Counted from the stretch's first letter, positions 1-37,773 are shown. The stretch is DNA of 37,773 nucleotides from Nitrososphaerales archaeon (GCA_038883135.1 JAVZMU010000003.1:1-37773); one strand, 5' to 3'. Translations and numbers: made by a program. Notes: generated by a model from the sequence alone, not told the origin.

Positions 1-159
1 AAAAGATTTTATCACAAGAAATGGTCTTAATCTCTTACCTCCTGTTCTTATTAAATGTGACGAAGCGTCATACAAAATCTTAGGTTTACCTTTTAATAAT
101 GAGTAGATATAATCATTTACTTGTAATGCCGATGCTTCTAGTTGCTCTGCTAAACTCAT
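1..159 (-). CDS. idsA: Polyprenyl (geranylgeranyl) diphosphate synthase, N-terminal part (runs off window)
   Basis: Manual translation from ATG at 159: MSLAEQLEASALQVNDYIYSLLKGKPKILYDASSHLIRTGGKRLRPFLVIKSF. GGKRLRP is the trans-prenyltransferase motif. ATGA overlap with the fni stop. Confidence 0.92.
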   Translation of the reverse strand, partial: MSLAEQLEASALQVNDYIYSLLKGKPKILYDASSHLIRTGGKRLRPFLVIKSF

Positions 160-1214
160 AATCTTAGCCACTCTGCCAATTCACCTGTGATTACATACCT
201 CACTCCTCTCATCGCTTTTATATTATTACAACCAACTGCAAACATAACTGTTTTAAGCTCAAGAATAATCTTTCTAAGAAAGGAAATTAAAGAATCCTTA
301 GAAATTGCTGCATACTTTAACAAAGGCAAGGCCATGCCTATCAAATTAGCTCCTAAAACTAAACTCTTCGCTATTTCTAAGCCTGTTCTTATGCCACCTG
401 ATGCAATTATGGGTATCTTTACAGCTTTTCTAGTTTCTATTAAGCTTACTGCTGTTGGAATACCCCAGTCCCAGAAGATTCGACCAAGCTCTGACTTTTC
501 TTTATCATTTAAAGCCAGAGCTCTATAATGCTCCACAGCAGACCAACTAGTCCCTCCTAATCCTGAAACATTTATAGCTGAAACTCCTGCCAATTCTAAT
601 CTTGTGGCTACTTCCTTTGATATACCAAACCCTACCTCTTTAACTATTACAGGCGCGTTTAGTTGAGTTACTAATTCATGAATTTTGTTTATCACACCTT
701 CATAGTGAGGTTCTCCACCAACTTGAATAGCTTCTTGTAATGGATTTAAATGAATAACAAAGGCGTTTGCATTTATCATATCTATACATCTCTTTGCTTC
801 TTCTTTTCCAAATCCTTTCAATAATTGTACAGCCCCTATATTCGAAGCCAAGAATATGTTTGGAGCTCTCTTTCTTACTATGGAGTAGGTTTCAGCTAAA
901 GATGGAGAGTATATTCCCGCCCTTTGGCTACCTACTACCATTCCTATGCCAAACTCTTCAGCAGCTAAAGCTAAGTTTTCGTTTATCTTTAGAGATTCAG
1001 GGGATCCTCCTACCATAGCGTCAATTAGTATTGGTGCTGAAAACTTATGATTTAGGAATAAAGTAGATGTGTCTATAGAATCTAAATTTAATTCTGGTAA
1101 AGCGTTATGAATCAAATGAACACATTCAAAAAGAGTAGACTTTCTCGACTCTACATCCTTTTCTAAACAAATTTTTATATGATCTAATTTTCTCTCGATT
1201 AAATTCTCACTCAT
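156..1214 (-). CDS. fni: Type 2 isopentenyl-diphosphate delta-isomerase (FMN-dependent)
   Basis: RKLDHI, GSQR, HLNPLQE, KEVGFG, GGTSW and SGGIRTG motifs; isoprenoid operon context. Confidence 0.96.
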   Translation of the reverse strand: MSENLIERKLDHIKICLEKDVESRKSTLFECVHLIHNALPELNLDSIDTSTLFLNHKFSAPILIDAMVGGSPESLKINENLALAAEEFGIGMVVGSQRAGIYSPSLAETYSIVRKRAPNIFLASNIGAVQLLKGFGKEEAKRCIDMINANAFVIHLNPLQEAIQVGGEPHYEGVINKIHELVTQLNAPVIVKEVGFGISKEVATRLELAGVSAINVSGLGGTSWSAVEHYRALALNDKEKSELGRIFWDWGIPTAVSLIETRKAVKIPIIASGGIRTGLEIAKSLVLGANLIGMALPLLKYAAISKDSLISFLRKIILELKTVMFAVGCNNIKAMRGVRYVITGELAEWLRL

Positions 1215-1977
1215 TTTTTATCCCTTTTATAAATGTTCCTATTGAAATCTCTCCCTTCAATGCTTTACAAATTCTATCTTCTCTCGTGCCATTTATGAAC
1301 ATTACATCTATACCATTCTTTGCTATTCTTATAGCTTCTCTTAACTTAAGCGCCATGCCTCCAGTAACATCCAAATTTATGCTTTTGAATTGTATATTTG
1401 TTAAATCTTCCAGCTTTAGCTCTTTAATAAGAGAATTTGTCTGATTTAAATCCCTAAATATCCCGTCTAAGTTCAAAAGAAATATCACCCTTATAGGTCT
1501 TAAAGCTTTTGATAGCATTTTTGTAATTTCATCCCCTGATAGTACATAGAAACCTTCTGATCTCAAAAGAACATCTCCATAAGTGACAGGAGTTAAGCCA
1601 TAATTTATAAGAGATGAGAATAGTTTATTTTTCGCTTTGAAGGACAATTTCACAAAGCTAGATGGAGGTAATGGATAAGGATTAATACCATGTTTATTCA
1701 AGCAATTCAAAACCTCAAGATTAAGCTTTAACATGGACATCCTAGTCTTTGATACTCCTTCAGCAGAGACTCTTGAAGGTTTAGTCTTTAAGCCATATTT
1801 GTTAGCAAAGTAATGTCCAAAAGAACCGCCACCATGCACTAATATAAGGGGGTTATCAGATTTTGATAAAGCATTACAAATAACATCTATTGCTTCTAAA
1901 TTTATAGTTAATGGTTTATCTTTATATGTGATAAGAGAACCGCCAAGCTTCACTATTATTAACTCTTTTCTTGCCAA
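1207..1977 (-). CDS. ipk: Isopentenyl phosphate kinase (amino-acid kinase family)
   Basis: KLGGSLIT, VHGGGSFGH, SGD and DVTGGM motifs; lies between mvk and fni. Confidence 0.93.
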   Translation of the reverse strand: MARKELIIVKLGGSLITYKDKPLTINLEAIDVICNALSKSDNPLILVHGGGSFGHYFANKYGLKTKPSRVSAEGVSKTRMSMLKLNLEVLNCLNKHGINPYPLPPSSFVKLSFKAKNKLFSSLINYGLTPVTYGDVLLRSEGFYVLSGDEITKMLSKALRPIRVIFLLNLDGIFRDLNQTNSLIKELKLEDLTNIQFKSINLDVTGGMALKLREAIRIAKNGIDVMFINGTREDRICKALKGEISIGTFIKGIKNE

Positions 1978-2921
1978 ACTTTTACACCTTCGAGAGGTAA
2001 TTTAACAATAGATACATCGATGCCTTTTCTTTTTAGCGTATTCGCTACAATACTTGCCTCACCAGATCTTGGCAAAGCTATAATACAACCTCCTCCACCA
2101 GCACCAGTAAGCTTAGCTCCAATACAACCAGCTTCAAGAGCTTTTTCTACAATATTGTCTAACTCTGTTGTTGACACTCCGAGATGGCTTAAAACTGTAT
2201 GAAAGAAATTCATTATAGCACCTAAAGTTATAATGTCTTTATTGATTAATGCATAGGCTGCCATCTTTGTAAAATAATTAGAGGATAAAACCAAAGATGT
2301 GAAAAGATTAGGATACGATTTCTTCATTTCTGAGAATTTTGAGACCATCTCAAATGTTTTGTGTTTAATCCCACTATAACATATAAGAAATTCAACATCT
2401 TTTTTCAATTTTATTCGTTTAGGCTTCTCTCCCATCTTGAATAAAATTACTCCACCATAAGTTGCAACATTAACATCAATACCTGATGGTTTTCCATGAG
2501 TTATTCTTTCAGATACCATAGCAAGATTTACAATTTCTTCTAACGACAATTTATGATTAAAAACTGATGCAGTAGCTGCAACTGTTGCTACAGCAACTGC
2601 ACTTGACGAACCAAGACCTGAAGAGATAGGCAATTCTGAATCTATTATCAATTTAACACCTTTTTTCTCTCCTATGAATTCTAAAGTAGCCTTTATAGCT
2701 TCTAAAGTAGGTTTAAAAAATAGAGAAGCTTCTCCTTCCTTCGAAGAAAAAGAGCCCAAGGTTTTAGATATAATCTCAATGCCTTCAAAAGCTTTAGCTT
2801 CTACCAATGCACATTTATCAATAGCTGCAGCAAGAGCTAAAGAACCGTGAACTACAAAATGCTCTCCAGTAATTATTATCTTGCCTGGAGCCTTAGCAAA
2901 AAATCTCAAAGACGTTTTCAC
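1959..2921 (-). CDS. mvk: Mevalonate kinase
   Basis: GHMP motifs PGKIIITGEHFVVHG, PISSGLGSSSA, HGKPSGID and KLTGAGGGGC. Confidence 0.96.
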   Translation of the reverse strand: MKTSLRFFAKAPGKIIITGEHFVVHGSLALAAAIDKCALVEAKAFEGIEIISKTLGSFSSKEGEASLFFKPTLEAIKATLEFIGEKKGVKLIIDSELPISSGLGSSSAVAVATVAATASVFNHKLSLEEIVNLAMVSERITHGKPSGIDVNVATYGGVILFKMGEKPKRIKLKKDVEFLICYSGIKHKTFEMVSKFSEMKKSYPNLFTSLVLSSNYFTKMAAYALINKDIITLGAIMNFFHTVLSHLGVSTTELDNIVEKALEAGCIGAKLTGAGGGGCIIALPRSGEASIVANTLKRKGIDVSIVKLPLEGVKVWQEKS

Positions 2922-3760
2922 TGAAATAGGATAGATGCGTAACCTACTACACTATTATAGTCTCCAGTTATATCTCCGCTCGTTGCGTATTTGAGAAGCT
3001 TTCCATTTGTTATGTTAAGCTCTTTAGCTGCTGTAATTATCGCTGCTACAGGTCCATATCCACACATAGTTACATCCAGATTTTCAATAACATTGTAAAG
3101 TTTAGGTACGTCCATTTGTAATATTGCTTTAATCGCCTCTGAATCCTTCCTTAAAGCAACCTCTTGTGGCTCATAATGAGTGAAGTCTGAAGAAGCTATA
3201 AGTAAGAATTTTTTATCTTTTACGCAATTCGCTATGGCTTTACCAACATCAATAGCTGTTCTCATATCTTGAAGCATCATGCTTATTGGTAGTATCCTGA
3301 TTTTTTCATGGAATATGTATTGAAGGAATGGAATCTGAACTTCTATAGAATGTTCTCTCATATGAGCTGAATCATCAAAGTCGACAATACCAGACAACTC
3401 TACTAAACGCTTTGCTAAATTAGCATCAACCTCGACTCTTCCTAAAGGTGTCTCCCAAACTCCTTCTCTAACAGTCGCTACACCGCTTCCTATACCATGA
3501 TGGTTAGGTCCTGCTATAACCACTAATTCTACACTCTTTAAATAAGAGCAAGCATAGTATCCATGCGCAGCTACGGGACCTGAGTACATGTACCCTGCAT
3601 GTGGTGAAATGAGGACAACTTTCTCACTAATTATCTCATTTGATGGCGGCTTCTTTCTCGGTCCTAACTCGTGAAGAAAAGACTCCTCAATGCTTGCCTT
3701 TAATTCATCATAATTGGAAGGATAGAATATCCCAGCTACAGCTGGTCGTCTTAGCTTCAC
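2918..3760 (-). CDS. MEMO1-family protein (AmmeMemoRadiSam system protein B)
   Basis: RRPAVAGIFYP, PHAGYMYSG, GPNH, EHSIEVQIPF, SSDFTHY, CGYGP and VVGYAS motifs. Confidence 0.94.
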   Translation of the reverse strand: MKLRRPAVAGIFYPSNYDELKASIEESFLHELGPRKKPPSNEIISEKVVLISPHAGYMYSGPVAAHGYYACSYLKSVELVVIAGPNHHGIGSGVATVREGVWETPLGRVEVDANLAKRLVELSGIVDFDDSAHMREHSIEVQIPFLQYIFHEKIRILPISMMLQDMRTAIDVGKAIANCVKDKKFLLIASSDFTHYEPQEVALRKDSEAIKAILQMDVPKLYNVIENLDVTMCGYGPVAAIITAAKELNITNGKLLKYATSGDITGDYNSVVGYASILFQ

Positions 3761-4425
3761 TTTACACTTTCCTCCACAATCTTTGTTTCAAAATCTTCTA
3801 TTGAATACTTTAGCTGTTGATCAGGGGTTAGAGCTCCTGAGTGAATTAAGACTGCTCTAGCTAATAGCCAAAAGATAGTAGCTAAAGCCCTTCTTCCTCT
3901 GTTATTGCCTGGAATTACAAAATCTATGTTAGAAGTAACGTTATCAGTATCACATATAGCGATTACAGGAACTCCTACCTTTGATGCCTCATCCACAGCT
4001 CTAGAGTCTATTACTGGGTCTGTAATTATTACAAGCTCTGGATCTATATGTTCAGGGTAAAGAGGATTTGTAAAAGTGCCTGGCATGAATCTACCTGTTA
4101 TAGGTATTGCTCCTGTTAATGAACAGAACATTTCGACAGGAGTCTTACCATACTCTTTTGCAGAACACACAACGATTCTTTTTATATCTGATCTCGCTAT
4201 GGCCTTTGCAGCAATATCTATTCTTGATAGGATTTTATCAAGGTCTATTATACGCAAGCCATCTGGTCTAGTTCTACTGATGAACTTTTCCATATCCTTA
4301 GTCTTGATCAAAGTACCAACTCTTATACCTGTAGCCAGTAGAGTTTTTTCCGAAAGTTGAGCAATTATAAGCTTCTCAGATGAACCACTCTCATCTTTTT
4401 CTTCATCAACTTTTTTACGCGACAA
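3757..4425 (-). CDS. rps2: 30S ribosomal protein S2 (uS2)
   Basis: GRFMPGTFTNP, CDTDN and IPGNNRGRRAL motifs; TTG start preceded by a GGAGGTG Shine-Dalgarno. Confidence 0.96.
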   Translation of the reverse strand: MSRKKVDEEKDESGSSEKLIIAQLSEKTLLATGIRVGTLIKTKDMEKFISRTRPDGLRIIDLDKILSRIDIAAKAIARSDIKRIVVCSAKEYGKTPVEMFCSLTGAIPITGRFMPGTFTNPLYPEHIDPELVIITDPVIDSRAVDEASKVGVPVIAICDTDNVTSNIDFVIPGNNRGRRALATIFWLLARAVLIHSGALTPDQQLKYSIEDFETKIVEESVK

Positions 4426-4427
4426 AT

Positions 4428-5675
4428 TTACACCTCCAATTTAGCCATATTACATCCGCCCAACTCTTCATCTATCCTTAAGAGCTCATTAAGCTTTGAT
4501 AAACGTTCTCCTCCTACTACTCCAGACTTTATCATCTTGGATTGAGTAGCTATGGCTATATGGGATAAATGAACGTCAGAAGTATCGCCTGATCTATGAG
4601 AAGTTATTAAAGTGTAGTTATTCTTTCTTGCATTTTCAGCGAATTTTAAAGCATTACCTAAAGTTCCTGCTTGATTCACTTTTAATATTGCAGCATTTCC
4701 AGCTTTCATTTTAATACCTTTTAACAGGCGGGATGTATTGGTTACAAAAATATCGTCTCCTACAATATACACTTTACTCAATTTCTTTGTTAGCTCAGCG
4801 AATTCATCGTAAGCTTCTTCATGAAAGGGATCCTCTAAATATACAAGATGGTAGTTCTTGACTAATTCTACAACAAAATCTAATTGTTCTCCCGACGATC
4901 TTTTTACTCCTGATCTCTCATAAATGTAAGCTTTTTCATTATTATCCCAAAGTGATGAAGAAGCAAAATCAACTCCTAATTTTATATTAAAACCAAAAGC
5001 GTCAGAAACTATTTGTGATGCTAATGATACTAGTTCAAAGGCTTCTTCATCTTTTACACGCGGCGCCCAACCTCCTTCGTCACCCTTTCCTCCCGTGAAG
5101 TATGGATCTTTCTTCTCAATTTGCTTCTTTAGTTCTTTATGCACTGCTATATTAGCCTTTAAGCTTTCTCTGATGCTTTTTGCACCTAGAGGACATATTA
5201 AAAATTCTTGAATATCAGGAGCACCAGGACCAGCATGCTTTCCTCCGCATAAGACATTTCCTAAAGGATAAGGCATAAGATATGGTCCTTTAGGTAGAAG
5301 CATTTTGTAGAGAGGTATGCCTTTAGCTTTTGAAAAAGCTTCAGCCGTTGCCATGGTTATAGCATAGGCAACTGATCCACCTATCCTACTAAAGTTCTCT
5401 GTACCATCTATTTCTCTTAGTAATTCACTTAGAGAATAAGGATCAGAAGCATCAAATCCTATAAGCTTTGGTGAATAATCAAAAAATAGTTCTAAAGTGG
5501 CTTCAATACCTTTGGGATTAAAACTAATAGCCTCGTACTTACCAGTACTAGCTCCTCTTGGTGCACAAGCCCTACCAATAAAGCCATTAACCTTCACATC
5601 AACTTCTATAGATTCATCGCCTCTACTATCATAACATACTCTTGCTTTGATGGCTTCAATAAAGGCTTTTTCCAT
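4428..5675 (-). CDS. eno: Enolase
   Basis: DSRG, GASTG, GGKHA, QEF, GDEGG, EDP, VGDD, LKVNQ and SHRSG catalytic/metal motifs all present; GAGGTG SD. Confidence 0.96.
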   Translation of the reverse strand: MEKAFIEAIKARVCYDSRGDESIEVDVKVNGFIGRACAPRGASTGKYEAISFNPKGIEATLELFFDYSPKLIGFDASDPYSLSELLREIDGTENFSRIGGSVAYAITMATAEAFSKAKGIPLYKMLLPKGPYLMPYPLGNVLCGGKHAGPGAPDIQEFLICPLGAKSIRESLKANIAVHKELKKQIEKKDPYFTGGKGDEGGWAPRVKDEEAFELVSLASQIVSDAFGFNIKLGVDFASSSLWDNNEKAYIYERSGVKRSSGEQLDFVVELVKNYHLVYLEDPFHEEAYDEFAELTKKLSKVYIVGDDIFVTNTSRLLKGIKMKAGNAAILKVNQAGTLGNALKFAENARKNNYTLITSHRSGDTSDVHLSHIAIATQSKMIKSGVVGGERLSKLNELLRIDEELGGCNMAKLEV

Positions 5676-5684
5676 TTTTACACC

Positions 5685-5921
5685 TCAAAGTTGTTCTGAC
5701 TCGAATTCAGCATGTCTTTTTGCAAGAACTTCGAAGTAGGGTATAGTACTTTCTATAATATCAACATTAGATAGTAAAATCCTTCTACAACAGTACTTTT
5801 TTATTCCCATTTTATCCAATGCTTTACCAGGGTCCTCTCCTTCCTTTACTTTCTTAACGAATTCTTCATATTTGTCTGCTATCAATGCACCACATGTGAA
5901 ACATCTAACAGGTATCATCAT
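5685..5921 (-). CDS. rpoN: DNA-directed RNA polymerase subunit N (Rpo10)
   Basis: IPVRCFTCG...YCCRR zinc motif. Confidence 0.97.
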
Positions 5922-6200
5922 AGAAATAGCCTCTTTTTATTCACCTTAAAATGATTTATCGTCATATTTAGGTCTTCTCTAATTAACATTATTTTATCAT
6001 GATAAGCTTAATCTGTTTTTATGAACAGTTTAGGCTTTTCTCATTAAAGCTAAATTGCTCTTATGCATATCTTGATATACTTACTTTAACTGCTCTCTTT
6101 TAATCCAACTATAGTTTTCATATTAATGTTTTTTACTTTTTAGGAGTGTTATTTGTCTTTATTTAGTAACTTTTTTAAACCTAAAGTATAACTAATTGTT

Positions 6201-6527
6201 ATGAGTCCAGAAAAGATTGTTGTAATTGCTGATTTTAGCATAATTCCTATTGGATTGGGTACTACGAGTGTGGGGAAACAAATCGCCATAGCAATAGATG
6301 CCATAAGAGAAGTTAAAGGTATAAGGTATGAAGTCACTCCTATGGGAACAGTTATTGAGGCTGAGAAGCTTGATACTATTCTTGAGGCTGTAAAAGTTGC
6401 CCATGAAGCTTTATTCAAAGCTGGAATTAAAAGAGTTGAATCTAACCTTCGAATAGATGATAGAAGGGATAAACCTAGAACCATGGAAGATAAGGTAAAA
6501 GGCATAAAAGAATATATGAAGAAGTAA
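6201..6527 (+). CDS. MTH1187/YkoF-like thiamine-binding family protein
   Basis: ADFSIIPIG, YEVTPMGTVIE, AHEA and RIDDRRDK...MEDKV pattern. Confidence 0.9.
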   Translation: MSPEKIVVIADFSIIPIGLGTTSVGKQIAIAIDAIREVKGIRYEVTPMGTVIEAEKLDTILEAVKVAHEALFKAGIKRVESNLRIDDRRDKPRTMEDKVKGIKEYMKK

Positions 6528-7043
6528 AGTTAGAGATAATTGGAATAATGTAGTTCTTTATTTGTAGTAAAGACTCTAGCTTAATCGAATGAATTTTAGA
6601 GAAGTTTTGTGATGTTCTTTACTTGATAATTGCTCAACTTTATTTTAAGATGAAACTTAGGCTAAGCAGGCTACTTGTTAATTATTAAACTATTCCTAAC
6701 TTAAAAATGGAGAATTTAATTATTAAAATTAAAATGATTGGAAGTTTTTAATCTTTAATTAAATTGAGAGCAAATATGAGTTTACCATCACTATATTTCA
6801 TCCTTCATTAAGATAGCAGTATTTGTTAGCAAGTCCTATATTAATGAAAAATTACTAAATGTAAAAATTAAAGAAATGAAGGAGTCTGACAAAGAGGGTA
6901 TAGAAAAGATTTGGTGCTTTAATCCAGGATGGGTATTAAAATTCTTCAGGCATATTTCATCACGTTATTAAAACAAAAATTGGGTATTATATATTGAGAA
7001 ATTAATTATGAAATTTATATACACCATAGTGGTATAGTTAGGT

Positions 7044-7292
7044 ATGATGGAAGAATTAGGTAAAGTTACGCATTACTATCCGAAGATAGGAGTTGCTATA
7101 GTAGAGCTAAAAGCACCACTAAAAGTCGGAGACAAGATTCAGATAAAAGGAAGAAAGACTGATTTTGAGCAGATAGTGGAATCCATACAGATTGAACATA
7201 AGAACGTTCAATCTGCTGAATCTGGAAAGTTTATAGGCTTAAAGGTAATTCAAAAAGTCAAAGAGGGAGATCTTATCTACGCAGTTAAATAA
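7044..7292 (+). CDS. Small beta-barrel protein (EF-Tu domain II-like / U32 peptidase C-terminal-like)
   Basis: GKVTHYYPKIGVA, LKVGDKI, TDFEQIVESIQIEH, IGLKV and EGD pattern. Confidence 0.8.
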   Translation: MMEELGKVTHYYPKIGVAIVELKAPLKVGDKIQIKGRKTDFEQIVESIQIEHKNVQSAESGKFIGLKVIQKVKEGDLIYAVK

Positions 7293-7300
7293 TATAGAGT

Positions 7301-9061
7301 TTATTTTACAGTAACAGATTTTGCAAGGTTTCTAGGTTTATCTACGTCAGCTCCTCTATTAATAGCTAAATAATAGGCAAGCATCTGCAAAGGTATTACT
7401 TCTATTATAGGATAGAATAATTCATCAATTTGAGGCAAAAGGATGAAATCGTCATAAACCTCATTATTTATATTTGATATCCCTATTATTTTCGCTCCCC
7501 TAGCCTTTATCTCTAATGCATTGCTAAGAGTGTCATGATAAGTTTGATCCTTTGGGTTAAGTACTACAACGGGAGTATCTTTATCTATAAGGGCAAGAGT
7601 TCCATGCTTTAACTCTCCAGCCGCCATTCCCTCAGCATGAATGTAAGATAATTCTTTGAGTTTTAAAGCACCCTCTAATGCTATTGGATAGTGGACAGAC
7701 CTACCTATAAAGTAGAAGTCATTGCTATTCTTGTACTTTTCAGCTATTTCTACAATTTTATCTTTCTGTTTGAAGATGAAATCAATGTGATCGTTAAACC
7801 TTTTTAGTTTATTTATTCTAAAAACATTATCAATCATAGTGAAGGCAAGAAAATAGATTAATGTAAGTTGGGATGTGAAGCTCTTAGTTGCTGCAACCCC
7901 TATCTCTGGACCACAATTTAGATAAAGCGTAAGATCACTCTCTCTATCAAGAGTTGAGCCCATGACATTAACTATTGAAAGAATTTTTGCTCTCTTCTCT
8001 TTTGCTTTCCTAACAGCATCTAGAACGTCTGCAGTCTCACCACTCTGAGAAATGGCAAGAATTATTGTATCTTTATCCACCCAATCTATTACCTCGTTGA
8101 ATTCGCTTGCTAGGATAGTTTCGCAATAAACTTTTGAGATTTTTGAGAATAGATATTTTGCTAAAAGTCCTGCATGGAAGCTAGTGCCAGAAGCGGTAAT
8201 GAACAATTTCTTAGCTGCCTTAATAGAATTACAGAATTCATTTAATTTTATTTGATCTTGGTGGAGAGAACTCTTTAAAGTACTTGATTGCTCATAAATC
8301 TCCTTAAGGGTATAGTGAGTAAACTCTTTCTTAGATGCATCACAAGCTTCCCATGCTACTTGTGTTATACTTTTTTGAGTTTCCCTTCCTTTAAAATCGA
8401 ATATTTTTAATGAATCCTTTTTAGCTATTACCGCCTCTAAGTTATCTAAAAAAATCACTTTGTCTGTATGCTCAATAAAGGATAGAACATCACTAGCTAA
8501 GAAGGTTTTATTTTTCCCTACACCTATCACGAGAGGAGAATCCTTTCTTGCTCCTATTATCACATTAGGATCGTCTTGGAAGATTGCAAGGAAAGCAAAG
8601 TTTCCCTTTATCTTTTTGACAGTTGCTAAAAGAGCTTTCTTTACGTCCTTAAATTTATTATAATATCTCTCAAGAAGATGTGCTATTACCTCACTATCTG
8701 TTTGACTTGTAAACTTGTGACCTTCAGCCAATAAAGATCTCTTAATCTCTTGAAAGTTTTCTATTATCCCATTGTGAACTATAGCTATTTCTTTTCTACA
8801 TGAAGTATGAGGGTGTGCATTTTCTTTTGTAACACCACCATGAGTAGCCCATCGTGTATGAACGATACCAACAATTCCTTTCAGTTCTAATTGGTTAATC
8901 TCATCTTCACTTATCTTTCCTGTGTTCTTTATTAATCTGATCTTATCTTGAATAACAGCCAAACCCCAGGAATCGTATCCTCTATATTCAAGCTTCTTTA
9001 CTCCATTCAATAAGATAGGGATTACATCTTCATCGCTAATGCATCCTAAGATTCCGCACAT
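7301..9061 (-). CDS. glmS: Glutamine--fructose-6-phosphate aminotransferase
   Basis: Start moved to ATG 9061 so the protein begins MCGI (N-terminal nucleophile Cys). LEYRGYDS, HTRWATHG, HNGIIEN, SQSGETAD and C-terminal PRNLAKSVTV motifs. Confidence 0.97.
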   Translation of the reverse strand: MCGILGCISDEDVIPILLNGVKKLEYRGYDSWGLAVIQDKIRLIKNTGKISEDEINQLELKGIVGIVHTRWATHGGVTKENAHPHTSCRKEIAIVHNGIIENFQEIKRSLLAEGHKFTSQTDSEVIAHLLERYYNKFKDVKKALLATVKKIKGNFAFLAIFQDDPNVIIGARKDSPLVIGVGKNKTFLASDVLSFIEHTDKVIFLDNLEAVIAKKDSLKIFDFKGRETQKSITQVAWEACDASKKEFTHYTLKEIYEQSSTLKSSLHQDQIKLNEFCNSIKAAKKLFITASGTSFHAGLLAKYLFSKISKVYCETILASEFNEVIDWVDKDTIILAISQSGETADVLDAVRKAKEKRAKILSIVNVMGSTLDRESDLTLYLNCGPEIGVAATKSFTSQLTLIYFLAFTMIDNVFRINKLKRFNDHIDFIFKQKDKIVEIAEKYKNSNDFYFIGRSVHYPIALEGALKLKELSYIHAEGMAAGELKHGTLALIDKDTPVVVLNPKDQTYHDTLSNALEIKARGAKIIGISNINNEVYDDFILLPQIDELFYPIIEVIPLQMLAYYLAINRGADVDKPRNLAKSVTVK

Positions 9062-9619
9062 GACCAATTGAGTTTTAATATTCAGGCTTAAAAATTCCAT
9101 AGCACTTTGTTATATTACCATTATAATCTTTTTTTTAATAGATTATCTTGATTCTATCCTTAGAATAGAATTGTTGCATAAAACATTAAAAAGACAATTT
9201 ATAATTGTCATCGATCTAAATGGGAGAAGGGTAGCTAGGTTACCAATAAATTTTTAGGAACGATTGAGTGAAAGATATTGATTGTAAGTATAATAGTTTA
9301 CGGTTGATTCTTATTCTTTGTCACTCCATAATTAATTAAAAATATCAACATTTATAACAGTAGCAATAATTATTCAATAATTCTAGATGGATGTTAGACG
9401 ATTAGCTACTATACCATTACCAGCTCTTATGGAAACTGAGATTTCTACTGTAACGGAAAAGATTTATCATAACCTTAGTTAAGCATTTATCAGAGTAAGG
9501 GCTTCAGACATTAAAGAAGGTATTGAAAATGCAGTTTTCATTTTTGTTTTAGCATCCATAAAAGGTTAACTTAAGAGAAGAACTACTAAAAAGCCATTTA
9601 TAATAGTTCATGGCTAAGT

Positions 9620-10567
9620 TTGCTTATGAGAAAGGAGCTTATAGTCAGAGAGAAAGATAGCTTCTTAATAAAGAATATTCTTATCTTTGATGAACCATCT
9701 AAAATGAAACCTGCCCTAAACCCCCTTAGTTGGAAGATACTAAACCTTCTTGCTCAAAAACCTATGTACCCTGCCGACATAGCAAAGTCTCTCAAGATTT
9801 ATGAACAAAAAGTTTATTATCATATAAGGCAACTACATAAAATAGGATTATTATCTATTGAAAGAGAAGAACTTATAAAAGGGGCGTTGGCTAAGTACTA
9901 TAAAATAACTTATCCAGCTTTTGGAGTTGAACTACCTTTTGGCGAGAGAAAACTTAATGTTTTAGATCCATCCTTTCCTGATGAGAAAATCCTTTCTTTC
10001 TTTAGAGAATTTTTAGCCTCAGGTACTTTTCATGGACGTATAATTGTCGGTTCACCCGAACCTCACGGACCTTATAAAGCCTCTGCAAGAGATGGTCATT
10101 ATGCTGTTCAATTAGCTTTCTTCCTTGGACAATTCAGTAAGATGCCAAACGATTTTATTATAAGGCTCGATGTGGATATAAAGGCTGAGAAGGAAGAAAG
10201 AAACAATCTTATCTTGTTAGGCGGTCCTGGAACAAATCTTATCACCGCTGATTTCAATAAGTATTTACCAATAAAATTTAATGAACAAAATTACTGGGCT
10301 GGATTATTAGATGCACAAGGGAGAACCTTTAATGATGATCATGATGGACTCATCGCTAAAATACCAAATCCTTATGATGAAAAGAAGAGCGTGATAGTTC
10401 TAGCAGGGCTAAGATACATAGGTACAAAATCAGCAGTAATAGCTATTACTAACTTCGCTAAAGAAGTCTTGAAGAATTATCATGATGAGAAAGAATGGGC
10501 TATTGTGGTTCGTGGATTTGATTTAAATGGTGACGGTAAGGTAGACTCTGTAGAAGTATTATCATAG
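9620..10567 (+). CDS. ArsR-like winged-HTH protein with C-terminal alpha/beta domain; putative one-component regulator
   Basis: N-terminal ALNPLSWKILNLL..PMYPADIAKSL...QKVYYHIRQL HTH; C-terminal GSPEPHGP and NLILLGGPGTN. Alternative ATG at 9626. Confidence 0.8.
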   Translation: MLMRKELIVREKDSFLIKNILIFDEPSKMKPALNPLSWKILNLLAQKPMYPADIAKSLKIYEQKVYYHIRQLHKIGLLSIEREELIKGALAKYYKITYPAFGVELPFGERKLNVLDPSFPDEKILSFFREFLASGTFHGRIIVGSPEPHGPYKASARDGHYAVQLAFFLGQFSKMPNDFIIRLDVDIKAEKEERNNLILLGGPGTNLITADFNKYLPIKFNEQNYWAGLLDAQGRTFNDDHDGLIAKIPNPYDEKKSVIVLAGLRYIGTKSAVIAITNFAKEVLKNYHDEKEWAIVVRGFDLNGDGKVDSVEVLS

Positions 10568-10695
10568 GTTCTATCTATTTTAGGTAATTCTTCTAGAGAT
10601 TCAATGAGAATCTTTCAAGTAGATACTCTCCTTTAACTTCTTTATTACCTTTTGAGTTAAGTCATATCTTCATATAGAAAGCTAATTCTTAGTTT

Positions 10696-11079
10696 TTACT
10701 TAATATCAATAGTTATAACATCTCCTGATACTGCCTTCATGAGCACATCTAATCCAGAAACGATTTTGCCCAATGGATTTATAGGTACGGACACTTCACA
10801 ATTCTCGAAGAAAAAGAATAAAGCTCCATTTAATGATAAAAACCCTATTTCCCCCTTCTGAAAACTCTTTTTTGCCTTCTCCACGCCAGCAACTATTCCT
10901 GAAATAATGTAAATAAATTGGTCTTTAAACCTAACGGTTCTCCCATGTAAAGGCATATTTCTTAACAAAGAGTTTAAAGTAATTGGAGCGAGATGGCGGA
11001 AGACTTCTCCTTTAGCCCTTCCTTTTCCATAAACATCTATTATAATACTCAGCTTAGAGACTGAAGTCTTTGAGTTCAT
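10696..11079 (-). CDS. Cyclophilin-like fold protein
   Basis: LAPIT...LP, GVEKAKKSFQKGEIGF, LFFFF and PINPLGKIVSG pattern of archaeal cyclophilin-like proteins. Confidence 0.75.
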   Translation of the reverse strand: MNSKTSVSKLSIIIDVYGKGRAKGEVFRHLAPITLNSLLRNMPLHGRTVRFKDQFIYIISGIVAGVEKAKKSFQKGEIGFLSLNGALFFFFENCEVSVPINPLGKIVSGLDVLMKAVSGDVITIDIK

Positions 11080-11189
11080 GGATCCAATAGTATATAATCA
11101 ATTATACATTTAAATTTCTATTGAGTTAGAATCGATAATATTAAAATTCCAAAACCTTTATTTGGCGTTTTATTTAGTTTAAAGGAGCC

Positions 11190-11489
11190 TTGGTAGCGGC
11201 TGTATTCGAAACTCCTTTAGGTGAAAAGAAAACGAAGAAAGCTATTGTAAAAAAGGTTACTATAGGTCCTCCTAGGCTCACAAGGTTTGAGAGAGCAAGA
11301 ATCATAGGTGCTCGTGCCCTTCAGCTCGCTTTAGGTGCACCTCCTTTTATACCAGTACCTCCTAACATAAAAGATCCTATCTCTCTTGCTATAGCCGAAC
11401 TAGAGGCTAAGGCTTTACCAATATCTATTAGAAGAACTTTGCCTGATGGTAGGTATCAAGATATACCGATTGATTGGTTATTAGATTAA
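11190..11489 (+). CDS. rpoK: DNA-directed RNA polymerase subunit K (Rpo6)
   Basis: LTRFERARIIGARALQLALGAP and LPISIRRTLPDG motifs; GGAG SD before TTG. Confidence 0.96.
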   Translation: MVAAVFETPLGEKKTKKAIVKKVTIGPPRLTRFERARIIGARALQLALGAPPFIPVPPNIKDPISLAIAELEAKALPISIRRTLPDGRYQDIPIDWLLD

Positions 11490-11601
11490 AGATCTTTTAT
11501 ACGTAAATAGCACACTAAGATTTATTTTCGTCCATCTTAAGCATTTAATAAAGGAGTTGAATATAAGATAAAACCTTAATGATTTTTAAAATTTAAACTT
11601 A

Positions 11602-12069
11602 TTATAATCTTTGCCTAACCTTTTCTGAAAAATTCTTTAACTTTAACCAATGACTTCCTATCCAATAAGTTTTGCCACATCTCACACAGGAATAGAAATG
11701 GTCATGCTTTTTTAATACGCTCTCTGGAACGTTTCTCACCTTGTTTTTATCTACCTCTTTTATATCTCCATTACATAAAGGACATCTTGAATTCATTGGG
11801 TTGAGCTCAGGCTTTAATCCAATGATTTTAAATACAGTCACGATTCTATTTTCATCGCTATCTTCTAACAAAAGTATGGACTTTAAATCATTTAGTATAG
11901 CTTTGTTATGAAGATCTTTATCAGAAGTTAAGACAATCCTATCGTCATCCTTAGCAATTGTTAATATATTCTCATCCAAAATCTCAGCATTATAAAGTAC
12001 ATCGAATCCATAAATTCTTAGTTTTCTTGCTAAGCTCCCAAGCATACTGTCAACTATGAATTTTACCAT
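11602..12069 (-). CDS. Mut7-C RNase (PIN-like + Zn ribbon) domain protein
   Basis: FIVDSMLGSLARKLRIYGFD, RIVLTSD, SRCPLCNG and CVRCGKTYWIGSH motifs. Confidence 0.92.
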   Translation of the reverse strand: MVKFIVDSMLGSLARKLRIYGFDVLYNAEILDENILTIAKDDDRIVLTSDKDLHNKAILNDLKSILLLEDSDENRIVTVFKIIGLKPELNPMNSRCPLCNGDIKEVDKNKVRNVPESVLKKHDHFYSCVRCGKTYWIGSHWLKLKNFSEKVRQRL

Positions 12070-13363
12070 GTATGACCTTTCCCACTCCTGCGAAGGAGAC
12101 TATTTCTCCATTCAAAAATACTTCTTTTCCTCTTATGAATGTTGCATAAACTCCCGCTTTTGCAACCATACCATTGAAAGGGGAGAATTTAGCCTTTGAG
12201 AAGAAATTATTCTGATCGATTTTTCTTTCACTCTTTAAATCAATTATTGTGAGGTTTGCTATCTTCCCTATATCTATCTCTCCAGCATGAATTAAAGAAA
12301 ATCTCTCTGCTGGCTTTATAGTAAAAGCATCAATAACTCTATCCAATGGAAGCAAACCGTCTCTAACTAATGTAAAAAATATTGGTAAAGCTATCTCAAG
12401 ATTAGGAAAGCCAGGATAGGCTTTTTCTTTTTCTTCAAGAGTATGGGGAGCATGGTCTGTAGCTAATATGTCTACATCTCCATCTGATATTCCTTTTAAT
12501 ATTGCTTCTGTATGCCTTTTTGAGCGTAAAGGCGGTTCTACTATAGCTATCTTACCAAATTTTTCAAATACTTTATTTGTAAGAGTTGAGTGATGTGGAG
12601 TTGCCTCACAAGTCACATTGACACCATCTCTCTTTGCCCTTTTTATCCTAATTAATCCTTCAAGAGTAGAAATATGGCATATGTTTAGTTTACCATGTGC
12701 TTTCTTTGCAGCTTCAACAGCTATACTTATTGCATTTTCTTCAGCTTTTATAGGATGAGCTTTTGCATGTAAATAAGCTGATGGGACATTACTAAATCTT
12801 TTTATCATTCTAGGATCTTCTGCATGAATAGAGAGAGTAATGCCTAATGATGAAGTTTCCTTGATTAAATCATAAATTTCCTTTTCTGTTGAGTATTTTT
12901 CTCCATCTAAAGAGTTTGCCATAAATATCTTTATGGCTATACAACCTGAACTTACTAATTCTTTAACATGCTTAGGGCTCTTTGGAGTTGCGTAGAAGCC
13001 TACATCGCAATATATGTTTTTTTGAGCTTTTTCTATTCTCGCTTTAATCACATCAGGAGTTGTAGTAGGTGGTTTATTGTTTGGCATATCTAAGACTAAT
13101 GTAAAGCCTCCTGCTACAGCAGCTGCTGTACCAGATAAGAAATCCTCCTTATATGATAGTTCAAAATCTCTAAGGTGAGTGTGAACATCTATAAAACCTG
13201 GAAGAACAAGCCTACCTCCTGCATCAAAAACTCTCTCAGCCTTCAATAAAGCACTTTCCTTTCCTATCTTAGCGATTTTATCTCCTAATATAGAGATGCC
13301 TGCTTCTACTATCTCTCTTTTTAGCCAGATCTTTGCGTTTACTATATTTATGATTTTTTCCAT
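12050..13363 (-). CDS. pyrC: Dihydroorotase (amidohydrolase superfamily)
   Basis: PGFIDVHTHLRD, DMPNNKP, HAED, CHIST, EATPHH, PPLR and TDHAPH motifs. Confidence 0.88.
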   Translation of the reverse strand: MEKIINIVNAKIWLKREIVEAGISILGDKIAKIGKESALLKAERVFDAGGRLVLPGFIDVHTHLRDFELSYKEDFLSGTAAAVAGGFTLVLDMPNNKPPTTTPDVIKARIEKAQKNIYCDVGFYATPKSPKHVKELVSSGCIAIKIFMANSLDGEKYSTEKEIYDLIKETSSLGITLSIHAEDPRMIKRFSNVPSAYLHAKAHPIKAEENAISIAVEAAKKAHGKLNICHISTLEGLIRIKRAKRDGVNVTCEATPHHSTLTNKVFEKFGKIAIVEPPLRSKRHTEAILKGISDGDVDILATDHAPHTLEEKEKAYPGFPNLEIALPIFFTLVRDGLLPLDRVIDAFTIKPAERFSLIHAGEIDIGKIANLTIIDLKSERKIDQNNFFSKAKFSPFNGMVAKAGVYATFIRGKEVFLNGEIVSFAGVGKVIHGKIHS

Positions 13364-13463
13364 CTTTTCTCTTTTTTAATATAACATGTTTTATCAATAA
13401 TCTTATGAACTTATTATCCCATGGAAAATAGAATTTTCAAATCTTATTAATAGAAATATTTAG

Positions 13464-14057
13464 CTATGACTGCTCTTCAGAAGATTGCTCTCCTTCACGA
13501 CAGTCCTCACATAAGAATCTCCCGTCTAACTCCAGTAAATAATCAGACCATTGATTGCAAGAATCACAGTATCCTGCTAAGTAACCTTTCTTCTTTCTAG
13601 GCTCGCCAGCCATAATTAAGGCTTTTTCTGATATTACATCCATAACTTCAGGCGTTACAGATATTATATCTGACATTGTTATAATACCAACTAACTTATT
13701 ATTGCGAGTCACACCGAGCTTCTTTATCCCTAATTTTCTCATAATTCTAGCTGCTTCTCTAATATCCTTCTCACTATCGATGGTATGTAAAGGTGAAGAC
13801 ATTATTTCTTGTGCTAGAACTTCACTCGGCTTAAGATCTTTTGCTATGATTTTTAGAGCCATATCTCCGTCTGTGACTATACCTATAGGTTCTTCATTCT
13901 CAGTAATGACTACGCTCCCAACTTTATATTGAATCATTTTTAGAGCTAAGTCCTTGGCTGTTTCATTAGGAAGTGCTGTAATAACAGGACTATTCATTAT
14001 TTGCCCTACTCGTACTCTTGTGCGTACTGAAGGCTCTACTTTCAAATCTTTTCCCAT
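13464..14057 (-). CDS. CBS-pair protein with C-terminal Zn-ribbon
   Basis: Two CBS repeats (IMNSPVIT..GIVTDGD; IMSSPLHTI..GIITMSD) plus GYCDSC...LCEDC. Confidence 0.9.
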   Translation of the reverse strand: MGKDLKVEPSVRTRVRVGQIMNSPVITALPNETAKDLALKMIQYKVGSVVITENEEPIGIVTDGDMALKIIAKDLKPSEVLAQEIMSSPLHTIDSEKDIREAARIMRKLGIKKLGVTRNNKLVGIITMSDIISVTPEVMDVISEKALIMAGEPRKKKGYLAGYCDSCNQWSDYLLELDGRFLCEDCREGEQSSEEQS

Positions 14058-14080
14058 CTCTTGATTAATTAAACTTACAA

Positions 14081-16027
14081 TTAAATACTTTGCTCGCCAA
14101 AACCTGTAAAAACGATTTTTCCACCACTCGGTGGAAGGGCTCTTGCTATATCATCAAGAGCTATGTTTCTGATTGTTTTTATCTTTTCACCAATCATACT
14201 AATAAAATTGGCTTTAACCTTTTTAGCAGTTTCTCCAATCGTGCTTTTATCAGGTTCTATTACTGCAAATACTAGAGAATTTTTCTTTACAGCAGTTGGC
14301 GGTCCTCCCATAATTACTATGCTATTCTCTATCTTATGCACACCTATAGCAATTTTAACCTCTAAATCTTTAATGTAATTTTTCTTTCCTTCTATTATGA
14401 AACTACCTTTTGGAAGATACATGCCACTTGGTGCTTGCATTTTAACTTGTTTCGGTTCAACCCAGTAAACATCCATAGAGGTAAAGCCTTCTTTCCAAGC
14501 TCTACTATAGCTGGCAACGGCTTGAGCTGTCTCATTTATACTTTTTTCCATTTTCAAATCAGCATTTTTTAAGATAAAAAAGGGTGATCCTGGAATATCT
14601 GCATGAAAGACTATATCGTTATCATTCATATGCTTCCTTATAATTGCTGTATTCGATGTGGCATCTCTACCACCTATTGCAAGTAATCCATCTGATGTTA
14701 TGAACCAACGGTATCTCTCAAACCATTTCTTTTCTCTTTTTACCACTTTTTCTTTAGATTTTATGGTTTCTTCACATTTCTTAAGCTTCTCTATTAAACC
14801 ATCTCTTTCTGCTATTAAAGACTTCTCAGCTAACTCTATAGCACTTACTTTTCTCTCTAAGCTTTTTGCTTCATCATAAATTTTGGATATAAAAGTCATT
14901 ATCGAGCTTTTCTTATCGACTTCAAATTTTGAGCCTTTTACTGAAATGAGTAACTTATCGTCTATTAATTTCACATCATCGATTCCTAGCTCTGAGAACT
15001 TATTAACAATCATCTCAATATTTTGAATATTTTGTAAAAAAGCTTCACTTGAAATCTTTAATGCAATTTTTCTAAGAGCATCAGCCTTAATTGATATGCT
15101 TTCTTTTTGCTTTCTTTGTTCCGCTAAAGCAAATTCTATCTCCTCTATCTTTTGGCGCAAAGGTTTAAGACTCATCTCATGTTTATTAGCCTTTATTTCT
15201 TCAGTAAATAACTCATCTAAAGCCTCAATGTAGGATGAGCAAATTCTGAAATTTTTTCCTTTATAAGATAAGAATTCAAAAGGTGTAGCATCTTTAGGGT
15301 GTCCATCTTCAAGAATTAGCATTGGCTTAACATCTTTTGCTTCGACTAAGTTAATTACTTCCTTTATCTTATTAAATATTCTTTCAACATCCTTTTCCGT
15401 AAGACTTAATCCTATGGTTTTTGGGTCTATCCCAGCTCTTATAAGTATTTCTTCTACATACTTTTTTGATAAAGCGAGATTCCTACCTAACCATTTTGAA
15501 GCTTCCAGATTTGAGCTTGCTAATGATAATAATTGATCTAATAATAAAGAGCTTATATCAAAGCCCTTTGATGGTGGGAGAGAGTATTTTATACCAGGTA
15601 GTAACTCACGATGCCTTACTCTTAACTTTCTTAAAGCTGATATGATAAGATCGTTCCCATCAGTTAGGATTATATTTCCTTCTCCAAAGAACTCTCCTAT
15701 AAGCTTAAAAAGTCCCTTTGAAGAGCTTAAATTTAAAATTACAATCCTTTCTCCACTAGGTTGCTGAATTCCTAATATCTTTGCTCTAATTATTCTTCTC
15801 AAAGACGATGCTATTCCCAAAGAATCTTCTCTTTCTATAGAGTATTTCGTAAGCCATAAGCCTCTTCCTGCAGAGATTATCAAGTTTTTTTCAGGTTTTT
15901 CGCTGTGATGTAATTTAAGAAGGATAGTATTCTCATCTATTTGATATATATTGTTTACATAATAACCAATAATGGTCTCGTTTAACTCTTTTACTATACG
16001 CTTTATTTCTATGCTTGATAGTTCCAA
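14081..16027 (-). CDS. rqcH: Ribosome quality-control protein Rqc2/RqcH (NFACT/NEMF family)
   Basis: NFACT-N (GERIV, GEFFGEGNIIL), coiled coil, NFACT-R (WFERYRWFITSDG, GGRDATSN, FHADIPGSP) and PSGMYLPKGSFIIEG. Confidence 0.92.
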   Translation of the reverse strand: MELSSIEIKRIVKELNETIIGYYVNNIYQIDENTILLKLHHSEKPEKNLIISAGRGLWLTKYSIEREDSLGIASSLRRIIRAKILGIQQPSGERIVILNLSSSKGLFKLIGEFFGEGNIILTDGNDLIISALRKLRVRHRELLPGIKYSLPPSKGFDISSLLLDQLLSLASSNLEASKWLGRNLALSKKYVEEILIRAGIDPKTIGLSLTEKDVERIFNKIKEVINLVEAKDVKPMLILEDGHPKDATPFEFLSYKGKNFRICSSYIEALDELFTEEIKANKHEMSLKPLRQKIEEIEFALAEQRKQKESISIKADALRKIALKISSEAFLQNIQNIEMIVNKFSELGIDDVKLIDDKLLISVKGSKFEVDKKSSIMTFISKIYDEAKSLERKVSAIELAEKSLIAERDGLIEKLKKCEETIKSKEKVVKREKKWFERYRWFITSDGLLAIGGRDATSNTAIIRKHMNDNDIVFHADIPGSPFFILKNADLKMEKSINETAQAVASYSRAWKEGFTSMDVYWVEPKQVKMQAPSGMYLPKGSFIIEGKKNYIKDLEVKIAIGVHKIENSIVIMGGPPTAVKKNSLVFAVIEPDKSTIGETAKKVKANFISMIGEKIKTIRNIALDDIARALPPSGGKIVFTGFGEQSI

Positions 16028-16289
16028 ACCTGCTAATAATTAATAACTAATAAGTTAAAAGTGTTAAAAAAGGATTGTTTTGTTATGTTTTTTAATTAAT
16101 TATATTCCAGATAGCTTTTAGCAAGAATCTTGTATAAGAAACTAAAGCTAGCATTCACAAGAGATTTAATACTTGGTAGATTGTCAAATATATGTTAAGC
16201 TTATAAAACGTATTTAAGAAGAGAGATAATCAATAAATCTTTACTATGTAGCTTTCCTCTTATTGATTAATAGAGCTCTAGAAATGTAG

Positions 16290-16585
16290 TTATTCTTCAC
16301 TACGTCTCCATCCTCTGGTTGATATTATTGTAGAACTTCCTCTTCCTATGCTTTAATGTTTTGAAACATTTCTCTATCCTGTTTCTCTTTGATGGTTACA
16401 TGCTTAGTTTTTAAGTCAGATACCCTATATCTAAGGATAACTATTGGTTTCTAACAATGATGATAAGAGTTTTTATGCAAACTTTAATGATCATCCTAAA
16501 GTATGATGTTCACATCCTATTAGATTAGACATAAAAGCAATAAATTCCTTAACAGCATTAATTCTAATAACGCCAAAGAAGGCTC
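16290..16585 (-). mobile_element. Degraded IS6-family (IS240-type DDE) transposase relic
   Basis: The minus strand reads KHVT(IKE)/frameshift/RNRIEKCFKTLKHRKRKFYNNINQR at ~16318-16406. This resembles the archaeal IS6 C-terminal pattern HVTFGxRNxIERWFRTLKxRxxRFYNN as I recall it. Upstream ccaatagttatccttag looks like a decayed PWYPW. Many stops; boundaries approximate. Confidence 0.65.
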
Positions 16586-16668
16586 ATTTAAGGGTTAATA
16601 CCAAGATGTTTTTTAATACACTCCTTTGCTAGATAATTATGATTCTGTGATAAGGGGGATATTAAATT

Positions 16669-17475
16669 ATGAAGGAAATAACGAGTTTATCTAAAGAAGA
16701 CTTAAAGATTGATTGCCAAAAGACTGAAAATGAAATTATTGAGTTCATAAGGAAGATAGTAAAAGATGCTAATGCTAGAGGGGTTGTTGTAGGCTTAAGT
16801 GGAGGTATAGATAGTTCTGTAACAGTTACTCTTTGTGTAAGAGCTTTAGGGCCTGATAGGGTTATAGGTTTATTAATGCCCGATCCTGGAATTACCCCAG
16901 TATCTGATGTAAAGGATGCTAAGAACCTTGCTTCAAAGCTAGGCATAAAGATATATACCATACATATAGATGCTATAGTAAAGGCATTTCTAGATTCTAT
17001 TCCTTTAAAAAGTAAGGATAGAATAGCTTTAGCCAATCTAAGAGCAAGGATAAGAATGATCATTAATTACTTCTTCGCCAATTCCTTAGATTATCTAGTG
17101 GTTGGCACAGGAGATAGAAGCGAGGCTTTAATAGGATACTTTACAAAGTATGGAGATGGAGGAGTTGACTTTTTACCTATAGTCCATCTTTATAAGACTC
17201 AAGTTAGGCAGTTAGGTAAGTACTTAGGATTACCAGAAAATATAATTAGCAAACCTTCTTCACCTAGACTTTGGAAAGGACAAAAGGCTACTGATGAAAT
17301 TCCAATAGATTATGACATTTTAGACTTAATCCTTTACGCTATGTTTGACTTAAAGATGAGAGATAGTGAGATAGCACTCAAATTGAATATTCCCTTAAAG
17401 ATTGTTCAAGAAGTTCAAAGACGTTACAATGAATCTATACATAAAAGAACATATCCTCCTTCAATAAGGTTATAA
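16669..17475 (+). CDS. nadE: NH3-dependent NAD+ synthetase
   Basis: GLSGGIDSS, NLRARIRM, GTGDRSE, GYFTKYGDGG, LYKTQV and KPSSPRLW motifs. Confidence 0.96.
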   Translation: MKEITSLSKEDLKIDCQKTENEIIEFIRKIVKDANARGVVVGLSGGIDSSVTVTLCVRALGPDRVIGLLMPDPGITPVSDVKDAKNLASKLGIKIYTIHIDAIVKAFLDSIPLKSKDRIALANLRARIRMIINYFFANSLDYLVVGTGDRSEALIGYFTKYGDGGVDFLPIVHLYKTQVRQLGKYLGLPENIISKPSSPRLWKGQKATDEIPIDYDILDLILYAMFDLKMRDSEIALKLNIPLKIVQEVQRRYNESIHKRTYPPSIRL

Positions 17476-17638
17476 TGATAAAGTAGAGCTTATCCTAACG
17501 AATATCTATGATAGCATTTTATGAACTAATGATGATTCATTTTTATAAAGCATATAAAAGACTGTTCAATACCTATACTTATTGCTTTTCAAAATATAAG
17601 TTAAAACTATAAGACTTATTTAGATGCTATCAGTTAAA

Positions 17639-18318
17639 TTATAATCTGCTTAATACTTCTACAAATGAATTCTCATCAGGTAAGAATGATAGGACTATCC
17701 TCTCTTTCTCAGTTAAGTCTATAGCTAAAGGATCTACAACTTTTGGTCCTTGGAGAATTACTTCTAGGCTTTAATTATGACACTTTAATTGCAACAAGAG
17801 GCGATCTCCCTAGACCTACCTTCGTAAAGATTAAAGCTCTTTCTGTAGTAGCATCAAAGATTCTGTAAAACTCAAAGCCTGATAGAGCATATATTGCTTT
17901 TATACTATCTAGTATTGTGTAGCCATAAATATTTATGTTGAGATAATCTTTGCCTTCTAAAATCTGTCCCTTTACCAACTCCACTATAGACTCTGCGGGA
18001 ACAGGCTCCTTGAACTCTTTTATAGCGATTATTGCAGATTTATTCTCAGGTTTAATAATCCTATCAAGGATTCGCTCATGATCCTTATCCAGTTTTATTA
18101 ATGCTTTAATGTATTTTTATGAATCCTACTCCTGGTGAGGAACGCCTGCTACTCTCGTAATCACTTAATACAGAAGGAGATACTCCCATTTCCCTTGCAA
18201 GTTGAATCTGTTCTATGTTAAGCCTCTTCCTCTAGACCTTAAGGGCATTACAAGGATTAGGGTCCGTTACAACATTTCCAGCTATCTTTGCTAGAATATC
18301 GTTTGTATCAGATAGCAT
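17639..18318 (-). pseudogene. Disrupted archaeal Cro/C1-HTH transcriptional regulator (COG1709-like)
   Basis: Reconstructed from ATG 18318: MLSDTNDILAKIAGNVVTDPNPCNALKV*RKRLNIEQIQLAREMGVSPSVLSDYESSRRSSPGVGFIK /fs/ YIKALIKLD...GYTILDSIKAI...TTERALIFTKVGLGRSPLVAIKVS*LKPR /fs/ VILQGPKVVDPLAIDLTEKERIVLS...RL*. Two in-frame stops and two frameshifts. Confidence 0.88.
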
Positions 18319-18365
18319 TAAACTTTTAGTTAACAGCTAATTTAAATATTAAACTTTTGTCAAGA

Positions 18366-19847
18366 TCAGTTATGAACTTTCTTTAGATCATCTTCTGTAT
18401 AATCCTTAAAGAAAAAGCTCGTCTCCCCTAAAGTAAGCATATCTGTAGGCTTTACTGAAATTATTACTGGTAAATCGTTTACAACTTTTCCTAGTATCAT
18501 GCAAGTCCTTGGTGGCAATGTTTTTACAATGGATTTTATTGTATCGGGATCAGTCGTAGAAGCGCGTGATATAGTCTCGAGGTCAACATCATTAGTGAAA
18601 TTAAATATAAAGAGATTATCAGCCTGCCTGTAAATACAATCTTTTATGGCATCTGGTTGATTTGTTATGAAGGTAGTAAAAACTCCAAAGTGTCTCATCC
18701 TTGTCACAATATCGTCCCAGTAGGTATCTCTAAGATAAAGATGGGCTTCTTCTGCAAATAAGAATATAGGAGGAATTTTTTTTCTCTCAAGAAGATCTAC
18801 AATTTTGCTTAATATGAGCTCTACAGACATCTTTCTCACTTGAGGTTGAAGACGGCTGAGAGATATTGTGAAAATCCCTCCTTTCTTGAACTTTGAAAAA
18901 AGATCTTCGAATTTTATTGAATCTTCACTATTGTCTGAAAACAAACGGGAGGAAAGCATTAAATGATACCTTGAGAATAAAGCATCTTTGATCAACTCGT
19001 TACATTTCCACTTTTGAATCGCATCTCCAAGATTACTCATTTTTAATAAACCTTGAGACTCTAATAATTCCCAAATTCTTATGAACTCCCTCAGCGAAGC
19101 CCCAGGAATCTCCAGAGTATGTTGAAGCATGTTTATCATGCCTGACAAGCCTATGTAATCAAGGGTAAAGCGTAAAGAAGCTCCTGGTATGAAGTTTACA
19201 ATTTTATTACATATAGGATTGGGCTTTCCATCCTTATTCCATCCTAATCCTTTGTATTCATCATTAAGATCAAAGATAATAACATACGCACCATACTCGA
19301 CTAGCTTACTAACAATCAATTTTGCTAAGTGTGACTTTCCTGTACCTTTTTTGCCTGTAATTATGTTAAGCTTTCCATCTAGAGCTTCAGCATTTATATT
19401 AAAAGCCTCTCCATTATTAGTAATTCCTATAGATATCGTTCTATAACCCTCTCTTTTTGCGAGAGAAAAGAGTTCAGAAATTGATAACTTAGTAGCTTTA
19501 GTCGTTACCCTTGATGGAAGCCAAGATGCATTTAATGTTAAATTATCTTTATTAACAATACCTCTAATTTTGCATCTAAGCAACTTCATATCCCTAATAA
19601 GGTAAGATATGGTTTTAATCTCTAAAGGATCGTGCTCTATTCTTTGGGCAGAGTTGTTTAATATCTCTTCTCTTACAAGATCGTTCATAAGCTCGGGCCA
19701 ATCGAGATAGGATTCATCGTAAACCTGAACCACCATTTTCATCTCTTGTGTATTATCCTCTATTAGAACGTACTCCCCACGTGATAATTCCTCATTTGGT
19801 AATGCTAAAAGAAGAACTTCATTTCCAGATTTTTCAATAACCCTCAT
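18366..19847 (-). CDS. herA: HerA/FtsK-family ATPase (HAS barrel + P-loop)
   Basis: N-terminal HAS-barrel-like segment (GEYVLIED, WLPSR), Walker A GKKGTGKS, IFDLNDEY, Walker B FAEEAH, RMRHFGV and ITNQP. Confidence 0.88.
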   Translation of the reverse strand: MRVIEKSGNEVLLLALPNEELSRGEYVLIEDNTQEMKMVVQVYDESYLDWPELMNDLVREEILNNSAQRIEHDPLEIKTISYLIRDMKLLRCKIRGIVNKDNLTLNASWLPSRVTTKATKLSISELFSLAKREGYRTISIGITNNGEAFNINAEALDGKLNIITGKKGTGKSHLAKLIVSKLVEYGAYVIIFDLNDEYKGLGWNKDGKPNPICNKIVNFIPGASLRFTLDYIGLSGMINMLQHTLEIPGASLREFIRIWELLESQGLLKMSNLGDAIQKWKCNELIKDALFSRYHLMLSSRLFSDNSEDSIKFEDLFSKFKKGGIFTISLSRLQPQVRKMSVELILSKIVDLLERKKIPPIFLFAEEAHLYLRDTYWDDIVTRMRHFGVFTTFITNQPDAIKDCIYRQADNLFIFNFTNDVDLETISRASTTDPDTIKSIVKTLPPRTCMILGKVVNDLPVIISVKPTDMLTLGETSFFFKDYTEDDLKKVHN

Positions 19848-20902
19848 TTAAATGCAACCTTCTTTAAAGGTTTTACCTTAAGGCTACCTAATGCTATCTT
19901 CCTAGGATCTTCTGCTGGTAGCTCTATCACACCAAGATTCTTTAATAAGTAGCTTTTTATAGACATATCATCAGAGCTTGTGAATACTGAAAGATGATGA
20001 GCAAGTCTCAGTGATTCTGGGTATCCTCTGAAGAAACAGTCATTATGTCTTATCCTTGATAAAATGTCATCGAATTCATTATCGAATTTACTAACGTCAA
20101 CTCTAAAGACTAAACCATCATCAGTAAATTTGACAAGTAGGATACGCCCTTCAATTCCTTTAAGTATAGGACTTATCAATTGATGAATATCGGAGTAAAT
20201 AGGAGCTTTTCCTGTTGAATGAAGTCTTCCTGATAGCTTATTTAAGATTCTATTTCTTGAAGATTTTGAAATTCCTACGACTTTATTATCATTTTTTCTT
20301 GCTAAGTTTAAAATATCTAAAAGACTAGAACCTTCTATATCAAATATAGAATTTCTTAAAGAGCCATCAATCATTATAATTCCTCTTGAAAGATTTTTAG
20401 CTAATTCCATAGCAAAGGCTCTCTCTAACCTTAGCCTTATCATGGATTTAGCTAATGAATCATCTAGCAGAACGAGTCTAAATAGTCTTTTGTCTGAATA
20501 TTCCTCATCCATTAAGTTTTGCTCGTTTAAATAAAATATTATCGGTCCTATTCTTACTTGATTTTGAGGCTTTTGATTGTAAAAAAAGACAGATGCAACA
20601 CGAGCTGCATAAATAGAACCATCTTCAACGTCTGCTACATGAATACAAGAAGAATCTAAAGCAGATAAAACTGTTGGTTGAGATATTGTTGAAAATTCTT
20701 TTATTTCTATTTCTTCACTTGTAGGCCACCCTCCAATAGGCTTCATGTTAGAGTTATCTGTGCTAAAAATTACTTTTTTGCTCGTAAGCTTCAAAATACA
20801 TGATGTAACTTTATGAAATAGCTTTTTGGTAATTGTTTCAGCTATAAAAGATGTATCTGGGAGAACTTTTTCACCAATCGGAAGATTTAATTGCTTGCCC
20901 AT
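19844..20902 (-). CDS. nurA: NurA-family nuclease
   Basis: ALDSS, RLRLE, IMIDGSL, VGISKSS and GYPESLRLAHH motifs; ATGA overlap with herA. Start placed at ATG 20902 (MGKQ), which removes the overlap with the divergent gene. Confidence 0.87.
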   Translation of the reverse strand: MGKQLNLPIGEKVLPDTSFIAETITKKLFHKVTSCILKLTSKKVIFSTDNSNMKPIGGWPTSEEIEIKEFSTISQPTVLSALDSSCIHVADVEDGSIYAARVASVFFYNQKPQNQVRIGPIIFYLNEQNLMDEEYSDKRLFRLVLLDDSLAKSMIRLRLERAFAMELAKNLSRGIIMIDGSLRNSIFDIEGSSLLDILNLARKNDNKVVGISKSSRNRILNKLSGRLHSTGKAPIYSDIHQLISPILKGIEGRILLVKFTDDGLVFRVDVSKFDNEFDDILSRIRHNDCFFRGYPESLRLAHHLSVFTSSDDMSIKSYLLKNLGVIELPAEDPRKIALGSLKVKPLKKVAFK

Positions 20903-20969
20903 CTTGTTCAACAATATAGAAAAAGGTCCGATTAATAAATGTTGCGCAACTTGTGCAACAATAAACAAG
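20903..20969. promoter_or_regulatory. Putative bidirectional promoter with two palindromic operator-like boxes
   Basis: Central ATTAATAAAT (20931-20940) lies ~30 nt from both ATGs. TTGT-N3-ACAA occurs at 20904-20914 and 20951-20961 (13/14-nt direct repeat cttgt[t/g]caacaata). Near-perfect 21-bp palindrome at 20940-20960. Confidence 0.6.
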
Positions 20970-21374
20970 ATGGGAGAGAGTTTGTCAAGACCTAGTATAG
21001 TAAGGATAAGATTAAAGAAAGGGAACTGGGAAGTTGAGATAGAATGTGAAGAGAGTAAGATTAAGGAGACTATAGAGAGCGTTCTTTCAGGCTTAAGCTC
21101 TGTATCTGAAGCTAAAACAGAAATATCAGAAAAACCAAGAGGAGCGTTAACTTGTAGAGGATTGATAGAGAACTTATGGTCTGAAGGTTGGTTCTCTGAA
21201 GCTAGGAGTTTAGGTGACGTTCATGATGAACTAGCAAGACGAGGTTACCATTATGATAGGACTGCTGTATCCCACTCATTAACTGAGTTAGTAAGAGAAA
21301 ACATACTTACAAGACAAGGAACTCAAAGAAATTATAGATACGTGCAAAAGAAACCTCCTTTAGGGGCTAGTTAA
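20970..21374 (+). CDS. Uncharacterised protein with C-terminal winged-helix domain
   Basis: Start at ATG 20970 (134 aa). N-terminal RIRLKKGNWEVEIEC hairpin+helix; C-terminal LWSEGWFSEARSLGDVHDEL..GYHYDRTAVSHSLTELVRENILTRQG...YRY wHTH pattern. Confidence 0.8.
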   Translation: MGESLSRPSIVRIRLKKGNWEVEIECEESKIKETIESVLSGLSSVSEAKTEISEKPRGALTCRGLIENLWSEGWFSEARSLGDVHDELARRGYHYDRTAVSHSLTELVRENILTRQGTQRNYRYVQKKPPLGAS

Positions 21375-21505
21375 TCTAAATTTAATTATAGGTCTTTATT
21401 ATTTAGGCTTAACGAATAAGAAGAAAAATAATATTCCTTTGAGATGAAGATTATCGTATTCTCTTTAATAACCGAAGAGTTTATCAATAATTAGAATATG
21501 GGTTT

Positions 21506-22825
21506 TTGATAATGCAGTATGCAAACATAGCCAATAAAGATTTTCAGGATAAAGTCTTAGCAGATGAAGGATTAACCTTTAGTGAGAAGATTCTATCTTT
21601 AAAAAGGTCTGATGCACCAGGAAAAGTGGCAATTGCTAATGATATGATAGTAGCAAAAGTCGATCTTGCAATGGCTCATGATGGAACTGCTCCTTTAACC
21701 ATAAAAGTTCTTAATGAATTAGGGATAAAAAAGATATGGGATAGTAACAAAGTCATTTTGCACATAGATCATACCTATCCTTCTTCATCTGAGCAGATAT
21801 CGAATTTCCATTCAATTATGAGAAATTTTGCAAGAACTCAAGGATGCCATATACAAGAGGGGAATATATGCCATCAGTATATGCTTGAAAACTTTGTAGT
21901 GCCAGGAATGCTGATAATAGGCGCAGATTCCCACACAAATACTCAAGGATGTTTAGGCGTTTTCGCTACAGGCATGGGGAGTACAGAGATGGCTGCCATA
22001 TGGGCAAGTGGTAAGATTTGGTTAAAGGTTCCTGAATCTATAAAAATTATATTCAATGGTAATTTGCCAAAAGGTGTATACGCTAAAGATTTGATACTCT
22101 TTATAATAGGTAAAATTTCATGTGAAGGAGCCAATTATAAAACTATAGAGTTTGCAGGTAGTGTAGTAAAAGAGTTTTCAATAGATTCGAGAGCAACCCT
22201 TTGTAACATGACTACTGAAGCTGGGGCTAAATCAGGAATAATCGAAGTGGACAATATTACAAAAGAATATTTGATAGCTTTAGGAAGAGAACCTATGCTT
22301 GAAGTGCATGCAGGAAAAGAAGCTGTATACGATAAAGTTTTGGAAGAAGATGTAGGACAAATGGAACCTTATGTAGCGTTGCCTAATAGTGTCGATAATG
22401 TTAAACCCGTTAGAGAGGTTGAGGGAATACCTATAGACCAAGCTTTCCTTGGAAGCTGTACAAACGCTAGATATGAGGACCTTATGATAGCTGCAAGGAT
22501 GCTTAAAGGCAGAAAAGTTAAAGAAGGTGTAAGGCTTATAGTTACGCCAGCATCAAAATCAGTTTATAAATTCGCTTTAAAAAATGGAATAGCAAGTATC
22601 TTAATAGAAGCTGGTGCCTCCATAACATCTCCAACTTGTGGAGCATGTGTTGGTACTCATTGTGGTGTACTTGGAGCTGGTGAAGTTTGTATATCAAGTA
22701 GTAATAGGAATTTTAAAGGACGTATGGGTTCAACTGAATCTAAAGTCTATCTAGCATCTCCAGCAACAGTAATCGCTTCAGCTATCAAAGGAACAATAAC
22801 TGATCCTAGGGATTACTTAAGGTGA
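21506..22825 (+). CDS. 3-isopropylmalate dehydratase/homoaconitase-family large subunit
   Basis: HDGT, DH, ICHQ, GADSHT, LCNM, GSCTN, CGACVG and SNRNFKGRMG motifs (three Fe-S Cys). Substrate not resolvable. Alternative ATG at 21512. Confidence 0.92.
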   Translation: MIMQYANIANKDFQDKVLADEGLTFSEKILSLKRSDAPGKVAIANDMIVAKVDLAMAHDGTAPLTIKVLNELGIKKIWDSNKVILHIDHTYPSSSEQISNFHSIMRNFARTQGCHIQEGNICHQYMLENFVVPGMLIIGADSHTNTQGCLGVFATGMGSTEMAAIWASGKIWLKVPESIKIIFNGNLPKGVYAKDLILFIIGKISCEGANYKTIEFAGSVVKEFSIDSRATLCNMTTEAGAKSGIIEVDNITKEYLIALGREPMLEVHAGKEAVYDKVLEEDVGQMEPYVALPNSVDNVKPVREVEGIPIDQAFLGSCTNARYEDLMIAARMLKGRKVKEGVRLIVTPASKSVYKFALKNGIASILIEAGASITSPTCGACVGTHCGVLGAGEVCISSSNRNFKGRMGSTESKVYLASPATVIASAIKGTITDPRDYLR

Positions 22826-23331
22826 TACTTTTGATAGGAAGAGCTTGGAAATTTTCTGACAATATTGATACAGATGTTATAATACCTTACAAGTATAAAG
22901 CAAGAAGTATAGATCCAAAAGAGTTAGCTGAGCATTGTATGGAAGGTATTGATCCTGAATTTTCTAGGAAGGTCAAAAAAGGTGATTTTATTGTTGCAGG
23001 AAGAAATTTTGGTTGTGGCTCAAGTAGAGAGCAAGCTCCTGTAGCTATTAAAGCATGTGGAATTTCTGCAGTTATAGCAGAGAGCTTTGCAAGGATATTT
23101 TACAGAAACGCCATAAATATAGGTCTCCCAGCAATCATTTGTAAAGATATTTCAAAAGAAACTAATGAAGGCGATTTAATAGAATTGAATTTGAAGGAAG
23201 GAATAGTCAAAAATCTTTCGAATGGTAAGGTTATGAGGATAAACAGGTATCCTGATTTCTTAGAGAGGATGCTTGAAGTTGGCGGTCTTATAGAATATTA
23301 TAAAAAGTTTGGAAAGTTTCCATGGGAGTGA
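22822..23331 (+). CDS. 3-isopropylmalate dehydratase/homoaconitase-family small subunit
   Basis: DNIDTDVIIP, NFGCGSSREQA and SFARIFYRNAINIGLP motifs; GTGA overlap. Confidence 0.93.
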   Translation: MILLIGRAWKFSDNIDTDVIIPYKYKARSIDPKELAEHCMEGIDPEFSRKVKKGDFIVAGRNFGCGSSREQAPVAIKACGISAVIAESFARIFYRNAINIGLPAIICKDISKETNEGDLIELNLKEGIVKNLSNGKVMRINRYPDFLERMLEVGGLIEYYKKFGKFPWE

Positions 23332-23343
23332 TTTAAATCAAGA

Positions 23344-23622
23344 ATGGATAAAGTTAGGATTCACGTTTATATTTCAGGCTTTGTACAAGGAGTTTTCTTT
23401 AGGTCTAATACAAGAAAGATCGCTCTAAAGCTTGGTTTGAAAGGGTGGGTCAGAAATCTTGAAGATGGAAGAGTTGAGGCAATTTTTGAGGGAGATAGAG
23501 ACAAAGTTTTGAAGATGTTAGAATGGTGTAAAGTAGGTCCTCCTAGAGCTCAAGTAATAAATGTTGATGTTAAATGGGAAAAATATGAAGGTAATTTTAC
23601 AAATTTTGAGATAATTTATTGA
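23344..23622 (+). CDS. acyP: Acylphosphatase
   Basis: GFVQGVFFR, GWVRNLEDGRVE and GPPRA motifs. Confidence 0.95.
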   Translation: MDKVRIHVYISGFVQGVFFRSNTRKIALKLGLKGWVRNLEDGRVEAIFEGDRDKVLKMLEWCKVGPPRAQVINVDVKWEKYEGNFTNFEIIY

Positions 23623-23680
23623 TTTAGATAGAGTTAAAAACTTCTTTTCTGCATAAATATTTTACTTAAGAATTTTTAAA

Positions 23681-24715
23681 TCATCTAATCTTATTAATGA
23701 TTTCTTTGGTCCTTTGAGCTATAGCTTCAGCCATCTCAGATAGTTTTGCATTACCACCTAAATCATAGGTTAAAATTTTTCCCTCAGATATTATTTCTTC
23801 AGTAGCCTTAAAGATAGCTTTAGAAGCTTCCTTTTCACCAATATAATCTAACATCCATGCACCAGCAAGAATCGTAGCAGTAGGATTCACTTTATCCATG
23901 CCTTTATACTTTGGTGCACTACCATGAGCAGGCTCGAACATAGCATAGTTATCTCCTATGTTTGCAGAGTATACACACCCTATACTTCCTACAAGAGCAG
24001 AGGCTTCCTCAGATATTATATCCATAAATAGGTTTGTGCTCAAGATTATTTTTTGATTAAACCTTTGAGGGTTCTTTATGAGTTGTTGAGCAAAATTATC
24101 TATAAAATAGTCCTCTACAGTAATCTCAGGGTACTGTTTTGCAACTTCTTCTACAACTTCTCTGAATAATCCACAAGTTTCTTTCAGTATGTTAGCTTTG
24201 GTTATTACTATTAGATTCTTCCAACCTTTTTCTCTAGCCAAATTAAAAGCATATTTCGCTACACGCTCAGATGCCTTCTTGCTGATCTTCCTTATGGCTA
24301 TGGCTATATCATCAAAGCGGAATTCTATACCTGTGTAGAAACCTTCCGTTGCTTCACGAACACATATAAAATCTACAGCACCAAGAGGACCAACCATATT
24401 AGGGAATGTCCTTATGGGTCTAACATTTGCGAAAAGATCGAACTTTTGCCTTATACTTACCGCAACACTCTTTGGAGTCCCTGGCTTTGGTATAGTTGTT
24501 GTGGGACCTTTAAAACAAGCATCAGTTTTTTCAAGTATCTTCCAAGTTTCAGGAGGTATGAATGAATCGCCTCCATGCTTCTCCCACCATTCCAACCCTG
24601 CATCGCATGGAATGAGCTCTACGTCAGCCTTACTTGCCTCTAGTACTTTTATCATGGCATTTACTAGTTCTGGACCTGTACCATCTCCACGAATCAATGC
24701 AACACTCTTTCCCAT
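23681..24715 (-). CDS. Isocitrate/isopropylmalate dehydrogenase family enzyme, probably NADP-dependent isocitrate dehydrogenase
   Basis: GDGTGPE, KGPTTT, SVAVSIRQKFDLFANVRP, REATEG, KANIL, NLFMDIISE and EPAHGSAPKY motifs. Confidence 0.88.
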   Translation of the reverse strand: MGKSVALIRGDGTGPELVNAMIKVLEASKADVELIPCDAGLEWWEKHGGDSFIPPETWKILEKTDACFKGPTTTIPKPGTPKSVAVSIRQKFDLFANVRPIRTFPNMVGPLGAVDFICVREATEGFYTGIEFRFDDIAIAIRKISKKASERVAKYAFNLAREKGWKNLIVITKANILKETCGLFREVVEEVAKQYPEITVEDYFIDNFAQQLIKNPQRFNQKIILSTNLFMDIISEEASALVGSIGCVYSANIGDNYAMFEPAHGSAPKYKGMDKVNPTATILAGAWMLDYIGEKEASKAIFKATEEIISEGKILTYDLGGNAKLSEMAEAIAQRTKEIINKIR

Positions 24716-25022
24716 ATAAATTCATCGAGGCTCAAATAAAACTAGTAGTTAAATTTTATGTAGGATAAAATGAGGTAAGCATAAAAATTCAAATTAATAT
24801 ACGATTAGTTAAGAAGCATTAGCAAAGCTTACTGAACCCGTTCAAGCTAAAGCTAACTACTTTTAATAGCAAAAAAGCATAAGTACTTTATCTTAATAAT
24901 ATTCTTGGCCTTATAAACATTAATTGTTAGCTACTAATGGGAAGTCCCTTTTTTAAGGGAAATTAAATAAATACTATTGTTAATCACACATAATACATAA
25001 ATTAAGGTAAACTTATTCAATC

Positions 25023-26399
25023 TTGATCTTTTTGTCCGATCTTGAAGGTTTAACTAAAAAGCTAATAACAAAGGGAAAGAGCGTAGAAGAAATAAGGAAT
25101 AAGTTGATAGATGAGATATTAACCTATAAGGATAATTTAAGCAGAAAATCTGCTGAAATCTTAGCTAATGCTATCATCGAAGAGGTTAAAGATTCTGAAA
25201 AAATTCCAGAATCAAACACTTTGAAATTAATACTGAATTATCCTAAATCAGGAGTTGGTATGGGATTAATGGGTGTTGGTTCGAGAGGAGAGGGAGACTT
25301 TTTTGTTCATAAAAAATTGGCTGAAATAGCAGGTAAGCCTTCTGATAGTAGAGCGTTACTATACCCACTTTATCATGATGATGCAGGAGCTATAGAAGTA
25401 AATGGAAGAGTTTTAGTTACCGCTGTAGATGGTATGCACTCTAGGCTTAGCGATTTTCCCTTTCTAGCTGGCTTTCATGCATCTAGAGCTACTTTAAGAG
25501 ATATTTACGTTAAAGGAGCTAGACCTATTGGTATGCTCGTAGATCTTCACCTTGCTGATGACGGGGATGTTGGCAAACTATTCGACTTTGAAGCAGGAGT
25601 CAGCACTATATCAATGCTAACCAGGATTCCAATATTGACAGGAAGCACTTTGAGGATTGGTGGAGATATGGTCATAGGTGATAGGATGAGTGGTTGTGTA
25701 GGTGCTTTTGGTATCGCTGAAGATGCTTCTATGCTTGCTGCAAGGCATAAAGTGAAATCTGATAACATTATACTTATGACAGAAGGTGCTGGTGGAGGGA
25801 CGATTTGCACATCAGCCATATACTCAGGAAGACATGATGTGGTCTTAGAAACTTTAAATATTCAGTTCGTAAAGGCATGTAAAGCATTATTAGATTCAGG
25901 TTTAATAAGAAAAATTTGTGCAATGACAGATGTCACAAATGGTGGTATAAGAGGAGACGCAACTGAGATTTCAAGGCTATCGAATATAGCCCTCTATTTT
26001 TATGAAAACGAGATTAAAAGCTTAATCAATCCTAAAGTTTTAGAGTTGCTAGAGAGTAAGAATATAGACTACCTTGGAGTTTCTTTAGACGCTTTAATGA
26101 TTTTTGTTCAAGAAAATTATGCTAAGGAGATAATTGAGGAGGTTAGAAAATCTGGAGTGAAAATAAAAAAGATTGGTTTCGTTGAGAAAGGTATGCCTAA
26201 GGTAACTTTGATGACTTCTGAAGGAGAAAAGGATTTGAACTTAAAGTTCAGAGAATCTGCTTATACAAGGATTAAAAAGGTGGTAGGAGAAGACGCTCCT
26301 CATAAGCTTGAAGAGTTGAAGATTAAAGTTGAGGAGAGTGTAAAAAAGGCTATTGAAAAAAGAGATTTTATTGTTAAATATATTAGATCAATGGATTAA
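25023..26399 (+). CDS. AIR synthase-related (PurM-like, archaeal subgroup) protein of unknown function
   Basis: GVGSRGEGDF, DDAG, VDGMHSRLSDFPFLAGFH, GGD and MTDVTNGG PurM-fold motifs plus N-terminal helical extension. Confidence 0.85.
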   Translation: MIFLSDLEGLTKKLITKGKSVEEIRNKLIDEILTYKDNLSRKSAEILANAIIEEVKDSEKIPESNTLKLILNYPKSGVGMGLMGVGSRGEGDFFVHKKLAEIAGKPSDSRALLYPLYHDDAGAIEVNGRVLVTAVDGMHSRLSDFPFLAGFHASRATLRDIYVKGARPIGMLVDLHLADDGDVGKLFDFEAGVSTISMLTRIPILTGSTLRIGGDMVIGDRMSGCVGAFGIAEDASMLAARHKVKSDNIILMTEGAGGGTICTSAIYSGRHDVVLETLNIQFVKACKALLDSGLIRKICAMTDVTNGGIRGDATEISRLSNIALYFYENEIKSLINPKVLELLESKNIDYLGVSLDALMIFVQENYAKEIIEEVRKSGVKIKKIGFVEKGMPKVTLMTSEGEKDLNLKFRESAYTRIKKVVGEDAPHKLEELKIKVEESVKKAIEKRDFIVKYIRSMD

Positions 26400-26441
26400 A
26401 GAAATGGTTAATGTAATTATCGTTAACTGGAGGTATGAATC

Positions 26442-26708
26442 ATGAGAGTAAAAAGGGAAAAGTTGAGAAAGATTCGAGAGGAAATGAGTAAAATTAAGAT
26501 GCCAGAAATAAGGTTACAAAAGCTGACTGAAGAAGAAAAAAATGCTATAGCTGATGCTCTATCCTTTCTAATAGCTTACGAGATGGAAGAAAGCAATGCT
26601 TTCATGGAAGAAGGGTATCCAGAAATTGCTCAAGAATTCAGAGAAAAAGCCTATGCTCATCACAAATTATGGCAGAAGATAACTGGAGTAAAGGAAAACT
26701 CTACTTGA
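26442..26708 (+). CDS. Hypothetical helical, charged protein
   Basis: 88-aa ORF with GGAGGT SD 7 nt upstream; no recognised motif. Confidence 0.65.
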   Translation: MRVKREKLRKIREEMSKIKMPEIRLQKLTEEEKNAIADALSFLIAYEMEESNAFMEEGYPEIAQEFREKAYAHHKLWQKITGVKENST

Positions 26709-26739
26709 AAGTAATTAATATCTTAAAATTTTATAGCTA

Positions 26740-26976
26740 TTACTTATCCTTCAATTCTCCAACTATAGGAAACCTTTCTAAGACTTCCACACCGTGAGGG
26801 GCGCCTTCAATCTCAATAGTTAGATCCTTTCCCGCAAAGTGTTGAAATTGATGTTCTCCTCCTTCCCAAAGAGGACTTTCAGTAACATCATAAACTTTAC
26901 CTTTATATGCTATGTAGATAGGCTTTCCGTTTTTCCCATTATATTCCTTCAATTCTTCTTTAGTAAATACCTTCAT
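26740..26976 (-). CDS. Cytochrome b5-like heme/steroid-binding domain protein
   Basis: FTKEELKEYNG, YIAYKGKVYDVT, W..G.H, HFAGKDLT and APHG motifs. Confidence 0.92.
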   Translation of the reverse strand: MKVFTKEELKEYNGKNGKPIYIAYKGKVYDVTESPLWEGGEHQFQHFAGKDLTIEIEGAPHGVEVLERFPIVGELKDK

Positions 26977-27040
26977 TTTTATTGGGAGTATAAATTTTTG
27001 TCATTTTTATATATTTTACAATTAAATGCTAATTGAGAAT

Positions 27041-27481
27041 TTATCCACCTTTATAACCTATTATGAATAGTAATATGAACACACTTAATATGATTATAAT
27101 TAGACCAGATAAAACGTAAAGACTTGGTGTTCTTGTACCAGTCTTTCTTCCACCAATATACATAAGGTATACTCCTAAAGTACCAATAGAAATCAACAAA
27201 AAGTTTAAGAAAGTATCCATAAAGCTTTGAATTCTAAAAGAACGAATAATCGATAATCCATAATTGCCTACAGTTTCCATTTCTAACAAAGCATTTATTA
27301 TACCAGCGAATAAAACTAATAAAGCAAGCAAGTAAGCCATTTCTACTATTCCTCTTATGCTAAATATGTTATATAATTTAACAAGCCTTTTTTTACCTAT
27401 CAGTTGCTGAACTCTTTCTAAAACTATATTGCAAAAGCCTAAAAACATCTTTTTTATTCCCATTACTTTCACTTCAAGCAC
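27041..27481 (-). CDS. 3-TM membrane protein resembling oligosaccharyltransferase subunit OSTC/OST3-OST6
   Basis: AGIINALLE..TVG / QSFMDTF...IGTLGVYLM / last TM ending in K parallels the OSTC (DC2) layout; start uncertain. Confidence 0.6.
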   Translation of the reverse strand: MLEVKVMGIKKMFLGFCNIVLERVQQLIGKKRLVKLYNIFSIRGIVEMAYLLALLVLFAGIINALLEMETVGNYGLSIIRSFRIQSFMDTFLNFLLISIGTLGVYLMYIGGRKTGTRTPSLYVLSGLIIIILSVFILLFIIGYKGG

Positions 27482-27514
27482 TAAACTGCATACTGTTTTA
27501 TAAGATTCTTGGTT

Positions 27515-29620
27515 TTAAGCATTATCATCAGTCTGGTTTTTAAATGCATTCTTATACGATGAATTTGCCTTTGTTGAGCAATTAGGATCAAGACACATGG
27601 AAAAAGGTCTCTTTCCCCTCCTATTGATTTGAATAATTGGAGTTAAACATTTCTCACATACCCTACCCAAAGGGGTTATCTTTGTATTTTGTGGTAATGG
27701 ATAGGAATTTCCACAATTAGGATATGATTTACATCCCACAAATACTTTCCCACTCTTTCTAGATTTTATGATTCTTAATTCACTTTTGCATTTCGGACAA
27801 ACACCAATTCTTCTCTCTTCTTCTCTAGATTCCATTAAACCTTTTAGTAACGCCTCTCCCATCTTTCTCTCATTTCTTTTTATTTCATTAAGAACTTCCA
27901 TTAAGAAATCTGTAGCCTCCTCTATGATTTCATCCTTCTTTTTCTTTCCTTGCATTACAAACTCCATTTCTTCCTCAAAATTTCTTGTTAACTCTTCGCT
28001 TATTATTTTAGGACAAAAATCTCTTAGTACATTAGTAACAGTCTCACCAAGTTTTGTGACCTTTATACTCTTTCCCATTATGTAATTTCTCTCATAAAGA
28101 GTTTGAAGTATTTCAGCCCTTGTTGCTTTGGTACCAAGATTTCTTTTCTCCATCTCTTTTATGATTGATCCTTGGCTATATCTATCTGGAGGTTCTGTCC
28201 ATTTTTCAAGCATATTTATTCCTAAATTCTCTAATCTTTGGTTTATTCTAACCTCTGGCAAAATTTGCTCTTCAAAAGTTGTGTAAGGAGAGTAAAATTT
28301 TATCCAACCTAATGAGACATTTCTCCTTCCTACTGCTATGAAAACATTCTTATCAATAGTTAAAGTTAAGTTTATGCTCTCTCTCACAGCAGGATTAGCA
28401 AAAGTAGCCATGAACCTTCTTACAACTAAATCATAGATTTTTTTCTGTTGATTAGTTAACTTTTTTAGATTAGGAACCTCGGAAGTAGGATATATGGCAG
28501 GATGAGCAGGATCTTCTTTAGGCCCTTCATAAGGAATTAGTTTACTCTTCTGTAGAAGATCATGACATAGATCAGCATAATTCTCTAAAGATGATAAAGC
28601 TTTTAATATCTTTTCGTAGCCTATATCTACAGGAAGTTTTTGGCTAGAAGTTCTTGGATAAGATATAGCTCCTATTTGATAAAGGCTTTCAGCAATATCT
28701 AGGGTCTGAGAAGGAGAGAACTTGAATTGAGAGTAAGACTCAGACTGTAAATCTGTTGTGTTAAAAGGATAAGGAGGCATTTGTCTATACTGTCTCTTTA
28801 CTATGTCTTTGACTATAGCATCCTTGCCTTTACAATCTCTTAACGTTTTATCAGCTTCATCTTTATTCCAAAATTGACTTTTCTCATGCATAGCTACTAT
28901 CTCATTACCATCGACTTTACAATGTAACTCCAACTGCCAATAGGGTTTTGGAATGAATCTTCTTATTTCTAACTCTCTCTCAAGAAGTAAAGCTAATGTT
29001 GGACCTTGAACTCTACCTGTTGAGAGAATCTTAAAGCCTTTTTCTGTCTGATTTTTCATTGCTAAAGTCAATGCACGGGTTAAGTTCAAACCCCAAAGCC
29101 AATCCAACCAATGTCTAGTTAGACCTGCTTCTATCTGACCAAAGTCTAAATGATTAGACATATTTTCGTAAGAATTGATAAGTTCTTCCTTTGTTAATGT
29201 GCTAAACTTCATTCTCTTTGCATCTTTAGCATTACATAAAAACTTTAAAACGTTAAAACCTATGACGCTTCCTTCCGTATCGTAATCACAGCATATAATG
29301 AAATCTGATGCATCTTTTGCTACATCCTTTATAGCCTCGAAGTATCTTTTAGAGAAGATTGATTGTTTCCTAACTTCAAAGCTGGGTCTCCATTCAGCAT
29401 CAAATATAGGATAGACCCATTTACCTTTCCCAGTAGGGCTTAAGTTAAAAAGATGTCCTACTGCTGCAACAATTAAGTGCTTCTTTCCATTCCTTATAAA
29501 TTCATAGTAATCCACGCCTTCATTAGTTGAGAACTTCTTTAAAGTTCCATCTTCTGCTAAAGATTCTGCTATCTTTCTCATAGCATCCGGCTTTTCAGCT
29601 ATTAGTAAAGTATAACTCAT
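27515..29620 (-). CDS. topA: DNA topoisomerase IA
   Basis: TOPRIM AEKP, GHL, DYDTEG, GRVQGP, catalytic ISYPRT, AHPAIYPT and LGTKATR motifs; C-terminal Zn ribbons. Confidence 0.96.
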   Translation of the reverse strand: MSYTLLIAEKPDAMRKIAESLAEDGTLKKFSTNEGVDYYEFIRNGKKHLIVAAVGHLFNLSPTGKGKWVYPIFDAEWRPSFEVRKQSIFSKRYFEAIKDVAKDASDFIICCDYDTEGSVIGFNVLKFLCNAKDAKRMKFSTLTKEELINSYENMSNHLDFGQIEAGLTRHWLDWLWGLNLTRALTLAMKNQTEKGFKILSTGRVQGPTLALLLERELEIRRFIPKPYWQLELHCKVDGNEIVAMHEKSQFWNKDEADKTLRDCKGKDAIVKDIVKRQYRQMPPYPFNTTDLQSESYSQFKFSPSQTLDIAESLYQIGAISYPRTSSQKLPVDIGYEKILKALSSLENYADLCHDLLQKSKLIPYEGPKEDPAHPAIYPTSEVPNLKKLTNQQKKIYDLVVRRFMATFANPAVRESINLTLTIDKNVFIAVGRRNVSLGWIKFYSPYTTFEEQILPEVRINQRLENLGINMLEKWTEPPDRYSQGSIIKEMEKRNLGTKATRAEILQTLYERNYIMGKSIKVTKLGETVTNVLRDFCPKIISEELTRNFEEEMEFVMQGKKKKDEIIEEATDFLMEVLNEIKRNERKMGEALLKGLMESREEERRIGVCPKCKSELRIIKSRKSGKVFVGCKSYPNCGNSYPLPQNTKITPLGRVCEKCLTPIIQINRRGKRPFSMCLDPNCSTKANSSYKNAFKNQTDDNA

Positions 29621-29685
29621 AGAACCACTTACTAATTACTAATGTTTCAATCTATGGGTGAATCCTAATTATTTGTTTAGTATTT

Positions 29686-29853
29686 TTATTTTTCTAAAGG
29701 TTCTATCTCCAATGTAAAATCTCGAAAAGATAAGAGCTCGCCACATTTCTTGCACTTACCATTGTAAAGCTTCAAAATGTTACTTGCGTATTTTAAATCC
29801 ATCCCAGAATACAAAGAAGTACCGCAATTATCACAAACTATTTCGAAAGGCAA
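29686..29853 (-). CDS. Small zinc-ribbon protein (55 aa, not in ORF track)
   Basis: Manual translation from TTG: MPFEIVCDNCGTSLYSGMDLKYASNILKLYNGKCKKCGELLSFRDFTLEIEPLEK; two CxxCG knuckles. Confidence 0.82.
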   Translation of the reverse strand: MPFEIVCDNCGTSLYSGMDLKYASNILKLYNGKCKKCGELLSFRDFTLEIEPLEK

Positions 29854-29926
29854 CTCATTTCAAAAGAAAAAAAGCTTGAATAAAAATAATTCGGTTATAT
29901 TCATTTAACCTTAAACATAATTTTGT

Positions 29927-30733
29927 TTATTTCTGTATTGAAGAGCAGATAGATTTTTTATGTGCTAATCCTCTTACATAGATGCACTCATGATGATTAA
30001 CAACCATGTATTCACAATCTATAGGTTTATCGTGTAGTTTTATGCCAGTATTTCTAACTATGACTATTGGTGTTCCTTCATTAGCCTCTCCCATTATTAA
30101 TTGAGCTCCTGCACTTATATCATCGGCTAAAGCACGTAGAGTAACTCTTAGTACATTGTTAAAAAGATCTTTTCTTCCTCTTTCATCTTTAACTGGATCG
30201 AAGCCAGCCACACCTATAGCGATTCCAGTAGTACCAGACCTTAATGGTAATAATCTACTATCCGTTATTATTATCCCGACTTTCTTACCAGTCTCTAATA
30301 GTATTCTTCTTCTTAACTTTTCAGCTTTTTTAAAGGGATCTCTTGGATAAAGTATTGCCCAACCTTTTTGCACATTAGATCTATCTATCCCAGCGTTAGG
30401 AGTGAAGACACCATCCTTTATCGTCAGAGCAAAACCAGGCAAGCTAGCAAAGACTAAATCGGCTTCTCTTAATATTAACTCAGCAAGGTTGCTCGGCGTA
30501 TGTATCTTTAATGCTAAATCTTCAGCTTCAGGGCTCGAAATTACATCTGATAATCTCGCTACTCTACCTTCTGACATAGCTACGAACTTGCTCGATATTA
30601 CCAATATGTCTCCATCTTCTAATCTCTCACCATTACTTTCCACTTCGTCTAAAATTGTTCTGAATAGATCGAATCTTCCTTTCTTCACTTTAACACGGAT
30701 AGGAATATATTCAATCTTTGTATTCTTAACCAA
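29927..30733 (-). CDS. cofE: Coenzyme F420-0:L-glutamate ligase
   Basis: DGDILVISSKFVAMSEG, PNAGIDRSN, IITDS, GTTGIAIG, KDLF, ADDISA and MGEANEGTP motifs. Confidence 0.92.
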   Translation of the reverse strand: MVKNTKIEYIPIRVKVKKGRFDLFRTILDEVESNGERLEDGDILVISSKFVAMSEGRVARLSDVISSPEAEDLALKIHTPSNLAELILREADLVFASLPGFALTIKDGVFTPNAGIDRSNVQKGWAILYPRDPFKKAEKLRRRILLETGKKVGIIITDSRLLPLRSGTTGIAIGVAGFDPVKDERGRKDLFNNVLRVTLRALADDISAGAQLIMGEANEGTPIVIVRNTGIKLHDKPIDCEYMVVNHHECIYVRGLAHKKSICSSIQK

Positions 30734-30735
30734 TA

Positions 30736-31443
30736 TTAATCCTCACTCCAACTCAATCTTATAGGGATTTTGAGAGTTTTACCGATAAGCGCATTGTTCC
30801 TATGCTTTATCACGTTTATCTCTATATGCTCAAGTATTTTATTTAATTTTAAAACTATTTTTGATCGTAGTAAGGTTCTACCGCCTGTTGGAGACGTAAG
30901 CCAGGACTCTGCTTGTTTAGCTTTCTTCGCTCTCATCATGCTTGTAATTATAACAGGTATGTTGAGTTTATTAGCTAGACTTTGTAATAAGCTCAGATAA
31001 ACTCCTATTTTTCTATTGACATCTGATGGTACCCTACTATTAAGAAGGTAATATAGAGTTGTTATTGAATCTAGAACTATGAGCTTTATGTAAGGTGAAA
31101 AAAGAGAGCAAGCATAAGCCATAATATTTTCAATATCTTCACTATTAGGTCTTAAGATAAGTAAATTATCCAAATATTTAGTTTCTTCAATAATTAAATT
31201 CAAAAATGCTGAAAAGATAGTATCAAGATCAATATAAATTACTGAACCTTCTTTTAAAGAAGAATTCACTATATTGCTAATGAATAAAGTTTTAATGAAG
31301 CTATCCTCACTCAAAATCACATTTAATGTTGATCTCTCTAATATAAATAGACAGTCATAAGGTTTTATGGACATAGTTCCGCCTAGAGGCAACTTTTTTA
31401 TCAATTCTATGAAATTTTCTCGGCTTGAGAATACCATCATCAC
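30736..31443 (-). CDS. RecA/RadB-superfamily protein with degenerate Walker A
   Basis: VIYIDLD, Walker B LIVLDSIT, LANKLNIPVIITS, GGRTL and KHR motifs. The P-loop position reads ILSEDSFIKT. Start may be ATG 31374. Confidence 0.72.
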   Translation of the reverse strand: MMMVFSSRENFIELIKKLPLGGTMSIKPYDCLFILERSTLNVILSEDSFIKTLFISNIVNSSLKEGSVIYIDLDTIFSAFLNLIIEETKYLDNLLILRPNSEDIENIMAYACSLFSPYIKLIVLDSITTLYYLLNSRVPSDVNRKIGVYLSLLQSLANKLNIPVIITSMMRAKKAKQAESWLTSPTGGRTLLRSKIVLKLNKILEHIEINVIKHRNNALIGKTLKIPIRLSWSED

Positions 31444-31590
31444 ATTCTCTTTTTAGCAATAAATTAACTCTTTTCCAAAAAACTTACATTATTCCATTGT
31501 TCCAACGTATCTTTATAAAAACTCAATTCAGGAAAGTTTATTATAATATGATAATATTTCGTTTAGGATAGATTTAAGCATAAGTAACTT

Positions 31591-32033
31591 TCATAAGATG
31601 CAGTAATTTGTCCAAACAGATTCAAAACCAGCCGATATTTGAGCGGCAGATCCTTCTCTACTAGCGCTACCTCCTGAGCCTATGGTTATTGCAGATGCAA
31701 TCAACTTAATTATAGATGCTCTAATTCTAACCTCTCCTCGTTCATTGCGAAAGGCACTCACTATTATGTCTACATTATCTCCTTCTGCTTCTAGAGCAAG
31801 ATTGTATGCTATTGTTCCACTTATTAATCCGCCTAATGTAGTTATCAAAGGTAAAAGATAAGGTCGACCTATAAGGTATTACGTGGTTAAACACTTCACC
31901 AGTAGGTGAAGATGGTATGCATAACCCCAAACCATAAAAGAAGATTTGTAGTTCAGATTATTGCATCGAATCCAGCTATGATTCCAACTAGTATACTAGT
32001 TGGAATCCATTCACTTAGATAACTTTCTTCCAT
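31591..32033 (-). pseudogene. CLC chloride channel/antiporter pseudogene (N-terminal fragment)
   Basis: MEESYLSEWIPTSILVGIIAGFDAII* then, after frame breaks, RPYLLPLITTLGGLISG...KLIASAITIGSGGSASREGSAAQISAGF. Truncated after the gating-glutamate motif. Confidence 0.82.
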
Positions 32034-32095
32034 TCTATTCGAGTATTTGAGTGGCTTTATACCTTTACTTCGGATTTTTGATATTAATCTAATTT

Positions 32096-32830
32096 TTACT
32101 CATACACTCCCCATGGAGGTTGAGATTCCACAGGTTTAGCTTGTTTACGAAGAACCTTTAATCTTTCTGCTATCCTCTCAGCCTCTTGTTGAAGAGGAGA
32201 GATGTCAACTCTAATTTCTGGAATTAACTTATCTATTATCTCTACAACTTTTACAGCAACCTTCACTTCGGGCATATCTGGTTGTATTGGTATTACTAAA
32301 CTAATTACATCAAAGTTAGCCCATCTTCCTTCATTAAGAAGAAGACCGGATATACCAGGTATTATCCCAATATTCAATTGCTTTATATGATTTGAAATAA
32401 GTTTCTGCCTAGCTTTATCTGTGCTTCCAACACCCATTACATCAAGCTCTTTTTCCATAGGAAGGAGCTCTACAGGATAGCCTACAGGCGATATTATTAA
32501 GGAGCATTTTTGTTCTTTAGCCCAGTTAAGCAAAGTTTTTGCTAACGGTCTATAAAGAAATGGAAGAATTCTAAACTCAGATAAGAATACAACTGTCTTT
32601 AATTCTTCACTCGCATAGATTCTTGCTGGGAATTTTGGTTTATTAGCATAAATCATAGATACAGCTGGGAAGCGATCAGAATCTATTGCTGCTATTTGAT
32701 CCAAGTTGAGTGCTGCTACTAAATAGTTAGCAGCAATTGTATTTACTAATCCAATGCTTGGAAAACCATCTATTATAGTAGCCCCATCGAGTTTCATCTT
32801 CTTGAATTCTCTTAATTCTATCTCTACCAA
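32096..32830 (-). CDS. PAC2-family proteasome assembly chaperone
   Basis: IIDGFPSIGLVNTIAANYL, FPARIY, VFLSE and GISGLLL motifs; C-terminal YE (HbYX-like VYE). Start placed at TTG 32830. Confidence 0.88.
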   Translation of the reverse strand: MVEIELREFKKMKLDGATIIDGFPSIGLVNTIAANYLVAALNLDQIAAIDSDRFPAVSMIYANKPKFPARIYASEELKTVVFLSEFRILPFLYRPLAKTLLNWAKEQKCSLIISPVGYPVELLPMEKELDVMGVGSTDKARQKLISNHIKQLNIGIIPGISGLLLNEGRWANFDVISLVIPIQPDMPEVKVAVKVVEIIDKLIPEIRVDISPLQQEAERIAERLKVLRKQAKPVESQPPWGVYE

Positions 32831-32962
32831 AAGATCACGATTTATTGTAAAATATAGTGATAAATAAATACCTTTACTTAAAATCATGGTTTATTAAGGT
32901 GTAACATATTTATCTTACTTAAGCATCAAGATTTTAATAGGAAGAACACTTTATGGTGGGTA

Positions 32963-33586
32963 TTGTTGCCTAATGAGATAGCTGTAACAACTATTGATGG
33001 TAGAGCTTATTATAAAATCACAAGTATTTTAAAAGAAATGGGGCTAGAATTCGATAATGTAATGATAGGACAGAGCTTTAGCCCTCGTGTAAAGCTAGTT
33101 ATAACTACTGAAAAAGAAAGGAATCTGATAAATCATGAGAAGATTTTATCTTTAGAAGAATTGAGTAAAGATCCTTACCTTGCTAAAGAGAAGATAATAG
33201 ATTATCTTTATAGTAATAGCGACGAATCAATAATAATAGGTATCGATCCTGGAAAGAGGATAGGTATAGCAGTCTATTATAAGCAAAGAGAATTGATGGG
33301 AGAAGTTTTAAACTCTGTAGATGAGATAATAGAAAAAATTGTAAAATTAGTTAATTGTAGTCACGTAAAAAAGAAGATAGTAAGAATTGGAAATGGTGAA
33401 CTAGATATAGCGGAAAGGATAGCAAACGAACTTTCAAAACGCCTTAAGGATGTGATTATTGAATTAGTGGATGAAAGAGGAACTTCTTCTCTTTCGAAAA
33501 TAAAGTCTAGGAGGAAGATTGTAAGAGATCAAAGATCTGCTATGATTATTGCCCTCAGGCAAGGAAAAAGGTACTTTGGAGATTAG
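32963..33586 (+). CDS. Protein with C-terminal YqgF/RuvX-like RNase H-fold domain
   Basis: IIIGIDPGKRIGIAV, VRIGNG, LVDERGTS and RDQRSAMIIA acidic-residue pattern; unknown N-terminal alpha/beta domain. Confidence 0.75.
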   Translation: MLPNEIAVTTIDGRAYYKITSILKEMGLEFDNVMIGQSFSPRVKLVITTEKERNLINHEKILSLEELSKDPYLAKEKIIDYLYSNSDESIIIGIDPGKRIGIAVYYKQRELMGEVLNSVDEIIEKIVKLVNCSHVKKKIVRIGNGELDIAERIANELSKRLKDVIIELVDERGTSSLSKIKSRRKIVRDQRSAMIIALRQGKRYFGD

Positions 33587-34859
33587 ATCATATAAATTAA
33601 ATAAAAGTGAAGTTTTACTTGTTAAGGGACCAGCATCTGTTAAGGCTGAGAGTAAAGGCTTATCTGCTCTAGGAGTTAATATGAGCATCGGAGAAAAAAT
33701 AATTGTAAGAAAGAACAAAGTTCTACCTTTTGAAGTTAATGAAGATAATTCTTTGGTACAAGTAACTTTAGGCGAAAAAGGAGAAAGTTGGGTTAGCTAT
33801 AATAAAGTTGGTGTGAGAATATGGAAAGATTTAGAAGAAAAAGTCCTTAAGAATTTTCAGATAGGTAGAAAAAGAATAATAATAATAGGAGAGACAGACT
33901 CAGGAAAATCTACCTTAACATCCTATCTAGCCAATAAAGCTTTAATGAGAGGCTTAAAGACTATAATAATTGATGGAGATATAGGTCAAGGCGATTTAGC
34001 GCCACCAGGCTGCATTGGAGCGATACTTATAAAAAATAAAATTTATGACCTCAGAGATCTAGAAGCAGACATATTAAGCTTTCTAGGCTTTACTTCCCCT
34101 AGATATGTTAGAGATTTAGTAATAGAAAGAATGAAGAAAATTATTTCTCGTATAGAAGAAAAAGAGTACGATTTATGCATAATAAATACTGATGGTTATA
34201 TTGTTGAGGAAGGCATGAGTTACAAGGTCGATATGATTAAAGAATTTAAACCTGACATAATCATTTGCTTTAAAGATACTGATAAGGAATTATTCAGAAG
34301 GCTAAAGGATTTCGATAATAATTCTATGGTTATTGTTGCAGATAGACCTGAGGGGGTTGTCAAGAGTTCTCATGAGAGGATTGAAAGAAGGTTGAGTCAA
34401 TACTACCGATTTTTAAAAGATGGAAAGGATTTAAACGTTAGCTTAAATAAAATGAAACTGAGCTTTATGAAAGATTTTTATGAGTTTAATCCATCTAAAA
34501 TCGAATTAGAAGAATTTTCTCATAAATTATCATCAAAAATATATTTTGCAAAGAAAACTAATAATAATAAAATAATTGTATTTAGATCAAACTTTGGTGA
34601 TTCAGTAGAAATATTTGATAGATTTACTATCTTCAATCAAAACAGTTTAATAGGTATGTTTGTAGGATTAGGAGTTAATGATGATGTGTTTGGTTTTGCT
34701 CAGATAAGAAAATTACATCCAAATCAAACAATAACTTTGAATACAAATTTCAAAGGTAAATTTGATACTTTATTCTTAAGTAGTATAAGAATCTCTTTAA
34801 ATTTAAGAAATGAGACAATATTACCAATAATAAGAAAAAACTTACAACTTGGAAGTTAG
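33576..34859 (+). CDS. Clp1/Grc3(Nol9)-family polynucleotide 5'-hydroxyl kinase
   Basis: N-terminal LLVKGPASV, Walker A GETDSGKST, DGDIGQ..LAPPG, INTDGY and lid ERIERR motifs. Start placed at TTG 33576 (ORF track 33549). Confidence 0.9.
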   Translation: MEIRSYKLNKSEVLLVKGPASVKAESKGLSALGVNMSIGEKIIVRKNKVLPFEVNEDNSLVQVTLGEKGESWVSYNKVGVRIWKDLEEKVLKNFQIGRKRIIIIGETDSGKSTLTSYLANKALMRGLKTIIIDGDIGQGDLAPPGCIGAILIKNKIYDLRDLEADILSFLGFTSPRYVRDLVIERMKKIISRIEEKEYDLCIINTDGYIVEEGMSYKVDMIKEFKPDIIICFKDTDKELFRRLKDFDNNSMVIVADRPEGVVKSSHERIERRLSQYYRFLKDGKDLNVSLNKMKLSFMKDFYEFNPSKIELEEFSHKLSSKIYFAKKTNNNKIIVFRSNFGDSVEIFDRFTIFNQNSLIGMFVGLGVNDDVFGFAQIRKLHPNQTITLNTNFKGKFDTLFLSSIRISLNLRNETILPIIRKNLQLGS

Positions 34860-34953
34860 ACAGAGGACTTATATATTTCTTACGTTAAAAAATATATTGG
34901 ATTTTATTTCCATTAAAGACTATTTAAAAAAGATTAAAATTTCGTAATATGAG

Positions 34954-35499
34954 GTGATAGATTTGTCGAGAGCGTTAGCTCTCGTTATACTAATTGGAAT
35001 TCTAAACTCTGCCTCTATTGGGCTTATAGGACCTATATATCCAATATTCGTAACAAATCGCTTAGCAGGTAGTTTATCAGATGTAGGATTACTTTACGCA
35101 ATATTCTATTTATCATCAGCATTTTTAAAAATAATTACAGGGAAACTTTCAGATATATATGGAAGGCAGAAAGTCTTTCTATTAGGTGCATTTTTAGGAG
35201 CAATAGCCACATTTGGTTACACTTTAGCTTCAAATGTAATACATCTTTCCATACTTGAGTTTCTTAATGGTACTGCTTTTGCCTTTGAGAGACCAGCTTT
35301 ACTTGCTCTTACTGTTGATTTAAGTAGACCTGAAAATCTTGGTCTTAACTTTGGATTATTGGATTCTGCTACTGACCTCATTATAGCTTTAACTTCTCTT
35401 TTAGTTGCTATAATTGTAGGATTATTTGATATAAGCTACCTCTTTTATATCTGTTCAGGCTTACAAGCAATGTCTGGCTTTTTGGTCTTAAGGAGGTAA
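34954..35499 (+). CDS. MFS-family membrane protein, half-size (6 TM)
   Basis: Motif A GKLSDIYGRQK after TM2; six hydrophobic helices; only 181 aa. Confidence 0.8.
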   Translation: MIDLSRALALVILIGILNSASIGLIGPIYPIFVTNRLAGSLSDVGLLYAIFYLSSAFLKIITGKLSDIYGRQKVFLLGAFLGAIATFGYTLASNVIHLSILEFLNGTAFAFERPALLALTVDLSRPENLGLNFGLLDSATDLIIALTSLLVAIIVGLFDISYLFYICSGLQAMSGFLVLRR

Positions 35500-35557
35500 A
35501 ATCTTATTGAATATACACTCTTCTGCAAGTTATTGAAGAATATTGATAAATAAATTG

Positions 35558-35662
35558 TGCCGGGGATGGGTTTTGAACCCACGACTTCTGTTCATATGAT
35601 CTCCAGATTATGAGTCACGCCCAAGCTAGCCTGGCGCTCTAACCAGGCTGAGCTACCCCGGC
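35558..35662 (-). tRNA. tRNA-Met(CAT), elongator type, with two 15-nt introns (30/31 and probably 45/46)
   Basis: Spliced: GCCGGGG TA GCTC AGCCTGGTTA GAGC G CCAGA CTCATAA TCTGG AGGTC GTGGG TTCAAAA CCCAT CCCCGGC A (75 nt). Introns at 35616-35630 and 35586-35600. CCA not encoded. Confidence 0.9.
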
Positions 35663-35767
35663 ACGGCATATGATTAGAATAATAAGTTAAATATATTCTT
35701 TGATTTCCTGCTCACCATAACTTCGAAGATATAAAAGCAAGTTTAATGTAACTTATAATGATGGTAT

Positions 35768-37633
35768 TTGAAGAGTATACTTCTCAACAAGTATGGTAAG
35801 AAAGTGATTCTTCTTGGTAATGAAGCTATAGTTAGAGGAGCTTTAGAAGCTGGCGTTGGCTTTTCTTCTACTTATCCTGGAACTCCTGCATCAGAAATTG
35901 GAGATACTTTTTCAGAAATCGCTAAAGATGCTAACTTGTATTTTGAATATAGCATTAATGAGAAAGTTGCCTTGGAAGCTGCTGTTGGAGCTGCCCTTTG
36001 TGGAGTTAGATCAATGGTCTCCTTTAAGCAGTACGGATTGAACGTATCTTCTGATAGTGCCTTTCCTCTAGCGTATATAGGGGTTAAAGCTGGCATGGTC
36101 ATAGTAGTCGCTGATGATCCAAACTGCTGGAGTAGCGCTCAATCAGAGCAAGATAGTCGTTACTACGCTCGATTAGCACATATACCAATGCTAGAACCTT
36201 CAGATCCACAAGAATGTAAAGATTTCACAAAGATAGCCTTTGATTTATCTGAGAAATTCAGTATCCCTTTACTCTTGAGGACTACAACAAGAGTGAGTCA
36301 TGGAAGGGGGGTTGTTAAACTTGGCAAAATAGTTGAAGGAAAAAAACGAGGCAAGTTTAATAAAGATTCGATAAGGTTTAGGAACTTTCCCCCGTATATA
36401 ATAGAGACTCATGAAGAGCTGCACAAAAAGTTGGACGAATTAAGGAGAATATCTGAAAAAATTGACATAAATTTCTCTTTGAATGAAGGCTTAAGAAATG
36501 ATTTAGGCATAGTAACTTCTGGTGTTGCGTTTAACTACGTTATGGACGCTCTACAAGATCTGAAGTTAGATTTACCAGTTTTAAAATTGGGAATGACCTA
36601 TCCTATACCAAATGATAAGATAAGGAACTTCATAAAAGATCTTAAATCAATTCTTATCGTTGAAGAAATCGAACCAATTCTTGAAGAAAGCGTAAGTGCT
36701 CTAGCAAAGGATGTTAACCCAGAATTGAAGTTTTATGGAAAGAAGAATGGTTATCTCCCAAGGTCTGGTGAACTTAAGGAATGGCATATATTGCTTGCTA
36801 TTAGCAAAATAACTGGAGTAAAATCACAATTCAATCCTATTGCTCAGAAAGAAGAGTACAAAAAGTTAAGTGTAGTAAAAAGACTTCCTGTAATGTGTCC
36901 AGGCTGCCCTCATAGGGCTTCATTCTTTGCAACAAAATCAGTGGTGGGAGAAGATGCTGTATTCGGTGGAGACATAGGTTGCTATATATTAGGGGTTTAT
37001 CCACCTTTTGAAACTCAGGATTTCGTATTCTCTATGGGCGCTAGTGAAGGAGTTATTCATGGTATCAAAAAAGTCAGTAATCAGAAGGCTATTGCGTTTA
37101 TCGGAGATTCGACCTTCTTTCATGCTGGAATTCCAGGCTTGATAAACACTGTTTACAACGGATCGAATCCTTTGATAATAATTCTTGATAATAGATCCAC
37201 TGCTATGACAGGTCATCAGCCACATCCTGGAGTTGGCATAACTGGTATGGGAGAGAAGAGCAAAGTCATAAACATAGAGGATATAGTAAGGGCTTGTGGC
37301 GTTGAGAATGTAAAGGTAGTAGATCCTTTCAATATAAAGGAGATGGAAGATGCAGTCAAAGAATATTTACAAAAAGAAAAGGTTTCTGTGATAGTTGCAA
37401 AGAGAGAGTGCCAATTGCTGGCTATTAGAAGAAAGAAGAGAGAAGGAATTGTAATACCAAAGTTTGGAATAGATCAAAGCCTTTGTGATGGTTGTGGCAT
37501 ATGTTTGTATCAGTTTGGTTGTCCAGCAATATTCATAGAGGATGGTAAGTTCTTCATAGACAAAGACCTTTGCACAGGTTGTGCTGTTTGTGTTCGCATA
37601 TGCCCAAAAAGAGCGATAAAGGCGGTGAAATAA
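35768..37633 (+). CDS. iorA: Indolepyruvate:ferredoxin oxidoreductase alpha subunit
   Basis: LLGNEAIVRG, YPGTP, NEKVA, EQDSR, CPGCPHR, GDIGCY, GDSTFFHAG, AMTGHQ motifs and C-terminal 2x[4Fe-4S] motifs. Confidence 0.95.
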   Translation: MKSILLNKYGKKVILLGNEAIVRGALEAGVGFSSTYPGTPASEIGDTFSEIAKDANLYFEYSINEKVALEAAVGAALCGVRSMVSFKQYGLNVSSDSAFPLAYIGVKAGMVIVVADDPNCWSSAQSEQDSRYYARLAHIPMLEPSDPQECKDFTKIAFDLSEKFSIPLLLRTTTRVSHGRGVVKLGKIVEGKKRGKFNKDSIRFRNFPPYIIETHEELHKKLDELRRISEKIDINFSLNEGLRNDLGIVTSGVAFNYVMDALQDLKLDLPVLKLGMTYPIPNDKIRNFIKDLKSILIVEEIEPILEESVSALAKDVNPELKFYGKKNGYLPRSGELKEWHILLAISKITGVKSQFNPIAQKEEYKKLSVVKRLPVMCPGCPHRASFFATKSVVGEDAVFGGDIGCYILGVYPPFETQDFVFSMGASEGVIHGIKKVSNQKAIAFIGDSTFFHAGIPGLINTVYNGSNPLIIILDNRSTAMTGHQPHPGVGITGMGEKSKVINIEDIVRACGVENVKVVDPFNIKEMEDAVKEYLQKEKVSVIVAKRECQLLAIRRKKREGIVIPKFGIDQSLCDGCGICLYQFGCPAIFIEDGKFFIDKDLCTGCAVCVRICPKRAIKAVK

Positions 37634-37773
37634 TGGAATTCAACATAATAATAACAGGTATAGGAGGGCAAGGAGTTCTTACTCTTACGAATATAATAAC
37701 TTGGTCTGCCTTAAAGGAAGGATTTGATGCTAAGGCATCTGAATTGCATGGCTTGGCTCAAAGAGGTGGTGCA
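37633..37773 (+). CDS. iorB: Indolepyruvate:ferredoxin oxidoreductase beta subunit, N-terminal part (runs off window)
   Basis: Manual translation MEFNIIITGIGGQGVLTLTNIITWSALKEGFDAKASELHGLAQRGGA; TAATG overlap with iorA. Confidence 0.93.
   Translation, partial: MEFNIIITGIGGQGVLTLTNIITWSALKEGFDAKASELHGLAQRGGA

Follow-up and report, generated by a model that had tools for sequence, protein, structure and literature searches.

A NurA-HerA gene pair with a divergent winged-helix gene in Nitrososphaeria, a candidate vertically inherited DNA-processing module

HerA and NurA are usually pictured, in textbook form, as the ATPase and nuclease encoded in the Mre11-Rad50 operon of hyperthermophiles. HerA is also the basis of the defence systems Sir2-HerA and DUF4297-HerA. 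To our knowledge, little has been learnt of DNA-end processing in mesophilic archaea such as the ammonia oxidisers, and published genome papers do no more than record HerA and NurA as present. Multiple vertically inherited NurA-HerA pairs, including a CRISPR-associated nurA-csm6-herA group, are described for Pyrobaculum and the Thermoproteales in the accessible parts of Bernick et al. 2012 (PMC3396285) and Vestergaard et al. 2014 (PMC3973734), and no winged-helix neighbour is mentioned in those parts. A further relative, TdpAB, belongs to the tdpABC phosphorothioate system according to the accessible part of PMC12914056. Our search of the literature on Thaumarchaeota, Nitrososphaeria and Bathyarchaeia found no published description of an archaeal NurA-HerA pair linked to a winged-helix protein. 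Here, such a pair is analysed in a stretch of 37,773 nt (the window) from a Nitrososphaerales archaeon (GCA_038883135.1, JAVZMU010000003.1:1-37773), with a focus on positions 18366-21374. Together with the winged-helix (wHTH) gene, the pair looks like one old module of Thermoproteota for chromosomal DNA processing or repair, additional to the pairs linked to Mre11/Rad50.

Gene organisation and predicted proteins

The layout described by an earlier sequence-only reading was found again throughout (Table 1). The nurA stop and herA start share an ATGA, the minus strand reading ...GCATTTAAATGAGGGTT... with 19844-19847 common to both genes. No mre11 or rad50 gene adjoins the pair among the neighbouring ORFs and their Pfam matches, and the wHTH gene lies on the opposite strand across a 67-bp gap (20903-20969), so that it is divergent from nurA. 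The longest nurA-like ORF (19844-20968, minus strand) and the longest wHTH ORF (20826-21374, plus strand) both begin with TTG; the ATG codons of Table 1 are the starts kept in relatives. The triad is flanked by genes for an NFACT protein, NAD synthase (NadE), a 69-aa ORF and the large and small subunits of an aconitase-family enzyme. Pfam families across the 37.8-kb window are housekeeping only.

Table 1. Genes and promoter elements of the nurA-herA/wHTH locus
Feature	Position	Strand	Remarks
herA-like ATPase gene, hexameric-translocase type	18366..19847	-	493 aa; wHTH-linked "C3-type" clade
nurA-like nuclease gene	19844..20902	-	352 aa from ATG at 20902
wHTH gene	20970..21374	+	134 aa from conserved ATG at 20970
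Box 1, TTGTTCAACAATA	20904..20916		1 base from the nurA start codon (CAT 20900-20902)
TATA-like A/T-rich element, TTAATAAA	20932..20939		about 33 bp to either start codon; putative promoter element
Box 2, GTTGCGCAAC	20941-20950		perfect palindrome, directly beyond the TATA-like element
Box 3, TTGTGCAACAATA	20951-20963		adjoins box 2

The nurA product belongs to the NurA family (PF09376, 56.9 bits against a cut-off of 21, residues 80-306). Both enzymes retain their catalytic motifs, as had been claimed, with residues conserved across 18 orthologues each; these motif counts, like the synteny counts below, overstate the support since related genomes are not independent. In NurA, D83, D179 and H302 do not vary and at least 90% of the orthologues keep E160, in the same order as the catalytic tetrad Asp51/Glu105/Asp126/His411 of P. 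furiosus NurA given in the accessible part of PMC3300031. The DxS, DGSL and GYP..AH motifs align with S. solfataricus NurA (2ygk) in a profile search. A phmmer search of the PDB returned no NurA chain, but profile and fold searches did recover them. The AlphaFold model (mean pLDDT 84) has 2ygk as its top Foldseek match (E 8.4e-11, TM 0.48/0.52), followed by chain G of the TdpAB complex 8wfd (E 1.8e-8, TMq 0.53); chain G of D. radiodurans 7f6d is matched at E 8.5e-7. The TM-scores of the top NurA chains (2ygk, 9x1n, 7f6d and 3taz) are just 0.35-0.53. The protein is modelled with the RNase-H-like NurA fold and, from its family membership and retained catalytic residues, is a predicted nuclease.

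The HerA central domain (DUF87, PF01935) scores 39.4 bits against a cut-off of 23.2, and the protein aligns with S. solfataricus HerA (4d2i, E 1.2e-11), residues 1-93, the region relevant to an N-terminal HAS-barrel domain, lying outside the alignments. Walker A residues G165, K167, G170, K171 and S172, Walker B residues E366 and E367, and R383, R385 and Q397 are all invariant among the 18 orthologues. The scores fall far below the cut-offs of the NCBIfam repair-HerA equivalogs NF040937 (39.6 vs 800) and NF040819 (19.6 vs 970), a point against the preferred reading given below. The Mre11-linked HerA of the same genome also lies below its equivalog cut-off (101.6 vs 800), and the NCBIfam test is therefore strict for this lineage. 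A complex prediction with NurA, HerA and the wHTH protein gave a score of 0.00, using three alignments and monomers, unlike the real hexamer and dimer, and speaks neither for nor against a complex.

The wHTH protein is modelled as an N-terminal beta-hairpin and helix (residues 10-45), a disordered linker and a C-terminal winged helix (57-126). In the latter, block-mean pLDDT is mostly above 90 and the three-helix bundle with its beta-wing is present. This domain resembles the DNA-binding domains of Fur, BlaI/MecI, PadR and Hop2 (VIA Z up to 9.4, for Fur 9ire and for the Hop2 winged helix 2mh2, which superimposes with an rmsd of 1.8 over 64 residues). Foldseek E-values are weak (5.9e-3 or worse), and both fold searches return generic winged helices only, the matches concerning the winged helix and not the N-terminal module. 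No Pfam family reaches its cut-off; Penicillinase_R (PF03965) comes to 18.1 bits for a cut-off of 22.6, and to 13.2 bits in an orthologue. In the ESM Atlas the protein falls among "hypothetical protein" clusters only, a nearby cluster carrying Penicillinase_R on 16% of its members. A total of 1442 relatives were found. None of the 120 relatives listed has a Pfam domain, and those with a name are "hypothetical" apart from one evident mis-annotation. The orthologue in cultured Nitrososphaera viennensis is NVIE_013310. Residues T61, C62, G92, H102, R115, G117, R120 and Y124 are invariant, and identity within the class is 40-72%, about as high as for HerA (40-58%).

The wHTH protein also has small paralogues, p170a and p170b. 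In most class-level loci two further small genes adjoin the triad; outside the class, the paralogous small genes at the pair share the N-terminal beta-hairpin/helix module. In the window's family a single small gene stays with nurA-herA. The p170b-type gene of this genome is on another contig (C30), and p170a was not found in the assembly, which is 81% complete. The N-terminal module and the set of paralogues are undescribed.

Inheritance of the module and its relation to other NurA-HerA pairs

The genome carries four very divergent NurA and DUF87 pairs, the window pair and those on contigs C6, C24 and C44, with identities of at most 26% over partial lengths. Contig C6 holds the canonical nurA-herA-mre11-rad50 cluster. 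The window pair is therefore a paralogue, as the sequence-only reading had proposed. In a quick tree, the HerAs linked to a wHTH gene group together as one clade (27 rows, SH-aLRT 99), separate from the canonical HerA of C6, from those of C24 and C44 and from a "second pair" clade; C6, C24 and C44 sit on very long branches, and where these attach is uncertain. Mre11-like genes occur elsewhere in all five complete class genomes examined. Most of the examined genomes hold an additional, more canonical NurA-HerA pair (DUF87 123-143 bits), which adjoins Mre11-Rad50 in two of them. The complete genome G173 has Mre11-Rad50 alone, with no other high-scoring NurA/DUF87 pair found, and here the wHTH-linked pair may be the sole NurA-HerA. 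A view of the Mre11-linked cluster as sporadic in the class (C6-type HerA in 64 of 301 genomes) was rejected because the C6 query misses the different, more canonical NurA-HerA(-Mre11-Rad50) cluster of other complete genomes.

The triad is syntenic in all 9 assessable genomes of the window's family, in 20/20 loci sampled from the class Nitrososphaeria and in 77 of 80 further loci, the other three being cut by contig ends inside nurA. It is near-universal in 14 of the 15 class families sampled. Outside the Nitrosopumilaceae-like family (f2), the wHTH protein and this HerA type are jointly present or absent in 119 of 121 genomes (104 with both, 15 with neither), and the two discordant genomes are 68% and 73% complete. 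Strong wHTH matches are found in 0/180 genomes of f2 and HerA matches in 3/180 (30-37% identity), the unpublished genome G141 being among these three. Two genera of another family (f4) also lack the module (0/13). These joint losses indicate that the module is dispensable, a further point against the preferred reading.

Across the phylum, the wHTH-linked HerA clade is present in 133 of the 401 genomes sampled. Among 20 loci fetched from outside the class, nurA and herA are adjacent in all, and members of the small-protein family accompany them in 19. The divergent wHTH orthologue is present in 12, while 7 have co-directional arrays of two to four paralogous small genes (20 of 21 ORFs match the family profile). 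The synteny of the divergent gene, a check suggested by the sequence-only reading, extends well past the family, to the class and to other lineages of the phylum. HerA identity to the window's protein is 85-88% in the four genomes of the same genus and in the only g2 genome; it drops to 75-79% in the family's other two genera, to 39-58% over the class and to 34-49% over the phylum. This decrease with taxonomic distance supports vertical inheritance of the module. The genes gatD-gatE adjoin it in most other families.

One explanation of the locus is an ordinary recombination-resection enzyme whose Mre11 and Rad50 are encoded elsewhere, the wHTH gene being an unrelated neighbour through chance or promoter sharing. 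The Mre11-like genes found at a distance would suit it, as would G173, should the wHTH-linked pair be the only one there. It is nevertheless quite improbable: most examined genomes own another and more canonical pair, the wHTH protein and the HerA type are gained and lost together, and chance adjacency does not explain an arrangement kept from family to phylum.

The distribution also bears on the defence role that had been offered as one option, namely an anti-virus or anti-plasmid system akin to Sir2-HerA, DUF4297-HerA, TdpAB or nurA-csm6-herA in which the wHTH protein acts as sensor or repressor. Systems built on HerA-like and NurA-like proteins do exist, Pyrobaculum has CRISPR-linked NurA-HerA paralogues according to the accessible parts of the papers cited above, TdpAB is the second-best structural match of the NurA model, and HerA gives partial PADLOC matches (mad8, 60 bits; HerA, 54.9 bits). 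However, the same HerA and mad8 models give the canonical repair paralogue higher scores (85.4 and 79.9 bits), so that these matches reflect superfamily likeness only, and neither NurA nor the wHTH protein has a PADLOC match. Lineages having the module inherit it vertically and almost without exception, not in patches, and it sits in a conserved chromosomal setting of housekeeping genes. The window contains no Pfam match to an effector, modification gene, integrase or transposase, nor a Sir2 or DUF4297 family, and no relative of the wHTH protein was found in the viral contig collection. An anti-viral system of this kind is accordingly very hard to credit, and this part of the earlier proposal is not supported. 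More generally, a defence role is unlikely, and instead of a mobile defence system the locus looks like a core pathway of DNA processing that has gone unstudied.

Shared promoter and possible roles of the small winged-helix proteins

The gap between nurA and the wHTH gene contains three boxes around a TATA-like element (Table 1). The 13-mer TTGNNCAACAATA has two copies in the whole 1.04-Mb assembly, both inside this gap. Of 97 distinct class-level regions, 84 have a TTGNNCAAC box directly against the nurA ATG (2 of 2180 shuffles), and 95 have an A/T-rich octamer followed directly by NTTGNNCA (74 of 2180 shuffles). In all 62 class-level loci having box 2 downstream, it starts 37-41 bp from the nurA CAT. 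Outside the class, the TATA-plus-box motif is present in 10/12 loci with a divergent wHTH gene and in 0/8 without it. A scan for bacterial sigma-70 promoters and terminators gave chance-level counts and is irrelevant for an archaeon. A contig from an RNA library, identical to 20685-20904 and ending 2 nt before the nurA ATG, was considered as a transcript start and rejected: a DNA contig ends at 20906 and the RNA library possibly contains DNA, so that claims of a transcript start or of expression were dropped. The rest of the stretch is uncovered in that run.

Palindromic boxes conserved in a shared promoter agree with regulation by the wHTH protein. Regulation of the module, proposed by the sequence-only reading, stands as far as the promoter boxes and the conserved divergent neighbour are concerned; the boxes adjoining the TATA element also simply make up the promoter of the wHTH gene itself, and their co-occurrence with the gene is therefore no proof of binding. 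On balance, we consider it likely that the locus encodes a helicase-nuclease passed on vertically, with the wHTH protein controlling its expression. NurA and HerA would be translationally coupled through the ATGA overlap. By family, HerA is expected to be a hexameric dsDNA translocase and NurA a dimeric RNase-H-like nuclease; by homology with solved HerA-NurA complexes, HerA would deliver DNA ends to NurA, where they would be resected or degraded. For the divergent 134-aa protein, the most likely role is that of a transcription factor dedicated to this locus and regulating itself, its near-invariant winged helix presumably binding the palindromic TTGNNCAA(C) boxes. Box 1 covers the likely nurA transcription start, at the ATG, while boxes 2 and 3 lie immediately next to the TATA element that both promoters share, and a protein bound there might block both divergent promoters until a signal, perhaps DNA damage or replication stress, relieves the block.

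Another possibility is that the small proteins (the divergent one, p170a and p170b) act stoichiometrically, as a complex that recognises DNA ends or lesions and loads HerA-NurA in place of Mre11-Rad50. Several observations point this way. The paralogous small genes, two to four of them outside the class, accompany the clade in nearly every locus fetched there, often in the same operon, and a further two adjoin the triad at most loci of the class; up to four paralogues exceed the needs of a local repressor and hint at a structural or targeting role. Conservation of the wHTH protein on a par with HerA and the solitary Mre11-Rad50 of G173 agree with this. However, the window's family keeps one small gene at nurA-herA, with the p170b type on C30 and p170a not found, and divergent genes with palindromic boxes are the classic layout of a local regulator. 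We consider such a partnership rather unlikely. A combined version, in which the small proteins form a hetero-oligomeric recognition and loading module free of Mre11-Rad50 and the divergent member also shuts off its own operon, is doubtful. If true, the loading module would represent an ancestral second route of end processing in Thermoproteota (Nitrososphaeria, Bathyarchaeia-like lineages and others).

The most consistently inherited NurA-HerA pair of Nitrososphaeria belongs to a separate clade. It carries its own undescribed winged-helix family and an operator-like sequence conserved across the phylum, which provides a testable regulatory circuit. The module is also a candidate resection pathway that works independently of Mre11 or has other targets, and it warns that stand-alone HerA-NurA pairs should not be taken as defence systems by default.

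Comparison with known systems

The bacterial stand-alone NurA-HerA proteins (D. radiodurans 7f6d; Thermotoga NurA 1zup) likewise have no adjacent Mre11/Rad50, but the window pair belongs to a different lineage and clade, and we know of no winged-helix family linked to the bacterial proteins. TdpAB, Sir2-HerA and DUF4297-HerA draw on the same two superfamilies, with the NurA model matching 8wfd chain G. For TdpAB the likeness seen is one of fold only, and the genes flanking the module carry housekeeping Pfam families unrelated to the tdpC modification gene. In contrast to these systems, no Pfam match to a modification gene or to a Sir2 or DUF4297 effector lies near the pair, and the module's distribution is vertical instead of patchy.

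The wHTH gene recalls the divergent self-regulating repressors of the BlaI/MecI, MarR, PadR and Fur types, which are also small winged-helix proteins placed head-to-head with an operon, with palindromic sites over promoter elements and a matching fold. It differs from these in belonging to no Pfam family at cut-off and in its archaeal TATA-type promoter.

The pairs of Pyrobaculum and the Thermoproteales are similar in that, in the accessible parts of the two papers, each genome has at least three old pairs forming their own orthologous groups that track the species tree, one being the recombination pair. In the window the partner is a winged-helix family and not csm6 or a CRISPR array. As in the canonical HerA-NurA complex of Sulfolobus, Pyrococcus and Thermococcus (4d2i, 2ygk, 3tal, 9x1l-n), a HerA-type ATPase is paired with a NurA-type nuclease; the D-E-D-H, Walker and arginine motifs are kept and the best sequence and fold matches are to S. 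solfataricus. However, compared with the canonical herA-mre11-rad50-nurA operons, the window pair has no linkage to mre11/rad50, and its genes run nurA-herA, overlapping by ATGA. The pair has diverged strongly (NCBIfam HerA_Thermprot 39.6 vs 800) and forms a separate clade, which is linked to a small winged-helix family and an operator-like promoter.

The nurA-herA operon and its winged-helix neighbor

The layout described in the sequence-only reading is borne out: nurA and herA have ATGA in common as stop and start, and a winged-helix (wHTH) gene lies 67 bp away on the opposite strand (Table). The flanking genes encode NFACT, NAD synthase, a 69-aa ORF and the large and small subunits of an aconitase-family enzyme; mre11 and rad50 are absent among them, again as claimed. 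Both operon products exceed the curated Pfam cut-offs (NurA, 56.9 bits against 21; DUF87/HerA, 39.4 bits against 23.2). No integrase, transposase or defence family occurs in the window, whose content is all housekeeping. A type IA topoisomerase with a zinc ribbon (Topoisom_bac, 403.8 bits) and a RadB-like Rad51-family protein (27.1 bits), 6-10 kb from the module, are further DNA-metabolism genes of this housekeeping stretch. The window also encodes a Mut7-C RNase-domain protein (142.4 bits) and a 315-aa protein with an N-terminal ArsR-type HTH, the remaining body of which has no family match.

Coordinates of the module, its promoter elements and related loci
Feature	Sequence	Position	Strand	Description
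herA-like gene	window	18366-19847	-	493 aa
nurA-like gene	window	19844-20902	-	352 aa; conserved ATG start at 20902
Box 1	window	20904-20916		TTGTTCAACAATA; one base from nurA ATG
TATA-like element	window	20932-20939		TTAATAAA
Box 2	window	20941-20950		GTTGCGCAAC; perfect palindrome directly after the TATA-like element
Box 3	window	20951-20963		TTGTGCAACAATA
wHTH gene	window	20970-21374	+	134 aa; ATG start at 20970
ArsR-type HTH protein	window	9620-10567	+	315 aa
Mut7-C protein	window	11602-12069	-
Type IA topoisomerase	window	27515-29620	-
RadB-like protein	window	30736-31443	-	235 aa
C6 ATPase gene (locus L007)	contig C6, same genome	17728-19860	+	710-aa DUF87 ATPase
C24 cluster (locus L124)	contig C24, same genome	6602-14802		nurA, 216-aa ORF, herA, mre11-like, 812-aa rad50/sbcC-like
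C44 trio (locus L125)	contig C44, same genome	1608-4712		EVE-domain ORF 4227-4712, herA 2735-4213, nurA 1608-2738
p170b-type gene (locus L042)	contig C30, same genome	12520-13032	-	contig end
Mre11-Rad50 genes (locus L130)	genome G173, C1	909096-912350

The catalytic motifs are retained, as had been proposed. Among 18 class- and phylum-level orthologues, no variation occurs at NurA D83, D179 and H302 (E160 is present in at least 90%), nor at HerA Walker A residues G165, K167, G170, K171 and S172, Walker B residues E366 and E367, R383/R385 and Q397. The order D83/E160/D179/H302 is that of the P. furiosus NurA catalytic set (Asp51, Glu105, Asp126 and His411) in the available part of PMC3300031. 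In the orthologue profile, the NurA motifs DxS, DGSL and GYP..AH align to S. solfataricus NurA 2ygk, which is also the best structural match (E 8.4e-11) of the NurA AlphaFold model (mean pLDDT 84). The next matches are TdpAB chain G, the T. kodakarensis and D. radiodurans HerA-NurA complexes and P. furiosus NurA; TM-scores against the top matches are moderate (0.35-0.53). HerA can be aligned to S. solfataricus HerA 4d2i. On this evidence, both proteins appear active.

The product of the divergent gene scores below the Pfam cut-off for Penicillinase_R (18.1 bits against 22.6). In its model (mean pLDDT 79), a beta-hairpin (10-27) and a helix (28-45) are joined by a disordered linker to a winged helix (57-126), which is predicted with confidence and resembles the Fur, BlaI/MecI, PadR and Hop2 DNA-binding domains (VIA Z up to 9.4); Foldseek E-values for the model are weak (5.9e-3 or worse). 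The C-terminal domain is markedly conserved (TC..L...W.EGWF....L.EVHEEL.RRGY.YDRTAVSH.L.DLVREG.L.R.G..R.Y.Y.QK.PP). A protein search returned 1442 relatives, including NVIE_013310 of N. viennensis. Among the 120 listed, none carries a Pfam domain and all those named are "hypothetical" except for one evident mis-annotation. The viral contig collection encodes no relative.

Distribution in the class and phylum

HerA and NurA orthologues are present in all 10 genomes of the family, and the wHTH gene occupies the same divergent position in nine; the tenth locus is truncated within nurA by a contig end. Of 301 sampled genomes of the class Nitrososphaeria (Nitrososphaera, Nitrosocaldus, Nitrosomirales and Conexivisphaerales MAGs), 110 carry the wHTH gene and 108 the wHTH-linked HerA type. 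The 180 genomes of family f2, of about 1.6 Mb each and probably Nitrosopumilaceae-like to judge by their size and dominance, provide just 5 weak wHTH matches and 3 HerA matches at 30-37% identity (one in the unpublished genome G141). Outside f2, both genes occur in 104 genomes, neither in 15 (13 from two genera of family f4) and one only in 2, both incomplete (68% and 73%). Synteny of the divergent gene, on which the proposal depended, is kept: it faces nurA-herA in 20/20 fetched loci from 14 families and in 77/80 species-representative loci, the other three being cut inside nurA (some genomes belong to both sets). HerA identity to that of the window falls with taxonomic distance, from 85-88% in four same-genus genomes and the single genome of genus g2, through 75-79% in the family's two remaining genera, to 39-58% across the class. 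Inheritance is therefore vertical, and joint with the small-protein family.

Conservation of the triad greatly exceeds that expected of a defence island. The defence role that the sequence-only reading had offered for the module is very improbable: the distribution is the opposite of patchy, NurA and the wHTH protein match no PADLOC model, and the canonical repair paralogue outscores the window HerA on the same models.

Beyond the wHTH gene most families carry two further small paralogous genes, then gatE and gatD; most families other than that of the window have both p170a and p170b, two types of small protein related to the wHTH protein, between gatE and the wHTH gene. In the genome of the window (81% complete) p170a was not found and a p170b-type gene (52% identical to that at L023:5538-6053) lies away from the triad. 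At phylum level, 133 of 401 sampled genomes have a HerA of this type, with 34-49% identity over the full length outside the class. Gene order was compared in 20 outside-class loci. All have adjacent nurA-herA; 12 carry, in divergent orientation, a wHTH orthologue that matches the class profile at E ≤1e-36, and 7 have tandem co-directional arrays of 2-4 small genes directly upstream of nurA; one, near a contig end, has neither. Among the array ORFs, 20 of 21 match one of three class-level profiles (divergent type, p170a or p170b); p170a and the divergent type match reciprocally and p170b is more distant. Such a set of several paralogous small proteins could also play a structural or loading part, which we regard as unlikely, if less so than defence.

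An operator-like shared promoter

The 13-mer TTGNNCAACAATA occurs twice in the whole assembly, both times in the 67-bp gap, and at least two TTGNNCAAC within 70 bp are found at only one other place. The class-level loci number 109, or 97 distinct regions once duplicates are removed. In 84 of these regions a box adjoins the nurA start (2/2180 mononucleotide shuffles), and in 95 a box comes directly after an A/T-rich octamer (74/2180 shuffles); since the loci are related, these counts are not independent trials. The distance from the box 2 start to the nurA CAT is 37-41 bp in all 62 loci where box 2 starts downstream of the CAT. With promoter elements assigned from general archaeal promoter geometry, this spacing fits a TATA serving a near-leaderless nurA transcript whose start site box 1 would cover, box 2 then taking the BRE position; read toward the wHTH gene, the putative TATA would come first, boxes 2 and 3 next and the start last. 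At one class-level locus (L056), box 2 is followed by nine or more tandem copies of ATGAACAAT, a 9-mer found once or twice at the same place in the loci of Nitrososphaera; another paralogous small protein might bind to it.

Of the 12 outside-class loci with a divergent wHTH gene, 10 carry the TATA-plus-box element (the other two have variants recognized by eye); none of the 8 loci without that gene carries it. As the element is also the promoter of the wHTH gene itself, this co-occurrence alone is no proof of binding. We consider it rather probable that HerA6-NurA2 would process DNA ends as in the solved complexes and that the wHTH protein would bind the boxes, repressing both promoters until a signal arrives.

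Other NurA-HerA pairs and comparison with known systems

The assembly (1.04 Mb, 73 contigs) contains four NurA matches, each adjoining a DUF87 match; the paralogous pairs share at most 26% identity over partial lengths. The predicted second pair beside mre11 and rad50 is present on C6 as a nurA-herA-mre11-rad50 cluster, whose best matches (Mre11_Pyroc, 117 bits; Rad50, 200 bits; HerA_Thermprot, 102 bits) all fall under equivalog cut-offs. C6 also encodes a further FtsK/HerA-superfamily ATPase (DUF87, 51.8 bits) with no adjoining NurA match; after it come small ORFs and a region with a nucleotidyltransferase/HEPN-like pair. C24 carries a second Mre11/Rad50-linked cluster, including a 216-aa ORF product without assignment; because a serine recombinase (Resolvase, 103.7 bits) adjoins it at the contig end, the cluster may be on a mobile element. 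On C44 an EVE-domain ORF (Pfam EVE, 48.9 bits) is directly upstream of and co-directional with herA-nurA, and this trio resembles a modified-base-sensing defence candidate more closely than the wHTH-linked module does.

The wHTH-linked HerAs group as a single clade in a quick maximum-likelihood tree (27 rows, SH-aLRT 99), apart from the "second pair" HerA clade of other Nitrososphaeria and from the C6, C24 and C44 copies, whose branches are very long and uncertainly placed in this quick search. The earlier idea of a paralogous, regulated module thus largely stands, its paralogy confirmed by the four pairs and this clade, its regulation suggested by the operator-like promoter. Four of five complete class genomes have an extra NurA beside a high-scoring DUF87 gene (123-143 bits), followed in two, both of genus g32 (presumably Nitrososphaera), by Mre11- and Rad50-like genes. 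In the complete genome G173 no such extra pair was seen and Mre11 and Rad50, which share 51% and 43% identity with the C6 copies, have no NurA or HerA adjoining them; the wHTH-linked pair may be its sole NurA-HerA.

The module is a HerA-NurA system that is conserved across Thermoproteota and has its own undescribed winged-helix family and a putative operator; the literature searched on archaeal NurA and HerA yielded no published description of it. The available parts of PMC13707971, PMC5797428 and PMC7554672, which give HerA, NurA and Mre11 as recombination genes of Nitrososphaera and Nitrosocaldus, and of PMC3396285 and PMC3973734, which report at least three vertically inherited NurA-HerA pairs in Pyrobaculum, mention no winged-helix neighbor. 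The coexistence of several pairs here agrees both with those recombination-gene lists and with the multiple pairs of Pyrobaculum.
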